A stretch of DNA of 64,000 nt from an uncultured Gammaproteobacteria bacterium (GTDB taxonomy: Bacteria > Patescibacteriota > Patescibacteriia > Magasanikbacterales > JBBTQS01). The stretch covers positions 72,384 to 136,383 of the forward strand of contig CAZVIA010000001.1 in assembly GCA_964627525.1 (NCBI GenBank), given 5' to 3'. Below are positions 1 through 64,000 of this stretch, one piece after another. How positions within the stretch are numbered: the stretch's first letter is position 1; every line of letters begins with the position of its first letter. The position numbers were made by a program, and so were the translations under genes. Under the pieces are notes generated by a model. That model had not been told where the DNA came from, made no database searches, and was given only the letters and a program-made list of their open reading frames with translations.

Positions 1-2
1 GT

Positions 3-506
3 GAAATAGCTGAAGGAAGAGTTGTGTATGTGCAAAAGAAATCTGAAGGAACAAAAGTTGGTGAAATGGTGGGTACAGAAACTGTAACTGGTGTTAATGT
101 TCATGATGAAGGTGATCCAGATATAAAAGGTGATGAAATTGATTATTCTGCTCGTTTTTATCGATTTGCTGAAGATGGAACAAAAATTGTTGAGCAAAAA
201 GGTAGAATTTTGAGTGAAGGTAGTGAAAAGTTGGACACAAGTCCATTTGCAACTTTACTTGAAAATACAAGTTGGATGAGTGCACGTAAGGGATTTCGAG
301 ATAATAAACAAAGAAGCATTCGTGGTAAGGTGCGTGGTTTTAATGAACAACTTGTTATAATACGTGCAATGCGTGCAGTAGGAATGGGTGAAAGTAATGA
401 ATGTAAAGGTGAAGTAGGAAGTTTATTAAAAGGTCTTGAGAGGTTGCAAGAGCGATATCCAGAAGCACCAATAAGTCATGAGTTAATAACTGAAATTAGA
501 GGTTAA
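3..506 (+). CDS. hypothetical protein, 5' end truncated by the window edge
   Basis: The open frame continues to position 3 with no upstream stop. The listed ORF 24..506 starts at an internal GTG. No recognisable motif. Confidence 0.4.
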   Translation, partial: EIAEGRVVYVQKKSEGTKVGEMVGTETVTGVNVHDEGDPDIKGDEIDYSARFYRFAEDGTKIVEQKGRILSEGSEKLDTSPFATLLENTSWMSARKGFRDNKQRSIRGKVRGFNEQLVIIRAMRAVGMGESNECKGEVGSLLKGLERLQERYPEAPISHELITEIRG

Positions 507-805
507 TTTGGGTTTATAAAAAATTAGATAAAAAGCTAAGCCCTTGATATTTGTCAGGGGTTTTGATATAAATATTTCTCAACTAACGGTGGTTGAAGTT
601 CACAAGCTTTGATCAATGGGTCCCCCCCCCAAAAAAAATAATTGCCGATAAGTAACATAACGTTCTTATTGGTTTTTGTATTCACAATTTTTCCACCATT
701 AATCAACAGATTTAATCTTTTTTATTTTGTGAAGTGATTGTATAATCATCTAATTTGGTTTTGTTGTTTTAAAAAATAAAACATTGTTTTGTTTGATTGT
801 TTGCC

Positions 806-946
806 AACTGCACACCTACCTAAGGTACTCGTGAGCCGAAAGCGGGCATGGTGTCCGGCTTTACCGCCGGACGAGCGAAGGTGAACGCGTAGCGAAGTGC
901 GCCACGCTGGGGCGCATGAGCGTGCCGAAGGAGGTGTGTGGTTGGT
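806..946 (+). ncRNA. candidate structured RNA or cis-regulatory leader upstream of comEC
   Basis: This 140-nt block is about 60% GC in a 33% GC background. Inverted repeats are visible: gtccggc..gccggac and cacgct..agcgtg. A TGtataat extended -10 lies about 60 nt upstream near 737. The 3' end carries AAGGAGGTG at 929-937. No match to SRP, tmRNA or RNase P motifs by eye. Confidence 0.35.
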
Positions 947-1001
947 AATAACAATCAGACAAAAGCAGTTGTACTTGTTTTTACAACAATCACAAAAATA
1001 A

Positions 1002-2324
1002 ATGTTAAAAAAAAATATCCAATCACCTTCGCAAAGGTTTGTTGTGGCTTGTTTAGTGTTGTTAATTTTTTTTGGAGTAAAAGTTTACATACAAGAGCAA
1101 ATTTTGGCAAAAAATCATCCGCGATCAAGACAAATAGATTTTCAAGCGCAAGTTGTGCGTGAAGTTTTTGATAAAAATAATTCTCAAGAGTTGGTTGTGC
1201 GTTCAGAAGAAGGTTTGGTTCAGGTGCGCATTCCAAAATATCCAAGTTTTAAATACGGCGACATTATAAATATAAGATGTACAAGATTTTTTCCAGATGC
1301 ATTAGATAAAGATGGTGCACATTATGGTCGTTATTTGCGAATGCAGGGGATTAATTGGGTTTGTAAAAATTCAGAAGTTGAGTGGGTGGGTTATAAAAAA
1401 ATTCTGTCTTTGCGATATTATGTAATTTTTGTGCGTAAAAAAATTGCACAAACAGTTGAAAATATTTGGCCAGAACCACACGCATCTTTTATTGCTGGGA
1501 TTTTGTATGGCGAGCGTAAAGGAATGTCCAAAGATTTAAAAGATAAATTCGCCATAACAGGATTAACACACATCATGGCAGTGTCTGGATATAATGTCAC
1601 AATTGTTGCAAATATTATTTTGGCTTTTTTGGCAGCAATCGGAGTGCGCAGAAAACGTGCATTTGGTTTTGTTTTAGTTGGAGTTGCATTTTTTGTAGTG
1701 CTGGTTGGTGGAAGCGCATCTGCAGTACGTGCTGGGATTATGGGAGTAGTTGCTTTGTTAGGTAGGACTTTGGGTCGTGGCAATAATGCTGCAGCTCTTA
1801 TAATTTCAGCTTCAATAATTATGACATTGCACAATGAAATGGTTTTGCTTTATGATGTGGGATTTCATTTATCAGTACTCGCAACAATTGGTTTAATTTA
1901 TTTTTCGCCAATTATTGAAAAATTTTTGCGATGGGTCCCGGGGATTTTTGGGTTGCGCGAAATAATTTCAACAAGTGTGAGTGCAATAATTTTTACCGCG
2001 CCATTAATCAGTTTTGTTTTTGGAAAAGTCACAGTTGTTTCTTTAATCACAAATGTTTTGGTGTTACCAGTGATTCCAATTTTAATGTTACTGTCCGGAG
2101 TCGCGATGTTGTTTGGTTTATTTTTAAAACCAGCTGGAGTTTTATTAGGTGTGGTAGCCTGGTTGTTAAGTTCGTATGTTTTATTGATTGTAAAAATATT
2201 TTCCGAGTTAAGTTTTGCATCTCTAAGTTTTGCAATGCCGTTGTGGGTCGTAATTATTAGTTATTTAATTTTATGGATTTTAATTTTTCAAAAAAACAAA
2301 TTATTGGATTGGTTGGAATCTTGA
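1002..2324 (+). CDS. comEC: ComEC/Rec2 DNA-uptake channel, N-terminal and competence domain (multi-TM)
   Basis: ITGLTHIMAVSGYNV competence-domain motif and many TM helices. The ORF ends inside an A7 tract; the MBL domain continues in another frame. Confidence 0.8.
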   Translation: MLKKNIQSPSQRFVVACLVLLIFFGVKVYIQEQILAKNHPRSRQIDFQAQVVREVFDKNNSQELVVRSEEGLVQVRIPKYPSFKYGDIINIRCTRFFPDALDKDGAHYGRYLRMQGINWVCKNSEVEWVGYKKILSLRYYVIFVRKKIAQTVENIWPEPHASFIAGILYGERKGMSKDLKDKFAITGLTHIMAVSGYNVTIVANIILAFLAAIGVRRKRAFGFVLVGVAFFVVLVGGSASAVRAGIMGVVALLGRTLGRGNNAAALIISASIIMTLHNEMVLLYDVGFHLSVLATIGLIYFSPIIEKFLRWVPGIFGLREIISTSVSAIIFTAPLISFVFGKVTVVSLITNVLVLPVIPILMLLSGVAMLFGLFLKPAGVLLGVVAWLLSSYVLLIVKIFSELSFASLSFAMPLWVVIISYLILWILIFQKNKLLDWLES

Positions 2325-3148
2325 TTTTGTTGTTAGGTGTGTTGAGTTTTTACTTGTACAACTTTTTTGTTCATGCTCAAATTCATTTTTTAGACGTTGG
2401 TCAAGGTGATTCAATTTTAATTCATGCACCACATAATCAGCAGATGTTAATTGATTGCGGATATAATGATATTGTGATTGAAGCTCTTGGTCGGAAAATG
2501 AATTATTTTGATCGCACAATTGAATATTTAGTTGTGACGCATAGTGATCGTGATCATTTTGGAGGTTGCTTAGATGTTTTGGATAAATTTGAAGTCAAAA
2601 ATTTTATTTATAATGGTTTGAATAATAAAAACTTTTTGTGGAAAAAGTTTATAGAAAAACTCCGCGCTGAAAACGTAAATTTTATTCATATAAAAAATTT
2701 GCAACAATGGGAATTAGATAAAATAAAAATTCAAAGTTTGTTTCCGGATTTGGATTTAAAAACAAACAAAAAGATTTTTCCAAAAAAAGATCAAACTAAT
2801 AATAATTTTTCTGTTGTGTTAAAAGTAGAAGCAGGGGAGCAGAGTTTTTTATTATTAGGTGATGCAGAAGTTGCTTTGGAAAAATATCTTGCAGAAAGTT
2901 TTTCAGAAAAATCCAAAGAACCAGAAAAATTAAAAGTTGATTATTTGAAAACCGGACATCATGGAAGTAAAACTTCAACAACAGAATTGATTTTACAAAA
3001 AACACAACCGCAAAAAGCAATAATTTCAGTTGGTGCGGAAAACAAATTTGGACATCCGTCAGGTCGAGTAATTTCAAGATTAAATAGGTATAAAGTGCAG
3101 ATTTACAGGACAGATATGGAGGGAGATATAAGTTTTATGCTATACTAG
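2273..3148 (+). CDS. comEC: ComEC C-terminal metallo-beta-lactamase domain, separate ORF
   Basis: HFLDVGQGDSILIH, VVTHSDRDHFGG and LKTGHHGSK MBL motifs preceded by one TM helix. Overlaps the upstream ComEC ORF by 52 nt in a different frame. Confidence 0.8.
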   Translation: MDFNFSKKQIIGLVGILILLLGVLSFYLYNFFVHAQIHFLDVGQGDSILIHAPHNQQMLIDCGYNDIVIEALGRKMNYFDRTIEYLVVTHSDRDHFGGCLDVLDKFEVKNFIYNGLNNKNFLWKKFIEKLRAENVNFIHIKNLQQWELDKIKIQSLFPDLDLKTNKKIFPKKDQTNNNFSVVLKVEAGEQSFLLLGDAEVALEKYLAESFSEKSKEPEKLKVDYLKTGHHGSKTSTTELILQKTQPQKAIISVGAENKFGHPSGRVISRLNRYKVQIYRTDMEGDISFMLY

Positions 3149-3168
3149 TGTCAATTGAAGCAAAAAAT

Positions 3169-4674
3169 ATGAGTTATCGCACATACAAATTGAGCGCACT
3201 TTTTAGTGTATTTTTGTGTTTATTATTTTTAATGCCTTTTGCTACGCCAGCAAATGCAAATACAGGAGTTGGTTTTGTGCCAAGTTCTGGAGTTTGGTTT
3301 TCGCAAGATGTTTTTTATGAAAACGAAACTGTAAAATTATATACAGTTGTTGTGAACAATACATACAAATCACTTTCTGGAATAATTGGTTTTTATGATA
3401 ATGATCAATTAATTGTGGAGACAGTTTTTTCAAATATAAGGTTTGAAGAAGCAAAACAAATTTCAGCAACTTGGGAGCCACAATCTGGTGATCATGATTT
3501 AGTTGCAAAATTTACTCAAGTGACTGGAACTAATGATGATGGTTCAAAAGAAAATTTTGACGGTGCGACTTTTACTGGAGGTGCTTCTGAAGTTAAAACT
3601 TCTCGTTTTGTAGATAAAGATACTGATGGCGATAAGGTCGGAAATGAAGTTGATGATGACGATGACAACGATGGTTTGAGTGATGCAGAAGAAGAAACTT
3701 TAGGTTCTGATCCTGAAAAAACTGATACTGATGGTGATAGTTTGGATGATAAAAAAGAAGTTGATCGTGGTACTGATCCAACTCGTGCTGATACTGATGG
3801 TGATGGTGTTGATGATGATAAGGATGTGTTCCCAACAAACAAAGGAGAGTGGAATGATATTGATGGTGACGGGCAAGGGGATAATTCAGATTCAGATGAT
3901 GATAATGATGGTTTGTCTGATGATGATGAAAAAAATTATGGTTCAGATCCATATAAAAAAGATACTGATGCAGATGGTTTAAATGATAAAGAAGAAATTG
4001 ATTTTAAATCAGATCCAACTAAACCTGATACTGATGCAGATGGTTTAACAGATTATGAAGAAAGAGATTTTGGAACTGATCCTGAAAAAACTGATACTGA
4101 TGGTGATGGTTTAAGTGATTTTACTGAAAAAGAATTAGGTACTGATGCAACAATGGTTGATACTGATGAAGATACTTTGGCTGATGGTGATGAAGTTAAA
4201 GCTGGTACAAGTCCTTTGTTTCAAGATTCAGATGCTGATGAGGTAAATGATAATGTCGATGCTTTTCCAATGAATAAAGCTGAAACTGCTGACACAGATG
4301 AAGATGGTGTTGGAGATAATGCTGATGAAGATGATGATAATGATGGTTTAAATGATGTGCAGGAATTGGAGATGGGGTTAGATCCTTTGAAAGCAGATAC
4401 TGATGATGATACTTTGAGCGACAAAGATGAGATTGAAGTTACTTTGACAGATCCTTTGAAAGCAGATACTGATGAAGATGGTGTTAGTGATGGGGTGGAA
4501 GTTCAGGAGGGTACTGATCCAAATTCAGCTGATTCAGTTCCAGATTTGCCAGATGAAGAAGGTGAAGGTGGGTCAATGTCAATGCAAAAAGTTTTGACTT
4601 TTCTAGCAGTTGTTTCTTCTTTGTGTGTGTTATTTTTTGCAGGACTATATGTGTTCAAGCGCAAAGAATCTTAG
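3169..4674 (+). CDS. cell-surface acidic Ca-binding repeat protein (thrombospondin type-3-like DxDxDGxxD repeats) with C-terminal TM anchor
   Basis: Signal peptide MSYRTYKLSALFSVFLCLLFLMPFATPANA. About 20 DTDGDGLSD / DTDADGLND repeats. C-terminal hydrophobic anchor VLTFLAVVSSLCVLFFAGLYVFKRK. Confidence 0.7.
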   Translation: MSYRTYKLSALFSVFLCLLFLMPFATPANANTGVGFVPSSGVWFSQDVFYENETVKLYTVVVNNTYKSLSGIIGFYDNDQLIVETVFSNIRFEEAKQISATWEPQSGDHDLVAKFTQVTGTNDDGSKENFDGATFTGGASEVKTSRFVDKDTDGDKVGNEVDDDDDNDGLSDAEEETLGSDPEKTDTDGDSLDDKKEVDRGTDPTRADTDGDGVDDDKDVFPTNKGEWNDIDGDGQGDNSDSDDDNDGLSDDDEKNYGSDPYKKDTDADGLNDKEEIDFKSDPTKPDTDADGLTDYEERDFGTDPEKTDTDGDGLSDFTEKELGTDATMVDTDEDTLADGDEVKAGTSPLFQDSDADEVNDNVDAFPMNKAETADTDEDGVGDNADEDDDNDGLNDVQELEMGLDPLKADTDDDTLSDKDEIEVTLTDPLKADTDEDGVSDGVEVQEGTDPNSADSVPDLPDEEGEGGSMSMQKVLTFLAVVSSLCVLFFAGLYVFKRKES

Positions 4675-5446
4675 TGTAAAACTTAGTTTAAATTTTGGTG
4701 CATTTTTAATAATAATTTTGTTTGGTGTTTTTGCTTTTGCAAATAATGTGAGTGCTGAACAAGATTTTGTGATACAAGATAGTGATAATGATGGGTTGTC
4801 AGATTATGATGAACAAAATTTATATTATACAAACCCTCTGAATCCAGACACTGATGGTGATGGTTATTTTGATGGTCAGGAAATAAAATTTGGTTATTCG
4901 CCGCACATGGGTGATGGTGTTCGCTTGTCTAAAAATGATTTTGATAAAGATGGGATGAATGATTATTTAGAAATTGCGTTTCATACCAATTTAATAAATC
5001 CAGACACTGATGGTGATGGTTATTTTGATGGTTTGGAGTTGAGGTATAGTTATGATCCGCGGATTTTTGTTCCTAAGAAAATTAAAAAACGAATTATTGT
5101 GGATTTATCTGAACAAATGTTGCGTTATTATTGGGATGACATAAAAATGGGGGAGTTTTTAATTTCTTCTGGGCGTGCTACAGTACCAACTCCTTTGGGA
5201 AAGTTTTCTATTAATACAAAATTACCTGTGCACACATATTCAGGTGCAAATTATTATTACCCAAATACAAAATGGAATATGCGTTTTCATGGAACTCCGC
5301 CGTATTCATATTATATTCATGGAGCTTTTTGGCATGATAATTTTGGTACACCAATGAGTGGTGGTTGTATAAATGTTTCTTATGATAAAATGGAAGGGTT
5401 GTATCATTGGGCAGAAATTGGGACTGAAGTTGAAATTATAGAATAA
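4649..5446 (+). CDS. L,D-transpeptidase (YkuD domain) with N-terminal TSP3-like Ca-binding repeats
   Basis: Signal peptide, then NPDTDGDGYFDG repeats twice. C-terminal HG(T)...SGGCIN catalytic motif typical of YkuD L,D-transpeptidases. Confidence 0.75.
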   Translation: MCSSAKNLSVKLSLNFGAFLIIILFGVFAFANNVSAEQDFVIQDSDNDGLSDYDEQNLYYTNPLNPDTDGDGYFDGQEIKFGYSPHMGDGVRLSKNDFDKDGMNDYLEIAFHTNLINPDTDGDGYFDGLELRYSYDPRIFVPKKIKKRIIVDLSEQMLRYYWDDIKMGEFLISSGRATVPTPLGKFSINTKLPVHTYSGANYYYPNTKWNMRFHGTPPYSYYIHGAFWHDNFGTPMSGGCINVSYDKMEGLYHWAEIGTEVEIIE

Positions 5447-5475
5447 AAATTATTGTTTATGGTTGAAAAATTTTT

Positions 5476-6165
5476 ATGAAAAAAACTATTGTTATATCAG
5501 TTGGTGGTTCAGTTGTTGTGCCAGCAAAAGGTGATGGTGTTGCAGCTTTAAAAAATTTGCGCGCACTGTTGTTTGAGTTTTGTAAAAAAGGATATAAATT
5601 TATTTTGGTTGTTGGTGGTGGTGTAACTTGTCGTGAATATAGGGATAGATTAATAAAGTTGGGTGTTAAGGAGCGAGATGATTTAGATTGGATGGGAATT
5701 TTTGCAACACATTTAAATGCAAAATATATTGCGCGTGCTTTACAACCAGTTGCTGATAAAGAAATTATTATAGACCGCAACACTAAGAAAAAGTTTTTGA
5801 AAAAAATAATGATTGCTGGTGGTGATAAACCTGGATCTTCAACAGATCATATGGCGGTTTTGTTAGCTAAAAAATTTGGAGCGGATTTTGTGGTAAATTT
5901 AAGTGATGTTGATTATATTTATTCTGCAGATCCTAGAAAAAATCCTAACGCTAAAAAATTTACTTCTTTGAGTTGGGATCAAATGCAAAAAATTGTTGGA
6001 ACAAAATGGTCTCCTGGAATGCATTCACCATTTGATCCTGTAGCTACTGCTTTGGCACGAAAAAAAGACGTTGATGTGGCTATGGTGAGTGGTGCGAAGT
6101 TGGGGGAGTTGAAAAAGTTGTTAAATGGTGGGGATTTTAAAGGGACTTGGGTTAGTAATAAGTAG
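5476..6165 (+). CDS. pyrH: amino-acid-kinase family protein, most likely archaeal-type UMP kinase
   Basis: GGSVV, VVGGG and GG.KPGSSTD..A.LLA motifs. About 229 aa, collinear with short archaeal-type PyrH. Confidence 0.65.
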   Translation: MKKTIVISVGGSVVVPAKGDGVAALKNLRALLFEFCKKGYKFILVVGGGVTCREYRDRLIKLGVKERDDLDWMGIFATHLNAKYIARALQPVADKEIIIDRNTKKKFLKKIMIAGGDKPGSSTDHMAVLLAKKFGADFVVNLSDVDYIYSADPRKNPNAKKFTSLSWDQMQKIVGTKWSPGMHSPFDPVATALARKKDVDVAMVSGAKLGELKKLLNGGDFKGTWVSNK

Positions 6166-6257
6166 ACAGCGCGTTGTCTTAACAGACAGCGCGTTTGTGT
6201 TTTTTTGATTTAAAAGTTTTTAACAGGATGTGCACATTTTATAAACTGATTTTATCT

Positions 6258-6292
6258 TGACCGTTAAATTTTTCAAATATATACTAAACTAG
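6258..6292 (+). promoter_or_regulatory. sigma70-type promoter TTGACC-N17-TATACT
   Basis: ttgacc at 6258, a 17-nt spacer, then tatact, upstream of the coiled-coil gene. Confidence 0.55.
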
Positions 6293-6318
6293 CTCTAGTG
6301 TTAAAAGTAGTAAAAAAT

Positions 6319-6651
6319 ATGGAAAAAAGAATTGAAAATAAAATAGACAAGATTGAAAATAATATAGGCAGGATTGAAAAAAATATAGATAGGGTTTTAA
6401 ACAAACTTGAAGAGCATGATGAAAAGTTTGATTTAGTGTTCGGTAAACTTGAAGAGCATGATGAAAAGTTTGATTTAGTGTTCGGTAAACTTGAAGAGCA
6501 TGATCGTGTCTTTGATAATATGTTTATGATGTTGGATGATTTGTCTTTAAAAGTAGATAAGGTAGTAAAATGGAAAGCATTTTCAGACAAAACACTCAAA
6601 AGACATGATTCGGAAATAACTGATATACAAATTGCCTTAGGAACAATTTAA
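6319..6651 (+). CDS. small coiled-coil protein with a perfect internal 42-bp tandem duplication
   Basis: KLEEHDEKFDLVFG is repeated. The DNA unit 6403-6444 is repeated exactly at 6445-6486, with a partial third copy at 6487-6504. Confidence 0.55.
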   Translation: MEKRIENKIDKIENNIGRIEKNIDRVLNKLEEHDEKFDLVFGKLEEHDEKFDLVFGKLEEHDRVFDNMFMMLDDLSLKVDKVVKWKAFSDKTLKRHDSEITDIQIALGTI

Positions 6652-6734
6652 AATTTTCGCTAAATTTAGCCAAAAAATAAGCACTATAAATAAACTTGAC
6701 TTATAATTTTTTTTCTGATAAACTTATTTCAAAT

Positions 6735-6840
6735 GCCACAGACAGCAGGCTGTTTCATAAGTCCTGCCGAGGTAAAAGACTATTAATTAGGTCGACTTTT
6801 ACTAGTTTCCTGTGGCGAATGTGTCACAGTTTTTTGTTTA
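6735..6840 (+). promoter_or_regulatory. putative ribosomal protein L10 (rplJ) autoregulatory leader
   Basis: Nested inverted repeats gccacag..ctgtggc, gcagg..cctgc and gtaaaag..cttttac lie immediately upstream of rplJ. This position is typical for the L10(L12)4 binding leader. Confidence 0.4.
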
Positions 6841-6843
6841 AAT

Positions 6844-7371
6844 ATGCCAAAAACAAGACAACAAAAAGAAAAAGATGTAGCAGATTTGACTGATGTTATC
6901 AAACAAAGCAAAGCTGCTGTTTTTGCATCATTTAAAAACATCACAGTTGGCGACGCGCAAACATTGCGTAGAAGCTGTCGTGAAGTAGATGTAAAATATT
7001 TAGTTGCAAAAAAGACTTTAATGAACCGTGCATTTAAAAATGCTGGTTATGATGATGTGGACACTTCTCCTTTTGAAGGTAACATTGGTGTTGCTTTTGG
7101 AATGGGTGATGAGGTTGCATCAGCAAAAACATTAGATACATTTGCCAAAGACCATGAGGGTTTCACTATTTTGGGTGGAATTTTAGAAGGACGTTATATT
7201 AAAGCTGATCAAGTGATTAGTTTGGCTAAATTGCCAAGTCGCGATGAATTACTTGCCAAGTTGGTAGGTTCATTAGCTGCTCCAATGTCTGGTTTTGTAA
7301 ATGTATTAGCAGGTGTACCGCGTAATTTTGTACAGGTTTTATCTGCAATAAAAGATGCTAAAGAAGCATAA
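6844..7371 (+). CDS. rplJ: 50S ribosomal protein L10
   Basis: L10-like sequence and size, directly upstream of rplL. Confidence 0.9.
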
Positions 7372-7406
7372 AGCATAAAAAGAAACATAAATTAATTTAT
7401 AAAGAT

Positions 7407-7823
7407 ATGAGTGAAGAAACAACACAAGAAGAAAAAAAGGACGTAGTTGTCCCAGAAAAATTCAAATCTCTTGTTGAAGAGGTTGAAAAAATGTCAGTAC
7501 TTGATTTAGCTGAACTTGTAAAAATTCTTGAAGACAAGTTTGGTGTTTCAGCTTCTGCTCCAGTTGCAATGATGGCTGGTCCAGCTGCTGGCGAAGCTAC
7601 TGTAGAAGAAAAAGATGAGTTTGATATTGAGCTTACAGGATCTGGAGAAAATAAGATCTCAGTTATTAAAGTTGTTCGTGAAATAACTGGTCTTGGTTTG
7701 AAAGATGCTAAAGACATGGTAGATGGCGCTCCTAAGGTAATTAAGGAAAAGGCTAAAAAAGAAGAAGCAGAAGAAATTAAGAAAAAGATTGAAGAAGCAG
7801 GTGGTACTTGCGATTTGAAATAA
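7407..7823 (+). CDS. rplL: 50S ribosomal protein L7/L12
   Basis: Ala/Glu-rich hinge and a C-terminal domain with [20 protein letters not shown]. Confidence 0.95.
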
Positions 7824-7826
7824 AGT

Positions 7827-7926
7827 AAAAAAAGTATTACATTCCGTACCTATCTCGCACATGTCTCCAACATGCGCTTGACCCTCTATGGGCAAACAGT
7901 GCTAAGATGTAATACTTTTTTATTTT
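7827..7926. terminator. bidirectional terminator: A-run, 14-bp stem (gtattacat/atgtaatac), T-run, enclosing a 65-nt structured loop
   Basis: aaaaaaagtattacat ... atgtaatacttttttt lies between convergent rplL and the 763-aa gene. The loop contains its own hairpin gcacatg..catgcgc. Confidence 0.5.
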
Positions 7927-7934
7927 TTATAAAA

Positions 7935-10226
7935 TTATTCCTCCAAATGTCCCAGCACAAATTGTTTAACTTGTGTGCCATCTAAAATAAAACCCTGGCC
8001 TTTCACTTCGTCTATTGCAAAGTCCAATAAGTTTTCAGAATTATCAAACAAATATTGCACTTTTAATTTTCCAGTTTCTTTTTCAAAAACAACCACACGC
8101 TTATTCAGAGGATCAAAAACATACAACCAATCAGATTCAAATTTTGTCCAAACAGAAGTAGGGGATTCAAGAACAGGATCTGCACTACTTAATTTAAATT
8201 CTTGCAATTCGCCACGACTAAATGATTTTACATCACCATTGCCCATTAAAACCCAAGCCAAGCCATCAATACTCACACTAACTGCTTCAGATAAATCAAT
8301 TGCACCTTTAATCCAAGTAGTGCCAGAATCAAATCCTTCTTGATGCCTACCATGTTTGAAAATTTGATTTTGTTCAGGTACTAAAGAATACAAACGATCA
8401 TTATAAACCACGAGATCTTTAATTAAACCACCACCAGGAATATCAACTTGCATCAACTTATCTTCACCAGCGTATTTCCATTGCACGGCATTTTCATTTC
8501 CAACAAAGAAAATATGATCTTCATCAGTTGCAACACCAATATATTTTGCATCACTAAAACCACTAGAACTAGATTCAATATTTTCTTCAAATTTTGTAAC
8601 TTGAGTACCTCGCTCCAAAGCAACTAATTTTTTCAAATCATCAGACACAACAACTAACCCAGTAGAAACAATTAAATTATTTGCTTCATTCAAACCTTGG
8701 TCCACAGCATCTAACAAAATGGTAACTCCTGGATGTTCAGCATGTCTTAATTTTTCACGCATTTCATCAACTTTTTTTGTAAGACGTTCAGTTGTATTTT
8801 TTTGTTCACGAGATTTTGTTGGCAAAGCATTAAGTTTTTCAACAACATCCATAATCATTTCGCGCGCATGATCTTCTTCATTAAAAATCAAATTAGATTC
8901 TGCAGCGCTTAATTTAGATTCAATGCTAGTAATTTGCGCTTGATAAGCAGCTTCTTTGATTTGAGTTGTTTTGCGGTGTTTTAATACACCAATACTAATA
9001 ATAAAAATCACAATCAAAACAAGTCCAACAATAAATGCTATTTTACTAATGGTTGATAGTTTTTCAAACCACTTGCGCGCGCGTTCATAATTATCTGTAG
9101 TGATTTTTTTCCAATGATCGGTAAATTCTTTTCTACGATCACCTTGGTTTGTAATAAGAAAATATAAGGTTTGCAAAACTGTGACACAAGCAATTGCAGT
9201 CCATTTAATTCCACGCCAAATTAGATTTGCTCCAAGTAATCCATATTTTGTTCCGTGTCGGGCACTTGTATGCAAAATACCTTTTACTTGTTTGCGCCTA
9301 TCAGTTTGTTTTGGTTTTTCGTCATGATTATTTTCTCTATTGTCATCTTCATGTTCGCGACTACTTTTTTTACCAGCTTTTTCTTCAAACCGTGATTTAA
9401 GTTTTCCAAACAAACTAGGAGCAAGAATTTCTTCAGTATCTTGTTGTGTTTTTAAAAACTCTGTCAAAGATTCGTGTGGTTTTTTTCCGTCAGATTTATT
9501 TTTTGAAGAAACAAGTTCTTCGTTATCATAATCATGTTTTAATCTTTCAATTAAAATTCCACCAAAAGAAAATCCATTGTCAACATCTTCCAAAATATTT
9601 TGGAAATGCTTAATAGATTTTTTTGGCAACTTGTTTGCAAGAATTTGTTCGATTTGTTTTTTAGAAAAACCATCATCCACATGAGGTGAACAATATAGCA
9701 CGCGATCGTTTTCACCAATTCCTCCAGACACAATGTTTGAAAACATTTGTGAGTCATTATCTTGCTCACGATTTTCTTCAACTATGTCAATTGTTTTGTA
9801 AGAGCCATGCTTGTCTTGATATGCAACACAACCAATTGGATCGCCACGCATTGCAAAACACAAATCTTCTTCATTTACATAACCAAGAATAATGTGGATT
9901 TCTTCTTCCTCAATTTGCATTGCTCGCAACAAAGTAGAGCTACGTTTATTAATCCGTTCTAATAATTTTTCAAAATGAGACCCAATGTCTCGACCTCTTA
10001 ATTCTTCATCGTAAAAACCAGTTTCCAGTTCTTCAATCCATTTATTGATTGTATCCACTGTTTTTACTGTGGCTTGGTTGGCTTCAGCAACCATAAATAG
10101 GTAGCCGCGCCGATATTCCTCTTCATTTGCAGGTTCTGTTATGTGTAAAATTACCTGCGAACTGTCTGCATCGCGGCCTTCTACGAAAAATTCGTGTATA
10201 TTGATTTTTGAGTTTAATGCTCTCAT
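7935..10226 (-). CDS. large hypothetical membrane protein: N-terminal cytoplasmic domain, one TM, coiled coil, C-terminal beta-rich extracytoplasmic domain
   Basis: TM helix IAFIVGLVLIVIFIISIGVL at mid-protein. No confident family motif. Confidence 0.5.
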   Translation of the reverse strand: MRALNSKINIHEFFVEGRDADSSQVILHITEPANEEEYRRGYLFMVAEANQATVKTVDTINKWIEELETGFYDEELRGRDIGSHFEKLLERINKRSSTLLRAMQIEEEEIHIILGYVNEEDLCFAMRGDPIGCVAYQDKHGSYKTIDIVEENREQDNDSQMFSNIVSGGIGENDRVLYCSPHVDDGFSKKQIEQILANKLPKKSIKHFQNILEDVDNGFSFGGILIERLKHDYDNEELVSSKNKSDGKKPHESLTEFLKTQQDTEEILAPSLFGKLKSRFEEKAGKKSSREHEDDNRENNHDEKPKQTDRRKQVKGILHTSARHGTKYGLLGANLIWRGIKWTAIACVTVLQTLYFLITNQGDRRKEFTDHWKKITTDNYERARKWFEKLSTISKIAFIVGLVLIVIFIISIGVLKHRKTTQIKEAAYQAQITSIESKLSAAESNLIFNEEDHAREMIMDVVEKLNALPTKSREQKNTTERLTKKVDEMREKLRHAEHPGVTILLDAVDQGLNEANNLIVSTGLVVVSDDLKKLVALERGTQVTKFEENIESSSSGFSDAKYIGVATDEDHIFFVGNENAVQWKYAGEDKLMQVDIPGGGLIKDLVVYNDRLYSLVPEQNQIFKHGRHQEGFDSGTTWIKGAIDLSEAVSVSIDGLAWVLMGNGDVKSFSRGELQEFKLSSADPVLESPTSVWTKFESDWLYVFDPLNKRVVVFEKETGKLKVQYLFDNSENLLDFAIDEVKGQGFILDGTQVKQFVLGHLEE

Positions 10227-10296
10227 ACCTTTGACGTCTTAAGTCATAGATATTATACTAAACTTACTGTATTAGGCAAAGTAATACTTAAAATAT

Positions 10297-10884
10297 ATGC
10301 TTGAACACTTATTTGGTTCAAAGACACGGGTACGCTTGCTGCGTCTTTTTTTTAGAAATTCAGACCAGCCGTTTTATGTGCGTGAAATGTCCAGACAGAT
10401 AAATAGTCAAATAAATGCGGTTCGTAGAGAACTTCAAAATCTGCAAAAAGCAGGTGTAATTAAAATTATTGAAAACCCTCCAGAAGATTCAGTTACAGAA
10501 ACCAACGCATCAAATCGTTGCACTTGGTATCAGCTTGATAAAGAATATTCTTTGCATGAGGAGATCAAAGCTTTGGTTATGAAGTCTCGTGTTTTAGATG
10601 AACAAGCTTTGGCAGATGAGATTGTAAAAGTTGCAAACAATGTCCACACACTTTTGTTCACAGGATGTTTTGTTGGAACTGAAGAAGCTCCGGTTGATTT
10701 GTTGGTAGTTGGTTCAGTGGACAAAACAAAATTTAATCGCTTGTTAAAAAAATACGAAAAAGAAATTGGTTCAGTAATTCGTTACACAATTTTGTCTACA
10801 AAAGAGTTTCAAGAGCGTCAACAAGTGGTTGATAGGTTTTTATATTCAATTTATCAAAATCCACATTTAATTGTCACTCCATAA
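10297..10884 (+). CDS. winged-helix DNA-binding protein with a C-terminal nucleotidyltransferase-like domain
   Basis: N-terminal LFGSKTRVRLLRLF...VREMSRQI wHTH pattern. C-terminal GCFVGTEEAPVDLLVVGS resembles a minimal nucleotidyltransferase fold. Confidence 0.4.
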   Translation: MLEHLFGSKTRVRLLRLFFRNSDQPFYVREMSRQINSQINAVRRELQNLQKAGVIKIIENPPEDSVTETNASNRCTWYQLDKEYSLHEEIKALVMKSRVLDEQALADEIVKVANNVHTLLFTGCFVGTEEAPVDLLVVGSVDKTKFNRLLKKYEKEIGSVIRYTILSTKEFQERQQVVDRFLYSIYQNPHLIVTP

Positions 10885-10885
10885 T

Positions 10886-11326
10886 ATGGCAGAAAAAATA
10901 TTTCTAGGTGTTGATTGTACACAAGATAATGAGTGTGAGTTGTTTTTGTTCATGAATACAAAAATTGTTCATGAAAAATTTCAGTCGCGCGCACAGTCTT
11001 TGGCAGAAAATCTGGAAACTTTTTTAGACAAAAATAAAATAAAATTAAATCAGCTTTGTGGAATTTTAGTTGTAAATGGAAAAGGTTCATTTATGGCAAA
11101 TAGAATGAGCACAACCTTTGTAAATGGGTTGGCATATTCATTACAAATTCTAGCTAAAGAAGTTGATTCTCTTGAAAATTTTAATTTAAGGGATTTTGAG
11201 GCTTTAAAAGCCTCAAAATCCCCAAAAAACCAAAAACCCCAAGAACCTTCTCAAGCCCTTGCAAAATTTGCCAAAACACGTTATTATACAGAGCCTAACA
11301 TAACCATAAAAAAGGCAAAAAAATGA
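10886..11326 (+). CDS. TsaB/YeaZ-like (inactive Kae1 paralog) fragment-sized protein
   Basis: IFLGVD at the N-terminus and GKGSFMANRMSTTFVNGLAYSL match the TsaB GPGSFTGxRxG...GLA pattern. Only 147 aa. Confidence 0.4.
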   Translation: MAEKIFLGVDCTQDNECELFLFMNTKIVHEKFQSRAQSLAENLETFLDKNKIKLNQLCGILVVNGKGSFMANRMSTTFVNGLAYSLQILAKEVDSLENFNLRDFEALKASKSPKNQKPQEPSQALAKFAKTRYYTEPNITIKKAKK

Positions 11327-12855
11327 TTTCAGATTATACAAAATATCGTATCTATGAGACTTTACCTGGGTTGCTGATTTGGGCTGTTTTGATTGGTGGT
11401 TTTGTGTTCTCATTTATAAAGCCACTTTGGGTAATTTATTTTATTATTATTTTTGATATTTTTTGGGTGCACAGAGTTGTATATTTTTCAGTTTATCTGA
11501 CAACTTCAATTATCAAATACAAACAAGCACAAAAAACAAATTGGCACGAAAAACTTAAATTAGAAAAACCAGAATGGAAAGAATATCTGCATTGTATTTT
11601 TTTGCCAGTTTATAATGAAGAAGAATATGTTGTGCGTTCTTCAATTGAAGCTTTATTAAAAGAAACAATGCCTTCTGAACAAATGATTGTTGTGTTAGCA
11701 GGGGAGGAGCGTAAAAAAGAACACTTTGAAACTTTTTGTTATAAAATGCAAAAAGAATATGGTCATAAGTTTAAACATTTCATGGTGACAATTCACCCAA
11801 AAGATTTGCCAGATGAGATTCCTGGAAAAGGTTCTAACACACATTTTGCAGCTCATTTAGTTCAAAATTATATTGATGATTTGGGTATCCCATATGAAAA
11901 AGTAATTGTGAGTAATTTTGATATTGATACAATTGCGCATCCACAATATTTTAGTTATCTAACTTATAAATATTTAAGTCAGCCAGATCCAACTCGCGCT
12001 TCTTATCAGCCAGTGCCTTTGTATAATAATAATATGTGGGAGTCGCCGTCAGTTTTAAGAGTGATGGCTTTTGGTACAACTTTTTGGTTGTTAACAGAAT
12101 TACCGCGACCAGATCGCATGATTACTTTTTCTTCTCATAGTATGAGTTTTAAGGCGTTAGTTGATGTTGGTTTTTGGGAAAAAAGAATTGTGAGTGAGGA
12201 TTCAAGAATTTTTTGGCAATGTTATTTGCATTATGAAGGTGATTATCAAACAGTACCAATGTATTTGCCGGTTTCAATGGACACTGTTCGTGATGATAAT
12301 TGGTGGGTTTCTATTAAAAACTTATACAAACAGCAACGTCGTTGGGCATGGGGTGCAGAACATATTCCTTTTTTGCTTTGGCACTTTCCAAAAAAACCAA
12401 AAATTTCTTTGTTTTGGAAATTCAAATATTTGTTTAACATGATTGAGGGAAAATTTTCTTGGTCAACTGCAGCTGTAATGATTTTGGTTTTTGGTCGTCT
12501 TCCTTTGTGGGTTGCTGGAGATGAAGTTCGTCAGACAGTTTTATTTCAAAACACACCACATATTTTAGAGTGGTTAATGGGAATTGCAATGCTTGGTATA
12601 CTAGTTTCAATGACATATAGTTTGGCAATGTTACCACCACGACCAAATTCAGCTAGATCAAAACAAATGTTAATAATGGTTTTGCAGTGGGTGTTGTTGC
12701 CAATTTCTTTGTTAGTAGTTGGTGCAATTCCAGCAATTGATTCTGTAACAAGATTAATGTTTGGAAAATATTTAGGTTTTGATGTTTCAAAAAAACAACG
12801 TAAAATTTTAGGAGTACACACAGATTATGTTCAACAAAAACAAGGACAAGCATAA
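11323..12855 (+). CDS. membrane-embedded processive family-2 glycosyltransferase (cellulose/chitin-synthase-like)
   Basis: LPVYNEEE GT2 start, NFDID (DxD), QQRRWAWG (QxxRW) and TM helices at both ends. Confidence 0.7.
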   Translation: MISDYTKYRIYETLPGLLIWAVLIGGFVFSFIKPLWVIYFIIIFDIFWVHRVVYFSVYLTTSIIKYKQAQKTNWHEKLKLEKPEWKEYLHCIFLPVYNEEEYVVRSSIEALLKETMPSEQMIVVLAGEERKKEHFETFCYKMQKEYGHKFKHFMVTIHPKDLPDEIPGKGSNTHFAAHLVQNYIDDLGIPYEKVIVSNFDIDTIAHPQYFSYLTYKYLSQPDPTRASYQPVPLYNNNMWESPSVLRVMAFGTTFWLLTELPRPDRMITFSSHSMSFKALVDVGFWEKRIVSEDSRIFWQCYLHYEGDYQTVPMYLPVSMDTVRDDNWWVSIKNLYKQQRRWAWGAEHIPFLLWHFPKKPKISLFWKFKYLFNMIEGKFSWSTAAVMILVFGRLPLWVAGDEVRQTVLFQNTPHILEWLMGIAMLGILVSMTYSLAMLPPRPNSARSKQMLIMVLQWVLLPISLLVVGAIPAIDSVTRLMFGKYLGFDVSKKQRKILGVHTDYVQQKQGQA

Positions 12856-14335
12856 AGACAAATATAAAGAGCAAAAATCACACACTTGTATGTGGTTGGT
12901 TTTTTTGTTTATTGCACTTGCTGTTGGGTTGGGAATTTGGGGATATCGTTTTAGTAAAGATATGGTAAATGATTTTAAGGAAGAGTTTAAATTAATTGGT
13001 GAGGATTATGGTGAGTCTCTTTCTTCTGTGCAAGAAATAATGCCATATTTTTTAGGAACAGGTGGACAGAAAAGAAAGATTTTAGTTTTATTACAAAACA
13101 ATACTGAATTGCGGCCTACAGGAGGTTTTATTGGAACATATGGAATTATAGAAATTAAAGATGGAGAATTATTAGATTGGTTTATACAAGGAACTGAAAT
13201 TTTGGATGGTGCTGCAAATCCAGATTCTTTGCAAAAATCTCCAGAGCCACTTGAAAAATATATGGTTCAGCCAGTTTATTATTTTAGAGATGGAAATTGG
13301 TCTCCGGATTTTCCAACAGCAGTGAACAATTTACTTGTTCAGTATAATCAGGAAACAGGAACTGATACAAAGTTTGATGGTGTGGTTGCAATCAATGCAA
13401 CTGTACTTGAAAGAATGATGGAATATATTGGAAATATAGAAGTTGAAGGTGTTGAATTGCGTGCAGATAATTTTATTGAGCGTTTAGAGTATGAAGTTGA
13501 GTATGGTTATGAGCAACGAGGTCATAGTTTTGAAAATAGAAAGAATTTTATTCCAAAAGTTTTTGAAGAAATTTTAAAAAAGTTTGAAGAGGATCCTATG
13601 GGATTGTGGCCAATGCTTGTGCGTGTGCCTTTGGAAAGTTTAATGGATAATCATATTTTGTTGTGGTCTGCAGATACTGAAGTTCAAGAAAATATTTTAA
13701 AGCAAGGTGGTTCAGGTCAGGTGCATAAGTTGCATGAAAAGCAAGATGGTTTTATGGTGGTTGATGCAAACTTAGCAAGTTTAAAAACAGATCATGCAAT
13801 TGAGAGATCTTATGATTATAAAGTTTCAAAAGATGAGTTATTAGACAGGTGGAATGGTGAGTTGACAGTGACGTATAAACACAATGGAACTTTTGATTGG
13901 CGTACAACAAGGTATAGAAGTTATACAAGATTTTACTTACCAAAGGGTGCTAATCTTGCTGATGGTGAAGGTGCTATGGTAAAAGATAGAAGTGATGAAC
14001 AAGGTGCTTTTCAAGATTGGGGTGAGGAATTTGGCAGAAAAGTATATGGTGCTTTTATTTCTGTTGAGCCAGGACAGACTCATGTTTTGAGGATTAAATA
14101 TCAACTTCCAGAAAATATTGATAAAGCAATAGAATCAGGGTTGTATACACTTTTTGTTCAGAAGCAACCTGGACTTCATAATCCTGAATTGACTATTGCT
14201 CTAGATTTTGGTAAAAATATTACTGCAGCTGCACCTGGAGAAGATGAGTCACAATGGGGTGACACAAGTTATAAAATAAAGACTGATTTGCGAGTTAGTC
14301 GCAATGTCTGGGTGGAGTTTCAAAAAACAAAATAA
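12827..14335 (+). CDS. DUF4012-like secreted/membrane-anchored protein
   Basis: N-terminal TM, then the LLQNNTELRPTGGFIGTYG motif characteristic of DUF4012. Overlaps the GT2 gene, so likely functionally coupled. Confidence 0.55.
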   Translation: MFNKNKDKHKDKYKEQKSHTCMWLVFLFIALAVGLGIWGYRFSKDMVNDFKEEFKLIGEDYGESLSSVQEIMPYFLGTGGQKRKILVLLQNNTELRPTGGFIGTYGIIEIKDGELLDWFIQGTEILDGAANPDSLQKSPEPLEKYMVQPVYYFRDGNWSPDFPTAVNNLLVQYNQETGTDTKFDGVVAINATVLERMMEYIGNIEVEGVELRADNFIERLEYEVEYGYEQRGHSFENRKNFIPKVFEEILKKFEEDPMGLWPMLVRVPLESLMDNHILLWSADTEVQENILKQGGSGQVHKLHEKQDGFMVVDANLASLKTDHAIERSYDYKVSKDELLDRWNGELTVTYKHNGTFDWRTTRYRSYTRFYLPKGANLADGEGAMVKDRSDEQGAFQDWGEEFGRKVYGAFISVEPGQTHVLRIKYQLPENIDKAIESGLYTLFVQKQPGLHNPELTIALDFGKNITAAAPGEDESQWGDTSYKIKTDLRVSRNVWVEFQKTK

Positions 14336-14338
14336 AAT

Positions 14339-15346
14339 ATGTTTATAAAAAAGGTTGGCATAGATTTGGGCACAACCAATGTCTTGGTTTTTGTTCCAAA
14401 AAGAGGAATCATTATAAATGAGCCTTCTGTTGTTGCGATTTCAAAAGCTGACCGCAAAGTTTTGGCTGTTGGTAAAGAAGCTAAAGATATGATTGGTCGT
14501 ACACCAGATACAATTGTTGCTGAACGACCCTTGAAAGATGGTGTGATTGCAAATTATAGAACAACTGAAGCAATGTTGCGATATTTTATTAATAAGGCTT
14601 TGGGTGGTGTTCGGTTGTTTAGACCAGAAGTTATGGTTGCTGTTCCTGGAGGAATTACTTCAACAGAACGTCGTGCTGTTATTGATGCAACAATTGCTGC
14701 GGGCGCGCGTGCTGCTTATATTATTAAAGAGCCGATTGTTGCAGCTATTGGTTCAGATATTCCAATTGGTTCTGCATCAGGTCATATGATTGTAGATATT
14801 GGTGGTGGTACAGCTGAAATTGCTGTGATTTCTTTGGGTGGAATTGTGAGTAGTGGAAGTGTGCGTATTGGTGGAAATAAATTTGATTCAGCAATTGCAG
14901 AACATGTTCGTCGTAAATATGGTTTAGCTGTTGGCGAAAGAACTGCTGAAGATATAAAAATTCAAGTTGGTTCTGCAATGTATATGGATAAAAAACTTTC
15001 AATGGAAGTTCGTGGTCGTGATATGGTGAGTGGTTTACCAAGAACAATTACTGTTTCTTCACATGATGTAACTGATGCAATTCAACATGAGTTACAGGGT
15101 TTGATTCAAGCGATTAAAGAAGTTTTGCATGACACTCCACCAGAATTATCTGCAGATGTTATGGATAAAGGAATGATAATGTCAGGTGGTTCTTCTCAAT
15201 TACGAAATTTGGATGAATTAGTGGCGCAAGCAACTGGTGTGCCAACTTATATGGCAGATGAGCCGTTGTTGTGTGTTGCAAAAGGAACTGGTATTGCTTT
15301 GGAAAATCTAGACAGTTATAAGAGAAGTATTTTGGCTACTAGATAG
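14339..15346 (+). CDS. mreB: rod-shape-determining actin homolog MreB
   Basis: [13 protein letters not shown] phosphate-1 motif, IVDIGGGTAEIAVIS, 335 aa. Confidence 0.9.
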   Translation: MFIKKVGIDLGTTNVLVFVPKRGIIINEPSVVAISKADRKVLAVGKEAKDMIGRTPDTIVAERPLKDGVIANYRTTEAMLRYFINKALGGVRLFRPEVMVAVPGGITSTERRAVIDATIAAGARAAYIIKEPIVAAIGSDIPIGSASGHMIVDIGGGTAEIAVISLGGIVSSGSVRIGGNKFDSAIAEHVRRKYGLAVGERTAEDIKIQVGSAMYMDKKLSMEVRGRDMVSGLPRTITVSSHDVTDAIQHELQGLIQAIKEVLHDTPPELSADVMDKGMIMSGGSSQLRNLDELVAQATGVPTYMADEPLLCVAKGTGIALENLDSYKRSILATR

Positions 15347-15397
15347 TTTTGAGTTGGGTTGGATTTTGGATTGGTTGAATTTAAGTTTTGGGTTTTT

Positions 15398-16504
15398 ATG
15401 AAAATTGCAATTGATGCTTCTCGTGCAAATGTTAAACAAAGAACAGGCGTAGAAAATTATGCTTTTTTTGTTATTCAAAATTTAAAAAAAATTATTGGGC
15501 CAGAGTCTGGACATGAAGTTATTTTATATGCGCGCGAGTCATTGCAAGGGGGGTTAGCTAAGTTGCCTACAAACTGGAAAGCAAAAACTTTGCGCGCGCC
15601 GTTTAATAAATTTTGGACACAAGTGCGCTTGTCTTTAGAAATGTTGTTTAGTCGTCCAGATGTTTTGTTTGTGCCAGGGCATGTTTTACCATTTATTTGT
15701 CCAAAAAAATCTGTTGTTGTTGTGCATGATGTTGCAGCAATGAGATTTTCTGAATCTTATTCTGGTTTTGAGAGGTGGTATAACAAATTTTCTGTGAAAT
15801 TTGCTTTAAAGCGTGCGAACACAATTATTGTTCCTTCTAATTTTACAAAAAGAGAAATTGAGATTTTTTTTGACGCAAAACATAGGGCAGAAATTGTTGT
15901 GGTGGCTGAAGGTTTTGATCATGAAAATTTTTATCCAGAGTTAAGTGCGGAAAAAGTTGGGGAAGTTTTGCGGCGATTAAAAGTTCAACAGCCTTATTTG
16001 TTTTTTGTTGGAAGGTTGGAAGAAAAAAAAGATGTTGTAACTTTGGTCAAAGCTTATGAAAAAGTTTGTGAATATTTGGGTGTGGAGTTGCAATTGGTTT
16101 TAGGTGGAAAGTCAGGTTATGGTTATGAAAAAATTCAAAATGTGATTAGTCAGTCTAAATTTAAAAATAATATTAAGGAATTGGGTTGGGTAAGTGATGA
16201 TGATTTGCCTTGCTTATATAAAGAGGCAAAAGTTTTTTGTTTTGCAACAAAGTATGAGGGGTTTGGTTTGCCTGTTTTAGAAGCTTTGGGTTGTGGTACG
16301 CCAGTGATTGCAAGGCAGGGGAGTGCTTGTGAAGAAATTGCAAAAGATTATGTGACTTTGGTTGATGATTCAGTTGAAAGTTTGGTGGATGCTATTTTGG
16401 AAATTTTACAAAAAGATTTTAAATTGGATTTTTCAAAAATTATTCATGAAAAATTTTCTTGGGAAAAAACTTCTGAACAAATTGCACGAATTTTACAAGG
16501 GTGA
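15398..16504 (+). CDS. GT4-family (GT-B) glycosyltransferase
   Basis: EGFGLPVLEALGCGTPVIA motif near the C-terminus. Confidence 0.8.
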   Translation: MKIAIDASRANVKQRTGVENYAFFVIQNLKKIIGPESGHEVILYARESLQGGLAKLPTNWKAKTLRAPFNKFWTQVRLSLEMLFSRPDVLFVPGHVLPFICPKKSVVVVHDVAAMRFSESYSGFERWYNKFSVKFALKRANTIIVPSNFTKREIEIFFDAKHRAEIVVVAEGFDHENFYPELSAEKVGEVLRRLKVQQPYLFFVGRLEEKKDVVTLVKAYEKVCEYLGVELQLVLGGKSGYGYEKIQNVISQSKFKNNIKELGWVSDDDLPCLYKEAKVFCFATKYEGFGLPVLEALGCGTPVIARQGSACEEIAKDYVTLVDDSVESLVDAILEILQKDFKLDFSKIIHEKFSWEKTSEQIARILQG

Positions 16505-16511
16505 TTTTTTA

Positions 16512-16552
16512 TGGGCAAAATTTGCAAAGCAAATTTTGCCCCCCCCTATTTA
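16512..16552 (+). terminator. intrinsic terminator
   Basis: gggcaaaatttgc aaa gcaaattttgccc hairpin, then a C9 tract and an AT-rich run. Confidence 0.6.
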
Positions 16553-16692
16553 ATAAAAAGAAAAAACACTTGGGAAGAGGTTCCTAATGTAGGAAGCTGA
16601 TATCCAGGTGTTTTTCTTGTTGGTTTGTCCCGAGAAGCTAGGGTCTATTACACCGTTCATGTATCTCAGGATTTTATTTTGTTGTGAAAGGA

Positions 16693-17172
16693 TCAGGAAG
16701 CTTCTTGAGACCCAAGATGTGTGTCATCTTGGGAACAGTACCAACCCTTGGTAGCGTCGTACACCATCACAGCATGACATTGGGGGCACTCTGGAGGTTC
16801 GTCGTCACTAAGTTTGGGAGGTTCAGTTGGAGCTTCAGTTTTCTCATGACTTTTTTTACTAAGCCTAGATTCGAGTCTTCTTGCTGTTTCAAGCAAATTA
16901 CCCTCAAGCATAGTAATTTGAAACAAAGCTTCTGCAAGTGTTATCTTGGCCTGACTCACAGAATCTGAATGTTCTAGCAGTGCTGCAGTACATGTTTCAA
17001 TATCTTTTGAGTTCAGCTTTCCTTTTGCCAACAATTTTGCAGATGAAGAAATCAACGCAACACTTGTTTCAACATTACCTGAAATTGATACTTGTGAACG
17101 TACTAGAGAGTAGATCATTGTGTGAAGTTCTCTCAAAATAAGTGCATGCAAAGGATCGTACTGGTCTTTCAT
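16693..17172 (-). CDS. hypothetical protein with C-terminal zinc-ribbon-like CPQC...C motif
   Basis: Strong SD aagggaggg 5 nt before the ATG (MKDQYD...). GC is higher than in neighbouring genes. Confidence 0.45.
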   Translation of the reverse strand: MKDQYDPLHALILRELHTMIYSLVRSQVSISGNVETSVALISSSAKLLAKGKLNSKDIETCTAALLEHSDSVSQAKITLAEALFQITMLEGNLLETARRLESRLSKKSHEKTEAPTEPPKLSDDEPPECPQCHAVMVYDATKGWYCSQDDTHLGSQEAS

Positions 17173-17301
17173 CTTTCCCTCCCTTTTTTTCCCTCTTCTT
17201 AAACACCCGAGCAAAATCACCCGAGAGATTATGCTAGCATTTGTACCTAATTTTGTCAAGACTGTTGTCAGGCTGGTTTTTCTGCTAAAGTATGTGCAGT
17301 T

Positions 17302-18264
17302 ATGATCACTTTTTCATACAAAAACCTTAAAGATCACATTAAAAAAACATGGGATGAAAACACAATTTCCCATGCTTATTGTATTACAGGCCCATCAGGA
17401 GCAGGGAAGGAGTTGTTAACACAAGAATTGCTCAATAGTTTTTATCCAAAAAAAGCTGAACAAATTGGAAATGTGTTTCAAATATATCCACAAACAGCAG
17501 AGCAATCTAAAACTAAAAAAACTCGCAAAGATATTACAATAGATCAAATCCGTGACATAAGATCAATGCTAATGGGCGGTTCACTTTTTAGTAAAAAACG
17601 AATTATAATAATTCAACCTGCTGAAGCAATGAGTTCAGGTGCAGCAAACGCTCTTTTGAAAATTTTAGAAGAAGCACCGCGTGACACAATTTTTTTCTTA
17701 CTTTCAAATGCATGGCATGAGCTTCCTGAAACAGTTTTATCAAGATGCCAAACTTTTCACTTAACAACAACAAACAAAGACTTGGCAAAAGAAGTTTTAA
17801 AACAGCACAGTACAGATACAATTTTTACGGAACATGTTATTGATACTAGTTTTGGTTTATTGGGAAATGCGTACAAAAGATTAACTGATCAAGAGCTCCG
17901 TGATGAGTTTGATAAAAATACACAATTGTTTTTTGATTTAATTGGTCAGCCAATTCATGAGCAACGCAAAAAAATTGAACATATTTTTGGAGATAAAAAA
18001 GATCACACAGCGCAGCGTAGAAAAATTTCTCAACTATTAAAAAATTGGCAGTGTATGATTGATGTGTGTATTAAGCACAACACAAGTCCTGAATTAGTTC
18101 CGCAAATTTACGCACCATATTTTAAGAAAATAGAAAATGCGCAATTTACCAACAAGAAATTTGCGCAGATTTTGCGTTCGCTAATGTATGCAGATCATGC
18201 TATTATTAATAATGTAAATCCTAGATTATTATTTGAAAACATAATGATAAAAATGTATGCGTAA
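17302..18264 (+). CDS. holB: DNA polymerase III delta-prime subunit
   Basis: AYCITGPSGAGKE Walker-like motif and LKILEEAP...LSRCQ motif. Confidence 0.8.
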   Translation: MITFSYKNLKDHIKKTWDENTISHAYCITGPSGAGKELLTQELLNSFYPKKAEQIGNVFQIYPQTAEQSKTKKTRKDITIDQIRDIRSMLMGGSLFSKKRIIIIQPAEAMSSGAANALLKILEEAPRDTIFFLLSNAWHELPETVLSRCQTFHLTTTNKDLAKEVLKQHSTDTIFTEHVIDTSFGLLGNAYKRLTDQELRDEFDKNTQLFFDLIGQPIHEQRKKIEHIFGDKKDHTAQRRKISQLLKNWQCMIDVCIKHNTSPELVPQIYAPYFKKIENAQFTNKKFAQILRSLMYADHAIINNVNPRLLFENIMIKMYA

Positions 18265-19339
18265 TTTTTCATTTAAAGCGATTTTATTAGTCGCTACTTT
18301 TGCACTTGTGGGTGCAAGTTGTGGTGGTTCAAGTGATGGAGTTTCAACTGGAGTTTATCGTAGTTCAGACAGGGGAGACACTTGGCAAACTGCTTCAGCG
18401 GTTTTAACAACAAGTGCTGGTCAAACTTCATTAACAAGTGGAGTTGATATTTTGGAATTTGTGGCAGATCCACAAGATTCAAAAGTAATTTATGCTGGAA
18501 CTCGTGCACATGGAATTTGGTACACAATAAATGGGGGGGCTGCTTGGACTCGTCCTAGAAATGAAAACTTAGCAAACAAAAGAGTCCGTTCTCTTGCAAT
18601 AAATCCGTCCAATACTTGTATTTTGTATGCTGCCATTGATAACACAATTCAAAAATCTACAAATTGCGGTCGTACATGGAATGGAATTTATAAAAAAGAA
18701 GGTAAGGGTGAATCTAGTAATTCAGCAGAAGTTATCAATGATGTTGTTTTAAATCCGCACAATGTAAATGAACTTTATATTGGGACATCTGGTGGTTCTG
18801 TTTTAAAAAGTATAGATACTGGGAAAAGTTGGAAATCAGTGACAAGACTTGATGATCCTGTAAAAGAAGTTTTGGTTAATCCTAAGTTGGGTAGTCAAGT
18901 TGTAGTTGCAACTGCAGAAGAGGGGGTATTTAGATCAGATGATGGTGGAAATACTTGGGAAGATATTTCTCCAAATTCAAAAGAGTTTAGGGGTTCAGAT
19001 GAATATAGTTCAGGAGTTTTTGATGCAACTAAAGAAAAAACTTTGTTTATTGCTACTAAATATGGTTTGTTAAAATCAGATGATGCAGGAGATAATTGGG
19101 TTGCTGTTAATTTAAATACAGCACCAGGTGAAGCTCTAATCTTTTCATTAGCAATAAGTCCAAAAAATGCTAACCATATTTATTATGGAACTTTGAATGC
19201 ATTTTATCGCAGTTTAAATGGTGGAGAAACTTGGGAAACAAAGAAGATCCCAACCAATGGTGCAATTACAGCTTTACTTGTTGACAAAGAAGACACAAAC
19301 GTGGTGTACTTAGGGTCAACATTTTTAAATAGAAAATAA
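18257..19339 (+). CDS. BNR/Asp-box repeat beta-propeller lipoprotein
   Basis: Lipobox LVGASCGG. Seven SxDxGxTW repeats (SSDRGDTWQT, STNCGRTWNG, SDDGGNTWED and so on). Confidence 0.75.
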   Translation: MRNFSFKAILLVATFALVGASCGGSSDGVSTGVYRSSDRGDTWQTASAVLTTSAGQTSLTSGVDILEFVADPQDSKVIYAGTRAHGIWYTINGGAAWTRPRNENLANKRVRSLAINPSNTCILYAAIDNTIQKSTNCGRTWNGIYKKEGKGESSNSAEVINDVVLNPHNVNELYIGTSGGSVLKSIDTGKSWKSVTRLDDPVKEVLVNPKLGSQVVVATAEEGVFRSDDGGNTWEDISPNSKEFRGSDEYSSGVFDATKEKTLFIATKYGLLKSDDAGDNWVAVNLNTAPGEALIFSLAISPKNANHIYYGTLNAFYRSLNGGETWETKKIPTNGAITALLVDKEDTNVVYLGSTFLNRK

Positions 19340-19341
19340 AT

Positions 19342-19893
19342 ATGGAATATCTTGAAACTGCCAAGGAGGCAGGCGAAGCTGCTTTTTCTAGATTAAAGCA
19401 GGAGCTTTCTGGTATAAGAACTGGGCGTGCAAACCCAATGCTTGTTGAAGACATTCAGGTTGAGGCATATGACTCAAAACAACCAATGAAAAACGTCGCA
19501 ACAATCACTACGCCAGATGCGCGTACAATTATGATTGCTCCTTGGGACAAAACTTTGCTTGCAATAATTGAAAAAGCAATTACGATTTCAAATCGTGGTT
19601 TAAATCCTGTTAATGATGGAGTTGTTTTGCGTGTTCCAATTCCGGTTTTAACTGAAGAGACTCGTAAGGAACTAGTCAAAACAATAAAAGATAAAATTGA
19701 AGCAGCTAGAATTCGTATCCGTAAAGAGCGTGATGAGATTCGTAGTAAAATTGCTAAGTTGCAAAAAGATGGTGAAATTTCAGAAGATCAAAAGTTTTCA
19801 GATTTTGATAAGCTAGATGAAATTGTAAAAGATTATAATCAAAAAATTGAACAAACAGGAAAAGAAAAAGAAGGAGAAATAATGAAAGTATAA
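19342..19893 (+). CDS. frr: ribosome recycling factor
   Basis: RRF-like sequence throughout, 183 aa. Confidence 0.9.
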   Translation: MEYLETAKEAGEAAFSRLKQELSGIRTGRANPMLVEDIQVEAYDSKQPMKNVATITTPDARTIMIAPWDKTLLAIIEKAITISNRGLNPVNDGVVLRVPIPVLTEETRKELVKTIKDKIEAARIRIRKERDEIRSKIAKLQKDGEISEDQKFSDFDKLDEIVKDYNQKIEQTGKEKEGEIMKV

Positions 19894-19894
19894 T

Positions 19895-21283
19895 ATGCCA
19901 GAAAATACACCAGAAGAAAATTTAATGGAAAAAATTACAAACTTAGCAAAGACTCGGGGTTTTATTTTTCCGGGAAGTGCTATTTATGGAGGGTTGGCAA
20001 ATAGTTGGGATTATGGTCCTCTTGGTGTGCAGTTGAAAAATAATATTAAGGCATTGTGGTGGAAACATTTTGTAACTTCACGCACAGATATGGTTGGTTT
20101 GGATCCAGCTATTATTATGAATCCTAAGGTTTGGGAGGCAAGTGGGCATATTGGAAGTTTTAGTGACCCTTTGGTTGAGTGTAAAAAATGTCATCACAGA
20201 TTTCGTGCGGATCATTTGTTGGAATCAAAACAATTAGAGCCTGGTTATGAAAAAGAAAAGCCAGTTGATTTGAAAAATGTTAATTGTCCAAAATGTGAAG
20301 GTGAATTAACTGAACCGCGTGATTTTAATTTATTGTTCAAAACTTTTATTGGTGCAGTTGAAGATGATCAAAGTGTTGCGTACTTGCGTGGTGAAATTGC
20401 GCAAGGAATGTTTGTGAATTTAAAAAATGTTTTGCAAACAAGTCGTAAGCGTTTGCCATTAGGTATTGCAGCAATTGGAAAGGCTTTTAGAAATGAAATC
20501 ACAACTGGTAATTTTATTTTTAGAGTTCGTGAATTTGAAATAATGGAGTTGGAGTATTTTGTTAAAGAAGATGAATGGGAAAAACATTTTGACATGTGGT
20601 TAGAATCAATGAAAGATTGGTTGTCAAAGTTGGGTGTGGATGAGAAAAAATTGTTTTTCAATGATTTGTCTGAAAAAGATCGCGCGCATTATTCAAAGAA
20701 AACAATTGATATTGAATATGAATATCCATTTGGTCGGAAAGAATTGTATGGTTTGGCGTATCGCACTGATTATGATTTGAAAAAACACACAGAACATTCT
20801 GGTGAAGATTTACAATATACAGATCCAGAAACTGGTGAAAAGTTTTTGCCACATATTGTTGAGCCAAGTATGGGGTTGGATAGAACTATTTTGGCGGTTT
20901 TATTGTCTGCTTATAATGAAGAAGAAGCACCAACTGCGAATAAAGGTGAAACTGAAAAGCGTATTGTAATGAAGTTTCCAAAATATTTAGCGCCAATTCA
21001 GGTTGCTGTTTTGCCTTTGTCTAAAAAACAAGATTTAGTTGAGCTGACTAATGATGTTGCACAAAAGTTGTCTGAAGATTTTGTAACTGAAATTGATGTG
21101 ACTCAATCAATTGGAAAAAGATATCGTCGCCAAGATGAAATTGGTACTCCTTATTGTGTGACAATTGATTTTGATTCTTTGGAAGATAAAAAAGTTACTG
21201 TGCGTGATCGTGACACAATGGAACAAGAGAGAATTGGTGTTGATGAACTTTTAGATTATCTTAAAAAACAATTTGCTTCATAA
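19895..21283 (+). CDS. glyQS: glycine--tRNA ligase, alpha2 (archaeal/eukaryal-like) type
   Basis: N-terminal KTRGFIFPGSAIYGGLANSWDYGPLG and a class II core. 462 aa, single-chain type. Confidence 0.85.
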   Translation: MPENTPEENLMEKITNLAKTRGFIFPGSAIYGGLANSWDYGPLGVQLKNNIKALWWKHFVTSRTDMVGLDPAIIMNPKVWEASGHIGSFSDPLVECKKCHHRFRADHLLESKQLEPGYEKEKPVDLKNVNCPKCEGELTEPRDFNLLFKTFIGAVEDDQSVAYLRGEIAQGMFVNLKNVLQTSRKRLPLGIAAIGKAFRNEITTGNFIFRVREFEIMELEYFVKEDEWEKHFDMWLESMKDWLSKLGVDEKKLFFNDLSEKDRAHYSKKTIDIEYEYPFGRKELYGLAYRTDYDLKKHTEHSGEDLQYTDPETGEKFLPHIVEPSMGLDRTILAVLLSAYNEEEAPTANKGETEKRIVMKFPKYLAPIQVAVLPLSKKQDLVELTNDVAQKLSEDFVTEIDVTQSIGKRYRRQDEIGTPYCVTIDFDSLEDKKVTVRDRDTMEQERIGVDELLDYLKKQFAS

Positions 21284-21285
21284 GT

Positions 21286-22557
21286 ATGAAAATGGAATAC
21301 AATAAAAAGCGTCTTGAAAATGGCGCAACATTAATAACTGTTCCATTAAAAAGTACTTCATCAGTAACAATTTTTATTGGTTTTCCAGTTGGGTCGCGTT
21401 ATGAATCAAAACGTATAAACGGTGCTTCTCATTTTATTGAACACATGATGTTCAAGGGCACTAAGCGTCGTCCAACAACAAAAGATATTTCAATGGAAAT
21501 TGATGGAGCTGGCGCACAATGGAATGCATTTACTAGTAAAGAAGTTACAGCTTATTATATTAAAATTGATTCAGCGCGTTTGGAAGAAGCTGGTGATTTG
21601 TGGGAAGATGTTTTGTTTCATAGTAAGTTTGACACAAGAGAATTTGAAAAAGAAAAAGGTGTAATTAATGAGGAGTTGCGAATGTACGAAGATACTCCTT
21701 TGCGAGATGTGCAAGAAGAGTTTGAGGTTTTGATGCATGAAGGTTCTGCTTTGGGGTATAAAATTGGTGGAACTCCAGATATAATAAATGCTTTAAAGCG
21801 AGTCGATTTAATTAAGTATCGTGATAAGTTTTATCATCATAATAAAATGGTTGTTTGTGTTGCTGGAAATTATTCTGAAAAACAAATTGATTTTATTGAA
21901 AAACTTTTTGCGAAAGGAAATAAAAAAGGTGCAATGCCGAAATTTCAGTTGAGTCGTCCTGGAAAAAGTAAAGTTAATGTTCGTTTGAAATATAAAGATA
22001 CAGATCAGGTTCATATTGCTTTGGGGTTTCCAGCTTATAAAAAAGGAGACAAGAGGTTGCTGGCTTTGAGTTTGTTGCAAAATATAATGGGTGGAACAAT
22101 GAGTTCTAGATTATTTAGAGAAGTTCGTGAGAAAAGAGGGTTGGCTTATAGTGTGCGAACAGATATTGAAGCTTATCGTGATTGTGGAAATACTTATGTG
22201 CATGCTGGTTTGCACACACAAAGAATTGATCAGGCGGTTGAAGTTATTGTGCGTGAATTAAAAAAAGTTGCTGAAAAAGGTGTGACATCAAAAGAATTAA
22301 AATATGCAAAAGGTAATGCGCGTGGTGGAACAATTTTAGCTTTAGAAGATTCAAGTGCTGTTGCAAATTATTTTGCAGGACAACAGTTGTTGTTGGATAA
22401 AATTAAAACACCAGGGCAGAAATTAGAAGAATTGGAAAAAGCTACTTGTGCTGATGTGCAAAAAGTAGCCAAAGAGATTTTTGATTTTAAGAAAGTTAAA
22501 ATGGCGGTGATTGGGCCGTTTAAAGATAAGAAGAAATTTGAGAAATTATTAATGTGA
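21286..22557 (+). CDS. M16-family zinc peptidase (insulinase-like)
   Basis: HFIEHMMFKGT inverted zincin HxxEH motif. Confidence 0.8.
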   Translation: MKMEYNKKRLENGATLITVPLKSTSSVTIFIGFPVGSRYESKRINGASHFIEHMMFKGTKRRPTTKDISMEIDGAGAQWNAFTSKEVTAYYIKIDSARLEEAGDLWEDVLFHSKFDTREFEKEKGVINEELRMYEDTPLRDVQEEFEVLMHEGSALGYKIGGTPDIINALKRVDLIKYRDKFYHHNKMVVCVAGNYSEKQIDFIEKLFAKGNKKGAMPKFQLSRPGKSKVNVRLKYKDTDQVHIALGFPAYKKGDKRLLALSLLQNIMGGTMSSRLFREVREKRGLAYSVRTDIEAYRDCGNTYVHAGLHTQRIDQAVEVIVRELKKVAEKGVTSKELKYAKGNARGGTILALEDSSAVANYFAGQQLLLDKIKTPGQKLEELEKATCADVQKVAKEIFDFKKVKMAVIGPFKDKKKFEKLLM

Positions 22558-22560
22558 TTT

Positions 22561-22600
22561 TTTATGGGATTTTTGCGTTGGCGCAAAAATCCCATAAAAT
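22561..22600 (+). terminator. intrinsic terminator
   Basis: tgggatttttgcg ttgg cgcaaaaatccca, a perfect 13-bp stem. Confidence 0.6.
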
Positions 22601-22612
22601 AAACCCAAATAT

Positions 22613-23326
22613 ATGAAAAAAGTTTTTTGCAACTGGAAAATGTATTTAAGTTCTGAAGAAGCTGTGGCTTTATCTGCAGAAATTGCTGAAAATCATGGAA
22701 ATAAAGGTGATGCAATTGCTGTTTTTCCTTCTGCTGAAGTTTTGGATCAGGTTTATCAAATAATTGAATCAACAGATGTGGTTTTAGGTGCACAAAATTG
22801 TCACTGGGAAGGTGTTGGTGCACACACTGGTGAACTGTCTGCAGACAACTTAAAAGAGCTGGGTTGTCATTATGTTTTGGTTGGACATTCAGAACGTCGG
22901 GCAATGGGGGAGACAGACGAACAAATTAATTTAAAAATAAAATCATCACGCGCCAGTGGTTTGGTTCCTGTTTTGTGTGTTGGTGAATTAGAAAAAGATC
23001 GCGCAGACGGGAAGCAAGAGGAAGTTGTGAACGCTCAATTAGAAGCTGGCTTAAGAGATGTAGAAGGTGGAAGTTTTATTGTAGCTTATGAGCCGGTTTG
23101 GGCAATTGGAACTGGAAATCCTGCAACACCAGAAGATGCAGAAAAAATGTGCGCGTATATTAAGGAGAAAATTGCAGATAAAGAAATTGAAGTTTTGTAT
23201 GGTGGTTCTGTAAATCCAGATGATGTTAAAAAATATCGTGACTTGGAAAATGTGGATGGGTTTTTAATTGGTGGTGCATCAACAAAAGCTCAAACTTTGT
23301 TTCCAATAATAGAAACTTTAGAATAA
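22613..23326 (+). CDS. tpiA: triosephosphate isomerase
   Basis: AYEPVWAIGTG active-site loop and LVGHSERR. Confidence 0.9.
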   Translation: MKKVFCNWKMYLSSEEAVALSAEIAENHGNKGDAIAVFPSAEVLDQVYQIIESTDVVLGAQNCHWEGVGAHTGELSADNLKELGCHYVLVGHSERRAMGETDEQINLKIKSSRASGLVPVLCVGELEKDRADGKQEEVVNAQLEAGLRDVEGGSFIVAYEPVWAIGTGNPATPEDAEKMCAYIKEKIADKEIEVLYGGSVNPDDVKKYRDLENVDGFLIGGASTKAQTLFPIIETLE

Positions 23327-23329
23327 AAT

Positions 23330-24232
23330 ATGCTGTACGGATATTTACCGATTTTAATAATTTTAATTGGGCTGGCAATTGCAGTTGTAATTATTATACG
23401 AAAGTTTCCTCAATTAAAAGTTTTGGATGTAGATGAGTTGCCAGAAGAACAAGATCGTAAAAAGAAAGATAAGTTGTTAGAGGAAAAATTTTATCGCGCA
23501 ATGAGTCCTTTGAAAAAACGTGGGATTGGTTGGGGTAGAAAGTTTTTGGAAAGAATGAAAGTTTTTCAAGAAGATTTTCGTGGTTATGTAAATAGGATTG
23601 CTGATTCATATCGCGAAGAGCATGGAAAAGTTCACAAGAAAAAACAAAAATCCAAAACTCCGGCAGAGCGCAAAAAAGAAGTTGCGCGTTTGGTGGAAGA
23701 AGCAGATGAATTGAGACATAAAAATGATTTAGTGCATGCTGAAGAAAAATATATTGCTGCGATTGGAATTGCGCCGCGAAGTATTAGTGCTTATAAAGGT
23801 TTGGGAAAAGTTTATTTTGCACAAGAAAAGTTTGATGATGCGCGTGAGACTTTTACTTATTTGGCAAAGTTGGCAAAGAGTGATGATATTGTTCATGCGT
23901 TTTTGGGAAGGATTGCTAAGGCAAAAGAAAAATGGGAAGAATCTGTGAAGCATTATAAGCGTGCGATTGAATTAAATGGAGGTTTGGCTAAGCGACATAT
24001 TGATATTGCAAAAGTTTATATTGAGTTAGATAAAAAACGTGAGGCTGTTGCAGCGTATCGCAGAGCGTTTGAGTTAGAGCCAAAAAATCCAGCGGTTTTA
24101 GATCAGATAATTGAGTTTGCTTTTGATGTAAAAGATAAGGTTTTGGCAAGGGAAATGATTAAGCGTTTGCAAGAAGTAAATCCAGAAAATAAAAAGTTAG
24201 AGCAGTTTAAAAAAGATTTGCAAAAGTTGTGA
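23330..24232 (+). CDS. TPR-repeat protein with N-terminal TM helix
   Basis: N-terminal hydrophobic helix, then repeated A..Y..A TPR-like helices. Confidence 0.55.
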   Translation: MLYGYLPILIILIGLAIAVVIIIRKFPQLKVLDVDELPEEQDRKKKDKLLEEKFYRAMSPLKKRGIGWGRKFLERMKVFQEDFRGYVNRIADSYREEHGKVHKKKQKSKTPAERKKEVARLVEEADELRHKNDLVHAEEKYIAAIGIAPRSISAYKGLGKVYFAQEKFDDARETFTYLAKLAKSDDIVHAFLGRIAKAKEKWEESVKHYKRAIELNGGLAKRHIDIAKVYIELDKKREAVAAYRRAFELEPKNPAVLDQIIEFAFDVKDKVLAREMIKRLQEVNPENKKLEQFKKDLQKL

Positions 24233-24255
24233 GGAGGGCTAAAAAGGTGGGCTAA

Positions 24256-24329
24256 GCCACAGTAGCTCAGTTGGTTAGAGCGCATCCATGGTAAGGATGA
24301 GGTCTCCGGTTCGATTCCGGACTGTGGCT
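24256..24329 (+). tRNA. tRNA-Thr (anticodon GGT)
   Basis: Cloverleaf by hand: acceptor gccacag/ctgtggc, D arm gctc..gagc, anticodon stem catcc/ggatg with loop atGGTaa, T arm tccgg ttcgatt ccgga. Confidence 0.85.
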
Positions 24330-24342
24330 CATAAACAATATA

Positions 24343-24371
24343 TTGATAAAATCCAAAAAATCTGCTAAAAT
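24343..24371 (+). promoter_or_regulatory. promoter TTGATA-N17-TAAAAT for the Fic toxin-antitoxin pair
   Basis: ttgata at 24343, a 17-nt spacer, taaaat at 24366. The SD aaaggtga lies 5 nt before the antitoxin ATG. Confidence 0.5.
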
Positions 24372-24380
24372 AAAGGTGAT

Positions 24381-24527
24381 ATGAGAGAAAAAATTGCCAA
24401 AAAAAAAGAACTAAAAAAAGCAGTATCTAGATCTTCAAAACTCGAAGGTCTTAGTTGGAATAGTGCAAAAAAAAATACTTCTATCATCCGCAAACTAAAA
24501 AAATATGGCAGAGCCTTCTCGATATAG
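24381..24527 (+). CDS. small Fic antitoxin (FicA/VbhA-like) with SxxxEG inhibitory motif
   Basis: 48-aa ORF absent from the ORF track (under 60 aa): MREKIAKKKELKKAVSRSSKLEGLSWNSAKKNTSIIRKLKKYGRAFSI. SSKLEG fits [ST]xxxE[GN]. Overlaps the fic start by 23 nt and has a good SD. Confidence 0.6.
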   Translation: MREKIAKKKELKKAVSRSSKLEGLSWNSAKKNTSIIRKLKKYGRAFSI

Positions 24528-25116
24528 TGTTAGTGATAAGGATGCAGGTGTTCAAAATGGTATTTTAAAAAATAAACTCAAGATTAAAGACCAGAAAATT
24601 TTGGATGATGCTGAAACCATACTTCTTGGTGACACATATACGCATTTTTTTGAATTGCTTGAAAAAGGTGAAATTAAATTTGATTTTTCTCTGATATTTG
24701 AGATACATAGATTTTTTTTAAACACTTTGTATTCTTGGGCTGGAAAGACTAGGACTATTGATATTTCAAAAGACGGAATGTTTTTTGCCTCGGTAAAATA
24801 TATTGATAGTTCGCTTAAAGATTTTGAACAGATTTTGAGAAAAAATATTCCAGTTGAAAAAGATACAAAGAGAAGGTTCGCGCAAAAACTTGCTGTTATT
24901 CACAATGAATACAATGCTATTCATCCATTTCGTGAAGGTAATGGGAGAGCTGTTCGTCTTTTTCTTGATTTGCTTGTAGTAAAATTTGGATACAATCCAA
25001 TTGATTGGAGTAAAAAACAAAAAAATAAGTATATCGAAGCATGTGTCAAAGGCATGTCACAAAAAAATAAACAGATGGAGCAGATAATTTATTTTGGTTT
25101 GTATAAGCAAAAGTAA
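24505..25116 (+). CDS. fic: Fic-domain protein (class I Fic toxin, AMPylation/adenylyltransferase family)
   Basis: HPFREGNGRAVRLF matches the Fic motif HxFx(D/E)GNGRxxR. 203 aa. Confidence 0.85.
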   Translation: MAEPSRYSVSDKDAGVQNGILKNKLKIKDQKILDDAETILLGDTYTHFFELLEKGEIKFDFSLIFEIHRFFLNTLYSWAGKTRTIDISKDGMFFASVKYIDSSLKDFEQILRKNIPVEKDTKRRFAQKLAVIHNEYNAIHPFREGNGRAVRLFLDLLVVKFGYNPIDWSKKQKNKYIEACVKGMSQKNKQMEQIIYFGLYKQK

Positions 25117-25207
25117 ATGACATGGTTTTGTCCTGTGGGTAATATAGATCTGGACAAATTCTGTCAGATATAATATCATTATTTCAGTTAATTTAGTTTT
25201 ATTATTA

Positions 25208-25291
25208 GGGTCGGTAGCGAAGTGGTTAAACGCATCAGACTGTAAATCTGACGGCCTCGTGCCTCCGGGGGTTCGAATCCCTCCCGGCCCA
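25208..25291 (+). tRNA. tRNA-Tyr (anticodon GTA), long variable arm
   Basis: Acceptor gggtcgg/ccggccc, anticodon stem tcaga/tctga with loop ctGTAaa, long variable arm, T arm ttcgaat. Confidence 0.8.
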
Positions 25292-25294
25292 CAA

Positions 25295-25388
25295 AACTTA
25301 AAAAACATATTATTTGTTCCTATCCCGTGCTAATTCTAGCACTCGACCCTCAACGGGTAAGTGTCACAAATAATATGTTTTTTAAGTT
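25295..25388. mobile_element. 94-bp MITE-like element or integration scar: perfect 23-bp terminal inverted repeats around a 48-nt structured core
   Basis: aacttaaaaaacatattatttgt (25295-25317) and acaaataatatgttttttaagtt (25366-25388) are exact reverse complements. The core contains nested hairpins cccgt..acggg and gtgcta..tagcac. Sits 3 nt after tRNA-Tyr. Confidence 0.45.
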
Positions 25389-25503
25389 AATAAATTAATT
25401 TACAACAATTTTACTAACTAAAACTTGTTTTTTTTACATTAAGTGTATACTTCGTATCAACTGGCGTGAATGGACACGTCAAAAAAGCAAAGGAGGGTTA
25501 GCC

Positions 25504-26049
25504 ATGAAAAAGGCAACCTACTTGTTGTTGGCAGGGCTAGCGCTCGTTGCGCTGGTCTGGCCAATCTTGGCAACAGCATCTCAACCGTCAGACGACGCGG
25601 GAGAGCAGTTGTGCCAGGTTTGGCCGGGGATTTCGTTCTGCATGTCAGCACCCGACGAGGTCGTGGTTGCTGGCAGTGATCTGTTGTTCACGTTCGATGA
25701 TCAGAGCGCGCCGCAGATCCTGATGCAGGACAAGAACGGGTTGTTCATGGTGACGGGGCTGATCCAGGTTCCGTATGACCAGTTGGCAGTGCTGATGAGC
25801 CAGAAACTCGTCGGACTGCTGATCTGGGAAGATGGGCAAGGTCGTATTCTCATGCAGGCGCCCGACGGGCTCTTCGTGTGGTGCGACAAAGCAGAAGGCA
25901 CGTGCTTTATCATGGAGAAGAAGCCGGCGGAGAGCGGCGACTTCATCATGCAGAGCAGCTTGATCATCGGACCGTGTACTGGGAATCTCATTCTGGTGAA
26001 CAAGGCTTGGGGTGGTCCGATCGTGCCAATCAACATCGTGTTCTGTTAG
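25504..26049 (+). CDS. secreted hypothetical protein, horizontally acquired (about 57% GC against a 33% GC genome)
   Basis: Signal peptide MKKATYLLLAGLALVALVWPILATA. SD aaaggaggg precedes the ATG. Strongly GC-rich codon usage unlike neighbours. Confidence 0.7.
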   Translation: MKKATYLLLAGLALVALVWPILATASQPSDDAGEQLCQVWPGISFCMSAPDEVVVAGSDLLFTFDDQSAPQILMQDKNGLFMVTGLIQVPYDQLAVLMSQKLVGLLIWEDGQGRILMQAPDGLFVWCDKAEGTCFIMEKKPAESGDFIMQSSLIIGPCTGNLILVNKAWGGPIVPINIVFC

Positions 26050-26075
26050 TACTGCACAGACAGTGCGAAGCAGAA

Positions 26076-26126
26076 AAACACGCGAGAGCGTCTAGGTAAC
26101 ACTAGGCGCTTCTCTGTTTTTTTAAA
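26076..26126 (+). terminator. intrinsic terminator
   Basis: GC hairpin cgcgagagcg...cgcttctctg followed by T7. Confidence 0.5.
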
Positions 26127-26194
26127 TTAAATTTGATACATGGTTTAAAAAGTTATAAAGTAAGAATGTAAGAAATTATTACTTATATAAAAAT

Positions 26195-26440
26195 ATGAAT
26201 GTGATTTTAAAAGCTACTACAAAAGGGCAAATAACTTTGCCTGCAAAATGGAGAAGGTCTTTTAATACAGATCAGTATCTTGTAACAAGTAAGGGTGGAA
26301 TGCTTGAGGTGCGCCCTGTTGATCTTAAATCAGCTATAAATACAAAAGATGAATATACTGTTTTTGATGCAATCCGAGATAATAAAGGTAAAGGTATAAA
26401 AGCAAAAGATCTTGTAAAAGTTTTGAAAAAAATGACTTAA
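26195..26440 (+). CDS. AbrB/MazE/SpoVT-family swapped-hairpin DNA-binding protein (antitoxin-like), AT-rich
   Basis: KGQITLPAKWRRSFN is typical of AbrB/MazE N-termini. 81 aa. No cognate toxin adjacent. Confidence 0.5.
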   Translation: MNVILKATTKGQITLPAKWRRSFNTDQYLVTSKGGMLEVRPVDLKSAINTKDEYTVFDAIRDNKGKGIKAKDLVKVLKKMT

Positions 26441-26608
26441 GCTTTTATGGATCAAATACAAAAATTGTTTAAGATAGTATAAAATTAAGAAATGAGCAGA
26501 TTTATAAATAATATTTTTTAAATTAAAAAAGACCTCACTTCGTGTGGGTCTTTTTTGTTGTTTAAGTTTCTGACTCATCTTGAGTCAGTCGGCCGAAATG
26601 GCCTGTCC

Positions 26609-27226
26609 TTAGTGGATCGCCTCGTTGTCGTCCATGCCAGCTCCTGTCACGTTGCAGTGCACCCGAATGGCGCTCCGCGGAATCGTGACACAGAACTCAC
26701 CGTGTTCTGAGGAGGTCGAAACCTCTTCAGTGGTGGTCAACACAATGTGCCTTCCCACCTCACAGTTCGCCTTGACAAGGACTTGCTCGATCCACTCCAC
26801 CAGGTTGTCCGTGGCAGTACGCTCACCCAAGTCCATTGCTTCGACCTCGGGCATGCACTGTTCGAACACCACGATCGTCGGGATGCGCACCGTCTTGGTG
26901 AATATCACGCCGCCACTCTTCTTCGAGCTTGGGGTGGGCTTGGATTCCTTGGTCGTCAGCGTCTTGCCAGCAACCCAGGTTTCCTCCTTGTCTTGGATCT
27001 CCACCTCGCTGCCGGTTTGGCGAGCGAAGCGCAGAACCTCCAGGAGGGTGGGATCGCCGCGCCCGACGTCCACGGTCTCCTCGCCAGCGACCGGAGTCGC
27101 TGTCCGAGTCGGACCGCCTGCAGGTTGAGCTGTCGCCGTCGTGGCACAGCCTGGGTTGAGGGCGATAATAGCTATGACCACCGCAAGGGCGATCGAAGAA
27201 AAAATCAGTTGCACTATTGCCTTCAT
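26609..27226 (-). CDS. hypothetical lipoprotein, horizontally acquired (about 58% GC)
   Basis: Start MKAIVQLIFSSIALAVVIAIIALNPGCATT (signal plus lipobox-like NPGC). It is preceded by SD caaggaga and by a perfect TTGACA-N17-TATAGT promoter. Confidence 0.65.
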   Translation of the reverse strand: MKAIVQLIFSSIALAVVIAIIALNPGCATTATAQPAGGPTRTATPVAGEETVDVGRGDPTLLEVLRFARQTGSEVEIQDKEETWVAGKTLTTKESKPTPSSKKSGGVIFTKTVRIPTIVVFEQCMPEVEAMDLGERTATDNLVEWIEQVLVKANCEVGRHIVLTTTEEVSTSSEHGEFCVTIPRSAIRVHCNVTGAGMDDNEAIH

Positions 27227-27350
27227 TGAAGGGTGTCTCCTTGTGGTTTGATTTACGGTCGTTTGTGCAGTTTTAGAGAACCCTACTGATGATCTGTTCT
27301 GCGTCAGCTCATCATGCAGTACTCTCCAAAAAGTACATATTAAACAGATA

Positions 27351-27379
27351 ACTATAGCATATTTTAGCGATTTTGTCAA
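27351..27379 (-). promoter_or_regulatory. sigma70 promoter TTGACA-N17-TATAGT driving the GC-rich lipoprotein gene
   Basis: Reverse complement of 27351-27379 reads ttgaca aaatcgctaaaatatgc tatagt. Near-identical (26/29) to the promoter at 60899-60927. Confidence 0.6.
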
Positions 27380-27456
27380 CCCTCACTGGCTTTGCCAGCT
27401 CGGGTTGTCAACTGCGTCTTTAATTTTTGCCTAAAATAAGCTAAAATCATAACACA

Positions 27457-27485
27457 TTGACTACTTAGGTTTTTCAGTGTACAAT
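27457..27485 (+). promoter_or_regulatory. sigma70 promoter TTGACT-N17-TACAAT for tRNA-Thr/rpmG
   Basis: ttgact at 27457, a 17-nt spacer, tacaat at 27480, 13 nt before the tRNA. Confidence 0.6.
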
Positions 27486-27498
27486 ACCCTCGTAATCT

Positions 27499-27572
27499 GC
27501 CACCTTAGCTCAGCTGGTTAGAGCGACGGTTTTGTAAACCGTAGGTCCAGGGTTCGATTCCCTGAGGTGGCT
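27499..27572 (+). tRNA. tRNA-Thr (anticodon TGT)
   Basis: Acceptor gccacct/aggtggc, D arm gctc..gagc, anticodon stem acggt/accgt with loop ttTGTaa, T arm cagggttcgattccctg. Confidence 0.8.
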
Positions 27573-27596
27573 CTGAAAAAATTGAATAAAAATTTT

Positions 27597-27752
27597 ATGT
27601 CACAAGACGCATTAACAAAAATGGAGTGTACTGAATGCAAAAGAGTAATGATTTACACCCGTAAAAACAAGAAAAAAATCAAAGAAAGATTGGTGTTAAA
27701 AAAGCATTGTAAAAGTTGTAAAAAACACACCTCGCACAAAGAAACCAAATAA
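27597..27752 (+). CDS. rpmG: 50S ribosomal protein L33 (zinc-ribbon type)
   Basis: CTECKRVMIYTRKNKKK...KKHCKSCKKHTSHKETK. The listed GTG start at 27567 lies inside the tRNA, so ATG 27597 was chosen. Confidence 0.85.
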   Translation: MSQDALTKMECTECKRVMIYTRKNKKKIKERLVLKKHCKSCKKHTSHKETK

Positions 27753-27754
27753 TT

Positions 27755-28210
27755 ATGGTTGAAATTGTTCATGATCCTCTAGAAGCTAATGTTGCTCAAA
27801 AGCTTATTTTGCGTCAAGGAAATAAGCTTTTGCTTTTAAAGCACCAGCTAAGAGATGCTTGGGATTTTCCAGGAGGGCGTTTGAACAAAACAGTTACTAA
27901 AAATCCAACTCAAGCAGAGCTTTTAAAAGAATTTCATAGAGAGGTTTTAGAGGAAGTTGGCGAGGATGTTGAATACACTATTGAACCCAATCCGATTACA
28001 ACTGCTTTGTCTATAAAAAAAGATGGCAAGCGATATATCTTTTTGGTTTTTTACGAAGGGGAGTATAATAAAGGTGAGATAAAGTTGTGCGAAGAGCACA
28101 CTGAATATAAGTGGGTAGATGTAAATACTTATGAGCCAGAAAAAGACACTTGGATTCCAGAGTATTTAGAAGTTGTAAAAAATTATTTGGAAAAAGTTCG
28201 TTCAAAATAA
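27755..28210 (+). CDS. NUDIX hydrolase
   Basis: GGRLN...ELLKEFHREVLEEVGEDV matches the Nudix box GX5EX7REUXEEXGU. Confidence 0.8.
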   Translation: MVEIVHDPLEANVAQKLILRQGNKLLLLKHQLRDAWDFPGGRLNKTVTKNPTQAELLKEFHREVLEEVGEDVEYTIEPNPITTALSIKKDGKRYIFLVFYEGEYNKGEIKLCEEHTEYKWVDVNTYEPEKDTWIPEYLEVVKNYLEKVRSK

Positions 28211-28231
28211 AATAAAAATTTGTCCAAAATT

Positions 28232-28304
28232 GGGCCCATAGTTTCAATGGCTAAAATGTCGGTCTCCAAAACCGAAGTTCTTGGTTCGAGTCCAAGTGGG
28301 CCTG
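28232..28304 (+). tRNA. tRNA-Trp (anticodon CCA); genomic CCA follows the discriminator
   Basis: Acceptor gggccca/tgggcct, anticodon stem tcggt/accga with loop ctCCAaa, T arm cttgg ttcgagt ccaag. Confidence 0.8.
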
Positions 28305-28390
28305 CCAAAAAAACAAAGTCCTGTTGTACTTTGACGCGTTATGCGTCTAGTAACAACAGGACTTAGTCTGTTTTTGAGGGGGGTAGAATC

Positions 28391-30325
28391 TTATCTACCT
28401 CTGCCTCTGCTTCTACCTCTACCCCTACCCCTACCTCTTTTGCCATGTTTGGGCTTGGAAGGCTTGCGAACTGTTTTCGCAGGCTCGGTAGTTTTTACAG
28501 GTATGCCACCAACCACTTCTTCAGATTTATTTTCTTCAGAAGTCGGTTCAATAGAGTCTCGCAATATCACCAACTCAAGAATGTAAGTAGTTTTACCTGA
28601 TAGGAATCGAGTTGCTCGCATTTCTTCTAGGTTGTAGTCAACCCATTCTGCGATTTTTTGATGTTCGAGCATTACCGCGATTTTAACCATCAAATAGCGA
28701 AACAATGTTATGTGATCATTGCCAGCTTCTCCACGACCCTTTGCAATCCAGCGGCGCATGTACCAGCCTTGACGTTTTGACCGATTTGCTTTGAGCCAGC
28801 TATCATCACCTCTAACATTTGATTCAATCTGCGCAAAGTCATCTATGCTAGCAAGCCACCATTCTTCCAGCCAACTTGATAGCTCTTTTTTTGCATCTTC
28901 ACTTAGTATTGTTGCTGACATTGGTATTGCCCAATTTGCCAGCTGCACAAGCTGAATTTCATCTTCAGAAATATCTTTTAGTCTGTTAAACAAACTATTC
29001 ACAAATGCTGAATTTAGTGATGTCTTGTTAAAGCTGTGTCTTGTTGTGCCAGAGGGGTTTTTGGCTATAGTAGGCCACCCAGATTCAGGAATCATGTCAT
29101 ACAAACGCATCATCTTTCTAACTTGTGTGATGTAAGGATCCCAGGTTCTGCCAGCTTTTTCTACTTCTGTTTTCTCAACAGCAATTCCATTGAAATAATG
29201 CACACCAATTGCAAGCAAAAATTTCCAATTGCCATTATAATGAGCTTTAGGTAAGCTCACCGAACTACGAGTTGCCACAGGTTCACAATTATCTGAAGTA
29301 TTTAGCTTTGCAGAAAAATTTATTGTAGGACAACTAAGTTTTATTGCTACAGGATTTACTGCATAGAGATTAGTATCTGGTTCTGAGGTGATATTTGAAG
29401 CTAGTTTTTCGATTTCTTGGAGTTTGCCAACCTTACTTGTATATTGTGCATTGGCATGATCAGGTGTTGTGGCTAGTGTGGATTTTTCAAAAGCCGCAGC
29501 TTTTTCAGGTACTACTTCTTTGATAGATTCCCAAGTACATTCCCTTTCTCTTTTCTCTTGAAGCAGTGCTACGAGTTCTTCTGATTTCACACCCTTGAAC
29601 GGATTGCTCATGTCTTCATCAGTAGCTTCTGTTGAAACCGCATCAGAAGTGTCAGTAGGAGGTTCATCAACTTGATTTTCGCTTCTAACAATCGCAGAAA
29701 TATAAATCGTCACAAGAGCACCAATAATCAAACCGACAGCAAGACCAGAATACAAGCGTAGTTTGCGCTTATTTTCTTGCAGTGCTATTAAGTGTTTTGT
29801 ATATTCATCACGCTCATCTTTTGGTAGATCTTGGAAAGGAATTATTTTTCGTTCAAGAAGTGCATCATAAGCTGCTCTTGTTATTGATACACGATGACCA
29901 CCATCGCATTCTTGGAGGTGGGACAAAGTGCATATGCTATGTATAAATACACCTTTTTCATCTTCTTCTTTGTCAGAACCAATAAGTGCATTCCAACAAG
30001 AGACAAAAAATCCAATTACAGAATCCAAGATTCTAGGCAGAGTTCTTCCACTCCATTTCCAGATACTCACAAGAATATATAGAATAAAGTTAAGAGCTTT
30101 TCTTACTACGGATGGTTTGTGTAGTCTACCACTAAGAGATTCTATTTCTTCAGTAGCTTCACCTTCATCCTCATCTTTGCTCTTACCTTCACCTTCTTGA
30201 ATTATAAGCTGTGTTTTTTCTGGATCAGATTCACCAGGAATCCTAATCTTAACTTCTTTGGGTTCCATATCTTGAGGTACTCCAGATTTGTCTGTATCAG
30301 TAGGCGGTTTTTTTACATCACTCAT
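28391..30325 (-). CDS. large hypothetical membrane protein with acidic N-terminus, two TM helices and a C-terminal RG-repeat tail
   Basis: The tail is ...KPKHGKRGRGRGRGRSRGRGR*. GC is somewhat above background. No recognisable catalytic motif. Confidence 0.5.
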   Translation of the reverse strand: MSDVKKPPTDTDKSGVPQDMEPKEVKIRIPGESDPEKTQLIIQEGEGKSKDEDEGEATEEIESLSGRLHKPSVVRKALNFILYILVSIWKWSGRTLPRILDSVIGFFVSCWNALIGSDKEEDEKGVFIHSICTLSHLQECDGGHRVSITRAAYDALLERKIIPFQDLPKDERDEYTKHLIALQENKRKLRLYSGLAVGLIIGALVTIYISAIVRSENQVDEPPTDTSDAVSTEATDEDMSNPFKGVKSEELVALLQEKRERECTWESIKEVVPEKAAAFEKSTLATTPDHANAQYTSKVGKLQEIEKLASNITSEPDTNLYAVNPVAIKLSCPTINFSAKLNTSDNCEPVATRSSVSLPKAHYNGNWKFLLAIGVHYFNGIAVEKTEVEKAGRTWDPYITQVRKMMRLYDMIPESGWPTIAKNPSGTTRHSFNKTSLNSAFVNSLFNRLKDISEDEIQLVQLANWAIPMSATILSEDAKKELSSWLEEWWLASIDDFAQIESNVRGDDSWLKANRSKRQGWYMRRWIAKGRGEAGNDHITLFRYLMVKIAVMLEHQKIAEWVDYNLEEMRATRFLSGKTTYILELVILRDSIEPTSEENKSEEVVGGIPVKTTEPAKTVRKPSKPKHGKRGRGRGRGRSRGRGR

Positions 30326-30375
30326 TGGGCACCTCCTCTAGGTTGCACAGGTTTTGTGTTCAGTTGTAACTAACG

Positions 30376-30408
30376 CTCTAATTTTGCTTAAAATAAGCGA
30401 AATTAGAG
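30376..30408. promoter_or_regulatory. 33-bp near-perfect palindrome (candidate operator) in the divergent intergenic region
   Basis: ctctaattt tgcttaaaataagcg aaattagag: perfect 9-bp arms with a near-palindromic spacer. Shares TTTTGCYTAAAATAAGC.AAA with 27424-27447. Confidence 0.4.
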
Positions 30409-30525
30409 AAGATAGCACCTTATCAAAAATCACCAAGTTTGTCAAGTCTAATGTGCTATTTCAATGGGTTTATTAGCTTTTAATTTACTTGACTTTTTGT
30501 TATAATATGCATACAATCAATACCT

Positions 30526-32280
30526 ATGATAAAAAAAACTTGGGAAAATATAAAGAAATATAAAAAAACAAGCATTGTTGGGTTAATAGTTTTAATATTA
30601 ATTTTAATGTCAGTGTTTAGTGGTGGAGAAGAAATAGTGCGCGAAACAATTTATGTTGAAAATAATTACATAATTCAAGAGGTGAGTGTAACTGGAAATG
30701 TAAAAGCAGCCGATGAAGTTAGTTTAGGTTTTGAACAATCTGGAAAAGTTGGCAAAGTAAATGTAGAAGTTGGGCAAGTTGTAAAGGAGCGAGATATTTT
30801 AGCTACTTTAGTTGGTACTGGCTCTTATGCAAGTTTGCAACAAGCTCAAGCAAGTGCTCAAAGTTCTCAAGCTTTGGTTGATCAGTATAAGCAGGCGTTA
30901 ACAAAGCAAGAAACTGATTTAAAGGAATTAAAATCTGGTCCAAGAATTGAATCAATAGTTGTTGCTCAAACAACAGTTTCAAATGCTGAAAAATCTGCAA
31001 AACAAGCACAAGATAATTATGATGCAATTTTGGCAAAAGCTGATGATGATTTAGTGCAAGTTTATGATGATATAGATGATGTTTTACATACAGCTTATGC
31101 AAAAGTTAATGACGCAGTGCGTCGTTTGACAGATCCTTTGTTTACTAAAGATACATCTGTAAATCCACAACTTACTTTTACTACTTCAAATTCAAGTGCA
31201 AAAAGTCTTGCTCAACAAATGAGACATAAGGCAGAGATAGCTTTGGTTGAATTAGCAACAATTACTTCTAATATTCCAACTGATGAACTTGGAAAAATAA
31301 ATGCACTTACAAGTGCACAAGTAGCATTAAACACAACACGTGATTTTTTTAATGCTTTAACAACTGTAATGAATAGTGCGTCTGGTTTTGATGCAGCAAC
31401 TTTAGCAACTTATCAAAATAATGTTAGTACTGGAATGAATACAACTGTTACTCAAACAACAGCCATATTAGCTCAAATACAATTAGTGAGCACTCAAAAA
31501 AATACAAATCAAAATAGCATTACAACTGCGCAAGTAAGTTTAACAACAGCTGGAAATACTTTATCTGCTGCTCAAGAAAATTTGAATTTGGTTTTAGCTG
31601 GAGCAACTGCTGGTGAGATTCAAGCTCAAGAAGCTTTAGTTGAGCAAGCTCGTGCAAATTTTAGATCTCAACAAGCTTTGCTTTCAAGTGCATGGGCTTC
31701 AATTACTCAAGCGCAGGCAGTTTATAATCAAACAATAATTCGTGCGCCGTTTACTGGAATAATTACAAAACAAGATTTGCAAGTTGGGGAGATTGTATCA
31801 GCACAAACAGAACAAATTTCAATGATTTCAGATGTTGAATTTGAAATTGAGGCATTTGTTCCAGAAGTTGATATCGCAAAAATTTCTGTAGATGATGAAG
31901 CTCTGGTGACTTTAGATGCTTATGGTGTTGATCAGGAATTTATTGCAAAAGTTGTATCAGTAGATCCTGCAGAAACTGTTATTGAGGGTTTGTCTACTTA
32001 TCGTGTGCGTTTGCGTTTTGCAGAACAAGATGAACGAATTAAATCTGGTATGACTGCGAATGTAGATATTTCAACTGATAGACGTGATGATGTTTTGGCA
32101 GTACCACAGCGTGCATTAGTTCGTAAGGATGGTAAAAGATTTATTAGGGTTGTTGATGGTGCAAAAACACATAAGGAAGTTGAGATTGAAACTGGTTTGC
32201 GCGGTTCAGATGGTTTGATAGAAATTATAAGTGGTTTAATTGAAGGTGATGAGATTGTAACTTATATAGAAGAAAAATAA
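30526..32280 (+). CDS. efflux-pump periplasmic adaptor (HlyD/MacA-type membrane fusion protein)
   Basis: N-terminal TM, long Q/A-rich coiled coil, IIRAPFTGIITK...VGEIV lipoyl/beta-barrel motifs. First gene of an adaptor-ATPase-permease operon. Confidence 0.75.
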   Translation: MIKKTWENIKKYKKTSIVGLIVLILILMSVFSGGEEIVRETIYVENNYIIQEVSVTGNVKAADEVSLGFEQSGKVGKVNVEVGQVVKERDILATLVGTGSYASLQQAQASAQSSQALVDQYKQALTKQETDLKELKSGPRIESIVVAQTTVSNAEKSAKQAQDNYDAILAKADDDLVQVYDDIDDVLHTAYAKVNDAVRRLTDPLFTKDTSVNPQLTFTTSNSSAKSLAQQMRHKAEIALVELATITSNIPTDELGKINALTSAQVALNTTRDFFNALTTVMNSASGFDAATLATYQNNVSTGMNTTVTQTTAILAQIQLVSTQKNTNQNSITTAQVSLTTAGNTLSAAQENLNLVLAGATAGEIQAQEALVEQARANFRSQQALLSSAWASITQAQAVYNQTIIRAPFTGIITKQDLQVGEIVSAQTEQISMISDVEFEIEAFVPEVDIAKISVDDEALVTLDAYGVDQEFIAKVVSVDPAETVIEGLSTYRVRLRFAEQDERIKSGMTANVDISTDRRDDVLAVPQRALVRKDGKRFIRVVDGAKTHKEVEIETGLRGSDGLIEIISGLIEGDEIVTYIEEK

Positions 32281-32289
32281 ATAATAATT

Positions 32290-33027
32290 TTGAAAATTAT
32301 TATGGCTTTGTTTAAAGCTCAAGGTTTGGAAAAAACTTATTATACAGAAGATGGAGAAATTGCAGCGCGTGCATTAGCTGGTGCAGATTTTGAGATTAAG
32401 AAAGGTGAGTTTGTTGCGATCATGGGGCCGTCTGGTTCTGGAAAATCTACTTTATTGCAGATTGTTGGTTTTTTAGATGATCAAACAAAAGGGGATTATC
32501 TTTTTGAAGGTAGAAAAGCTGCGAAGTACAATGAAGAAGAAAAAGCTCATATTCGTAATAAGAAAATGGGTTTTGTTTTTCAGGCTTTTAATTTGTTGGC
32601 GCGTACAACTGTTTTGGAAAATGTTAAATTACCTTTGGTTTATTCTGATATACCAGAATCAAAATGGGATGAGCAAGCAAAAAAAGCAATTGAATCTGTT
32701 GGTTTGAGTCATCGTTTAGATCATGAGCCTTCACAGCTTTCTGGTGGTGAAAAACAGCGTGTAGCAATTGCTCGTGCTTTGGTAAATGATCCTGAAGTAA
32801 TTTTTGCTGATGAACCAACTGGAAATTTGGATTCAAAATCTGGGAAACTGGTAATGGAGGCTATTGAAGATTTGCATAGTAAGGGTGGTCGCACAATTGT
32901 TTTGATCACTCATGAAACTAGTACTGCACAGCACGCTGAAAGAATTTTAAAAATGAAAGACGGTGTAATTATTTCAGATACAAAAGTAAAAGGGCAGTTA
33001 CATGCGCACGATTCCTATGAAAAATAG
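32290..33027 (+). CDS. ABC transporter ATP-binding protein (MacB/LolD-type)
   Basis: Walker [10 protein letters not shown], signature [15 protein letters not shown], Walker [12 protein letters not shown]. Confidence 0.9.
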
Positions 33028-34270
33028 TTTTGTAAAATTTTTTTCACAATTAAAAACTTCTGTGACTGCTTTACGCACAAACAAGTCGCGTTCTTTGTTA
33101 ACTATTTTGGGAATTGTGATTGGAATTGCAGCAATTATAATTGTGATGGCTGTTGGTCGTGGTGCGGAAAATTTAATTTTAAATGAGATTAGTGCTTTTG
33201 GTTCACATAATATTTCTGTTGAGCCAGGAAGGCGTCCAAGTGGACCTTCTGATTTTGCTGAAATTTATACAGACTCTTTAACTAAAAAAGATGTTACAGC
33301 TTTGAGAAGGGCTGAAAATGTTAGAGGGGTTGAAGAAGTAGTTCCTGCTGTAATTTTGCCAGCTACAATTTCTTATGAAAATGAAACTTATCGCGGGACA
33401 ATTTTTGGGAGTACGGATTTTTATTTAGAAAGTTTTAAAGTTCCAGTTGGTGTTGGAAGAGTTTTTTCTGATGAAGAAGCTAGGCAAAGAGCAAATGTTG
33501 TGGTGTTGGGTTATGAAATTTACGAAGAATTATTTGGAACATCTGAAGCTGTTGGGCAAAAAGTAAAAATTAAAAACCGTACTTTTAGAGTTGTGGGAAT
33601 TTTGGAAAAAGTTGGTACTGTTGCGTTTTTTAATTTTGATAAAATTGCTTTAGTCCCTTATACAGTTGCACAACAGCAACTTTTGGGGATTGATTATTTT
33701 CATAATATTATTGTAAAAGTTTCTGAAGATGTTTCTGTACCAAGAGCTGTGCGTGAAATTGAAGCTACTTTGAGAGAAACTCATAATATTGATGATCCAG
33801 AAAAAGATGATTTTCATGTTGAGACACAAGAAAGTGCTGTTGAGATTATTAGTGTGGTTACTGATTCTTTGTCTGCGTTGTTAATTGCGATTGCATCTAT
33901 TTCTTTGGTTGTTGGTGGAATTGGAATTATGAATATAATGTTGGTTTCTGTGACGGAGCGTACTCGAGAAATTGGTTTGCGCAAAGCTTTGGGTGCAACA
34001 AGAAATAATATTTTAAATCAATTTTTAATGGAAGCTGTTTTACTAACAATTATTGGTGGAGTGATTGGTATACTTTTTGGGGCGTTTATGTCGTGGTTGA
34101 TAGCTATTATTATGCAACAGTTTGTTGCTCAAGGTTGGGTGTTTACATTTCCAATTTCAGCAGCTGTGATTGGTTTGGTTGTGGCAGCTGTGATTGGTTT
34201 GGTGTTTGGTTTTTATCCTGCAAAAAGTGCTGCAAGTAAAAGCCCGATGGAGGCTTTGCGTTACGAATAA
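33002..34270 (+). CDS. ABC transporter permease, FtsX/MacB family
   Basis: N-terminal TM, large periplasmic domain, C-terminal FtsX-like 3-TM bundle. Confidence 0.8.
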   Translation: MRTIPMKNSFVKFFSQLKTSVTALRTNKSRSLLTILGIVIGIAAIIIVMAVGRGAENLILNEISAFGSHNISVEPGRRPSGPSDFAEIYTDSLTKKDVTALRRAENVRGVEEVVPAVILPATISYENETYRGTIFGSTDFYLESFKVPVGVGRVFSDEEARQRANVVVLGYEIYEELFGTSEAVGQKVKIKNRTFRVVGILEKVGTVAFFNFDKIALVPYTVAQQQLLGIDYFHNIIVKVSEDVSVPRAVREIEATLRETHNIDDPEKDDFHVETQESAVEIISVVTDSLSALLIAIASISLVVGGIGIMNIMLVSVTERTREIGLRKALGATRNNILNQFLMEAVLLTIIGGVIGILFGAFMSWLIAIIMQQFVAQGWVFTFPISAAVIGLVVAAVIGLVFGFYPAKSAASKSPMEALRYE

Positions 34271-34295
34271 AAATTTGGGATTTTTTTTAAAAACT

Positions 34296-34332
34296 TTTTT
34301 ATAGACCCGGCCGCGCAAGCGGCTGGGTCTTA
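34296..34332 (+). terminator. intrinsic terminator
   Basis: gacccggccgc gcaa gcggctgggtc, then a T-run. Confidence 0.6.
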
Positions 34333-34374
34333 AATTTATGGTATAATTATTCTGGTGAAGAATAATTTTTTAGT

Positions 34375-34995
34375 ATGCAAAAAAAACCCGGAACCAAACA
34401 AAAAGAAAAGAAAAGTTTCCTGAAAATGGAAATAAATATTGGTGGAACTAGCTTGGCAGAAAAAGCAGTTTTTGCAAAACATTTGTCTGTGATGTTGAAA
34501 TCTGGCTTAACAATTGCAGAAGCTTTAAATATTTCTCAAGATTCAGCACAAGGAAAAATGAAAAAAGTTTTGCAAAGTGTTTTAACTTCTGTTGAGTCTG
34601 GTCAGCCTTTGTCTGTTGCGTTTGGTCGGCATCCAAAAGTTTTTACAGGAATATTTATTAGTGCAACACAAGCTGGTGAAACTTCTGGAACTCTTTCCGA
34701 AAATTTAGAACACTTAGCAGAACAACTTGAAAAAGATAAAGAGCTTGTTGCAAAAGTTAAAGGTGCTGGGTGTGGAGTTTGTGGGGATACTGGTTTTACA
34801 GGTCGTATTGGTGTGTTTGAGGTTTTGGAAATGACAGATGGTGTTAAAGAATTGATTTTGAAAAATGCTTCAAGTGATGAAATTTCTGCTGCTGCAAAAG
34901 CAGAAGGTATGACAACAATGATGGAAGATGGTATTAATAAGGTTTTGAGTGGGGCAACAACTCTTGGTGAGGTATTAAGAGTTACTAGGGAATAA
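34375..34995 (+). pseudogene. chimeric remnant: type II/IV secretion platform protein (PilC/GspF T2SSF domain) fused to a PilB/GspE ATPase C-terminal fragment
   Basis: Residues about 25-120 (AVFAKHLSVMLKSGLTIAEALNI...GQPLSVAF..FISATQAGETSGTLSENLEHLAEQLE) look like one T2SSF repeat. Residues about 130-206 (GCGVCGDTGFTGRIGVFEVLEMTDGVKELI...DGINKVLSGATTLGEVLRVT) look like the zinc-binding C-terminus of a PilB-type ATPase. Neither parent is full length. Confidence 0.5.
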
Positions 34996-35168
34996 AGCAA
35001 AAGAAACAGAATAAAAAGTAAAATTTGTGGGAAATAGGGGGTTTTTGGTGACCGCTTGCTTTGTTATTGCTTTATAATGTAAAATATAGTTTCCAGTGAG
35101 TTTTAAAAAAGTTTTAAAAAAGGGGTTTAATAAAAGGATTAATAATTTAATATTTAATACAAAAATTT

Positions 35169-35909
35169 ATGGAACATTCACATGAGCCAAGAGGCGGTAC
35201 AAATGTAGATAAAAAAAGTGCTGCTTTTGGATTTGTTGGGGGGATTTTAGTTTTATGTACAATTGGTTTTTTTATTTTGTTGGGAGTTGTTTTAAACAAA
35301 GATGGTGCAGATGTGGTTGAAGCACAAGATCCAACACCTACTGTTATAGAGCCTAGTAATCCACAACCAACAAATGTAAAGATTACTTTAACAGACAGTG
35401 ATCATGTTTTTGGAAATGAAGATGCTAAAATAACAATTGTTGAGTATTCTGATTTTGATTGTCCTTATTGTTCAAAACATCATCCAACAGTTGAACAAGT
35501 TGTAAATGATAATGCAGGAAAAGTAAATTGGGTTTATAGACATTTTCCTTTGAGATCATTACATCCTTTGGCAGCAAGAAAAGCTGAAGCATCTGAATGT
35601 GTTGCTCAAGTGGCTGGTAATGATGCTTTTTGGAAGTTTACAGATGACGTGTTTAAAGGTGTGGCATCAGAAACAGATGATAACTTGGCAAGTATTGCAC
35701 AAACAGCTGGTGCAGATAAAACAAAATTTTCAGAGTGTCTAACAAATGGTGGTGGAAAAGCAGCTGTTGAGGAAGATGAAAAATCTGGTTTAGCTGCAGG
35801 TGTACAAGGTACTCCTCATTCTGTGATTATTGGACCAGATGGAGAGGGAATTCCTTTGTCTGGAGCTTTGCCAGCAGTACAACTTCAAGCTGTGATTGAT
35901 AGTTTGTAG
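35169..35909 (+). CDS. DsbA/BdbD-family thiol-disulfide oxidoreductase, membrane anchored
   Basis: N-terminal TM; FDCPYCSKHHP with a CxxC active site. Confidence 0.8.
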   Translation: MEHSHEPRGGTNVDKKSAAFGFVGGILVLCTIGFFILLGVVLNKDGADVVEAQDPTPTVIEPSNPQPTNVKITLTDSDHVFGNEDAKITIVEYSDFDCPYCSKHHPTVEQVVNDNAGKVNWVYRHFPLRSLHPLAARKAEASECVAQVAGNDAFWKFTDDVFKGVASETDDNLASIAQTAGADKTKFSECLTNGGGKAAVEEDEKSGLAAGVQGTPHSVIIGPDGEGIPLSGALPAVQLQAVIDSL

Positions 35910-35994
35910 ATTAGGGTTTAAGGTTTGGTGGTAAAAATTTTTTATAAAGAAAAATTTTAATAGGTCGGTTGTTCGAGCGGTCGGCCTATTACAC

Positions 35995-36028
35995 AAAAAA
36001 AAAGAGTGCACTTCGCACTCTTTTTTGT
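35995..36028 (+). terminator. intrinsic terminator
   Basis: A-run, agagtgc acttc gcactct hairpin, T6. Confidence 0.6.
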
Positions 36029-36052
36029 TATAATTTATAAGAACAAAAAACT

Positions 36053-37126
36053 ATGGAAGAATTTTTACAATTTTTAGATCAATATAATTATTTTGGAAAT
36101 TCAGGGCGTGAATATTTTTATGCTTTGATAGCTTTTGTAGCAACCATAGTAATTTTAAAACTATTTCAATTAATAATTTTAGTAAAAGTTCGTAAGTGGG
36201 CAGAAAGCACAAAAACAAAGTTTGATGATGTTTTGCTAGATGTTATTAGTTCTGTTAAAACTTATTTTTACTTTATTTCAGCGTTGTACTTATCGTTTTT
36301 GTTTTTGGTTGTGCCTGTTTGGCTAAATCGCGCGGTTGCAATATTGTTTTTAATTTCTGCGACATTAGAAGTTGTTCGAGCAATAGATGGAGTGATTGAT
36401 CATCTTTTAGAAAGATATCAAAAACAATTAGAAGAAAGTGGTGGAAAAAGAGCTACAAGCAAACCAATTATAAATGCTACAAGAGTTGCTTTGAAAATAA
36501 TTGTCTGGTTTTTGGCGGTTACAATAATTTTGTCTAACTTGGGTGTAAATGTCACTTCTTTAATTGCAAGCTTAGGTGTTGGTGGAATTGCAATTGCTCT
36601 GGCTTTAAAAAATATTTTAAGTGATATTTTTAGTTCGTTTACAATTTATATTGACAAACCTTTTGAAGTGGGGGATACAATTGTTGTTGGAACAGATAAA
36701 GGTAAGGTAGAAAAAATTGGCCTGAAATCAACTCGTTTGCGAACACCACTTGGAGAGCAATTAATTATTTCAAACCAAGAGTTGACAACTACTAGGGTTC
36801 AAAATTTTGAACAAATGAAAGAGCGTCGTGTGCTTTTGCAGTTACAAGTTGAATATGGTACACCACACACAAAATTGAAAAAAATTCCTGGGATGTTGAA
36901 AAATCTTGTGAAAGAAGAAGGTCTTGTAAGATTTGATCGTTGTAGTTTTGCTGATTTTATGGATTCTGGTTTAATGTTTGAGTTGTCTTATTATGTTCAA
37001 ACTACTGACTACAAAAAATATATGTCAGTGCGGCAAAAAATTAATATTGCGATTTATCGTGCGTTTGAACGTGAGGAAATTGTGTTTGCATTCCCAACGC
37101 AAACAGTTTTTGTGCGAAAAGATTAG
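36053..37126 (+). CDS. small-conductance mechanosensitive channel (MscS family)
   Basis: TM helices followed by the DKPFEVGDTIVVGTDKGKVEKIGLKSTRLRT beta-domain signature. Confidence 0.8.
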   Translation: MEEFLQFLDQYNYFGNSGREYFYALIAFVATIVILKLFQLIILVKVRKWAESTKTKFDDVLLDVISSVKTYFYFISALYLSFLFLVVPVWLNRAVAILFLISATLEVVRAIDGVIDHLLERYQKQLEESGGKRATSKPIINATRVALKIIVWFLAVTIILSNLGVNVTSLIASLGVGGIAIALALKNILSDIFSSFTIYIDKPFEVGDTIVVGTDKGKVEKIGLKSTRLRTPLGEQLIISNQELTTTRVQNFEQMKERRVLLQLQVEYGTPHTKLKKIPGMLKNLVKEEGLVRFDRCSFADFMDSGLMFELSYYVQTTDYKKYMSVRQKINIAIYRAFEREEIVFAFPTQTVFVRKD

Positions 37127-37217
37127 GGTTTTAAAAGTCTCGTCCTGTTGGCGCTCAACTTGACCAAAACCCATAGTTAGTGTAAGGTAAATCCTACACA
37201 CAAAAATAAAACAAAAT

Positions 37218-38447
37218 ATGGGGAAAACAAATAAAAAAACTCAATTTTTATATATAATTTTGACAGCATTTTTTGCTGTTTTTATTTTTTCTTTTTCAAT
37301 AAACCAAACAAACAGTTCAGAATTAGAGTATTTAGAGATTTTTAAATCTGCAAATACTCCACAAGAAAAAGACATTATTTTGAACAAATCTTTTGAAGAA
37401 CAAGATGGTTTAATTTTTAAGTTTAATGTAAAAGCAATTGGAACAAATTTTGTTTTTGATAAAGTGGGTGTGAAAATTAAATCCGCAGATACTAATACTT
37501 CAAATTCGTTTTTCAAACAATCTTGTGGAATAAATAGTTTTACTTTGGATTCAGATGAATGGAGTGGTAGCAGTAATGTTGCGGTGGGAAACAATGGATT
37601 TTATGTTTACTTTAATCCGGATGATACACAAGGTGCAGGTGGTGCAATAATTTTAAAAAACAGCACAATGAATTTTAATTTGAAAGCAAATAGTTTTTTT
37701 AATTCTTTAAAAAATAATCCAGCAGAAACTTCAAAATTAAATGGATGTAAATTTGTGGCAGAAATTAGTGCAAATGATTTTGGTCTTATATCTACTTCTA
37801 CAATTCATGATAATGGGGGAGAGGATGCAGCGTCTCATGCAGTTAGCAGTGTGATGACTACTGTAGAATTTAATGCGCCACATATTAATTGGGATAAAAA
37901 TTTTTCACAAGAACTAGAAAATGTTTTTCCATACCCCACAGTTGAAATAGCAAAATATAAAATTATAAATAAAAATCCACAAGCCACAAATTTAGCAATA
38001 GATAATATGGCTTTTATTTTTGATACAGATTTAAGTCCATATACAAATCGCACAATAGGGTTTTATTATGAAGATGGATCAGGTATGCAAACAGTTTTGC
38101 AAACTAAATTAAATATTAACAACGCAAGTTATAGTAATAAGTATAAGAAATATTACTGGAAAATTTACCCAAAAGAAAAAGATTTTAAAGATATAAAAAT
38201 TAATGGACAAGGGTTTTTATCAATAGTGATTAATGCAAAAGATGCAAAAGACGGGAATAAGTTTTGTACAAAAATTAAAGATGCAAAACATATTAAGTGG
38301 CATGATGGTTGGAGTTATTTTGCATTTCCAAATAATAAAATAGTACCGCAAGAAAATGTTGATTTAGATGAAAAATGTTTAACATTTCAAAAACCCAAAA
38401 TAGAAAGTCAAGTAAATAATAGATATGTACGCAGACGTAGAAAATAA
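37218..38447 (+). CDS. secreted hypothetical protein
   Basis: N-terminal signal/TM. No known motif. Confidence 0.5.
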   Translation: MGKTNKKTQFLYIILTAFFAVFIFSFSINQTNSSELEYLEIFKSANTPQEKDIILNKSFEEQDGLIFKFNVKAIGTNFVFDKVGVKIKSADTNTSNSFFKQSCGINSFTLDSDEWSGSSNVAVGNNGFYVYFNPDDTQGAGGAIILKNSTMNFNLKANSFFNSLKNNPAETSKLNGCKFVAEISANDFGLISTSTIHDNGGEDAASHAVSSVMTTVEFNAPHINWDKNFSQELENVFPYPTVEIAKYKIINKNPQATNLAIDNMAFIFDTDLSPYTNRTIGFYYEDGSGMQTVLQTKLNINNASYSNKYKKYYWKIYPKEKDFKDIKINGQGFLSIVINAKDAKDGNKFCTKIKDAKHIKWHDGWSYFAFPNNKIVPQENVDLDEKCLTFQKPKIESQVNNRYVRRRRK

Positions 38448-39579
38448 ATCATGTTCTCCACATGAGTTTTCAACAATTGAGGAAGCTATTCTTTATTATG
38501 AAACTCTAGTTGAACATTTGGGTGCGGATTTTGCTTTGGTAGATAAAAATAAAAATATATTGTGTGTTACTAAAAAAGCACTGTCCAATCATATAGAAAA
38601 AAAAGACGCGATTGGTAAGAATTTTTTTGAAGTTTTTTCACACTTAAGAGACATTGGTTTTGATGAAACAATGGATCGTGTAATGGAATCTAAAAAACCT
38701 TATATTGATTTGTATGCTAAGCATACGACTGTAACTGGTTTGTCTGGATATTTTCATAGAAAATTTTTACCAATAGAATTGCCAGATCTTGGGACGTGCA
38801 TAATTGCAATGATTGAAAATGTTAATGAGCACAGGTTGGCAGAATTGCATGCACATGAATCAGAGTTTCGTTATCAGCGGTTGATTGAAACAATGAGTTT
38901 GATTTCATTTAGATTAGATGCAACAGGTAGATTTACTTATGTTAATAATGCTTCCCTAGGAATTTTTGAATGGAGTCCTGCTGAAATAGTTGGGACTTCT
39001 TTAGTTCAGTATTTGCACCCAGATGATGTTGGAACTTTTTGGAGAGTTTTTTGGCACGTTGTAAATCATGATCAAAGATTTGGAACTGTTGAAAACAGAA
39101 TTGTAACACGCACAGGTATTGTAAAACATATAAGATGGAATATTCATCCGGTTTATGATAATGAAGGAAAAATTATTGGGTCACAAGGTGTTGGTGAAGA
39201 TATTACAAGTGCACGTGAGGTTATGCAGAATTTGCAAGAAGGTTATGGAAAGTACAAAGGTTTTTTTAATGCTTTGCCAGTGCCAGTTTGTATTGTAAGT
39301 AAAGATGATAAAATCATGAGCGCAAACAGAAGTATGTGCAAGATGATCGGTTATTCGCAAAAAGAAATGCGTAATAAAACAATTTTTGATATACTACCTA
39401 TAGATCATTTAGATGAATCAACAAAACTTTGGACACGCTTAAAAGAGCGTGGGGGAATACCTAGAAAAAGATTTGTTTTTATGCGTAAAGACAAAGCCAA
39501 GGTTGTTGTAATGCTAAATGGCGTGCGGTTTGGTGATTATTTAATGTTAATCAGTGAACGTATAGGGAGGACATCATGA
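38425..39579 (+). CDS. tandem PAS-domain protein without obvious output domain
   Basis: Two PAS-like blocks (FTYVNNASLGIFEWSPAEIVGTSLVQYLHPDDV and IMSANRSMCKMIGYSQKEMRNKTIFDILP). Confidence 0.55.
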   Translation: MYADVENKSCSPHEFSTIEEAILYYETLVEHLGADFALVDKNKNILCVTKKALSNHIEKKDAIGKNFFEVFSHLRDIGFDETMDRVMESKKPYIDLYAKHTTVTGLSGYFHRKFLPIELPDLGTCIIAMIENVNEHRLAELHAHESEFRYQRLIETMSLISFRLDATGRFTYVNNASLGIFEWSPAEIVGTSLVQYLHPDDVGTFWRVFWHVVNHDQRFGTVENRIVTRTGIVKHIRWNIHPVYDNEGKIIGSQGVGEDITSAREVMQNLQEGYGKYKGFFNALPVPVCIVSKDDKIMSANRSMCKMIGYSQKEMRNKTIFDILPIDHLDESTKLWTRLKERGGIPRKRFVFMRKDKAKVVVMLNGVRFGDYLMLISERIGRTS

Positions 39580-40727
39580 AAAAACGAACTTTAAGTCTTT
39601 TTGAGGCAGTAATGATAATCGTCGGTTCAGTAATAGGAGCTGGCGTTCTTGGTATTCCGTATGTAGTTGCGCAGGTTGGTTTTTGGGTGGGATTACTTTA
39701 TATTGCAGGTCTTGGTTTTGTAATGATTTTGTTGCATTTGTTTTTGGGTGAAATAGTTTTAAGAACAAAAAAATATTTACAAATAGGTGGTTTGTGTGAA
39801 AAATATCTTGGGAAAAAAGCAGGTGGCTTTATGAAGTTGTTAATGTTATTAATGCTCACAAGTGCATTAGTAGCATACATAGTTGGAATGGGAGAGGCAG
39901 CTCAAGCAATTTTTATAAATTATGGAATTGATATTCCAGCATATGCTTGGAGTATTATTGCATGGTTAATAGGATCAATTGTTGTTATAGCTGGTGTGCG
40001 AACTTTAGCACATATTGAATTTGTTTTGGCAAGTGTAATTTTTGTGATCATAATAATAATTGCAGCACTTGCAGCACCGCATATAGAAGTTGAAAAATTA
40101 ATGAGGTTTGATTTAGCGCAATTCTTTTTGCCTTATGGTGTTGTGTTATTTGCATTTCATGGAACAAATGCAATTGCAGAAGTTGAAGAGATAATGCCAA
40201 ATCAGCAAAAAAGAATGAAACAAGTAATTATTTTGGCTGGAGTTTTGCCAATAATTATTTATATATTATTTGCACTTGCGGTTGTTGGTGTGACTGGAAT
40301 TAACACAACTGAAATTGCAACAGTTGGTCTTGGAAAAGTTCTTGGCCCAGGAGCAATTGTTTTTGGAAATCTGTTTGCGTTGTTTGCAATGATGACAAGT
40401 TTTTTTGCTTTAGGTTTTGCATTGAGAAGAACTTATGAATGGGATTTTAATTTCAAAAAAATCATCGCATTACTACTAACACTTTGCGTGCCAATTTTGA
40501 TTTTTATTTTAGGGCTAAGAAATTTTATCGCAACAATTGGAATTGCAGGTGCGTTGTTTGGGAGCATTGAAGCGATTATGATAATTATGATGTTTTGGCG
40601 TGCGCGCAAAAAAGGTGACATGTCAGTTCGTGCTTATGCATTACATGGAGCGTCTTTTGTTGCAGTGTTGTTATTTTTAGTTTTTCTAGTTGGTGGTGTG
40701 TATGGATTGTTTGAAATTTTGTTTTAA
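39576..40727 (+). CDS. amino-acid permease (hydroxy/aromatic amino acid permease-like)
   Basis: About 11 TM helices. SLFEAVMIIVGSVIGAGVLGIPYVVAQ N-terminal motif. SD agggagg precedes the ATG. Confidence 0.6.
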   Translation: MKKRTLSLFEAVMIIVGSVIGAGVLGIPYVVAQVGFWVGLLYIAGLGFVMILLHLFLGEIVLRTKKYLQIGGLCEKYLGKKAGGFMKLLMLLMLTSALVAYIVGMGEAAQAIFINYGIDIPAYAWSIIAWLIGSIVVIAGVRTLAHIEFVLASVIFVIIIIIAALAAPHIEVEKLMRFDLAQFFLPYGVVLFAFHGTNAIAEVEEIMPNQQKRMKQVIILAGVLPIIIYILFALAVVGVTGINTTEIATVGLGKVLGPGAIVFGNLFALFAMMTSFFALGFALRRTYEWDFNFKKIIALLLTLCVPILIFILGLRNFIATIGIAGALFGSIEAIMIIMMFWRARKKGDMSVRAYALHGASFVAVLLFLVFLVGGVYGLFEILF

Positions 40728-40745
40728 GTTTAATTTTAAGTCCAA

Positions 40746-41552
40746 ATGATTTTACAAACAATTTTACTTGGAGCATTACAAGGAATAACAGAATTTTTAC
40801 CAGTGTCTAGTTCAGGACACTTGGTTTTTTTGCCATATTTAGCTGGTTGGGATTATCAGGGTTTGGCTTTTGATGTGTTAGTTCACACCGCAACACTAGT
40901 AGCAATTATTTTTGTTTTTAGAAAAATTATTTGGCAATTGATCAAAGGTTTTTTTGCGCCAAAAAAATTACCAAAAGAAAATCGTTTAGCTTGGTTTTTA
41001 ATTGTAGCAACAATACCAGCTGGTTTGGCAGGATATTTTTTAGCAGATCTGATTGAAGCACAATTACATACACCAAAAATAGTTGCAATTGGTTTATTGG
41101 TTGGTTCAGTGTTTTTGTGGGGAGCAGATTATTTATTGAAAAAAAATCGCAAACCAATTACTGATGTAAAAAAAATAAACATAAAACAAGCTTTATTAAT
41201 TGGGTTGGCACAAGTTATAGCTTTGATTCCAGGAATTTCAAGATCAGGTGTGACAATGAGTGCTGCTGTATCTTTGGGTGCAAGCAGAAAAACAGCAGCA
41301 GAGTTTTCGTTTTTACTAGGAGCCCCAGTATTTTTTGGAGCAAGTTTATTTCAAATATTAGACTTAATAGAGCAGGGGAAGTTAAGAGATTTTTTAAGTT
41401 TAGTAAATATTATAGGATTTTTTGTTGCTTTAATAATGGGAATTTTAGCAATTCGCGTTTTATTGAAGTTTTTACAGACAAAAACATTTAAAATTTTTAT
41501 AATTTACAGGATTTTGTTGGGGATTTTGATTCTTGGAATGTTGGTTGTGTAG
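40746..41552 (+). CDS. uppP: undecaprenyl-diphosphate phosphatase
   Basis: GITEFLPVSSSGHL BacA/UppP motif. Confidence 0.85.
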   Translation: MILQTILLGALQGITEFLPVSSSGHLVFLPYLAGWDYQGLAFDVLVHTATLVAIIFVFRKIIWQLIKGFFAPKKLPKENRLAWFLIVATIPAGLAGYFLADLIEAQLHTPKIVAIGLLVGSVFLWGADYLLKKNRKPITDVKKINIKQALLIGLAQVIALIPGISRSGVTMSAAVSLGASRKTAAEFSFLLGAPVFFGASLFQILDLIEQGKLRDFLSLVNIIGFFVALIMGILAIRVLLKFLQTKTFKIFIIYRILLGILILGMLVV

Positions 41553-41605
41553 ATAAAATATCCGTGCTAAAATTGTATTAACCTTATTTTAGGGAAAAAA
41601 CACCA

Positions 41606-42301
41606 ATGATAGTAGAATTTTTTTCAACAATTTTATATGAGCCACTGTTTAATTTGCTGGTGTGGCTTTATAATAATTATACTGCAGAAAGTTTTGGCTG
41701 GGCAGTTATTTTTATGACGGTTGGGTTGCGTATTGCAATGTTGCCGCTTTCAATTATTTCTGAAAGAAACAAGTTGAGATATGCATCATTGGAGCGAAGA
41801 ATTGGTTCAATTAAAAGAGATTATCATAAAGATCCAGTGGGTGAAAGAGTTAGAATTAGACAACTGACACGTGATCATGGTGTAAGCCCTTGGGCAAAAA
41901 CAATGTTGCTACTGATTCAAGGTTTGATTTTTGTTGTGCTGTATTGGGTGTTTATTCGTGGAGTTAATAATCAAAAAATTGCGCAAGTGTTGTATGAGTT
42001 TGTTGATCATCCAGGATTGATTAGTACAGATTTTTATGGTTTTGATATTGCAAAGCGAAGCATGATTTGGTCTGGCCTAGTTGGAATTTTAATGTATATT
42101 GTGATTTGGCTTGAGCAAAAAGGAATGCGAATGACAAAATCAGAAATGTATTTTAGGATATTTTTCCCATTAGGAATTTTCCTTTTCTTGTGGCTACTTC
42201 CAATGGTAAAATCTTTGTTCTTTATGACATCAATAATGTTTTCAGCTGTCCTCATTGTTGTAAGAAAAATTTTTATTAAAGCACCGAAAGCTTCGGGTTA
42301 A
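41606..42301 (+). CDS. yidC: membrane protein insertase, short YidC/Oxa1 type
   Basis: GWAVIFMTVGLRIAMLPLSI and HGVSPW..LLLIQGLIFVVLYWV match the YidC core. Confidence 0.7.
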   Translation: MIVEFFSTILYEPLFNLLVWLYNNYTAESFGWAVIFMTVGLRIAMLPLSIISERNKLRYASLERRIGSIKRDYHKDPVGERVRIRQLTRDHGVSPWAKTMLLLIQGLIFVVLYWVFIRGVNNQKIAQVLYEFVDHPGLISTDFYGFDIAKRSMIWSGLVGILMYIVIWLEQKGMRMTKSEMYFRIFFPLGIFLFLWLLPMVKSLFFMTSIMFSAVLIVVRKIFIKAPKASG

Positions 42302-42339
42302 ATACTAAACACCAAACATTAAACACTAAACAAAAAATT

Positions 42340-42912
42340 ATGTCTGCAGAATCTTTAGATAAATTAATGTATTCATTTGTAATTGAGGATGTGCTCAAGG
42401 GTGTTTTTATTCATGTGCCACCGGGTTATGTTGCTTGTGTTTATGATTTGGGTAGAGGTGTGTTGAAAAAAGTTTTAACTCCAGGTTTGCATTTGAAAAT
42501 TCCTTTTTGGCAAAAAGCAAAATTATTTAATACACAAACTTTGGAATATAGTATTACTACAGAATTTAATCCAGCAAATGAACATGCGCTTGGAGATGTG
42601 CCTTTGTCTGCTACTAGTAAAGATGATAAAAAAATGTTGATTCAAGGTTCTGTGTTAATGCGATTAGATATTCATCAGATTCCAGCTATTTGGCAAACAA
42701 TTGGTGAGGATTTTGTTATGAAAATTATTCGCCCAGCGATTCGTTCTCGTTTAAGATTAAGTGCTTCACATTGGAATGCGCAAGAAATTATTTCTGCAAA
42801 ACGTGATGAAGTTGAAGAAGAAATGCGTAAGTCTTTAGAAGAAGTGTTTAAACCAAGAGGAATTTATGTTGAGGATATTTTGTTAAGTGAGGTAAGTGGT
42901 TCGGGAAGATAG
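42340..42912 (+). CDS. SPFH/band-7 domain protein
   Basis: Band-7 core pattern (VFIHVPPGY..., QGSVLMRLDIHQIPAI..., AKRDEVEEEM). Confidence 0.6.
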   Translation: MSAESLDKLMYSFVIEDVLKGVFIHVPPGYVACVYDLGRGVLKKVLTPGLHLKIPFWQKAKLFNTQTLEYSITTEFNPANEHALGDVPLSATSKDDKKMLIQGSVLMRLDIHQIPAIWQTIGEDFVMKIIRPAIRSRLRLSASHWNAQEIISAKRDEVEEEMRKSLEEVFKPRGIYVEDILLSEVSGSGR

Positions 42913-42939
42913 TTTTATTTTTAAAGGGATTTAAAATAT

Positions 42940-43545
42940 ATGAAAATATTTTTTGCGCTACTACTATTATTTTTTCCATTGTTAACTAGTGCTGCCACAG
43001 AAACATCTGTTGTAGAAAATTCTGTAACAGACATTCCAGAGTTTATTATTTGTGAAGAAAATCAAGAGCAAGATGATGTTGATTGGTGTAAATGGGATTT
43101 GGCAATTGAACTTGGTGATATAAATGTTTGTGATTCAATAATTAACAAAACTTATTTATATTATTGTTATACAGATATAGCAGTAACTTTAAACCAAGGT
43201 AAGGTTTGTGGAAATATTCCTTTGGGCGAGTATCGTGATAATTGTAATAAAAAAGTTGCTGAAGCTACTAAAGATTCAGCTCCTTGTGAATATGTTCAAG
43301 ATGAAGCTGTAAAAAATCAATGCTTGGTTTTGTCAGGGGCTATTGAAGTTGATGTTGGGGAAGAGGAAACTTTTGATGAGGTAGTTGATCCAGAATTAAA
43401 TGAAAATGATTTAATTGATTTTGTTTCAGATGATGATTTTTGGGAAAATAATGTAATTCAGATTTTGGGAATCGTTGTTGGTACAATAATTTTTGTGATA
43501 ATTTTAGTAGTAATTTTAAGTAGAAGAAAAAAATATGACGTCTAA
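42940..43545 (+). CDS. secreted Cys-rich hypothetical protein with C-terminal TM anchor
   Basis: Signal peptide, about 10 Cys, acidic stretch, C-terminal hydrophobic helix followed by RRKK. Confidence 0.5.
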   Translation: MKIFFALLLLFFPLLTSAATETSVVENSVTDIPEFIICEENQEQDDVDWCKWDLAIELGDINVCDSIINKTYLYYCYTDIAVTLNQGKVCGNIPLGEYRDNCNKKVAEATKDSAPCEYVQDEAVKNQCLVLSGAIEVDVGEEETFDEVVDPELNENDLIDFVSDDDFWENNVIQILGIVVGTIIFVIILVVILSRRKKYDV

Positions 43546-43978
43546 AGGAAAAAAACGATTGGGAATATTTTTTATTTTGTTACCAATAGTATTGTTGTTG
43601 GTTGCTGTTATAGGTTATGCTATTGCAAGTTTTGTTGTGGCAACTGATCAGGTTCCTAGAAAAATAGAAAACATTGAAATTTCAACATCAACTGCAGGAC
43701 TACAAGAGGTGGGTCTGCGAGATACTGTCGGTAGTATAGTGCAAATAATTCTTGGGTTTTTAGGAATAATTGGGGTGTTGGGGTTGTTTGTGTTTATTCC
43801 TTTGGGAATTGTGTTAATGGTTACTGCTAAAGAAAAAGTTCCAGAAGGAGCTAAGGTTCCAGATTATGTTGGGGTTGGAGAAAAGTCTGGAGAAAAGTCC
43901 GCAGCAGAGTCCGTAGAAAAACCAGAAGAACAATCTAAAGAGTCAGAGCAAAAACCCACAGAAAAACCAAAAGAATAA
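43535..43978 (+). CDS. hypothetical membrane protein with Lys/Glu-rich C-terminal tail
   Basis: Two TM helices; low-complexity EKS/EKP tail. Confidence 0.45.
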   Translation: MTSKGKKRLGIFFILLPIVLLLVAVIGYAIASFVVATDQVPRKIENIEISTSTAGLQEVGLRDTVGSIVQIILGFLGIIGVLGLFVFIPLGIVLMVTAKEKVPEGAKVPDYVGVGEKSGEKSAAESVEKPEEQSKESEQKPTEKPKE

Positions 43979-44057
43979 AAATTTCTCACTAAATTAGATA
44001 AAATTCAAAATACTTGCATTGATTGATGCAAGTATTTTGTTAGGGTTATGTGAGTAT

Positions 44058-44086
44058 TGACACATTTCCCGCCTCTTGATACAATC
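44058..44086 (+). promoter_or_regulatory. sigma70 promoter TTGACA-N17-TACAAT of the hrcA-grpE-dnaK operon
   Basis: ttgaca at 44058, a 17-nt spacer catttcccgcctcttga, then tacaat. Confidence 0.7.
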
Positions 44087-44089
44087 TCA

Positions 44090-44116
44090 TTAGCACTCGC
44101 TTGACGAGAGTGCTAA
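44090..44116 (+). promoter_or_regulatory. CIRCE operator (HrcA binding site), perfect consensus
   Basis: TTAGCACTC-gcttgacga-GAGTGCTAA matches TTAGCACTC-N9-GAGTGCTAA exactly. It lies 3 nt after the -10. Confidence 0.9.
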
Positions 44117-44133
44117 TTGCATTTAAAATATAT

Positions 44134-44850
44134 ATGCAACCAAGAAAACAAAAATTACTTCAAGGAATTGTAGAGTTATACACAGAAAATGCCGAGCCAG
44201 TTGGATCGCAAAAACTACTAAATTTTTGTGATTTAAATATTAGTTCTGCAACTGTGCGAAATGAACTCAAGTCTTTGGAACAAAACAATTATGTTATCCA
44301 GCCACACACAAGTGCTGGCAGAGTTCCAACAGCAGAGGCGTATAGATATTATGTAAAATATTTTCTTAAGCCATCAGTTCCTCAAGAAGTTTTACAATTT
44401 ATTCAAAGCAATCAAGCATCTGAAAATCTTGATCAAGTCAAAAATTTAGCACAAGACATAAAACAGTTTGCAAAATTTTTAGCAGAAGAGTTGGGTCAAA
44501 TGGTTTTTATAGTTTTCTCAAAAGATCAATTGTACTACACAGGATTGTCTAATTTATTTGCAAAACCAGAATTTGCAGATCAAGGTACAGTGCAAAATGT
44601 AAGTCAGTTGCTAGATAGATTTGATGAAATTGCATATAACATGTTTGGTTTGGTTAAAGATAAAGATTTGCACATTCATATTGGCGAAGGAAATCCTTTT
44701 GGAAAAAATTGCGCAATAATGCACAGTCCATTTCGTATTGATGAAAATCAAAATAGTTTGATTGGGGTATTAGGGCCAACAAGAATGAATTACAATAAAG
44801 TAATTGGTGTGATGCGCGCTGCAAAACAATATCTAGATGCAATGAAATAA
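44134..44850 (+). CDS. hrcA: heat-inducible transcription repressor HrcA (short form, 238 aa)
   Basis: KLLQGIVELYTENAEPVGSQKL wHTH start. The listed TTG start at 44101 lies inside CIRCE, so ATG 44134 was chosen. Confidence 0.8.
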   Translation: MQPRKQKLLQGIVELYTENAEPVGSQKLLNFCDLNISSATVRNELKSLEQNNYVIQPHTSAGRVPTAEAYRYYVKYFLKPSVPQEVLQFIQSNQASENLDQVKNLAQDIKQFAKFLAEELGQMVFIVFSKDQLYYTGLSNLFAKPEFADQGTVQNVSQLLDRFDEIAYNMFGLVKDKDLHIHIGEGNPFGKNCAIMHSPFRIDENQNSLIGVLGPTRMNYNKVIGVMRAAKQYLDAMK

Positions 44851-44856
44851 TTTTTT

Positions 44857-45351
44857 ATGAAAAGAAAAAAGAAAATCAAATGTAATTGTGAAGAGTATTT
44901 AAATAATTGGAAGCGTGCTTTGGCTGATTATGAAAATTTGCAAAAAAACTTATCACAACAAAAGCAACAAATGCGAATTTCAACTATAGAAAATGTTGCT
45001 CAGATGGTTTTGCCAATATTAGATAATTTTACAATGGCATTTGATCATGCACCAAAAACTAAAACAAAAAAGATTAGTCAATGGATTGAGGGGATTGGTC
45101 ACATAAAACACCAGTATGAAAATATGTTAGATGAAATTGGTTTGCAAGAAATTGATTGTACAGGAATAGCAAATCCAGAATTGCATGAAGTAATAGATAC
45201 TGAAAAAAGCCTAAGCTCTGAAAAAAGCCCAAACCCAAATCCAAATCCAGACACACAAGAAGACGGAAAAATCATAAAAATAATTCAAAGAGGATATAAA
45301 TTTGGTGACACAGTTATAAGGTGTGCCAAAGTAATAACAATAAATAATTAA
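44857..45351 (+). CDS. grpE: nucleotide exchange factor GrpE
   Basis: KRALADYENLQK coiled-coil start and a C-terminal beta domain. Confidence 0.8.
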   Translation: MKRKKKIKCNCEEYLNNWKRALADYENLQKNLSQQKQQMRISTIENVAQMVLPILDNFTMAFDHAPKTKTKKISQWIEGIGHIKHQYENMLDEIGLQEIDCTGIANPELHEVIDTEKSLSSEKSPNPNPNPDTQEDGKIIKIIQRGYKFGDTVIRCAKVITINN

Positions 45352-45358
45352 TTAAAAT

Positions 45359-45790
45359 ATGGCAATAATTCCTTTCGATGAAATGGATCAAATGATGCGC
45401 GAGTTTTGGCCAATGCCGGCTTTGCGACATGGTGGAAGTTTTATTCCAGCTGTTGATGTTTATGAAACAAAAGACAGTGTGGTTGTTGAAACTCCTTTGG
45501 CAGGTATTGATCCAAAAGATGTAAAAGTTGAAATGGAGGGTAATATGCTTGTGATTTTTGGTGAATCAAAAAAAGAACGCGAAGTTGATGAGAAAAATTA
45601 TTATAGAAAAGAATGTCGTTCAGGTTCGTTTCATCGTGCTTTAAGAATGCCAACAAGTGTTGATGCAAACAAAATTAAAGCAGAATATGAAAATGGTGTT
45701 TTAAAAATTACAGCACCAAAGCAGAAAAAAGAAAAATCACATAAGATTGAAGTAAAAATTAATAAACACATTAATAAACAAAACAAATAA
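45359..45790 (+). CDS. Hsp20/alpha-crystallin small heat-shock protein
   Basis: PAVDVYETKDSVVVETPLAGIDPKDVKVE ... AEYENGVLKITAPK. Confidence 0.85.
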   Translation: MAIIPFDEMDQMMREFWPMPALRHGGSFIPAVDVYETKDSVVVETPLAGIDPKDVKVEMEGNMLVIFGESKKEREVDEKNYYRKECRSGSFHRALRMPTSVDANKIKAEYENGVLKITAPKQKKEKSHKIEVKINKHINKQNK

Positions 45791-45799
45791 TAAAAATTT

Positions 45800-47794
45800 A
45801 TGCCGAAAATTTTAGGAATAGACTTAGGAACTACAAACTCTGCCATGGCGATCATGGAAGGTGGTAGTCCAAAAATTTTAGAAAATAAAGAAGGAAATCG
45901 TACGACACCTTCTATTGTTGCAATGTCTAAAAATAATGAACGTCTAGTTGGTCAAACAGCAAAACGTCAGGCAGTGACAAATCCGGAAAATACTTTGTTT
46001 TCAATTAAGCGATTGATTGGTCGTTCTTTTGAAGATGAGGAAGTTCAAAATGCAATGAAGATTTTGCCTTATAAAATAGTTAAAGCAGGTGAGGGTGTAA
46101 AAGTTGTGATGGGAGATAAGGAACACACTCCGCAAGAAATTGCTGCAATGGTTTTAGGAAAACTAAAAGCAGATGCAGAAGAGCGTTTGGGTGAAAAAAT
46201 TGAAGAAGCTGTTATTACAGTTCCAGCTTATTTTGATAATGCACAAAGACAAGCTACAAAAGATGCAGGTGAAATTGCTGGGCTAAAAGTTAGTCGTGTG
46301 ATTAATGAGCCAACTGCAGCTGCGTTTGCATATGGTTTTGACAAAGATAATGATCACAAAATTGCAGTTTATGATTTGGGTGGTGGAACTTTTGATGTGT
46401 CAATTCTTGAAGTTGCTTATGATAAAGAAGCAAATCAAAATACAGTGGAAGTTAAGGCGACAAACGGTAATACGCTTTTAGGTGGTGATGATTTTGATAA
46501 AAAACTTATTGATTGGATTATTGATGAGTTTAAAAAAGATCAGGGCGTTGATTTGTCTGGAGATCCTTTGGCAATGCAAAGAATTAAAGAGGCTGCAGAA
46601 AAAGCTAAGATTGAATTGTCTTCAGCAGTTGAAACAGAAATTAATCAGCCGTTTATTACAAGTGATGCTTCGGGACCAAAGCACATGGTTATGAAAATGA
46701 CTCGTGCGAAAATGGAAGAATTAGTTGATGAGTTGGTTGAAAAAACTTTAGAGCCATGTCGTAAGGCTTTGCAAGATGCTGGTTTGCAAACAGCTGATAT
46801 AAATGAAGTGATTTTAGTTGGTGGAATGACTCGTATGCCTTTGGTGCAAAAAAAGGTTGAGAACTTTTTTGCAAAAAAACCAAACTTAAGTGTTAATCCA
46901 GATGAGGTTGTTGCATCAGGTGCTGCAATTCAAGCAGGTCAGTTGCAAGGTGATTTGGGTAAAGATATTTTGTTGCTAGATGTAACTCCATTGTCTTTGG
47001 GTATTGAAACTTTGGGTGGTGTTTGTACAAAACTTATTGAGAGAAATACAACAATCCCTTCTTCAAAATCACAAATTTTTTCAACAGCTGCAGATAGTCA
47101 GCCGTCTGTTGAAATTCATGTGTTGCAAGGTGAGCGTGAAATGGCAGGGGATAATAAAACTTTGGGTAGATTTATTTTGGATGGTATTCCACCAGCACCA
47201 CGCGGTATTCCACAAGTTGAAGTAAGTTTTGATATTGATGCAAATGGAATTTTAAATGTTAAAGCACAAGATAAAGCAACTAACAAAGAGCAGTCAATTA
47301 GAATTGAGGCTTCAAGTGGTTTGTCTAAAGATGAAATTGAAAAAATGAAACAAGATGCAGAAACACATGCTGATAGCGACAAGAAAAAGCGTGAGCAAAT
47401 TGATATTCGAAATACTGCAGACACAATGGTTTATACAACTGAAAAAATGTTGAAAGAAGCTGAAGAAAAGAAAATTAATATTCCAGAAGCAGACAAAAGT
47501 GAAGTGCAGGAGAAATTGGATGCTTTGAAAAAAGTTAAAGATGGTGATGATATTGAAGCAATTAAAAAAACTTCAGATGAATTGGCAACTTCTGCACAAA
47601 AAGTTGGCACTGCGATGTACCAACAACAGCAAGCTCAAGCGCAGGCGCAAAAAGGTGGTGGGCAAGCTCCAGGTCAACCAGGGCAGTCAGGTGCAGCTGG
47701 ACCAGAACAACCAACCCAACCTGAACAACCTAAAGCAGAAGACAAAAAAGATGAGCCAGAAGTTGTTGAGGGTGAGGTTGTAGATGAAAATTAA
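45800..47794 (+). CDS. dnaK: chaperone DnaK (Hsp70)
   Basis: [18 protein letters not shown] and [12 protein letters not shown]; 664 aa. Confidence 0.97.
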
Positions 47795-47796
47795 AA

Positions 47797-48861
47797 ATGT
47801 CCCAAGACCCATACAAAACATTAAACGTTGATAAATCCGCATCAGAAGATGAGGTTAAAAAATCTTATCGGCGTTTAGCACATAAATACCACCCAGACAA
47901 AGAAGGTGGTGATGAGAAAAAGTTCAAAGAAGTGAACTCGGCTTTTCAAATACTTGGAAATAAAGAAAAGCGTCAGCAATTTGATCAATTTGGTACTACA
48001 TTTGATCAAGCTGGTGGTGCTGGGGGTCAAGGCCCTTTTGGTGGTTTTGGGGGCTTTGGAGGGCAAGCAGGTGGCTTTAATGTGAATTTTGAGGACTTGG
48101 GTGACTTGTTTGGTGGTATGTTTGGAGGTGGAAGAGCAAAACGTCGCGCAAAAGGTCAGGACATTGTTGTTGATCTGGAATTAGAGTTTTCAGAATCAAT
48201 ACTTGGAGTGAAAAGAACTATTGTTTTGCATAGAGGTGTAAGTTGTGATTCATGTTCTGGAACAGGTGCTGAAGCTGGTACAACAATGAAGAATTGTACT
48301 TCTTGTAATGGTTCTGGGCAAGTTACTCAAATGCAAAGAACAATTTTAGGAAATATTCAAACTTCAAAAACTTGTACTTCATGCCAAGGTCAAGGACAGT
48401 TTCCAGAAATAAATTGTAAGCAATGTCGTGGTGCAGGAATTGAAAAAAAGAACACTGAAATAGAAGTGCATATTCCAGCTGGTATTGATGATGGTGCTAC
48501 AATGAAATTTGCTGGAAAAGGTGAGGCCTCAACACATAAAGGAGTGTCAGGTGATTTATATGTGAGGATTCATGTGCAAGACGACAAAAGTTTTGAAAGA
48601 AAAGGATTTGATTTGCACACAACAAAATTTGTAAGTTTTAAACAAGTTGTTTTAGGTGATACTGTTGATGTTAAAACAGTTGATGGTTTAGTTAATTTAA
48701 AAATTCCTTCAGCAACGCAGTCAGGTACTATTTTTAGAGTAAAAGGACGTGGTGTAAAAGATAGGGGAGATATGTATGTGAGGATTGAGGTTGATGTGCC
48801 GAAAAAAATGAGTAGAAAAGCTAAAAAATTATTAGAGGAATTTGAGCAAGAGCTTTCATAG
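47797..48861 (+). CDS. dnaJ: chaperone DnaJ
   Basis: J-domain HPD (YHPDK), G/F region, four CxxCxG zinc-finger repeats. Confidence 0.95.
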   Translation: MSQDPYKTLNVDKSASEDEVKKSYRRLAHKYHPDKEGGDEKKFKEVNSAFQILGNKEKRQQFDQFGTTFDQAGGAGGQGPFGGFGGFGGQAGGFNVNFEDLGDLFGGMFGGGRAKRRAKGQDIVVDLELEFSESILGVKRTIVLHRGVSCDSCSGTGAEAGTTMKNCTSCNGSGQVTQMQRTILGNIQTSKTCTSCQGQGQFPEINCKQCRGAGIEKKNTEIEVHIPAGIDDGATMKFAGKGEASTHKGVSGDLYVRIHVQDDKSFERKGFDLHTTKFVSFKQVVLGDTVDVKTVDGLVNLKIPSATQSGTIFRVKGRGVKDRGDMYVRIEVDVPKKMSRKAKKLLEEFEQELS

Positions 48862-48907
48862 TTAACACTTTGGCGTTTTTGTTTTATAATGTATTTATAA
48901 AATAGTT

Positions 48908-49465
48908 ATGGAGGGTGCTTTAGATTTAATTACAAATTTTTCACAAAACATAAACTGGTCAGCACCGACTTGGGATCTTTTTATTTTGATCTTTTTTATT
49001 GTGGCAACATTTTTGTATGGAATTTCTTTGGGGCGCGATAGAATAATAGTAATAATGGTGGGCTTATACATGGCTTTGGCAATTGTTGGTAACACCCCGT
49101 TCTTACAAGACTTTACAGCAAAAATAGATGTGCAGGGTTTTGGTTTTAAATTTTCAATTTTTGTTGGGTTGTTTGTTGTGTTCTTTTTTCTTTTATCAAA
49201 CAGTGCTCTTTCAGATGCTTTAAATGGTTATAAAATTTCAAAAAAAGGAAATTGGATTCAAACACTGTTGATAAGTATTTTGCATGTTGGTTTGTTGATA
49301 AGTATTGTGTTGTCTTTTATCCCAGCAGATTCAGTTGCAATTCTTTCTTCTGTTACACAAAAAATCTTTCTCGCAGACATGTCTAGATTTCTTTGGTTGA
49401 TAATGCCAATAGCTGCAATGATTTTGTTTCAAGGTGGTGGCAAGAGGAGGGGAGAAGATGAATAA
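48908..49465 (+). CDS. hypothetical membrane protein
   Basis: Four to five TM helices. No motif. Confidence 0.45.
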   Translation: MEGALDLITNFSQNINWSAPTWDLFILIFFIVATFLYGISLGRDRIIVIMVGLYMALAIVGNTPFLQDFTAKIDVQGFGFKFSIFVGLFVVFFFLLSNSALSDALNGYKISKKGNWIQTLLISILHVGLLISIVLSFIPADSVAILSSVTQKIFLADMSRFLWLIMPIAAMILFQGGGKRRGEDE

Positions 49466-49493
49466 TTAATTTGTTTTAAAAAAATTTTTATAA

Positions 49494-49534
49494 AAAAGTC
49501 GACCCCAGCTGATGTTAGTCAACTGGGGTCTTTT
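49494..49534. terminator. bidirectional intrinsic terminator
   Basis: gaccccag ctgatgttagtcaa ctggggtc flanked by an A-run and a T-run. Confidence 0.6.
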
Positions 49535-49535
49535 G

Positions 49536-49662
49536 TCACGCTCAGGTGTTGAACCTGAAACTTACGTTCGCGGAACCTGGGTTCGCGTAACAGTAGAACT
49601 GCGTGTTCGTGACGTTGGGTTGGGACAAAGGTCGATTCTCTAGCCAAGTTGTATTATGGCGG
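49536..49662 (-). ncRNA. GC-rich structured segment in the rnhA 3' region (candidate sRNA or structured 3' UTR)
   Basis: About 55% GC. Hairpins gtcacg..cgtgac and cgcggaac..gttcgcg. A T-arm-like tcagg-ttcaaca-cctga on the minus strand. It lies between the rnhA stop and the terminator. Could not be folded as a tRNA. Confidence 0.25.
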
Positions 49663-49703
49663 GTTTGAAGAGTTTTGTCAAATTTTTTTGTTGAGATTTA
49701 TTT

Positions 49704-50102
49704 TTAGTTCTTATCCAAAACCTTATTTACCCACGCATCTGCAACTTTATTTTTTTCCCGACGAATATGTTTAAAATTTGCTTTTTTAAATTGCGAAGCA
49801 GTGTTCCATGCTTTTACAAAAAGTTTTTGCAAAGTAGGTTCTTTGACTCTCCAATTTTGTTTTAATTGTTCAACAACTAATTTTGAATCTAAAAAACATT
49901 CTACTTCAGTTGCACCTAAATCAAACGCACGATTTAGCCCAGAAATAATTGCAGAATATTCCGCAAAATTATTTGTTTGTTTTCCCAAATATTCACCATA
50001 TTCTGCCAGTACTTTTCCGCGCGCATCCAAAATAACAATTCCAGTTGCAGCTGGCCCAGGATTTCCTCTTGCTCCGCCGTCTGTGTAAATTAAAACTTTC
50101 AT
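49704..50102 (-). CDS. rnhA: ribonuclease HI
   Basis: VLIYTDGGARGNPGPAATGIV and the DEDD residue pattern. Confidence 0.85.
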   Translation of the reverse strand: MKVLIYTDGGARGNPGPAATGIVILDARGKVLAEYGEYLGKQTNNFAEYSAIISGLNRAFDLGATEVECFLDSKLVVEQLKQNWRVKEPTLQKLFVKAWNTASQFKKANFKHIRREKNKVADAWVNKVLDKN

Positions 50103-50122
50103 AAATTAAAACCAAATTAAAT

Positions 50123-51862
50123 TTATAATTTTTTATAATCAACAATTTTTAATTGTAATTCGCGCCGTCCATTCCATTCATTTACACTCATTTCAAAAAC
50201 CATATCAATCATATCATGAGTTTTAATATCTTGTAACCATTTTTCACAACCAAATGCAATAAATTTTTGCACCTTAGTTCCATCCAAATGTTTTCCAAAC
50301 AATCGCATGTGCTTTCCGGTTTTTCCAATTGCTTGCACATCAACAACTTGAACATTTCGCATAACAAATAATGGTTCAGGATTTCCCATACCAAAAGGTG
50401 AAAATTTTTCCAAAACATTCCACAGTTGCCAATCAGCATCTTCAATTTTCATTTCAGCTTCAATTTCCAAAATTGGCACAAGATTTTTATCATTTAATTC
50501 TGCACGCGCAATTTCTGTCATTGTTTTTGTGAAATCAGGATAAGTTTCTTTTGACTTTAAAGAAAAACCACAAGCTTGTGGATGTCCACCATACTTTGAA
50601 AATAAATCAGGTGCTTGGTTTAAAGCATTTGTAATATCAAACTGTGGAATACTTCGACCAGATCCAACATAAGTTTCACCACCTTCACCTAAAACTATCA
50701 CTGGCTTAAAAAATTTATCTTTTAAACGACTCGCAATCAAACCAATTATTCCGGGAGACCAACCATCTCCACGTACAAATAAAATAAAATCATCTGCATC
50801 ATGATTTTCAGAAACAAATTTTTTAGCATCTTTGGTTAATTGTTCTGTGAGTTTTTGGCGCATCACATTGTACTCATGAATTTTTTGCGCCAAGTCCAGA
50901 GCTTTTGTATCTTCACTTTCCAGCATTAAAGCCAAAGCTTGGTTTGCGTCATGCATTCTACCAGCTGCATTTAATCTTGGTGCAATCCTAAAACCAATTG
51001 AAGTTGCATCTAGTTGTGCTCCTTTTTTAATTCCAGCAGTTTCCATTAATTTTTTTAAACCAAGTCTGCGAGTTTTATTTAAAACAACCAAACCATATTT
51101 AGTTAAGGTGCGAGTTTCATCAATTAAAGGAACCATATCTGCAACAGATGAAATTGCAACCAAATCCAACAGCCATTTTTCAAAAGCCTCATGAGTCATT
51201 TCGGAAATTTGTGTATTTTTATTTTTCTTGTGCGCAATTAATAAGGCTTGCGCAAATTTAAATGCAACACCACCTCCAGACAAAGTTTTATCTGGATAAG
51301 TTTCACCTTGAATTTTAGGGTGGAGAATTGAAAATGCTTCAGGTAATTCATCTGGCTCTTGATGATGATCTGTGATAATTGTTTCAATTCCGTTTTTTAA
51401 AGCTAAAGCAATTTCAGTTTTATTACTAACCCCACAATCACAAGTAACAATTAGCCCAACTTCGTCAGAAATAAATTTTTCAATTGTCTGATCGTTCATT
51501 CCATAACCATCTTTTTCGCGATGGGGTAAAAAGAAATCTAATTTTTTTGCACCCAAAGCTTGCAAAGTTACAAACAAAATTGCAGAACCACAAATTCCAT
51601 CTGCATCATAATCTCCATGAATCATTATTTTTTCGTCATTAGCAATTGCCTGAAAAACTCGTGCAACAGATTTTTCCATATCACGAAACAAAAAAGGATC
51701 GTGAATATCACGTTTATAATCTGGATATAAAAATTGATCTATTCGCGCCTCATCAACTAAATTACGATTGTGTAAAAGTTGCGAAACAATCGGATGTTGT
51801 TTTTTGTGCAATAACAAAAAAGCGTGCGGAACTTTTTGGGCTACTTGCCAAAGTTTTTCCAT
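50123..51862 (-). CDS. recJ: single-stranded-DNA-specific exonuclease RecJ
   Basis: DHH motifs (IMIHGDYDADGICGSAIL, DHH) and the DHHA1 domain GGGHPQACG. Confidence 0.9.
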   Translation of the reverse strand: MEKLWQVAQKVPHAFLLLHKKQHPIVSQLLHNRNLVDEARIDQFLYPDYKRDIHDPFLFRDMEKSVARVFQAIANDEKIMIHGDYDADGICGSAILFVTLQALGAKKLDFFLPHREKDGYGMNDQTIEKFISDEVGLIVTCDCGVSNKTEIALALKNGIETIITDHHQEPDELPEAFSILHPKIQGETYPDKTLSGGGVAFKFAQALLIAHKKNKNTQISEMTHEAFEKWLLDLVAISSVADMVPLIDETRTLTKYGLVVLNKTRRLGLKKLMETAGIKKGAQLDATSIGFRIAPRLNAAGRMHDANQALALMLESEDTKALDLAQKIHEYNVMRQKLTEQLTKDAKKFVSENHDADDFILFVRGDGWSPGIIGLIASRLKDKFFKPVIVLGEGGETYVGSGRSIPQFDITNALNQAPDLFSKYGGHPQACGFSLKSKETYPDFTKTMTEIARAELNDKNLVPILEIEAEMKIEDADWQLWNVLEKFSPFGMGNPEPLFVMRNVQVVDVQAIGKTGKHMRLFGKHLDGTKVQKFIAFGCEKWLQDIKTHDMIDMVFEMSVNEWNGRRELQLKIVDYKKL

Positions 51863-51880
51863 ACGCTAATTTCGTAAAAA

Positions 51881-51982
51881 TTAAATTGCGTTGAAAAATG
51901 GAATTAAAGTAAAGAACAGCATTCCAAAAATCATAATTGCAAATACTATTCCATTTAAAATTCGTTTTGTGCGTTTTTTCAT
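51881..51982 (-). CDS. candidate 33-aa hydrophobic micro-protein between lepA and recJ
   Basis: MKKRTKRILNGIVFAIMIFGMLFFTLIPFFNAI: KR-rich N-terminus plus one TM helix. No SD. Below the ORF-track cutoff. Confidence 0.25.
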   Translation of the reverse strand: MKKRTKRILNGIVFAIMIFGMLFFTLIPFFNAI

Positions 51983-52003
51983 ATTTTTTTGACTATCAAA
52001 TTT

Positions 52004-53797
52004 CTATCTTTTTAATACAGCCATGTATGCGTCTGTTGGAATATCAACTTTTCCAGCTCCACGCGCCATCATTTTTTTCTTACCTTTTTTCTGTTTTTCT
52101 AGTAACTTGCGTTTACGAGTTACATCACCACCATATAATTTTGCAGTAACATCTTTTCGCATTGCAGATAATCTTTCTGCTGCAATAACTTTTCCACCGA
52201 TCGCTGCTTGTATTTTTAATGCGAACATTTGGCGAGGCAAAGTATCTTTTAGTTTTTTCACGATTGCTTTTCCAATTTTAAAAGCTTCGTCTTTGCGAAC
52301 CAAAGTTGCCAATGCCTCCACTGGCTCTTCAGCAACTAAAATATCTAATCGCACAACATCAACTGGTCGCATTTCTGAAAACTCATAATTTAAAGATGCA
52401 TAACCAGCACTCGCACTTTTAAGTTTATCATAAAAATCCACAAGTATAGAAGACAACGGCAAACTATAATGCAAAATCGCGCGCTTATCTCCAGCAGCAC
52501 CTTCCAAATATTCAGTGTTTGCATATTCACCATATTTTTCCTGAACAATCGGCATAATATTTCCAATTGTTTCTTGTGTGGTAATAATATCAATTTTCAC
52601 CCAAGGTTCTTGCACTTCTTGCACATGACTTGGTTCGGGCAAATCCAAAGGACTTTTTATCGTAAACTCATCACCATTTGTTCGCTTAACAGTGTAAGCA
52701 ACAGAAGGAACAGTTACAATAATTTCCAAATTATATTCGCGACTCAAACGTTCTTGTACAATTTCCAAATGTAATAATCCCAAAAATCCACACCTAAACC
52801 CAAATCCCAAAGCTTTAGAATGTTCAGGTTCAAAATGCAAAGAAGCATCAGACAAAGAAAGTTTATCAATAGCATCACGCAGTTCAGTGTATTCATTTCC
52901 TTCTTTTGGGAAAAATCCCGCAAAAACCATTGGTTTAATTTCTTTATAACCTTCCAAAGCTTTTACATTTTTATGATCCTTATTTAAAGTAATTGTGTCA
53001 CCAACCCTACAAGCTTTAATATCTTTAAAACCTGTCACCAACATTCCAATCTCGCCTGTAGCAATTTTTTTTGTGGAAGAAAATTTTGGTTTAAAATATC
53101 CAACATCAGTTGTTTCAGCAGTTTTTTCAGTTCCAATAAAAAATAATTTATCTCCTTTGGAAATTTCACCACTCATAACTCTTATTGAAGCAACAACTCC
53201 ACGAAACTCATCATAGTAAGAATCAAAAATCAAAGCTTGCAAAATGTTTTCTTTAGAAGTTTTTGGAGAAGGAATACGATCAATCACAGCTTTTAAAATT
53301 TCTTCGACACCTTCGCCAGTTTTTGCGCTAGCACAAATAATTTCTTCATCTTTACAACCAATCAATCCTTTAATTTCAGCTTTTGTTTTTTCTAAATCTG
53401 CATTTGGTAAATCAATTTTATTTACAACAGGAATTATTTCTAAATCTTGATCTAAAGCTAAATATAAATTTCCTAAAGTTTGTGCTTGGACACCTTGGGT
53501 TGCATCAACTAATAACAACACACCTTCAACAGCAACTAAAGATCGAGAAACTTCATAAGTAAAATCCACATGTCCAGGTGTATCAATCAAATTTAAAACA
53601 TGTCCACTATAATCCATTCGTACTGGTTGCAACTTAATTGTAATTCCACGTTCACGTTCTAATTCCATTTGATCTAATAATTGATCTTTCATGTCACGTT
53701 CAGAAACAGTTCCAGTAAATTCCAAAAGACGGTCAGCTAGAGTTGACTTACCATGATCAATATGGGCGATGATACTAAAGTTTCTTATTTTGTCCAT
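52004..53797 (-). CDS. lepA: translation elongation factor 4 (LepA)
   Basis: IRNFSIIAHIDHGKSTLADRLLE, DTPGHVDF and a LepA-specific C-terminal domain. Confidence 0.97.
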   Translation of the reverse strand: MDKIRNFSIIAHIDHGKSTLADRLLEFTGTVSERDMKDQLLDQMELERERGITIKLQPVRMDYSGHVLNLIDTPGHVDFTYEVSRSLVAVEGVLLLVDATQGVQAQTLGNLYLALDQDLEIIPVVNKIDLPNADLEKTKAEIKGLIGCKDEEIICASAKTGEGVEEILKAVIDRIPSPKTSKENILQALIFDSYYDEFRGVVASIRVMSGEISKGDKLFFIGTEKTAETTDVGYFKPKFSSTKKIATGEIGMLVTGFKDIKACRVGDTITLNKDHKNVKALEGYKEIKPMVFAGFFPKEGNEYTELRDAIDKLSLSDASLHFEPEHSKALGFGFRCGFLGLLHLEIVQERLSREYNLEIIVTVPSVAYTVKRTNGDEFTIKSPLDLPEPSHVQEVQEPWVKIDIITTQETIGNIMPIVQEKYGEYANTEYLEGAAGDKRAILHYSLPLSSILVDFYDKLKSASAGYASLNYEFSEMRPVDVVRLDILVAEEPVEALATLVRKDEAFKIGKAIVKKLKDTLPRQMFALKIQAAIGGKVIAAERLSAMRKDVTAKLYGGDVTRKRKLLEKQKKGKKKMMARGAGKVDIPTDAYMAVLKR

Positions 53798-53812
53798 AAA
53801 TTAATCAACAAT

Positions 53813-55432
53813 TTAATCAGCGTGTGTGCTAGTGTCTGGCATTTCAACCGCAACTTCTTTTTGTTTAAAAACTCGTCTTTTTATTGCTCCTAAAAGATGT
53901 AACATTTCATCTGATTTTAATATGTACATTACTAAACAATAAACAATTAGGCCGAGCAAACCAGCCACTAATCCTTGTGTAAATACAGCCCAAAATGTTT
54001 GTGTACCAAGAGTCTCACCAATCCAAGTTTTTGTCAATTGAACTAACCCTGCCATTATAATTGCTGATCCAAAAGTTTTATATAAAGATGTGAGAATTTT
54101 TTGCTCATGCAAAGTTCCAACTTCTATTCTTAAGGCAACCCATAACAAAGCAAATTGAACGATTACACCAATTGAAAACGCTAGAGCAATTCCTGCTACT
54201 CCCAAAATGTTTTTTAAATATAAAGCCAAAATAACATTTACAAAAATTCCAACAACAGCTGCGTACAAAGGAGTTTTTGTATTGTGCATTGCATAAAAAG
54301 CTCTGTTCACCATTGGTAATAAAGCTTGCGCAAATAAAGATAAAGTGAAAAACGCTAAAGTGTCGCCAGTTGTAATTGTAGCAGTCCAATCAAAAGCACC
54401 TGTTCCCAAAACCACACGAGTAATTTGTGCGCGCAATAATAAAAATAAAACACTAATCGGCACAATAAAAAATAAAATTTGGCGAGTTGTATTATTAATA
54501 TGCCCAACCATTTTTTCAATATGGCCTTTGCTAACCATTGCACAAAAAGTTGGAAACGCAGCTATGCCAAATGATACTCCAAAAATTCCAATAGGGAAGT
54601 GCTGCAAATTATTTGCATAATGAAAAACCGCAACAGAACCAACTGCCAAAGTAGAAGCAATTGTTGTCATTATAATTACATTAATTTGTGTTGCACCCAA
54701 AGACAAAGCGCGCGGAACCATCATGCGAATAATTTCATGCAAAGCACGGCTTTTCAAATTCAGTACACGAGAAAATTTAAACCCAGCTTTAATTAAAACA
54801 GGAATCTGAATCAACAAATGCAAAACCGCTCCAATAATTACACCAATTGCTAAGCCATCTGGCCCCATTGTTGGCGCCAAAAACATTGCACCAAAAATTA
54901 TTCCAATATTATAAAAAACCGGAGTCAGTGCATAAATAAAAAAGTATCGTAAGGTTTGTAAAACACCAGACACAACAGAACTAACCCCTAAAATTATCGG
55001 ACTAATAAACATTATCCGCATTAAGCGAGTTGTGAGTTCTAATTTTTCTGGAGAAAATCCAGGAGCAACAACTTCAGCCAAAGCTGGAGCAAAAATAATC
55101 AAGACCACACCAATACCTATTAACAAAAGCCCCAATAAATTTACAGTTGTATTAACTAATTCCCATGCTTTTTGTTTATTAGTTTCCCACAACCGAGAAA
55201 AAACTGGAATAAATCCAGCAGACAAAGCACCCATCACCAACAACATATAAATCAGATCTGGAAAACGAAACGCTGCAACATAAGCATCCATTATATCTCC
55301 AGCACCAAACTGATGTGCAAAAACTCTTTCACGAATTATTCCAATGAACCTACTCAAAAAAGAAGCACCAGCCAAAATGATAGCAGCACTTGTGATTGTT
55401 TTGCTTTGTCCATTTAAAAGTTTTTTGAACAT
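53813..55432 (-). CDS. murJ: lipid II flippase MurJ
   Basis: FLSRFIGIIRERVFAHQFGAGDIMDAYVAAFRFPD and 14 TM helices. Confidence 0.9.
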   Translation of the reverse strand: MFKKLLNGQSKTITSAAIILAGASFLSRFIGIIRERVFAHQFGAGDIMDAYVAAFRFPDLIYMLLVMGALSAGFIPVFSRLWETNKQKAWELVNTTVNLLGLLLIGIGVVLIIFAPALAEVVAPGFSPEKLELTTRLMRIMFISPIILGVSSVVSGVLQTLRYFFIYALTPVFYNIGIIFGAMFLAPTMGPDGLAIGVIIGAVLHLLIQIPVLIKAGFKFSRVLNLKSRALHEIIRMMVPRALSLGATQINVIIMTTIASTLAVGSVAVFHYANNLQHFPIGIFGVSFGIAAFPTFCAMVSKGHIEKMVGHINNTTRQILFFIVPISVLFLLLRAQITRVVLGTGAFDWTATITTGDTLAFFTLSLFAQALLPMVNRAFYAMHNTKTPLYAAVVGIFVNVILALYLKNILGVAGIALAFSIGVIVQFALLWVALRIEVGTLHEQKILTSLYKTFGSAIIMAGLVQLTKTWIGETLGTQTFWAVFTQGLVAGLLGLIVYCLVMYILKSDEMLHLLGAIKRRVFKQKEVAVEMPDTSTHAD

Positions 55433-55489
55433 GTTTTTAGTTTCGGGCTAATTTTTTTTTGGCTAATTAGTTCAGGCTAATTTCAGAAG

Positions 55490-56176
55490 TTATTTTTTTG
55501 TAGGAAAATCAACAGTCAAAGTCATATAATCAGTTCCGCGCAATTCAGTGTCTAAATCTTCTAAAAATAAAGTTCCGCGCACATCACCCTTAGAAAAAAT
55601 TATTTTATGAACTTCGTCAGTCCGCGCAACCCTTTCATAAGTATATCCACTATTCCCAAATTCATTCATGTAAAAATCTGAAATAAATTCTATTTCAGCA
55701 CCTAAGTCAGCCCACTCAATTGCAACTGTATCTGTTTGTTTGCCAATTGGTGTTGTGGCAAAATTCATAAAGTCATCCCAACTTAATTCTTTTTTATAAA
55801 CCACATGCCCAGACTTAACTGATTTTTCCAGTTGACGTTCAGGATTTAAAGTCAAAAAGATAGGGGACAAGATAATTTTTGGAACTAAAGCTGCAATTTC
55901 AAATCCACGGTTTTTAGTTTTTCCAGAAACAAAATAAGTTTGTTCAATTTTTTCCACATTATACAAACTAAAATCCTGTGGAAAGTGAGAAGGAATTCCA
56001 TTGATATCTTTTGGTCCTGGACCCATTGCAACTCTTACCAAAACAATTATAAAAGCAACAAACAATGCGATGCAGCCAAGGCCACTCACACAGCTTCTTT
56101 TTAAGCAAGATTGCTTTTTCCCAAGCGTCTTGATTGTTGGATCTTGGATCTCAACTGAATTTGGTTCTTGACGCAT
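55490..56176 (-). CDS. hypothetical membrane-anchored protein
   Basis: One N-terminal TM; extracytoplasmic domain without a motif. Confidence 0.45.
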   Translation of the reverse strand: MRQEPNSVEIQDPTIKTLGKKQSCLKRSCVSGLGCIALFVAFIIVLVRVAMGPGPKDINGIPSHFPQDFSLYNVEKIEQTYFVSGKTKNRGFEIAALVPKIILSPIFLTLNPERQLEKSVKSGHVVYKKELSWDDFMNFATTPIGKQTDTVAIEWADLGAEIEFISDFYMNEFGNSGYTYERVARTDEVHKIIFSKGDVRGTLFLEDLDTELRGTDYMTLTVDFPTKK

Positions 56177-56222
56177 ATGTTGTACAGATATTTTAACAAA
56201 AAATGTGCTACAATACCAGCGT

Positions 56223-57584
56223 ATGCAGATTCAATTTTTTGGAGCCACTAGAGAAGTTACTGGCTCGTGTAATTTAGTAAAATTGCATGAAAATAAAATA
56301 CTAGTCGATTGTGGCTTGTTTCAAGGTTCAAGATTTGCTTCTGAAAAGAATTTTGAGCCATTTAAGTTTGATCCAACAAAGATCGATACTGTTTTAATAA
56401 CTCATGCGCACATAGATCATTGTGGACGAATTCCAAAATTAGTGCACGAAGGTTTTCGTGGAAAAATTATTGCAAGCGAGCCAACAGCTGAACTTGTAAA
56501 ATTAATGTGGCAAGATGCTGTGCGAATAATGCGTTATGGTTTTGAAAAAACAAAACAGCCAATGTTGTTTCAAGAAGAAGATGTTAAATTGGCGCTGTCA
56601 TTGATTGATTCAGTTCCATATCATGAGCCAGTTAGGTTGCCAGACAATGCAACAGCAACTTTTTATGATGCAGGTCATGTGTTAGGTTCTTCTTGGATAA
56701 AAATTCAACTAAACGGAAAGTCAGTTGTTTTTTCTGGTGATATTGGAAATGATGATGTTCCAATTATTCGTGACACAGAACCAATTGGAAAAGCTGATGT
56801 TGTTGTTTGTGAATCAACTTATGGTGATCGCACACATGAAAGTCCTGCGGTTCGTTCTACAAAATTAAAAAAAGTAATTGAAAATGCTGTTGAGCGCGGT
56901 GGAGCTTTAATGATTCCAGCTTTTTCTTTAGAAAGAACTCAAGAAATTTTATATGAATTAAATTGGCTAACAGAAGAATGTAAATGTTTGCCACACGTGC
57001 CAATTTTTCTAGATAGTCCACTGGCAATTGCAGCTACAGATGTTTTTAAAAAATATACAAATTATTATGATCGTGAGGCCAAGGAAATCAGATCTGTTGA
57101 CAGTGATTTGTTTGATTTTCCTAGATTAGAAGTTACACAATCAAGTCATGCTTCTCGTAAAATAAATGACCGTAATAATCCAAAAGTAATTATTGCAGGT
57201 GGTGGGATGATGGTAGGTGGAAGAATTTTGCATCACTTGATTAGGTATTTGCAAGATCCAAAATCTACTTTATTGATTGTTTCTTATCAAGCTGAAGGAA
57301 CTTTGGGTAGAAAAATTCAAGACGGCGCAAAGTCAGTTTCAATTTTTGGAAAACAGATTGAAGTTAAATGTCATATAGAAAAAATTGGTTCATATAGTGC
57401 GCATGGTGATCAGAAAAAAATGTTAAGGTGGTTGCAAACAGCAGATCCAACACCAGAACATATTTATTTAAATCATGGAGATCCTGATTCGCAAGATGAG
57501 TTTATAAAATATATTGAAACTGAAATAAAAACAAAAGCAAGTGCACCAGAGTTTGGTGGAATTGCAGAAATTCCTCTGGATTAG
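56223..57584 (+). CDS. beta-CASP family MBL-fold ribonuclease (CPSF/Ysh1-like, COG1236 type)
   Basis: MQIQFFGATREVTGSC start, HAHIDHCGRIP (HxHxDH), and beta-CASP motifs after the MBL domain. Confidence 0.7.
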   Translation: MQIQFFGATREVTGSCNLVKLHENKILVDCGLFQGSRFASEKNFEPFKFDPTKIDTVLITHAHIDHCGRIPKLVHEGFRGKIIASEPTAELVKLMWQDAVRIMRYGFEKTKQPMLFQEEDVKLALSLIDSVPYHEPVRLPDNATATFYDAGHVLGSSWIKIQLNGKSVVFSGDIGNDDVPIIRDTEPIGKADVVVCESTYGDRTHESPAVRSTKLKKVIENAVERGGALMIPAFSLERTQEILYELNWLTEECKCLPHVPIFLDSPLAIAATDVFKKYTNYYDREAKEIRSVDSDLFDFPRLEVTQSSHASRKINDRNNPKVIIAGGGMMVGGRILHHLIRYLQDPKSTLLIVSYQAEGTLGRKIQDGAKSVSIFGKQIEVKCHIEKIGSYSAHGDQKKMLRWLQTADPTPEHIYLNHGDPDSQDEFIKYIETEIKTKASAPEFGGIAEIPLD

Positions 57585-57587
57585 ATT

Positions 57588-58943
57588 ATGAAAAAACTTT
57601 ACATTGCTGCGATGATTTTTGTTGCGATTTTTGCTGTTTGTATTAGGTTCAATAATTTACAAAATTATTCAACAGTTTGGGCAGATGATGGGGGAGCGCA
57701 CATGCAATATGTTGAAATAGTTTTGCGTGAACATGTTTTGCCAACAATGGATCAAACTTATTTAGCTTGGCACGAACCACTTTATTATGTTGTAAATGCA
57801 GTTTGGATTCAGTGGGGCGAGTGGTTAGGTTTCCAAGGATTAAATTTGTGGGAAACTTTAAATTTTGTTATCGGGTTATTGTTTTTAGTGGTAGTTGGTT
57901 GGTTTACTTATGTTTTTTCAAAAGACAAATGGTTGGCTTTGTTAAATGTTTTTTTGTTCACGGTTTTTTTTCAAAGTGTAAAACTTAGTGCGTTTGTAAA
58001 TAATGAATTATTAGCCCAAACTTTAATTGTCTTGCTAGTTGGGTTATTTATTTTTTGGAAATTATTTGAGCTGGGCAAAATTAAACAAGTTGTGTTGTGG
58101 TCTGTAATTTTGGGTTTGGCTTTGTTAGCAAAATTAACAGTTGTAATTGTTTTTATTGCAGTGGGAATTTTGTGGCTAGGTTATGCTTTGATTAAGAAAA
58201 AACCACACACAATAAAATATTTAATTTTGTGCGCAGTAATTGTTGGTGCAATAAATACACCTTGGTTAATTTATAAACAGCAAAATTTTGGTCATGCATT
58301 TTCCACAAATATTTATGAACAAAACACAAAGCAATCTTTATTAACAAGTGATGCTTGGGATTATATTTTTGAAATTGATTTAGCTTTTATAAAAACTTAT
58401 CCATATTGGCACGGAAAAATTATTCCAGTATCTTATTCTTTTGCAGGAATTTTTATTGCAGACAGTTTTTCAGATTATTATAATTTATTTACAAATGCAG
58501 ATGCTGTTGAAAATTTAGCAGATGAACAAAAACAAATTGTTGGAAATGGTCGTGCAGTGAATTTAGAAAATTGGAATAACATGTTGTGGATGAATAGGTT
58601 GGGATTACTTTTTGTGATGATTTGGCTGGCGGGGTTGTTAGTATTATTTTGGCGATTGATTTTTGCACAAAAGTTTAAGCAAAAAAATAATTGGTATGAA
58701 TATTTTGTGATTTTGATTTTAATAGGTGGTTGGTTGGCGCTTTTGTATAATAATTTAAGACATCCGTATTTAGAGCGTGGAGTTTTAAAAACTTCATTTA
58801 TATTATTTACTTTCCCGATTTGGACGACTTTAGCTTATCAAGGTTGGCACAAAATTATTAAGAAAAAAACATTATTGTTTAGCTTGATGCTTGTGTTAAT
58901 TGTGATATATGCTGTAATTGCATGGCCAGTGATTTTTGTATGA
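57588..58943 (+). CDS. polytopic membrane protein, probable GT-C glycosyltransferase (ArnT/PMT-like)
   Basis: About 12 TM helices and an early periplasmic loop with DDGG. Overlaps (ATGA) the downstream polyprenol-phosphate glycosyltransferase, which is a typical pairing. Confidence 0.4.
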   Translation: MKKLYIAAMIFVAIFAVCIRFNNLQNYSTVWADDGGAHMQYVEIVLREHVLPTMDQTYLAWHEPLYYVVNAVWIQWGEWLGFQGLNLWETLNFVIGLLFLVVVGWFTYVFSKDKWLALLNVFLFTVFFQSVKLSAFVNNELLAQTLIVLLVGLFIFWKLFELGKIKQVVLWSVILGLALLAKLTVVIVFIAVGILWLGYALIKKKPHTIKYLILCAVIVGAINTPWLIYKQQNFGHAFSTNIYEQNTKQSLLTSDAWDYIFEIDLAFIKTYPYWHGKIIPVSYSFAGIFIADSFSDYYNLFTNADAVENLADEQKQIVGNGRAVNLENWNNMLWMNRLGLLFVMIWLAGLLVLFWRLIFAQKFKQKNNWYEYFVILILIGGWLALLYNNLRHPYLERGVLKTSFILFTFPIWTTLAYQGWHKIIKKKTLLFSLMLVLIVIYAVIAWPVIFV

Positions 58944-59653
58944 AGACTTTAGTTATAATTCCAACTTATAATGAAAAAGAAAACATTGAAAAATTAATCA
59001 ATGAGGTTTTGAAATTTAATGTTAATGTTTTGGTTGTAGATGATAATTCTCCAGATGGTACGGGCGAAATTGTTAAAAATATGTTAAGGCAAAATTCAGC
59101 ACAAAGGTCTGGGCAAAATGTAAATTTAATTAAGCGTGCACAAAAGTTAGGTTTGGGAAGTGCATATCAAGCTGGTTTTAAATGGGGGATTGAAAATAAT
59201 TTTGATTTGTTTTTTCAAATGGATGCAGATTTTTCTCATGATCCAAAAGATTTGCAAAAAATGATTCAGGAAATTCAAAACAGTGCAGAAGTTGTAATTG
59301 GTTCTCGCAGAATTCTTGGTGGAAAAATTATTGGATGGAGTTGGTTTAGACATTTTTCAAGTTGGGGAGCCATGAGTTTTTCAAGATTAATTTTAAGATT
59401 AAAAACAAAAGATGTCACAGCTGGTTATCGTGCGTTTACAAAAAATGCTTTAGCAAAGATTAATTGGCAAAATGTTAAATCAAATGGTTATGCTTTTCAA
59501 GAGGAGATAATTTATTTGTGTGAGCGTGCTGGATTGAAAATTAAAGAAGTTCCGGTTGTATTTGTGGATCGTAAAGTAGGGAAGTCAAAGTTGGGGATTA
59601 AAGAGATTTTTAATTTTTTTAAAACTTTGTTTAGGTTGTTTTTTTCAAAATAA
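58940..59653 (+). CDS. polyprenol-phosphate sugar synthase, GT2 (DPM1/ArnC/GtrB-like)
   Basis: IIPTYNEKENI...VVDDNSPDGTGEIV and DADFSHDP. Confidence 0.8.
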   Translation: MKTLVIIPTYNEKENIEKLINEVLKFNVNVLVVDDNSPDGTGEIVKNMLRQNSAQRSGQNVNLIKRAQKLGLGSAYQAGFKWGIENNFDLFFQMDADFSHDPKDLQKMIQEIQNSAEVVIGSRRILGGKIIGWSWFRHFSSWGAMSFSRLILRLKTKDVTAGYRAFTKNALAKINWQNVKSNGYAFQEEIIYLCERAGLKIKEVPVVFVDRKVGKSKLGIKEIFNFFKTLFRLFFSK

Positions 59654-59676
59654 CATCATTCAAAATAATTTTTAAT

Positions 59677-59738
59677 AAAAAAAGACCCCCCGCACTATGT
59701 TACAATTCGTGCGTAAGGGCCTTGTTTTGGGGGGTCTT
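59677..59738. terminator. strong intrinsic terminator (terminates minus-strand ncRNA-2; also lies 3' of the plus-strand GT2 gene)
   Basis: A7, then gaagacccccc ...38-nt loop... ggggggtcttc. On the minus strand it reads stem then U7. Confidence 0.6.
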
Positions 59739-60209
59739 CAGACGCCGCCATGTCCCCCCGGTTCAGTACTCCAGGATTAGAAGGACTTGCATCTCTTCTG
59801 CCTTCCTTTGGCTTTTGAGGTCAGCCACTCCAGAGAGCCATCGCGTTTTTTTTGCGGTTGTTACAAAGGTGCGATAACTGTTTTTGACAATTTCGTATCG
59901 TGCTGTCGTCAGCAGTCAACTTAGTTTCTTAAAACTCGCTTTGTTTATTCTGCTGTTTTTACACTGCAGGTTGTTTTGCGAGTTACACATGCTTTCATGC
60001 TTTCATAGTCCTTGGAGGTTCAGATTAACATCCTCCCCAAGCTACACCGCCTTGTGTGTTTAGGCGCTGAGGTGCTTCCACCTAACTGATTCAGTCAGGC
60101 TTTAGTAGCCGTGCGAGCAGAACCATTTCTCGCGTACCTCCTTTGCTGGCTTTTGTACGCATTACCAGCGTTTTACTGCTCGTGGTTCTTTTTGTACAAG
60201 TAAGCAGTA
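59677..60209 (-). ncRNA. candidate large structured noncoding RNA, unit 2 (about 530 nt, about 50% GC), family unknown
   Basis: Defined by a perfect promoter (60216-60244) and terminator (59677-59738). No ORF longer than 24 codons in the transcribed sense. Many GC-rich hairpins. The 5' end folds immediately (tactgct..agcagta). Confidence 0.5.
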
Positions 60210-60215
60210 AATGGT

Positions 60216-60244
60216 ATTGTAACACATGTGCGAGATTCTGTCAA
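60216..60244 (-). promoter_or_regulatory. sigma70 promoter TTGACA-N17-TACAAT (minus strand) for ncRNA unit 2
   Basis: Reverse complement reads ttgaca gaatctcgcacatgtgt tacaat. Confidence 0.6.
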
Positions 60245-60284
60245 GCTCGTGCCTACGGCACTCGCTTGTCAACTGCGTCGCTAC

Positions 60285-60320
60285 GCAAAAAAGCAAGTAA
60301 AACTTGCTTTTTTAGTCTCC
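60285..60320. terminator. bidirectional hairpin terminator between the two ncRNA units
   Basis: aaaaaa gcaagt aaaa cttgc tttttt. Confidence 0.45.
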
Positions 60321-60350
60321 ACTCCTTGTTGTCAAACCCTTAGTTTAAAC

Positions 60351-60892
60351 AAAAAAAGAAGACCCGTACCGTAATGGTTCGTGTCTTCTACAGGAGGATC
60401 AAGTTTTGACAGAAACTATGGTAGTTAACCTCCAGAGCAGGTGTTCCAATTCTGCTCCTGCTAATGATGGGGTGCCGAAGCCCACCTTTGCTTCCACTAC
60501 CAGGAGGGTTCCTATTATATGGCCCAACCCATCCAACCTTCTGCTTTGTCGCATCAAGTTGGTCCTTACTCCACACTTGTCATCGTGTGTAAGGCATAAG
60601 AGCCGTTTTTTAGGGTATTTTAGTTCTCAGGCGCGACCCCGAGATCTTGGTACCTCTCTAAACCTCACCAACTATGGGACGCGACTCCCTTTCTGCTGCA
60701 CTGTTGGCGTACAGGTTCTAGCGCTTAGAATTGGATCCAGGCCTTTCAGCGGGACCCAGTTCAATGCGTTCTGGTGCGTAGTTAGAGCACCTCTTTATTA
60801 TCTCCTTTTTGCCGTTATTCGTTTGTCGCCCTTTGAGCACACAGACCCTCTTCAAAAGTTGTCAGAGTCTTGGCTTGCAAAAGACCAAACGA
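60351..60892 (-). ncRNA. candidate large structured noncoding RNA, unit 1 (about 540 nt, about 50% GC), family unknown
   Basis: Defined by a perfect promoter (60899-60927) and an intrinsic terminator (hairpin 60358-60388 plus U7 on the minus strand). The only sense ORF has a GTG start, 62 codons and a low-complexity product. The antisense 181-aa ORF has a non-protein-like composition. Confidence 0.5.
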
Positions 60893-60898
60893 AGACAT

Positions 60899-60927
60899 AC
60901 TATAGCATGTTTGAGAGATTTTGTCAA
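60899..60927 (-). promoter_or_regulatory. sigma70 promoter TTGACA-N17-TATAGT (minus strand) for ncRNA unit 1
   Basis: Reverse complement reads ttgaca aaatctctcaaacatgc tatagt. 26/29 identical to the promoter at 27351-27379. Confidence 0.6.
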
Positions 60928-60977
60928 GTCTTTGGTTTCGTGGTAATCTAATATTGTGTAATTTAAGAGAAATTTAT

Positions 60978-61676
60978 ATGAAAAAAATTATTATTTTGGC
61001 GACAATTGTTTTGTTAGGATTAGGATGTTCAACTCCAAATCCTGCTCCTGTAGACAGCACTGCAGATAAACCTGCTTCTGCTGAATCTGATCAGCCGGTT
61101 GAAAATCAAGAAAAACCAACTACTGAAGCGCCAGCACCTGCAATAGATACACCACCACTTCCACAAGATGCACCAATTTACACTCGCAAACAAGGTGAGT
61201 CTAATGATACCTTTGTACATAGAGTTGCAATGACTCATTACAATAATATGCTTGGAATGAGAATGCATGATGTAATTGAGGGTATGATGGCTGGTGTGGA
61301 TAAGTCTTTGTTGGCTTTTTATTTTCCAGAAGAAGTTTCAGCAACAAAAAGTTATAAAGGTTTTGTGTTAGTTCCATTAAATGTTCAGGGCGAACATGCT
61401 TTTTTACCAATGCCAGATATGGATATGGGATTTTACACTGGAATTGAATCTGTGTTTTTCGCAAATGCTGATGATGATTCTGCAAAAGAAATTGTTGTGT
61501 TAATGTCTCAAATGTCTGGTGCTGGGCAAATAGCAGGAGAATCAATGATGTATGAGTCGGCTGTGTTTGATTGGACTGGTGAAAAGTTTAAATTTAAACA
61601 AGATGTAAGTAAATTAATCGGAAACTTGTACCCAGCTTCAGAAGTTAAAAAACAATTAAAAAGTCTCGGGTTTTAA
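60978..61676 (+). CDS. lipoprotein, hypothetical
   Basis: MKKIIILATIVLLGLGCSTP lipobox and a Pro/Ala-rich linker. Confidence 0.6.
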   Translation: MKKIIILATIVLLGLGCSTPNPAPVDSTADKPASAESDQPVENQEKPTTEAPAPAIDTPPLPQDAPIYTRKQGESNDTFVHRVAMTHYNNMLGMRMHDVIEGMMAGVDKSLLAFYFPEEVSATKSYKGFVLVPLNVQGEHAFLPMPDMDMGFYTGIESVFFANADDDSAKEIVVLMSQMSGAGQIAGESMMYESAVFDWTGEKFKFKQDVSKLIGNLYPASEVKKQLKSLGF

Positions 61677-61693
61677 AATTTTTTTAAAAAAAT

Positions 61694-62119
61694 ATGAAAA
61701 CAAAATTTTTTACTTTAATTGGTGTGATGGTTTTGGTGGGTTTGGGTTGTGGAAATGGTTTGTTGGGTGTACAGCCAGAAGGTGCGATTGGGCTTGAGCA
61801 AGGTTATTATATGATTCCTCCGGAGGGATATTTAACACCTGAAGATAAAACAAATGCAATAACTGATTATCATTGTTTGGTTTATTTGGATGATAGTTAT
61901 AAATTGACTGGGCAAAGTTGGCATGAAGAAACTGCTACACAAAGATTTGGTGATAATGGGTATAATTTGGTTAGATGGCGTGATGGGGGATATCTTATGA
62001 AAATTGATGCGCATTTGTTGGGTACAAAAGTAAAATTCACTTTGGATAATCCATCAGGAAAGCAAAGGTGTGTTGATGAGTTTTATGAGATATTAAGATC
62101 TGTTGGTGGTGGAGAGTAA
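61694..62119 (+). CDS. lipoprotein, hypothetical
   Basis: MKTKFFTLIGVMVLVGLGCGNG lipobox. Confidence 0.6.
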   Translation: MKTKFFTLIGVMVLVGLGCGNGLLGVQPEGAIGLEQGYYMIPPEGYLTPEDKTNAITDYHCLVYLDDSYKLTGQSWHEETATQRFGDNGYNLVRWRDGGYLMKIDAHLLGTKVKFTLDNPSGKQRCVDEFYEILRSVGGGE

Positions 62120-62234
62120 AAAACACTTTTTGAAAAAGTTTAAAAATTTTAAAGGCTGGTTGTTTTAAAAAACAGCTGGCTTTTTTAATAAAACCAAAGT
62201 TATACACAACCAAGTGGCTTGACTTAACATATCA

Positions 62235-62290
62235 GTGGGGTAAAATGGAGATATAGGATGATTATGTGGGGATAAGTGGGAAAGGGAGCC
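62235..62290 (+). promoter_or_regulatory. MraZ operator-like direct repeats (GTGGG series) upstream of mraZ
   Basis: gtgggg at 62235, gtgggg at 62266 and gtggga at 62276 with about 10-nt phasing (GTGGGgataaGTGGGaaag). Confidence 0.45.
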
Positions 62291-62345
62291 ACTTATCCCT
62301 GCTAAAGATCGAAAAGTTTTAGTCGATCAATTTTGTGTATACATT

Positions 62346-62777
62346 ATGTTTATTGGAGAATTCCAACACAGCATAGATAGTAAAGGCAGGTTAGCAGTTC
62401 CTGGTAAATTCCGCGCCCAAGTAAAAGCAGGTGCAGTTGTAACTAGGGGACTAGATAACTGTTTGTTTCTATACACAAAAAAAGAATGGCAAGTTCTTGC
62501 AAAAAAACTCGCTACATTACCTCTAAGTAAATCTAATACTCGTGCATTCGCCCGACTCATGCTTGCTGGCGCAATGGATGTAAAGTTAGATTCACAAGGA
62601 AGAATTCTTCTTCCAGAATATCTGCGAAAGTTCGCAGGGCTGAAAAAAAATGCTGTTGTTGCAGGTTTGTATGACCGCCTAGAAATCTGGGATAAGCAAC
62701 AATGGGAAAAATATAAAGCAGGGACTGAAAAAGATTCAGTAAGCATTGCCGAGCAAATAGGAGAATTAGGAATTTAG
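62346..62777 (+). CDS. mraZ: division/cell-wall cluster transcriptional regulator MraZ
   Basis: FIGEFQHSIDSKGRLAVP ... LDSQGRILLP: duplicated SpoVT/AbrB-like halves. Confidence 0.9.
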   Translation: MFIGEFQHSIDSKGRLAVPGKFRAQVKAGAVVTRGLDNCLFLYTKKEWQVLAKKLATLPLSKSNTRAFARLMLAGAMDVKLDSQGRILLPEYLRKFAGLKKNAVVAGLYDRLEIWDKQQWEKYKAGTEKDSVSIAEQIGELGI

Positions 62778-62779
62778 TT

Positions 62780-63658
62780 ATGAGGCATATACCTGTATTA
62801 AAAGGAGAAGTAATCTCCTCGCTTAACTTGTCTTCAAATGACTTGGTAATTGACTGCACACTTGGTGATGCAGGACATGCACAAGCAATTTTGGAGAGCA
62901 AATCAGATGTTGAGTTGTTGGGAATAGATGCTGACCCTGAAGCAATTTTGCGTAGTAAAAAATTTCTTGATAAATATTTAGATCAAGTGATTTTTGTGCG
63001 AGATTCATTTTCAAACATTGCACAAATTTCTCGTAAAAATAATTTTGAGCCAAATGCAATTTTATTTGACCTTGGCTGGAGCACTCCACAATTTGAAGAA
63101 CGTGGTAGGGGATTTTCATTTCAAAAAAATGAAAATTTAGATATGAGATACGATGCTCCAATCCATAATGGTGCAGGTGCAATGACAGCTGCTGATGTAG
63201 TTAATAAATATTCGGTTCAAGATTTGACTCTAATATTCTCAAGATATGGGGAAGAAAAAAAAGCAAAACAAATTGCAAAAGAAATAGCTAAGGTTCGCAG
63301 TAAAAAGAAAATTAAAACAACACAAGAATTAGCAGACCTGATTGAAGGGGTTTATAAAAATCGTCGTGGAAAAATTCATCCTGCAACAAAAGTTTTTCAG
63401 GCCTTAAGAATAGAAGTTAATGATGAGTTTGGGGTTTTAAGACAAGGTCTAAAAGATGCAGTTGAAGTTTTGAAAAAAGATGGTCGGTTGTGTGTGATAA
63501 GTTTTCATTCTGGAGAAGATAGAATTATAAAAAAATTTATTGATTCACATCCTGATTTAAAATCATTTACAAAAAAACCAATCACAGCAAGTTCAGAAGA
63601 GTTAGAGGAAAATCCGCGCGCACGAAGCGCAAAATTAAGAGTTGCAATAAAACAATAG
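62780..63658 (+). CDS. rsmH: 16S rRNA (cytosine1402-N4)-methyltransferase RsmH
   Basis: HIPVLKGEV...DCTLGDAGHA and FHSGEDRIIK. Confidence 0.9.
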   Translation: MRHIPVLKGEVISSLNLSSNDLVIDCTLGDAGHAQAILESKSDVELLGIDADPEAILRSKKFLDKYLDQVIFVRDSFSNIAQISRKNNFEPNAILFDLGWSTPQFEERGRGFSFQKNENLDMRYDAPIHNGAGAMTAADVVNKYSVQDLTLIFSRYGEEKKAKQIAKEIAKVRSKKKIKTTQELADLIEGVYKNRRGKIHPATKVFQALRIEVNDEFGVLRQGLKDAVEVLKKDGRLCVISFHSGEDRIIKKFIDSHPDLKSFTKKPITASSEELEENPRARSAKLRVAIKQ

Positions 63659-63664
63659 AATAAA

Positions 63665-64000
63665 ATGAAATTTATTTCATCATACAAATCAAATAAAAAA
63701 GAGCCAAAGCGCGCAAGAAGAATGCGCAGAGGTTTGGGTTGGTGGTATGAAAAAGTTTGCGAGTCAACAATGCTGCGAATGGCTTTGTGTGGAATGATTT
63801 TAATGTTTGGAGTAGGGTACAGTGTTTTAACAAGTAGTACTGCAACTAAGGGTTATGAATTAAGTGATGTTGAACAACAAGTTTATGATTTGCGTGAAGA
63901 AAATCAGAGATTGCGTCTTTCAATTGCAGAGCATCGTTCATTGCAAAACATTCAATCAAAAATAAATACACTTGGTTTAGTGCCAGTTGAAAAAATAAAT
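63665..64000 (+). CDS. ftsL: cell-division protein FtsL-like, 3' end truncated by the window edge
   Basis: Short basic cytoplasmic segment, one TM (MLRMALCGMILMFGVGYSVL) and a coiled coil. Positioned after rsmH as in dcw clusters. Confidence 0.5.
   Translation, partial: MKFISSYKSNKKEPKRARRMRRGLGWWYEKVCESTMLRMALCGMILMFGVGYSVLTSSTATKGYELSDVEQQVYDLREENQRLRLSIAEHRSLQNIQSKINTLGLVPVEKIN

Follow-up and report, generated by a model that had tools for sequence, protein, structure and literature searches.

The gene comEC of this organism is preceded by a 243-nt imperfect foldback element, a lineage-specific insertion into the comEC leader. We interpret it, tentatively and with a confidence falling somewhat short of even, as a co-transcribed 5' UTR that would act as a constitutive double-stranded RNA module, not as a sensor. 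ComEC is a conserved DNA-import channel, and the reduced CPR/Patescibacteria are thought to depend on it for DNA and nucleotides; to our knowledge, almost nothing is known about the regulation of comEC in this group. A small CPR clade has a common and specific near-leaderless comEC promoter block (TAnnnT-SATMTAATT), and in one lineage a 243-nt module, predicted to form double-stranded RNA, has been placed precisely between this promoter and the comEC ATG. Should the hairpin be stabilising or undergo processing, the locus would be a natural experiment on a leaderless gene that has had to accommodate a large structured leader, and would also provide a Correia-like or IVS-like RNA insertion outside the well-studied phyla. 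The element is a single-species orphan without comparative support, which limits its general importance, and the comEC leader hairpin is best called a single-species example of a known thing, namely a foldback insertion that is transcribed together with a gene.

The window denotes the whole stretch of DNA that was analysed (64,000 nt), and its features at the comEC locus are listed in Table 1. Folding of positions 748–1010 on the plus strand gave a minimum free energy (MFE) of −111.6 kcal/mol (z = −8.92) that was equalled by 0 of 200 shuffled sequences. The predicted rod runs inward from the pair U754–A996 to the pair C847–G901 and is closed by a small three-way cap holding the apical hairpin, while the mutually complementary AT-rich flanks extend the core helix. 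The arms 754–851 and 901–996 align with each other from end to end (69 matches), as is characteristic of the foldback structure of MITE/Correia-like elements. In silico, P1 comprises 17+3 bp and the outer stem ~40 bp of helix, in comparison to the ~20 bp of near-continuous helix that an RNase III substrate needs.

Table 1. Features of the comEC locus in the window (positions in nt; structural features are predicted).
Feature	Positions	Strand	Remarks
228-aa ORFan gene, 3' part	3–506	+	between leuS and comEC; full gene at L007 8819–9505
Terminator-like hairpin	541–564	+	CCCUUGA-UAUUUG-UCAGGGG then UUUU; closes the ORFan gene; read from sequence
Conserved comEC promoter block	739–757	+	TG-TATAAT, −10 hexamer 741–746, then CATCTAATTT
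Foldback element, one imperfect hairpin/rod	754–996	+	243 nt, 79 bp; nearly all of the predicted 5' UTR
Outer 5' arm, AT-rich (G+U-rich)	754–800	+	pairs with 950–996
GC-rich core	801–948	+	P1 801–821/929–948; P2 824–833/915–926; P3 835–837/911–913; P4 841–847/901–908
Apical hairpin	852–873	+	8-bp stem, UUUACC loop; unique in the window
Weakly paired purine-rich apical segment	874–900	+	two AGCGAAG(G)UG repeats
SD-like AAGGAGG	928–934	+	buried in P1, paired with 815–821
74-codon GTG ORF	938–1162	+	overlaps comEC out of frame
Possible 19-codon uORF, TTG start	942–1001	+	MVITIRQKQLYLFLQQSQK; start 7 nt after SD core; TAA abuts comEC ATG (UAAAUG)
Outer 3' arm, AT-rich (A+C-rich)	950–996	+	direct repeats AACAATCAGACAAA and AACAATCACAAAAA; ends 5 nt before comEC ATG
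comEC, Competence domain PF03772	1002–2324	+	
UCACCUUCGC	1023–1032	+	comEC codons 8–11, conserved S-P-S region
Separate Lactamase_B ORF	2273–3148		after comEC

The G+C content of positions 801–950 was 60–63% (100-nt windows) in comparison to a mean of 35% for the window as a whole, and it rose to 69% over 80 nt, the top intergenic value in these 64 kb; the four tRNAs had G+C fractions of 0.55–0.60. An earlier note on this DNA, made from the letters alone, had described a 140-nt block of about 60% G+C with at least two well-formed hairpins and AAGGAGGTG at its end. Our analysis bore out the composition, but the block is not free-standing and forms the inner part of the 243-nt foldback. The structure is far beyond chance, as positions 800–950 folded alone gave an MFE of −80.9 kcal/mol (z = −6.35; 0 of 200 shuffles equal). 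Both hairpin sequences are present, GTCCGGC-TTTACC-GCCGGAC at 853–872 and CACGCT-N10-AGCGTG at 904–925, although the first has a loop of 6 nt (TTTACC) and not the 8 nt that had been given; AAGGAGGTG was found at 928–936, its one copy in the window.

The foldback is most likely transcribed as the comEC leader, since the element follows a promoter with homology to that of comEC in relatives. In this promoter TGTATAAT occupies positions 739–746 and the TG abuts the −10 hexamer, so that the extended −10 placed near 737 in the earlier note is present as TG-TATAAT but without the spacing of the canonical TGnTATAAT. The degenerate form TAnnnT-SATMTAATT had one occurrence in the 64-kb window (741–755), in comparison to 0.07 expected. 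A second match, at L007 1064–1078, falls within truB in antisense orientation and has probably arisen by chance. Transcription is predicted to start at ~752–753, that is, 1–2 nt before the first base pair of the rod, the last base pair of which (996) precedes the ATG by 5 nt. A weak −10-like AACAAT at 985–990, 11 nt from the ATG as in relatives, could drive a second, hairpin-free transcript.

The 228-aa gene upstream has no Pfam family and, in a search of 5.8 billion clusters, no homologue but itself; relatives lack this gene and have leuS directly adjoining comEC. The terminator-like hairpin that closes this gene was not listed by the terminator scan, its T-run having only 4 T; it implies a fresh transcription start downstream for the element. 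After the element no terminator-like site or U-tract was found on either strand (positions 450–1150 scanned). With regard to an independent small-RNA gene, which is conceivable, the promoter-like block is present and a terminator after the element is absent, and a discrete RNA would need processing.

Among 5.8 billion protein clusters the ComEC of this organism had one identical cluster and a next best match of 52% identity, and the named matches belonged to Moranbacteria, Nomurabacteria and Paceibacterota, which places the genome in the CPR/Patescibacteria. The comEC locus was compared across seven relative lineages, consisting of the four closest (L001/2/3, L004/5, L006 and L135, with ComEC 46–52% identical) and three more distant ones (L132, L133 and L134). 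The promoter block was found directly upstream of comEC in L001, L004, L006 and L135, with the ATG ~2 nt past the block in three of these lineages and 13 nt past it in L004 (10–11 and 21 nt past the −10 hexamer), and comEC can be considered nearly leaderless in these relatives because the ATG follows the block so closely. Overall, the distance from block to ATG is about 5–21 nt in the four closest relatives in comparison to ~245 nt here. All four have the order leuS, terminator hairpin and comEC within an intergenic region of 73–180 nt, and the distant loci L132–L134 have intergenic regions of ~14, 29 and 171 nt; a GC island is absent from all of them.

Conservation upstream of comEC in relatives, the lack of which the earlier note had named as refuting its reading, was not found, the element being absent from 7 of the 7 relative lineages. 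Such presence and absence at an otherwise conserved site is typical of MITE/Correia-like elements. As the promoter block has been kept here, yet is followed by the foldback instead of the ATG, the ~245 nt represent a lineage-specific insertion into the tiny leader of a near-leaderless comEC. TAA occurs at both borders (750–752 and 999–1001) and could be a 2–3-bp target-site duplication, although such short repeats often arise by chance where DNA is AT-rich. Contigs of this organism, which came from four samples, were 99.94–100% identical to each other, with no difference in the element region, and so gave no population signal.

The two strands of the element are not equivalent. The minus strand of the 748–1010 region folded to −90.1 kcal/mol, so that the plus strand is favoured by 21 kcal/mol. 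The MFE rod contained 9 G·U pairs and 0 A·C mismatches; a count of this type leans to G·U by construction, and a fold-free alignment of the 5' arm with the reverse-complemented 3' arm was therefore used. This alignment held 6 G·U-type mismatches in comparison to 1 A·C-type transition mismatch (one-sided p ~0.06), with all 6 G·U-type mismatches located in or beside the core. The internal loops of the core are all purine-purine on the plus strand (AA/GA, A/G and GAA/GG) and pyrimidine-pyrimidine on the other. Taken together, the G·U asymmetry, the purine-only loops and the strand gap in folding energy are suggestive of selection on the plus-strand RNA.

This asymmetry bears on the main alternative, namely that the element is a selfish or neutral DNA palindrome, whether a foldback MITE, an IVS-like mobile hairpin or a template-switch inverted duplication, that is tolerated and passively transcribed without an adaptive RNA role. 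We consider this alternative a genuine possibility, albeit a rather unlikely one; it has a common origin story with a co-transcribed double-stranded RNA leader, and the two differ in consequence only. A neutral palindrome would account for an element that is inserted relative to all relatives and palindromic over its whole length, and the same genome also holds GC-rich ORFan DNA (25504–27226) and a further foldback (25295–25388). As the comEC start is free of strong occlusion, a nearly neutral insertion is conceivable, and the TAA at both borders might be a target duplication, although 3 bp is weak evidence for one in AT-rich DNA. Neutral decay, however, predicts no skew of mismatches towards G·U and purine-purine on the comEC-sense strand. 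Also against this alternative are the single copy in ~73 kb of genome, its absence from ~70 kb of relatives, and the lack of similar sequence in the plasmids, phages, viral contigs and metagenome contigs searched.

These searches covered several collections. One copy of the element was found in the window and L007 together (~73 kb of genome) by blastn and by R1, a covariance model of the core, which matched nothing but the element when run on the window and on ~70 kb of CPR relatives' loci. Distant-mode blastn detected no similarity in 72,556 plasmids and 50,697 phages, and five patterns run against viral contigs gave two chance matches only, both in GC-rich coding DNA. In metagenome contigs, a collection without the organism's own contigs, there were 0 matches to an exact 26-mer and to a transition-tolerant, RY-coded 43-mer. 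A 17-mer, which is too short a pattern, gave among the matches listed for genome contigs only chance occurrences in GC-rich genomes, none extending beyond 21–27 nt. The minus strand carries an 82-codon stop-free frame that lacks a start codon and was rejected as a gene; its translated search against 1.84 billion proteins returned only five tandem-repeat proteins, the E-values of which were summed over repeats, a single stretch scoring 34 bits, which is chance at this database size.

Known RNA families were likewise not detected. No Rfam 15 model matched at gathering thresholds in the whole window, and with relaxed filters the region 500–1100 gave no match at E ≤ 10, only hairpin-level noise; the Rfam scan proposed in the earlier note hence yields no family for its element. 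The same note had judged by eye that the element is not SRP RNA, tmRNA, 6S RNA or a c-di-GMP riboswitch, and we agree, as no covariance model fits. SRP, 6S, tmRNA, RNase P and Y RNA were ruled out by the lack of a covariance-model match, and ARAGORN reported four tRNAs and no tmRNA in the window. An intervening sequence of 23S rRNA was also rejected, since the element lies between a promoter and comEC and no rRNA model matched in the window.

The earlier note had put forward a ligand-sensing riboswitch or transcription attenuator of comEC and had made this idea depend on conservation of the element upstream of comEC in relatives. It is the 5' leader position, the high degree of structure and an SD-like sequence within a helix that speak for such a device, which in our view is nevertheless extremely improbable, as it fails both through the non-conservation described above and through its anatomy. 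Because no terminator-like site is present on either strand, the element is not an intrinsic-termination attenuator, and the 79-bp rod with its 20-bp closing helix is much too stable for a ligand-driven switch, no other fold of similar energy being plausible. The comEC start, moreover, is no more hidden than that of an average gene, and the SD-like sequence is both distant from it and costly to open.

AAGGAGG had been taken as a consensus Shine-Dalgarno site, a role that our analysis does not uphold. Between its core and the comEC ATG there are 67 nt, and opening of 924–954 is predicted to cost 39.6 kcal/mol; being this far upstream and paired in P1, it cannot serve comEC. Upstream SDs of the GGAGG type are found at only a minority of genes in the window, and AAGGAGG is better read as a passive by-product of the stem sequence. 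The 74-codon GTG ORF that the earlier note described does exist, but its GTG follows the GGAGG core by 3 nt and does not lie 4 nt after the motif. We judged this ORF spurious on account of its low-complexity product, AT-rich sequence, locked start region (37.8 kcal/mol) and the 3-nt distance from the SD core. The 19-codon uORF was rejected as coding because the helix buries its start region, and it is probably untranslated in the intact RNA; by a rough estimate, an open run of this length has a chance of ~25% in AT-rich sequence. The initiation region of comEC itself (−18 to +12) requires 9.3 kcal/mol to open in comparison to a median of 7.3 kcal/mol for 50 genes, ranking 13th of the 50, which rules out strong occlusion of the start. 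This only moderate occlusion makes the insertion compatible with continued translation of comEC.

Within the apex, positions 875–884 (GCGAAGGUGA) are perfectly complementary to comEC +22 to +31 (a 10/10 inverted repeat). Predicted opening costs were 2.8 kcal/mol for 875–884 and 4.4 kcal/mol for 1023–1032, and with a duplex energy of −18.9 kcal/mol the net gain would be about −11.7 kcal/mol. The 10-mer has no other exact occurrence on either strand of the 64-kb window and is the only sequence in common between the core and the comEC 5' end, so that the core was rejected as an inverted copy of the latter. The match, which was noticed post hoc, may be coincidental or may reflect an antisense contact of the RNA with its own message. 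Of 1000 core shuffles, 3 reached a 10-nt complement to comEC +1 to +100; in a looser test, which applied ordinary local-alignment scoring to a target of 300 nt, 20 of 300 shuffles were as good.

One may read this complementarity as the mark of a stable small RNA specific to this CPR lineage, in which the GC-rich core would be cut at an AU-rich "processing stalk" and the apex would pair with comEC codons 8–11 for self-targeting antisense control of the DNA-uptake channel, either in cis, with the outer stem melted, or in trans. We give this reading little credence. Both pairing sites should be accessible by prediction, and in its architecture, a GC-rich core borne by an AT-rich stalk, the element does resemble excised stable RNAs; yet by our estimates the apex stands ~22 nm from the base of the rod, in comparison to the ≤ ~16 nm that the 26-nt linker could span, and cis pairing would need an opened outer stem. 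In addition, pairing at +22 to +31 lies outside the region where binding of the 30S subunit is usually blocked.

The palindrome could also have acted as DNA, as a hairpin on single-stranded DNA (a single-strand origin or recombination site) that would be a relic of an integrated rolling-circle element. A long and strand-asymmetric imperfect palindrome would suit such a role, and TAGCGA in the unpaired apex (890–895) resembles what we take to be the CS-6 motif of ssoA-type origins, but a 6-mer match of this kind is expected by chance. Adjacent Rep, relaxase or integrase genes are absent and the plasmid and phage collections contained nothing similar by blastn, while a placement exactly from promoter to ATG is better explained by transcription; we regard this DNA-level role as highly improbable.

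Returning to the double-stranded RNA leader, the closest likeness is to the Correia elements (CREE or nemis) of Neisseria, which are also foldback insertions with inverted-repeat ends and a distinct core (~100–160 bp or more) and the presence or absence of which also varies among strains and species. In contrast, the comEC element has no sequence similarity to Correia elements, which occur in hundreds of copies compared with one in 73 kb here, and it is longer (243 nt), helical throughout and far above its host in G+C content; a TA target duplication is not demonstrable, and neither an IHF site nor an outward promoter was recognised. The intervening sequences of 23S rRNA are comparable in being sporadic, lineage-specific and self-contained long stem-loops in transcribed RNA that are tolerated by the host RNA. 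They sit, however, in helix 25 or 45 of 23S rRNA and not in an mRNA leader. IVSs are removed through RNase III cleavage in the stem, and such excision, known for the IVSs, is only predicted here. Imperfect palindromes of the ERIC type (the ERIC/RUP/BOX kind) likewise occur in intergenic DNA that is transcribed, and they alter the stability of the mRNA. Riboswitches and other Rfam leaders (c-di-GMP, T-box) and housekeeping RNAs can similarly appear as GC-rich structured islands or leaders in AT-rich genomes; unlike these, the comEC element is a rod without a conserved junction, phylogenetic distribution or covariance-model match.

A helix located 1–4 nt from the 5' end of an mRNA protects it against 5'-end-dependent RNases, and the 5' stabiliser hairpins of the ompA and ermC type, which are short (10–30 bp) in comparison to the rod described here, have their stem-loop within this distance. 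The same geometry at comEC does not count as separate evidence of function, since it is forced by the insertion site, the ancestral leader having been only a few nt long. Correia elements can share the position between promoter and gene, and as hairpins in mRNA they are then bound and either cleaved or protected by RNase III; in Neisseria, one situated between mtrCDE and its native promoter is transcribed along with these genes and cut by this enzyme (PMC2649163), a case that we count as a precedent for the double-stranded RNA leader.

The sequence of events that we propose would begin with a comEC that was near-leaderless in the ancestor and received a foldback in the few nt between its transcription start and its ATG. 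From the start predicted above, the conserved promoter (741–757) would then transcribe the foldback as the whole 5' UTR, and the RNA would fold into the 79-bp rod, the base of which lies 1–2 nt away from the 5' end and precedes the AUG by 5 nt. This 5'-terminal hairpin may shield the mRNA 5' end, may serve a double-strand-specific RNase such as RNase III, or both, and a putative RNase III cut in the AU-rich outer stem would restore a short-leader comEC mRNA and free the GC-rich core. RNase III is presumably present in this organism; its signature E[FYW][LVI]GD was not found in the ~73 kb of genome that were read. Any effect on comEC expression is something that we infer, and the element may perhaps be without any function.

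As a separate observation, the GC-rich ORFan DNA elsewhere in this genome is foreign-looking. No donor of GC-rich DNA was indicated, the neighbouring GC-rich genes also being ORFans. The second foldback, at 25295–25388, has a perfect stem of 23 bp.

A comEC-specific promoter block, TG-TAnnnT-(G/C)AT(C/A)TAATT, was common to the window and to the comEC loci of its four closest relative lineages (L001, L004, L006 and L135). In these relatives the comEC ATG was located about 2-13 nt past the end of the block, indicating that comEC is nearly leaderless in this CPR clade, and the block portion that follows the -10 hexamer may serve as an operator or as a signal of the initiation region. Further upstream, an ORFan was found inserted between leuS and comEC; its 228-aa product carries a hydrophobic segment at the N-terminus. 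The ORFan belonged to no Pfam family, had no homologue anywhere and was probably acquired together with, or near, the lineage-specific insertion in the predicted comEC 5' UTR. An intergenic homopolymer pair, C9 then A8, was also observed upstream of the comEC promoter (622-638) and was identical in all four contigs of the window's organism.

The comEC gene itself (1002-3148) was present in two pieces, where the Competence-domain ORF (1002-2324) is overlapped by 52 nt in a different frame by a separate Lactamase_B ORF (2273-3148). This split was also kept in L001, L004 and L006. In the more distant lineages L133 and L134 the two halves were separated by an unrelated gene.

Coordinates of the comEC promoter block and of other features (window positions unless a locus is named)
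Feature	Position	Strand	Remark
Promoter block, window	739-757		
Promoter block, L001	3984-3998		
Promoter block, L004	3899-3913		
Promoter block, L006	895-909		
Promoter block, L135	1297-1311		
228-aa ORFan, 3' part	3-506		full gene 8819-9505 in L007, another contig of the same organism
L10_leader	6718-6845		upstream of rplJ; Rfam match, 56.2 bits, above gathering
Fic/DOC gene	24505-25116		upstream of GC-rich pair
94-nt foldback	25295-25388		directly after tRNA-Tyr; z = -10.9
GC-rich gene 1	25504-26049	+	60-74% G+C across both genes
Small AT-rich ORF	26195-26440		between GC-rich genes
GC-rich gene 2	26609-27226	-	60-74% G+C across both genes
Long hairpin resembling the 94-nt foldback	28309-28375		after tRNA-Trp
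750-nt stretch without credible ORF	59654-60405		possibly to about 60950
181-aa 'ORF'	60406-60951		after the stretch
251-aa 'ORF'	60921-61676		after the stretch

Apart from L10_leader, no family of cis-regulatory RNA was detected in the window. The 750-nt stretch (45% G+C overall, local maximum 60%) had strong predicted structure on both strands (z about -5), and an Rfam search at E <= 1 returned nothing beyond noise. Neither of the two 'ORFs' that follow had a Pfam family and both look like non-coding sequence translated; the stretch, with its possible extension, is a candidate for a large unclassified structured RNA.

The 94-nt foldback consists of a perfect, AT-rich 23-bp stem around two small GC-richer hairpins, the same architecture of AT-rich stem and branched core as the comEC element (the predicted foldback between comEC promoter and ATG), albeit on a smaller scale. 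The foldback adjoins a GC-rich gene pair, flanked by tRNA-Tyr and tRNA-Thr, whose composition stands out against the 35% G+C genome. Both genes lacked a Pfam family, and the gene 2 product matched only itself among 5.8 billion clusters. Both N-termini were signal-peptide-like, and the pair appears to be DNA of foreign origin at a tRNA hotspot.

Follow-up and report, generated by a model that had tools for sequence, protein, structure and literature searches.

In Proteobacteria, class I Fic toxin-antitoxin (FicTA) modules have been studied in depth. The classes of Fic proteins and the S/E-R2 lock have been defined (PMC5033356), and in the antitoxin EcFicA the inhibitory SRRLEG-type segment was located at the C-terminal end of helix 1 (PMC5033356). 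The toxin EcFicT of E. coli illustrates that a class I pair can be non-toxic (PMC5033356). GyrB and ParE are AMPylated by Fic toxins, and Fic-1 targets both of them (PMC7479194).

A pair of genes from a Patescibacteria (CPR) bacterium, lying in the stretch of 64,000 nucleotides analysed here (the window), is very probably a module of the same class, i.e. a class I FicTA type II toxin-antitoxin system. A preliminary description of this DNA had placed a 48-aa ORF and a Fic ORF between two tRNA genes, with the small ORF overlapping the start of fic. The positions of both ORFs and both tRNA genes were confirmed, and the overlap was found to be 23 nt, with the two genes in different frames. The features of the locus are as follows.

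24256–24330, + strand: tRNA-Thr(GGT), left neighbour of the cassette (ARAGORN; Rfam tRNA, 67.6 bits)
24343–24371, + strand: promoter-like site, TTGATA-17 nt-TAAAAT with TG ahead of the -10 (extended -10) (consensus scan, 10/12)
24373–24379, + strand: Shine-Dalgarno-like AAGGTGA, 1 nt before the ATG (sequence reading)
24381–24527, + strand: ficA-like putative antitoxin gene, 48 aa, MREKIAKKKELKKAVSRSSKLEGLSWNSAKKNTSIIRKLKKYGRAFSI (ORF list; homologue conservation)
24432–24449, + strand: putative inhibitory motif SSKLEG ([S/T]xxxE[G/N]) (coordinates read from the sequence)
24505–24527, + strand: out-of-frame overlap of 23 nt between the antitoxin 3' end (..GRAFSI-stop) and the Fic 5' end (MAEPSRY..)
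24505–25116, + strand: ficT-like putative toxin gene, 203 aa, one Fic domain (ORF list; Pfam PF02661)
24922–24957, + strand: Fic active-site motif HPFREGNGRAVR, residues 140–151 (H140 catalytic, R148, R151)
25208–25292, + strand: tRNA-Tyr(GTA), right neighbour of the cassette (ARAGORN; Rfam)

The 203-aa protein belongs to the Fic/Fido superfamily (Pfam PF02661, 54.3 bits against a cutoff of 24, 2.6e-14). Its top sequence match in the PDB was VbhT (5.7e-24), followed by Fic-1 (8wt0, 3.7e-19). The AF2 model of the protein (pLDDT 78) matched many solved Fic domains at a probability of 1.00. VbhT was again the top match in Foldseek (3shg_A, TM 0.76, 32% identity), and after it came the Beps, EcFicT and Fic-1, all of which were solved with trans-acting antitoxins or antitoxin homologues. 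The full signature HxFx[DE]GNGRxxR was present in 32/32 Fic homologues, and H140, R148 and R151 were invariant in the alignment. With its complete catalytic signature the window protein is a predicted AMP-transferase.

Assignment to class I had been proposed in the preliminary description, with the reservation that an inhibitory helix within the Fic polypeptide (class II/III) would make the upstream peptide irrelevant. An internal [ST]xxxE[GN] motif was absent from the window Fic, and among the 32 homologue sequences a single, non-conserved chance match was seen. Classes II and III were rejected because no inhibitory motif lies within the Fic polypeptide; the motif-bearing ORF lies upstream and the best match, VbhT, was solved with VbhA, all of which agrees with class I. 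Two narrower assignments were also rejected. The protein is not a VbhT orthologue, scoring 106 bits against a cutoff of 800 with NCBIfam NF045983 (the VbhT equivalog, Fic + BID), where the match spans only profile positions 10–191 of 419 and the BID domain is missing. Nor is it the E. coli Fic equivalog (NCBIfam NF007672, 84.1 bits against a cutoff of 181). A scan of the genome collection with the Fic alignment, using over-general patterns, returned only distant relatives (<=46% identity), which supplied VbhA/YhfG-type antitoxins for the profile comparison given below.

The small ORF was open upstream of fic in 17/17 close homologous loci, and its motif fell in one alignment column. The 23-nt overlap was the same in 15 of the 17, with the antitoxin stop at +22 from the fic ATG; the other two overlaps were 29 and 35 nt. 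Over the 41 ORF codons that do not overlap fic, amino-acid identity was 48–69%, comparable to that of Fic, and S18, E22 and G23 were invariant. At 50% identity the family falls into 33 clusters in a representative library of 1.84 billion proteins, and [S/T]xxxE[G/N] was kept in 46 of the 49 members collected. The match of SSKLEG to this pattern, pointed out in the preliminary description, is by itself weak proof, since by our own rough estimate a random 48-aa ORF would contain one [ST]xxxE[GN] by chance in a few percent of cases. The conservation of the ORF beside fic homologues, together with that of the motif column, is on these alignments the decisive point against chance. Lack of conservation of the small ORF and an inhibitory helix within Fic were the two outcomes named beforehand as refuting the original proposal, which survived both tests. 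RelB/DinJ-type ribbon-helix-helix domains are typical of type II antitoxins, and in one relative (P0159) such a domain is fused to the peptide module. In the AF2 model of the peptide (pLDDT 74) two helices were predicted (residues 2–17 and 26–42), with SSKLEG at the C-terminal end of helix 1.

The peptide had originally been likened to the class I antitoxins VbhA and FicA. In motif position and proposed mechanism it does resemble them, but it was found to belong to neither family. The window peptide and 16 relatives had no match to Pfam VbhA (PF18495) at E up to 10, where VbhA itself, as positive control, matched at 2.1e-12. Against Pfam YhfG/FicA (PF10832) the window peptide was likewise without a match and the relative P0142 reached only E = 0.041, across the motif; the control, an Acinetobacter FicA-type antitoxin, matched at 3e-15. 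A PDB search with the peptide (single sequence and HMM) gave no significant similarity to VbhA or FicA, and NCBIfam and PADLOC searches gave no meaningful match. Searching for similar folds with the peptide model returned no match, as is expected of a 48-aa helical hairpin. Profile-profile alignment of the peptide family with VbhA-like antitoxins took in the motif and its surroundings, 22 columns in all (P = 7e-4); its score was reached by 0/200 column shuffles. The hhalign probability against VbhA-like sequences was only 20–26% and confined to the motif region, and part of the score stems from the motif, on which the comparison set had been selected. By sequence comparison, then, the putative antitoxin is a third sequence family, which is short, basic and two-helix and lies outside Pfam VbhA and YhfG; it is still unmodelled in the curated Pfam and NCBIfam libraries.

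The arrangement of the two genes is that of a type II toxin-antitoxin operon (co-oriented, antitoxin first, 23-nt overlap, predicted promoter), and one promoter appears to be common to both. The site at 24343–24371 is a prediction only, because promoter-like sites in the region overall were no more numerous than in shuffles; in most homologous loci the small ORF is preceded by a TGnTA(A/T)AAT-like element. The small ORF had been credited with a good Shine-Dalgarno sequence. AAGGTGA is indeed present, but it stands just 1 nt from the ATG and is not conserved in the homologues. It may also be missing from the promoter's transcript, since it lies 3' of the extended -10, which ends at 24371. Several of the homologous loci look leaderless. 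Ahead of the fic ATG no Shine-Dalgarno-like purine run was found. Since fic overlaps the antitoxin gene by 23 nt and has no ribosome-binding site to itself, its translation is probably coupled to that of the antitoxin and held below it.

In the mechanism proposed for the class I module, the 48-aa peptide would dock on the Fic domain in such a way that SSKLEG, at the end of helix 1, reaches the active site. We infer, by analogy with VbhA and EcFicA, that Ser18 and Glu22 contact R151, the second arginine of the Fic motif, and that ATP would thereby be forced into a non-productive pose. Upon depletion of the antitoxin, free Fic would most likely AMPylate GyrB and/or ParE at the ATP-lid tyrosine, and this modification would arrest growth as it does with VbhT, Fic-1 and FicY. 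Neither gyrB nor parE lies within the window. The net charges of the peptide (+13) and of Fic (+9) make both partners strongly basic, unlike the acidic VbhA, and this was counted against the explanation, as was the precedent of EcFicT for a non-toxic class I pair.

A possible, if somewhat doubtful, reading is that the pair acts mainly as a reversible regulator, in which free Fic AMPylates and the Fic-peptide complex deAMPylates by way of the Glu22 charge, tuning topoisomerase activity rather than killing or arresting the cell. The standing of Fic-1 as second-best PDB relative, with a fold match at TMt 0.78, speaks for such a role, as does the invariance of the equivalent Glu across the peptide family. 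The scattered, accessory distribution of the cassette, on the other hand, suits a mobile toxin-antitoxin or defence module better than a housekeeping function. Reversible regulation is compatible with the class I FicTA explanation and not opposed to it.

The genomic setting bears on how the module came to its present site. The preliminary description held that tRNA-Thr(GGT) and tRNA-Tyr are normally adjacent and that the cassette had been inserted between them. Adjacency was not borne out in the nearest retrievable relatives, in which other accessory genes follow tRNA-Thr(GGT). It is unsupported in the lineage because the only relative with enough downstream sequence (L105, ~5.7 kb) shows no tRNA-Tyr after tRNA-Thr(GGT). 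In three relatives (L105, L107 and L109) that keep the same upstream TIM-TPR synteny, the cargo directly 3' of this tRNA differs (zeta toxin, MerC, integrase). A repeat of the 3' half of the tRNA bounds one of these cargos, and a tyrosine integrase stands first in another. With such varied cargo in the relatives, the 3' flank of tRNA-Thr(GGT) looks like an integration hotspot of the lineage. Homologous cassettes (16) were found in unrelated contexts without tRNA genes, and the settings of the cassette are variable and island-like, with integrases, restriction-type genes and other toxins nearby. The ficTA cassette is thus accessory, and its presence between the tRNAs fits acquisition at a hotspot, but the window itself carries no insertion scar.

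The alternative, that nothing was inserted between once-adjacent tRNAs and that local rearrangement or older vertical inheritance left the tRNA genes as incidental neighbours, is doubtful. It draws on the absence of the marks of a tRNA-targeted integrative island (an integrase and/or tRNA 3'-end repeats) at the window cassette. No repeat of the tRNA-Thr 3' end was found anywhere in the window with up to 3 mismatches, no direct or inverted repeats or tRNA-fragment duplicates were found around the cassette, its left and right flanks gave no significant local alignment, and the ORF list holds no integrase between the two tRNAs. The G+C content of the cassette (29–31%) is near that of the window (35%), and the tRNA-Thr(GGT) of L105, with no tRNA-Tyr after it, points the same way. 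Against it stand the three different cargos behind one conserved upstream synteny, the tRNA 3'-half repeat and the tyrosine integrase at two of them, and the unrelated places occupied by homologous ficTA cassettes. No relative with an empty site was found, the contigs ending soon after the tRNA or holding other cargo; in the case of the closest TPR orthologue (64% identity) the contig stops 41 bp past the gene.

An anti-phage role by abortive infection, in which a phage would deplete or displace the peptide and the freed Fic would shut the cell down, is unlikely. The Fic protein belongs to the PADLOC family PDC-S04 by a near-full-length match (1.6e-54, profile positions 2–199 of 205) and has a weak match to SoFic (4.9e-10), and the variable, island-like surroundings of the cassette would suit a defence function. 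PDC-S04 is, however, a computational candidate, which showed no defence activity in the one test found in the literature (bioRxiv 10.1101/2024.12.20.629700), and within the window the cassette has no link to other defence genes.

It is quite improbable that the module is a growth-coupled, reversible AMPylation switch inside a tRNA transcription unit and not a classical addiction module, with a basic two-helix peptide that might bind nucleic acid and turn Fic into a deAMPylase. A terminator search of 24100–25600 found none, the interval between fic and tRNA-Tyr included; that spacer folds no better than its shuffled versions (z = -0.7), and a strong hairpin is first met downstream of tRNA-Tyr. 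Since there is no terminator from tRNA-Thr to tRNA-Tyr, tRNA-processing enzymes could cut ficA-ficT out of a tRNA precursor, and its expression would then follow tRNA transcription and with it growth rate. Were this so, the peptides would form a distinct antitoxin family, regulated by a different logic, in symbionts with reduced genomes.

That the 48-aa ORF is a chance ORF, or a leader peptide that solely regulates fic translation and inhibits nothing, is barely credible: the peptide has no database family match and the conservation of its last 7 codons could merely reflect that of the Fic N-terminus, which they overlap, but the 41 codons outside the overlap are conserved as amino acids (48–69%) with S18, E22 and G23 invariant, none of the 17 AT-rich loci interrupts the frame, and a family of 33 clusters with a RelB/DinJ fusion exists.

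Read as a class I FicTA module, the locus would extend this class to a large Patescibacteria family (>1,300 Fic homologues at E <= 1e-10). The biology of the module is otherwise expected, that of an ordinary two-gene Fic toxin-antitoxin of known kind. Gene callers sometimes overlook the small antitoxin gene. Because the antitoxin escapes Pfam VbhA and YhfG, and sometimes gene callers, these Fic genes are annotated as an orphan 'Fic family protein' or as single-gene PDC-S04, and a new model for the peptide family would correct such annotations. Comparison with the relatives also points to the 3' flank of tRNA-Thr(GGT) as a probable cargo hotspot of the lineage.

Among known systems, the class II and III Fic proteins (FICD, EfFic, NmFic) have the same fold and the same obstruction of ATP binding by a glutamate-bearing helix, but they carry the inhibitory helix within the Fic chain itself, whereas an internal [ST]xxxE[GN] is lacking from the Fic family of the window. 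PDC-S04 is defined as a single-gene candidate, whereas Fic proteins of the window type are always paired with a small upstream gene (17/17 loci). EcFicT/EcFicA (YhfG) of E. coli and Fic-1/AntF of Pseudomonas (PDB 5JFF, 8WT0) resemble the window pair in having a single-domain Fic of ~200 aa with a small antitoxin directly upstream. The fold matches to EcFicT and Fic-1 are at TMt 0.75–0.78 (Fic-1 0.78), with an identity of just 22–24%. As in EcFicA, the motif (here SSKLEG) lies at the C-terminal end of helix 1 (PMC5033356). The motif of EcFicT is degenerate and its inheritance vertical (PMC5033356), in contrast to the canonical motif and accessory distribution of the window Fic. VbhT(FIC)/VbhA of Bartonella schoenbuchensis (PDB 3SHG, 3ZC7) has the complete HxFx[DE]GNGRxxR, as does the window Fic; VbhT carries in addition a C-terminal BID secretion domain that the window Fic lacks. 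VbhA is a 62-aa, acidic protein (net -6) of PF18495, while the window peptide has 48 aa, two predicted helices and a net charge of +13 and falls outside that family. The two are alike in that VbhA, too, is encoded upstream of its toxin and bears S-x-x-L-E-G-L where its first helix ends.

The features of the cassette and its flanks in the window were as follows.

Features of the ficTA locus (window coordinates)
24256–24330, tRNA-Thr(GGT) (ARAGORN, confirmed by Rfam)
24343–24371, promoter-like site (TTGATA, 17 nt, TG-TAAAAT; prediction)
24373–24379, SD-like AAGGTGA
24381–24527, + strand, 48-aa ORF, the peptide (ORF list)
24432–24449, + strand, SSKLEG in the peptide (sequence)
24505–25116, + strand, 203-aa ORF, the Fic protein (ORF list)
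24922–24957, + strand, Fic motif HPFREGNGRAVR in the 203-aa protein (sequence)
25208–25292, tRNA-Tyr(GTA) (ARAGORN, confirmed by Rfam)
27499–27573, tRNA-Thr(TGT) (ARAGORN, confirmed by Rfam)
28232–28307, tRNA-Trp (ARAGORN, confirmed by Rfam)

The preliminary description had placed a Fic protein with an overlapping small upstream ORF between tRNA-Thr(GGT) and tRNA-Tyr. All of these features were found, and the core interpretation is correct: the pair is a class I FicTA module. The two ORFs share 23 nt in different frames, and no further supported ORF was present on either strand of the interval between these tRNA genes. The four tRNA genes are the total for the window (ARAGORN, with Rfam in agreement).

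The 203-aa protein passed the Pfam Fic cutoff (54.3 bits, cutoff 24). By sequence, the closest solved structures were the Fic domain of VbhT (5.7e-24) and Pseudomonas Fic-1 (3.7e-19). An AlphaFold2 model built from 32 homologues (pLDDT 78, pTM 0.77) had VbhT as its top fold match (3shg_A; TM 0.76, rmsd 2.7 Å, 32% identity), followed by Bartonella Beps, EcFicT and Fic-1, all of which were solved with trans-acting antitoxins or antitoxin homologues. HxFx[DE]GNGRxxR was kept in 32/32 aligned homologues. An intramolecular inhibitory helix, the alternative raised in the preliminary description, was not found: [ST]xxxE[GN] occurred inside one homologue of the 32, as a chance match that is not conserved, so the family lacks a helix of its own and classes II and III are excluded. 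Orthology to VbhT (score 106 bits, cutoff 800; BID domain absent) and to E. coli Fic (score 84 bits, cutoff 181) was rejected. At E ≤ 1e-10, 1,339 homologues of the Fic protein were retrieved, and those with names were from Patescibacteria (Yonathbacteria, Komeilibacteria, Uhrbacteria).

The 48-aa ORF is a genuine gene, and it is conserved. Conservation was assessed on the DNA of 17 loci whose Fic is 54–71% identical to that of the window, plus extra copies from the same organism. An open frame of 48–53 codons lay directly 5' of fic in 17/17 loci, with its stop codon 22 nt beyond the fic ATG in 15 of them. Their consensus was KAVSxSSK[ILM]EG[LI]SFxRAxKNxxIIKKLKK[YH]GRAFS[IV], with S18, E22 and G23 invariant. 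The relatives' peptides were 48–69% identical to the window copy, roughly equal to the identity of Fic itself. In a library of 1.84 billion representatives, scanned in full with HMMER, 33 peptide clusters were found at E ≤ 1e-3, and [S/T]xxxE[G/N] was kept in 46/49 of the family members collected. In one member from the representative library (P0159, 103 aa), the SSxxEG module is fused to an N-terminal RelB/DinJ-type ribbon-helix-helix domain (TIGR02384, 9.2e-10, under the family cutoff). This fusion has the classical type II antitoxin architecture, and P0159 is a putative DNA-binding version of the peptide-type antitoxin.

The 23-nt overlap (24505–24527 in the window, and in homologous loci) is dual-coding, specifying the invariant S5, R6 and Y7 of Fic together with the conserved antitoxin tail GRAFSI. 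L001, a gammaproteobacterial relative, has an overlap of just 8 nt and lacks the tail, but its Fic nevertheless retains MPEHSRY; the tail may therefore in part be a side effect of selection acting on the N-terminus of Fic. The conserved Tyr is reminiscent of the N-terminal "DPY lock" of EcFicT (PMC5033356).

The promoter at 24343–24371 is a prediction only, because the region holds no more such sites than shuffled sequence. Most homologous loci have a similar extended −10 element 5' of the peptide gene. Within one subclade (L089–L095) the element (TGcTATACT or TGcTATAAT) stands only 6–7 nt before the antitoxin ATG, which suggests leaderless antitoxin mRNAs. The predicted −10 of the window ends 9 nt before the peptide ATG, so the SD-like sequence, which ends only 1 nt from that ATG, may be untranscribed from this promoter. 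No SD-like sequence precedes the fic ATG in any locus examined, which, with the conserved overlap, argues for translational coupling of peptide and fic. Neither the spacer from tRNA-Thr(GGT) to the cassette nor that from fic to tRNA-Tyr contained a terminator-like structure. Directly 3' of tRNA-Tyr lies a very stable hairpin (25295–25388; perfect 23-bp inverted repeat, 48-nt loop forming two small G+C-rich hairpins; RNA fold −35.6 kcal/mol, z = −9.3 against shuffles; no Rfam match). The hairpin may terminate a tRNA-Thr/ficAT/tRNA-Tyr transcription unit, or else represent a small mobile or recombination element.

The ficTA cassette is accessory. The neighbours of 16 homologous cassette loci are unrelated, and no tRNA gene lies nearer than about 3 kb to any of them. 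Relatives sharing the upstream synteny were found by orthologues (53–64% identical) of the TPR gene that precedes tRNA-Thr(GGT); TIM-TPR is always shared, and in longer contigs the synteny extends back to holB. In L105 (7113–8275; TPR orthologue 59% identical to that of the window), the cargo downstream of tRNA-Thr(GGT) consists of a zeta-toxin gene (Pfam, 4.7e-40) and a 59-aa ORF. Its far end is marked by a repeated 3' half of the tRNA (8200–8220 and 8251–8272, interrupted by about 30 nt), giving an att-like layout without an integrase. The 5' end of this tRNA also recurs as short copies (gccatcatagc) ahead of the gene. In L107 (6988–7548) a terminator-like hairpin and a foreign-looking, G+C-rich MerC gene come after the tRNA. 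In L109 (7017–8251) it is split right after the anticodon (5' part 7170–7205, 197-nt insert, 3' part 7403–7442), with an additional 5'-half copy at 7017–7057 and a tyrosine integrase gene immediately downstream (start 7469; Pfam, 2.6e-23). ARAGORN and Rfam recognized neither a tRNA nor a group I intron in the split gene; the split may reflect a nested insertion or some intron of unknown type.

Nothing resembling tRNA-Tyr was found in these three contigs, of which L105 covers about 5.7 kb after tRNA-Thr(GGT), and L107 and L109 end about 0.7–0.8 kb from it. Since other cargo follows the tRNA and no tRNA-Tyr lies within the stretches covered, the earlier view that the two tRNA genes are normally adjacent is unsupported in this lineage. 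Insertion of the cassette, proposed on that basis, fares better in part: the flank fits a landing site for foreign cassettes. The window itself, however, bears no insertion marks: around the cassette there is neither an integrase nor a repeated tRNA fragment, and its flanks resemble each other no more than shuffled sequence does. The G+C content of the cassette (29–31%) is close to the window mean (35%). Relatives' assemblies tend to break no more than a few hundred bases past the TPR gene or tRNA-Thr(GGT) (L107, L109, L110, L111), which fits strain-level heterogeneity at the locus.

Two G+C-rich islands, 25400–26100 (56%) and 26600–27400 (62%; genome about 35%), lie between tRNA-Tyr and tRNA-Thr(TGT). 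They look like foreign DNA, and are not chimeras since they recur in several independent assemblies.

ORFs of the G+C-rich islands and of the segment between them
25504–26049, + strand, 181 aa, hydrophobic N-terminus, no Pfam/NCBIfam match
26195–26440, + strand, 81 aa, AT-rich, between the islands, N-terminus KGQITLPAKWRR
26609–27226, − strand, 205 aa as called, hydrophobic N-terminus, no Pfam/NCBIfam match

The N-terminus of the 81-aa product resembles AbrB/MazE/SpoVT (TIGR01439, 2.9e-6; Pfam MazE_antitoxin, 3.6e-4; both just under cutoff), and this ORF, for which no partner toxin was seen, is possibly a further antitoxin-like gene standing alone. An imperfect 31-nt inverted repeat (28307–28373; 77% complementary, 5-nt spacer) directly 3' of tRNA-Trp, ahead of a convergent 644-aa gene, is probably a bidirectional terminator; weak Rfam mir-148 matches were dismissed as chance. 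At one homologous locus (L099, 1–3612, and L100), the ficTA cassette adjoins a phage-type integrase and follows, at a distance of about 1.5 kb, a second Fic gene of class II type (Fic_N+Fic, 360 aa), giving two Fic systems in one island.

By analogy with VbhT/VbhA, Fic-1/AntF and FicY/AntY, the peptide would most likely block productive ATP binding by Fic, and free Fic would most likely AMPylate the ATP-lid tyrosine of GyrB and/or ParE (PMC7479194; PMC5033356). The Fic–peptide complex may also reverse the AMP modification (PMC13327609). Neither gyrB nor parE is present in the 64-kb window. A role in defence (abortive infection) is possible: the PADLOC candidate family PDC-S04 matched along the whole Fic protein (1.6e-54), but that label is itself a prediction, and the single literature test of PDC-S04 found was negative.

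In class I systems the antitoxin provides the [S/T]xxxE[G/N] helix; in EcFicA, helix 1 carries SRRLEG at its C-terminal end, and the second arginine of the Fic motif is locked by S24 and E28 (PMC5033356). An AlphaFold2 model of the peptide (two sequences only, pLDDT 74) has helices at residues 2–17 and 26–42, which would put SSKLEG (residues 18–23) at the same place. The comparison with VbhA and FicA made in the preliminary description thus holds for the motif and its position, but not for family membership. Neither the peptide nor 16 relatives matched Pfam VbhA or YhfG, whereas VbhA (PF18495, 2.1e-12) and an Acinetobacter antitoxin (PF10832, 3e-15) did as positive controls, and membership in either family was rejected. 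PDB searches with the single sequence and with an HMM gave no match. Against VbhA/YhfG-type antitoxins taken from upstream of distant Fic genes, hhalign aligned 22 columns around the motif (P = 7e-4, probability 26%; score reached by 0/200 column-shuffled controls); since the motif had served to select the comparison set, this likeness is no more than suggestive. The peptide family is basic (median 51 aa, median net charge +10, pI about 10.9), whereas VbhA-like proteins are mostly acidic and also differ in size. Within a limited literature collection, no paper describing FicTA modules in Patescibacteria/CPR was found. Class I FicTA is an already known kind of module, to which this locus adds a chromosomal site that in related genomes forms a hotspot for cargo and an antitoxin that probably works like FicA and VbhA yet belongs to a separate sequence family without a Pfam/NCBIfam model.

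Follow-up and report, generated by a model that had tools for sequence, protein, structure and literature searches.

Two GC-rich genes of foreign composition in a tRNA operon spacer of an AT-rich, probably ultra-small bacterium

How do two GC-rich genes come to lie between the tRNA genes of an AT-rich bacterium? The locus is part of a 64-kb stretch of DNA, referred to here as the window, with an overall GC content of 35.0%. A tRNA operon on its forward strand begins with tRNA-Thr(GGT) (24256-24330; ARAGORN and Rfam, 67.6 bits) and continues with tRNA-Tyr(GTA) (25208-25292, with a promoter-like site at 25151-25179), tRNA-Thr(TGT) (27499-27573, preceded by a promoter-like site at 27457-27485), rpmG, which encodes L33 (27597-27752), and tRNA-Trp (28232-28307). 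tRNA-Tyr forms the left border of the insertion considered here, and tRNA-Thr(TGT), together with its promoter and rpmG, forms the right border. Composition and GC3 both confirm that GC-rich genes occupy the interval between the two: gene A (25504-26049, forward strand, 181 aa, 55.9% GC) and gene B (26609-27226, reverse strand, 59.1% GC). Gene B lies on the strand and at the positions given in a preliminary description of this DNA, but encodes 205 rather than 206 aa.

Both genes are foreign in composition and appear intact. In 300-nt windows, GC averages 0.350 (sd 0.047, maximum 0.627), and values above 0.50 are confined to 25.5-26.1 kb and 26.6-27.3 kb; a further ~17 kb of flanking sequence contained no other island above 55% GC. 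The GC excess is real, although it amounts to 21-24 percentage points and not to the 25 first estimated. GC3 reaches 0.736 in A and 0.718 in B, ~10 sd above the mean of 0.220 (sd 0.050) for the other ORFs in the window that encode 120 aa or more (n = 60), and relative codon usage (RSCU) correlates negatively with that of native genes (r -0.17 for A, r -0.50 for B). In the called frames of both genes, GC3 exceeds GC1, which exceeds GC2 (GC1/2/3 of 0.555/0.385/0.736 in A and 0.587/0.466/0.718 in B), and codon periodicity is pronounced (chi-square 45.7, p 1.2e-10, and chi-square 27.2, p 1.3e-6, respectively). This periodicity, together with a Shine-Dalgarno (SD) site and a signal-like N-terminal helix in each case, indicates that A and B are coding. 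Their codon choices differ in glutamine, with CAG used 10 times out of 12 in A vs CAA 5 times out of 6 in B, and in GGG against GGC, so that codon usage does not decide between one donor and two. The GC boundaries are sharp (40-nt steps) and fall at the leader and terminator of the respective units. The locus is thus not the single GC-rich island originally proposed but two GC-rich transcription units (~0.67 and ~0.8 kb) that flank an AbrB-like gene of native composition.

The first unit, module A (25455-26121, forward strand, ~0.67 kb, bounds taken from the 40-nt GC steps), comprises a leader with the SD sequence AAAGGAGG, the coding sequence, and a terminator at 26086-26121, where the terminator scan found a hairpin plus a T-run. 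The SD sequence and terminator ascribed to A are therefore present; the consensus promoter is not, as no match of at least 9/12 positions was found upstream. A candidate internal repeat in the protein (an ILMQ..GLF motif) was rejected, with a z of only ~2 against shuffled sequences. Between tRNA-Tyr and the leader lies a 94-bp element (25295-25388, no strand assigned) that, as reported, carries perfect 23-bp inverted repeats at the left edge; these are AT-rich and enclose a 48-nt core with two small hairpins. The element occurs once in the window, with 0 matches expected by chance, and a DNA scan of viral contigs yielded no copy. Its RNA would fold with -35.6 kcal/mol (z -10.9), and it is probably a stem at which the RNA between tRNA-Tyr and gene A is processed.

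Module B (26565-27344, reverse strand, ~0.8 kb) has a 118-nt leader (27227-27344) with the SD sequence AAGGAGA, followed by the coding sequence and two 3' hairpins at 26570-26606. Here the consensus promoter does exist: the promoter cassette (27351-27418, reverse strand) contains TTGACA, a 17-nt spacer, and TATAGT with TG (27379-27351), which match the consensus at 11/12 positions, as well as an upstream part (27380-27418) with GACGCAGTTGACAA and a 5-bp hairpin. Two matches elsewhere mark the cassette as a resident type: the promoter is identical at 26/29 bases to one at 60898-60927, 33 kb away, and an exact 14-mer and the hairpin architecture recur at 60266-60279.

By inspection, both proteins fit the layout of a Sec-type signal, with a basic n-region, a hydrophobic h-region of 15-20 residues, and a small-x-small motif. 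The N-terminus of A, MKKATYLLLAGLALVALVWPILATA followed by S, can be read as MKK, ATYLLLAGLALVALVWPIL, and a putative ATA/S site, in line with the earlier view of A as secreted; the protein has 6 Cys. That of B can be read as MK, AIVQLIFSSIALAVVIAIIAL, and a stretch ending in ATA/Q; its hydrophobic N-terminus, an NPGC motif, and the ATA/Q site are followed by a T/A/P-rich linker and then a globular part containing 4 Cys. Lipoprotein signal peptides end in a lipobox of the form [LVI][ASTVI][GAS]C (PROSITE PS51257). In B the corresponding sequence is IIAL-N-P-G-C27, where Asn at -3 and Pro at -2 break the rule, and an AXA site, A-T-A/Q34, lies after the NPGC; the assignment of B as a lipoprotein, made on first reading, is thus doubtful. 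AlphaFold2 predictions from the single sequences place N-terminal helices at residues 3-24 and 2-23, with pLDDT values (42.8 for A, 41.5 for B) too low for the structures to serve in fold comparison. The two proteins are unrelated to each other. Small, Cys-containing, and with apparent N-terminal export signals, both proteins most likely function outside the cell or on its surface.

The gene between the two modules (26195-26440, forward strand, 81 aa) differs from them in composition, with 31.7% GC, a GC3 of 0.18, and 30-31% GC in the adjoining non-coding stretches. It has a promoter-like site (26133-26161) and a hairpin terminator (26534-26556). The preliminary description was right about its existence and AT-richness; its AbrB/MazE-like nature is suggested by matches to TIGR01439 (E 2.9e-6, 26.9 bits vs a cutoff of 28.3) and PF04014 (E 3.6e-4, 20.9 bits vs 24.7), both of which align to residues 5-42 and score just under the cutoffs. 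No partner toxin accompanies it: the terminator is followed by the convergent gene B, and no toxin family was matched. The protein is more likely a solitary regulator of the AbrB/SpoVT type than a type II antitoxin.

Neighbouring slots of the operon are occupied as well, and the Fic toxin-antitoxin pair and the 644-aa RG-tailed ORF noted there are both present. The pair is an insertion in the spacer between tRNA-Thr(GGT) and tRNA-Tyr, with a 48-aa antitoxin (24381-24527, forward strand; SxxxEG motif, S-SKL-E-G) whose ORF overlaps the start of a 203-aa Fic protein (24505-25116, forward strand). Fic is matched by Pfam Fic (2.6e-14), NCBIfam VbhT-like (2.3e-30), and PADLOC PDC-S04 (1.6e-54), and has a native AT-rich composition (GC3 0.24). 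The combination of a Fic domain and a small upstream SxxxE(G/N) antitoxin is that of class I Fic toxin-antitoxin systems. A NUDIX hydrolase gene (27755-28210, forward strand; Pfam NUDIX 1.2e-8) is an extra gene between rpmG and tRNA-Trp. After tRNA-Trp lies the 644-aa ORFan (28391-30325, reverse strand), near-native in composition (GC3 0.27), which has no Pfam, PHROG, NCBIfam, or PADLOC match and finds only itself among the matches listed in the protein database.

Comparison with related loci identifies the GC-rich genes as an insertion. The spacer from tRNA-Tyr to the next tRNA gene measures 2206 nt here vs at most 69 nt in 19/23 related loci; because it is as short as 1-69 nt in most of them, A and B are taken to be an insertion. 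Neither A, B, nor the AbrB-like gene is encoded in any of 80 related loci. The left flank (TPR, TIM, and M16 genes) is syntenic with the relatives, which are too distant (L33 at most 75%, TIM 36-47%, and TPR 25-36% identical) to date or order the insertions; TIM relatives come from many phyla, at no more than 45% identity among the matches listed. The other intervals are enlarged as well: 877 nt vs 0-15 nt in 7/10 relatives between tRNA-Thr(GGT) and tRNA-Tyr, and 658 nt vs 189-330 nt in most relatives between tRNA-Thr(TGT) and tRNA-Trp. Where spacers are enlarged in relatives, they contain genes for 23S-IVS proteins, GIY-YIG, and HU, and the IVS-protein genes are bracketed by ~30-nt inverted repeats in the same tRNA spacers. 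The suggested integration hotspot thus gains fair support, from the Fic and NUDIX genes in neighbouring spacers here and from small selfish-type genes in those of relatives. Although secE and nusG are indeed missing after tRNA-Trp, this does not reflect local disruption, as they are likewise missing in 4/4 syntenic relatives examined. As for the machinery of integration, no ORF between 24.3 and 30.3 kb has an integrase or recombinase domain (Pfam, PHROGs, NCBIfam), no direct repeats of at least 9 bp, tRNA-derived or other, flank the island or its modules except for AT runs, and the inverted-repeat element on the left has no partner on the right. The recipient is an AT-rich and probably ultra-small bacterium. 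The window contains no rRNA, and the hints of a possible CPR affiliation are indirect: ComEC (1002-2321), syntenic relatives from groundwater small-cell fractions, and insertions of the IVS/homing type.

Searches for homologues of A and B returned each gene itself alone among 5.77e9 proteins, with no credible homologue for either, and A has no family or PDB match. A full HMMER search with B on 1.84e9 representatives found B itself and two weak matches (E 1.2e-5 and 1.2e-4), both T9SS repeat proteins (1056 and 1533 aa) that align 9-12 times over to a Thr-rich 50-aa stretch; they were rejected as driven by repeats or composition. Phage and plasmid collections searched by tblastn with A and B, plasmids searched by blastn with the island, and viral contigs scanned for peptides of A, B, and the AbrB-like protein all yielded nothing. 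The protein search for nearest relatives, as recommended at the outset, was thus run for both genes, but with zero credible homologues it assigned no phylum. It follows that the argument for transfer draws on composition and synteny.

An origin of the GC-rich stretches from chimeric assembly or contaminating DNA carries a negligible probability. Composition does jump sharply, and two Logan contigs begin inside tRNA-Tyr, at window position 25278; however, JGI, ENA, and Logan assemblies (samples 3300009374 and 3300009405; SAMN10231901, SAMN10231903, and SAMN11854489) have the same junctions, with three SNP haplotypes outside the island, and single contigs (up to 64.8 kb) place each GC-rich unit between AT-rich native flanks. 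Across assemblies from at least four biosamples and three haplotypes, identity at the locus is 99.5-100%, and the locus is therefore not a chimera, so that the misassembly against which the preliminary description had cautioned can be set aside. The island is present on every contig that carries the neighbouring NUDIX gene, and the population yielded no variant lacking it: the A/B insertion is fixed in the sampled population. It is also highly improbable that the stretches are primarily structured RNAs, with the ORFs as by-products, or old residents under selection for RNA structure. The mRNAs of A and B do fold more strongly than shuffled controls (z -7.2 and -9.4 for the whole units; -4.5 and -3.5 with synonymous-codon shuffles; for the A coding sequence, -6.7 with dinucleotide and -4.5 with synonymous shuffling), several ORFs overlap in other frames, and the B cassette is also found at two GC-rich non-coding units (nc1 and nc2, 59.7-60.9 kb). 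Against this stand the strong codon periodicity of A and B, which the non-coding units lack, the correctly spaced SD sites, both signal-like N-termini, and the Rfam search of 23-31 kb, which at E <= 1 found four tRNAs and no other structured RNA; a z of -3.25 was also obtained for one GC-rich control gene. The non-coding units were considered as decayed A/B-like genes and rejected, being without codon periodicity and similar only in their promoters. That A, B, nc1, and nc2 form an undescribed class of structured GC-rich modules captured behind a standard strong promoter, with A and B as effectors towards a partner or host, is a speculative proposal to which little credence is given; if it were true, the identity of the donor would reveal the organism's partner. 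The excess structure of the A and B mRNAs is left unexplained by foreign acquisition.

The reading favoured here, with a probability of roughly 0.78, is that A and B were recently acquired, most likely by uptake of DNA, from one or two donors of ~56-62% GC into a compact spacer of a tRNA operon. On this reading, the insertion is an ordinary kind of horizontal gene transfer. It is unlikely that A, the AbrB-like gene, and B arrived at once as a composite mobile element, such as a decayed island or miniature transposon with the 94-bp element at one end. Such an origin would suit three contiguous genes whose left edge coincides exactly with a perfect 23-bp inverted repeat, and AbrB-type genes are common on mobile elements; yet neither an integrase nor a transposase or relaxase is encoded there, flanking direct or inverted repeats of 9 bp or more are confined to AT runs, no tRNA fragment is duplicated, and the 94-bp element occurs only once, while the AbrB-like gene and its flanks are native in composition and the right edge is a promoter cassette common to resident loci. 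As to the source, a possible, tentative candidate is some GC-rich lineage within the same broad clade, or one of its phages or plasmids. Syntenic loci (TPR, tRNA, rpmG, tRNA-Trp) with L33 65-73% identical have 52-66% GC (L111, L113, L116, L118, and L120), proteomes of such lineages are rich in lineage-specific secreted proteins, ORFan status is typical of them, and transfer is reported to be mostly intra-phylum (PMC12455944); no homologue, however, appeared in the 80 related loci or in viral, phage, and plasmid collections. A donation by the bacterium's own host in an episymbiotic life, for example an actinobacterium, as the preliminary description speculated, seems rather improbable. It would agree with a GC3 of 0.72-0.74, as expected of a donor of ~56-62% GC, with exported proteins that suit a surface-attached symbiont, and with the presence of ComEC, but a homologue would be expected from a host abundant in these samples, and neither the 5.77e9 proteins nor, for B, the 1.84e9 representatives contain one; moreover, a survey traced most transfers into Patescibacteria to other members of that phylum (PMC12455944). 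GC-rich members of the clade are at least as plausible donors as an actinobacterial host.

In the acquisition scheme, the ancestor would have carried a ~0.5-kb operon of tRNA-Thr(GGT), tRNA-Tyr, tRNA-Thr(TGT), rpmG, and tRNA-Trp, directly downstream of the conserved M16-TIM-TPR gene block. The spacer between tRNA-Tyr and tRNA-Thr(TGT) would then have expanded from a few bases to 2.2 kb, with A and B on either side of the native AbrB-type gene. Each foreign piece would have been self-contained, with leader, coding sequence, and 3' hairpins. B would be transcribed from the strong resident-type promoter; A would probably be read through from the tRNA-Tyr promoter and freed by cleavage at the 94-nt perfect hairpin. 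Most likely, DNA fragments were taken up and then integrated by illegitimate recombination, as the lack of an integrase and att repeats, the small size of the pieces, and the ComEC DNA-uptake channel suggest; entry may have been aided by breaks from homing-type nucleases such as those found in the same spacers of relatives.

The locus appears to be a very clean case in which a streamlined, AT-rich bacterium has recently gained genes, with composition as yet unameliorated, in a gene cluster that ranks among the most conserved of bacteria. In this clade, extra genes are evidently tolerated in the spacers between the tRNAs of the operon and arrive there repeatedly, and the pieces of the split operon each appear to have gained a promoter of their own. 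If the donor were found, the apparently exported A and B might indicate the organism's physical partner; for the present, the locus is of value mainly as a well-documented case and as a starting point for further work on the source metagenomes.

Among known systems, tRNA-associated genomic islands combine foreign composition and a recombinase with a duplicated tRNA 3' end as attL/attR. The present locus resembles them in its foreign composition and codon usage, its tRNA site, its accessory, putatively surface-related cargo, and a toxin-antitoxin pair nearby. It differs in having no integrase, duplicated tRNA 3' end, or att repeats, in lying between the tRNAs of one operon and not at a tRNA 3' end, and in consisting of two ~0.7-0.8-kb pieces split by DNA of native composition. 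Integron gene cassettes have an attC site behind each ORF and an intI integrase in the vicinity; A and B, by contrast, are convergent and not co-oriented, their 3' hairpins are short and terminator-like, and there is no intI. The 81-aa protein shares an N-terminal AbrB/SpoVT-like segment with type II modules that have AbrB/MazE antitoxins, but there is no adjacent toxin and both scores are just under the cutoffs. In groundwater Patescibacteria, transfers were reported to be mostly intra-phylum, with a partner divergence of 3.9-34.5%, and recent ones from other bacteria to be rare (PMC12455944). The present case is similar in its AT-rich, streamlined, probably ultra-small recipient with ComEC and in genes gained singly or in small islands, and dissimilar in its unameliorated composition and in a partner sequence absent from the searches. 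Finally, stable-RNA genes of CPR bacteria carry intervening sequences and homing-endonuclease insertions (PMC11270868; Pfam PF05635 23S_rRNA_IVP). A and B are neither IVS proteins nor nucleases, are not bracketed by inverted repeats, and are foreign in composition and putatively exported; like those insertions, however, they are small elements within a stable-RNA operon, and a 94-nt element bounded by inverted repeats lies at the same place.

The four tRNA genes of the locus, tRNA-Thr(GGT) (24256-24330), tRNA-Tyr (25208-25292), tRNA-Thr(TGT) (27499-27573), and tRNA-Trp (28232-28307), all lie where the preliminary description had placed them. The GC content of the window is 35.0% (mean 0.350, sd 0.047 in 300-nt windows), and 300-nt windows above 0.50 are confined to 25.5-26.1 kb and 26.6-27.3 kb, with a peak of 0.627. 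Two GC-rich genes had been proposed here: gene A (25504-26049, plus strand, 181 aa) and gene B (26609-27226, minus strand, 205 aa). Their GC contents (55.9% and 59.1%, respectively) and GC3 values (0.736 and 0.718 vs 0.220 ± 0.050 in 60 other ORFs of the window) bear this out. The intervening gene for an 81-aa protein (26195-26440, plus strand) has a GC content of 31.7%, and the non-coding DNA on its flanks has 30-31%. GC steps in 40-nt windows place the bounds of the foreign-like DNA at approx. 25455-26115 and 26565-27345; thus, what had been described as one high-GC island is indeed foreign-like but consists of two separate stretches with an AT-rich middle (26116-26564) between them.

The GC-rich ORFs A and B are genes. 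GC1/GC2/GC3 values are 0.555/0.385/0.736 for A (chi-square 45.7, p 1.2e-10) and 0.587/0.466/0.718 for B (chi-square 27.2, p 1.3e-6), that is, the order GC3 > GC1 > GC2 expected in coding sequence of a GC-rich organism, which argues that both are coding. In contrast, another GC-enriched stretch, at 59.7-60.9 kb (47-50% GC), lacks any codon periodicity. The Shine-Dalgarno sequences claimed for both genes are present, AAAGGAGG 7 nt upstream of the ATG of A and AAGGAGA 9 nt upstream of that of B. Both N-termini run from one or two basic residues through a hydrophobic stretch of approx. 20 residues to an A-T-A motif, and single-sequence AF2 models (pLDDT ~42 for both proteins) show these segments as helices with low confidence. 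The assignment of B as a lipoprotein is doubtful because Cys27 is preceded by L-N-P-G, which does not fit the usual lipobox; cleavage after A-T-A33 and a membrane anchor are equally possible. Residues 55-59 of B (27050-27064) read G-R-G-D-P and include RGD, the tripeptide of eukaryotic adhesion motifs, which, given the protein size, is likely due to chance. JGI gene calls contain a 69-aa ORF in another frame in place of gene A.

Module A consists of a leader, the coding sequence, and a hairpin plus T-run terminator (26086-26121), while module B comprises a 118-nt leader, the coding sequence, and two 3' hairpins. The claim of consensus promoters for both genes holds for B, which is preceded by TTGACA, a 17-nt spacer, and TATAGT with TG (11/12), but not for A, upstream of which no promoter scoring at least 9/12 was found. 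The closest promoter-like site 5' of A is that of tRNA-Tyr (25151-25179, 10/12). The perfect 23-bp inverted repeat reported at 25295-25317 and 25366-25388 is real and occurs once in the window; the 94-nt perfect hairpin lies between the tRNA-Tyr promoter and A and folds at -35.6 kcal/mol (z -10.9). The 81-aa gene in the AT-rich middle has its own promoter-like site and hairpin terminator. Residues 5-42 of its product score just under threshold against AbrB/SpoVT models, and no toxin gene was found downstream of it.

The B promoter is identical in 26 of 29 bases, spacer included, to a promoter at 60898-60927 on the minus strand. Moreover, the 14-mer GACGCAGTTGACAA recurs without mismatch upstream of both B (27351-27418) and a unit at 60.2 kb (60215-60279), each time with a 5-bp hairpin and a second TTGACA behind it. 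The cassette TTGACA(A/G)AATC..TG.TA.A.T has four matches in the window, with 0 expected: these two on the minus strand, the one at 60898-60927, and a fourth at 24343-24372 on the plus strand. The base identity and the recurring upstream arrangement indicate that B is wired to a promoter cassette that also serves resident units. Two of these are adjacent units of approx. 530 nt on the minus strand (60209 to 59681 and 60892 to 60354; 47-50% GC), each with a promoter close to consensus and a terminator made up of a hairpin and a T-run. No minus-strand ORF longer than 62 aa, codon periodicity, or Rfam match was found in them, and they fold with z-scores of -3.2 and -4.0; possibly, they represent large non-coding RNAs that have not been described before, and a 181-aa plus-strand ORF at 60406-60951 is probably spurious. 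Transcripts of A and B also fold much better than shuffled sequence. Against 20 dinucleotide shuffles, the z-scores are -7.2 for the whole unit A and -9.4 for the whole unit B; for the coding sequences of A and B, they are -6.7 and -3.3 with dinucleotide shuffling, -4.9 and -4.0 with codon permutation, and -4.5 and -3.5 with synonymous codon shuffling. Seven control genes, both native and GC-rich, range from +0.7 to -3.3; thus, A exceeds all controls, and B lies at their edge.

The 4.2-kb region recurs with unchanged junctions, 99.5-100% identical, in JGI assemblies 3300009374 and 3300009405, ENA assemblies of biosamples SAMN10231901, SAMN10231903, and SAMN11854489, and Logan assemblies SRR8062331 and SRR9166041; some of these data sets may share physical samples, yet no fewer than three biosamples and three assembly pipelines are represented. 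Three haplotypes, distinguished by SNPs at 24601, 27850, and 28113 outside the island, all carry it. Every contig with the neighbouring NUDIX protein also has A, the AbrB-like gene, and B, and the sole "variant" of A is a run of Ns at a scaffold gap. The island is not an assembly artefact. Position 25278, inside tRNA-Tyr, is the start of two independent Logan contigs (SRR8062331_6040 and SRR9166041_117307), probably because the de Bruijn graph breaks where the tRNA sequence is common to other organisms.

An L33-anchored scan of metagenome contigs yielded 80 related loci (L33 identity up to 75%). The distance from tRNA-Tyr to the next tRNA is 1-69 nt in 19 of 23 loci, 128 nt in one, and 430-634 nt in three, compared with 2206 nt in the window. 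Likewise, tRNA-Thr(GGT) and tRNA-Tyr are 0-15 nt apart in 7/10 loci but 877 nt apart here, where the spacer holds the Fic pair (24381-25116, plus strand), and the Thr-Trp interval, with the 153-nt rpmG inside, is 189-330 nt in most loci but 658 nt here, where it holds a NUDIX gene (27755-28210, plus strand). The left flank is syntenic: in nine loci, the 300-aa TPR protein has a full-length homologue whose gene stops immediately ahead of tRNA-Thr(GGT), TIM precedes it, and an M16 peptidase gene lies before these in two (L116 and L120). Genes for A, B, the AbrB-like protein, the NUDIX protein, and the 644-aa protein of the window (28391-30325, minus strand) are absent from all 80 loci. Judging from these loci, the compact operon is the ancestral state, their identities (TIM 36-47%, TPR 25-36%) being too distant to date the insertions. 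A promoter-like site now stands in front of each of the separated tRNAs. In the Fic pair, a 48-aa ORF (24381-24527) overlaps the Fic start and contains the inhibitory S-x-x-x-E-G motif, as class I Fic antitoxins typically do; Fic itself matches PDC-S04, a candidate defence family of PADLOC, at 1.6e-54.

In relatives, the enlarged spacers hold varied small genes, which supports the earlier view of an integration hotspot and makes the tRNA spacers of this operon recurrent landing sites in the clade. Genes for 23S-rRNA-IVS proteins with inverted repeats of approx. 30 nt on both sides occupy a Tyr-Thr spacer (L111, 1673-2102; PF05635, 2.8e-25) and a Thr-Tyr spacer (L098, 2280-2714; 3.8e-27). In L096, a GIY-YIG nuclease gene (9170-9673; PF01541, 5e-17) adjoins a tRNA-Tyr-like 5' fragment whose anticodon loop carries an insertion. 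An HU gene is found in L113 (152-785), and a 198-aa ORF in L125 (2195-2802) has a LAGLIDADG-like motif recognized by eye and no Pfam match. The reported absence of secE and nusG after tRNA-Trp is correct, but it is not a sign of local disruption: they were not found there in the four relatives examined either, and so their absence is not peculiar to this genome. In those four, the slot behind tRNA-Trp is taken by DnaJ, an RskA_C-like secreted protein, a 633-aa ORF, or HU (two of these ORFs were Pfam-checked). The classical order is secE-nusG-rplKAJL, and it is broken up in the window genome. There, rplJ-rplL lies at 6718-7823 without rplK-rplA, with an L10 leader RNA (56.2 bits) and genes for an amino-acid kinase and a YkuD/TSP3 protein upstream. 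A 31-nt imperfect inverted repeat (28307-28373; 77% complementary, 5-nt loop) sits right behind tRNA-Trp, towards the 3' end of the 644-aa gene, and probably terminates transcription from both sides.

A and B show no relationship to one another, and each matches only itself among 5.77 billion clustered proteins. No match to either was found in Pfam, PHROGs, NCBIfam, PADLOC, or PDB sequences, by tblastn against phage and plasmid collections, or in peptide scans of viral contigs. A full HMMER search with mature B against 1.84 billion representatives returned itself and two weak matches (E 1.2e-5 and 1.2e-4), large Bacteroidota-type T9SS repeat proteins to which a Thr-rich 50-residue stretch aligned 9-12 times; these were rejected as repeat- or composition-driven. 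An apparent internal repeat in A was not significant.

In codon usage, both A and B correlate negatively with native genes (r -0.17 and -0.50). With each other they correlate only weakly (r 0.35), and the clear differences for Gln, Gly, Ala, and Thr allow for one or two donors. The overall GC content suggests a donor of 56-59% GC; the Lawrence-Ochman regression is reportedly GC3 = 1.692 GC - 32.3, by which a GC3 of 72-74% corresponds to approx. 62%. GC3 is the fastest to ameliorate and is still donor-like here, which points to transfers that are evolutionarily recent. Such transfers would be expected to leave a recognizable donor copy; that there is none among 15 billion proteins implies an unsampled donor lineage or mobile element. 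The actinobacterial host proposed earlier as donor has no specific support. GC-rich members (52-66% GC) occur within the same syntenic clade, and a published survey attributed most transfers into Patescibacteria to intra-phylum exchange (PMC12455944).

Neither an integrase or transposase nor an att repeat or tRNA fragment duplicate was found at the island. The shortness of the inserts, the lack of any trace of a recombinase or of repeats, a ComEC-type competence channel (PF03772, 1002-2321), and type IV pilus genes near the locus favour, over site-specific integration, an uptake of DNA fragments that would then have undergone illegitimate insertion into a permissive spacer. ComEC, as a DNA-uptake route, is consistent with the gain of short foreign fragments; a metallo-beta-lactamase-fold gene follows it, the pair spanning 1002-3148. 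Homing-type nucleases like those of the relatives could, by cutting the spacer, make insertions there more frequent. The products of A and B are small, Cys-containing, predicted exported proteins whose site of action would be the envelope or the cell exterior, and the AbrB-type protein may regulate both genes.

Together, A and B behave like a small genomic islet of recently transferred accessory genes, gained horizontally beside tRNA genes. What is noteworthy is its cleanliness, its site within an ancient tRNA operon, the complete lack of homologous sequences, and the promoter of resident type in front of B. By the defining tests of each, the insertion is neither an integrase-type island nor an integron cassette nor a toxin-antitoxin module, and it resembles IVS and homing insertions in the stable-RNA operons of CPR bacteria by location alone.
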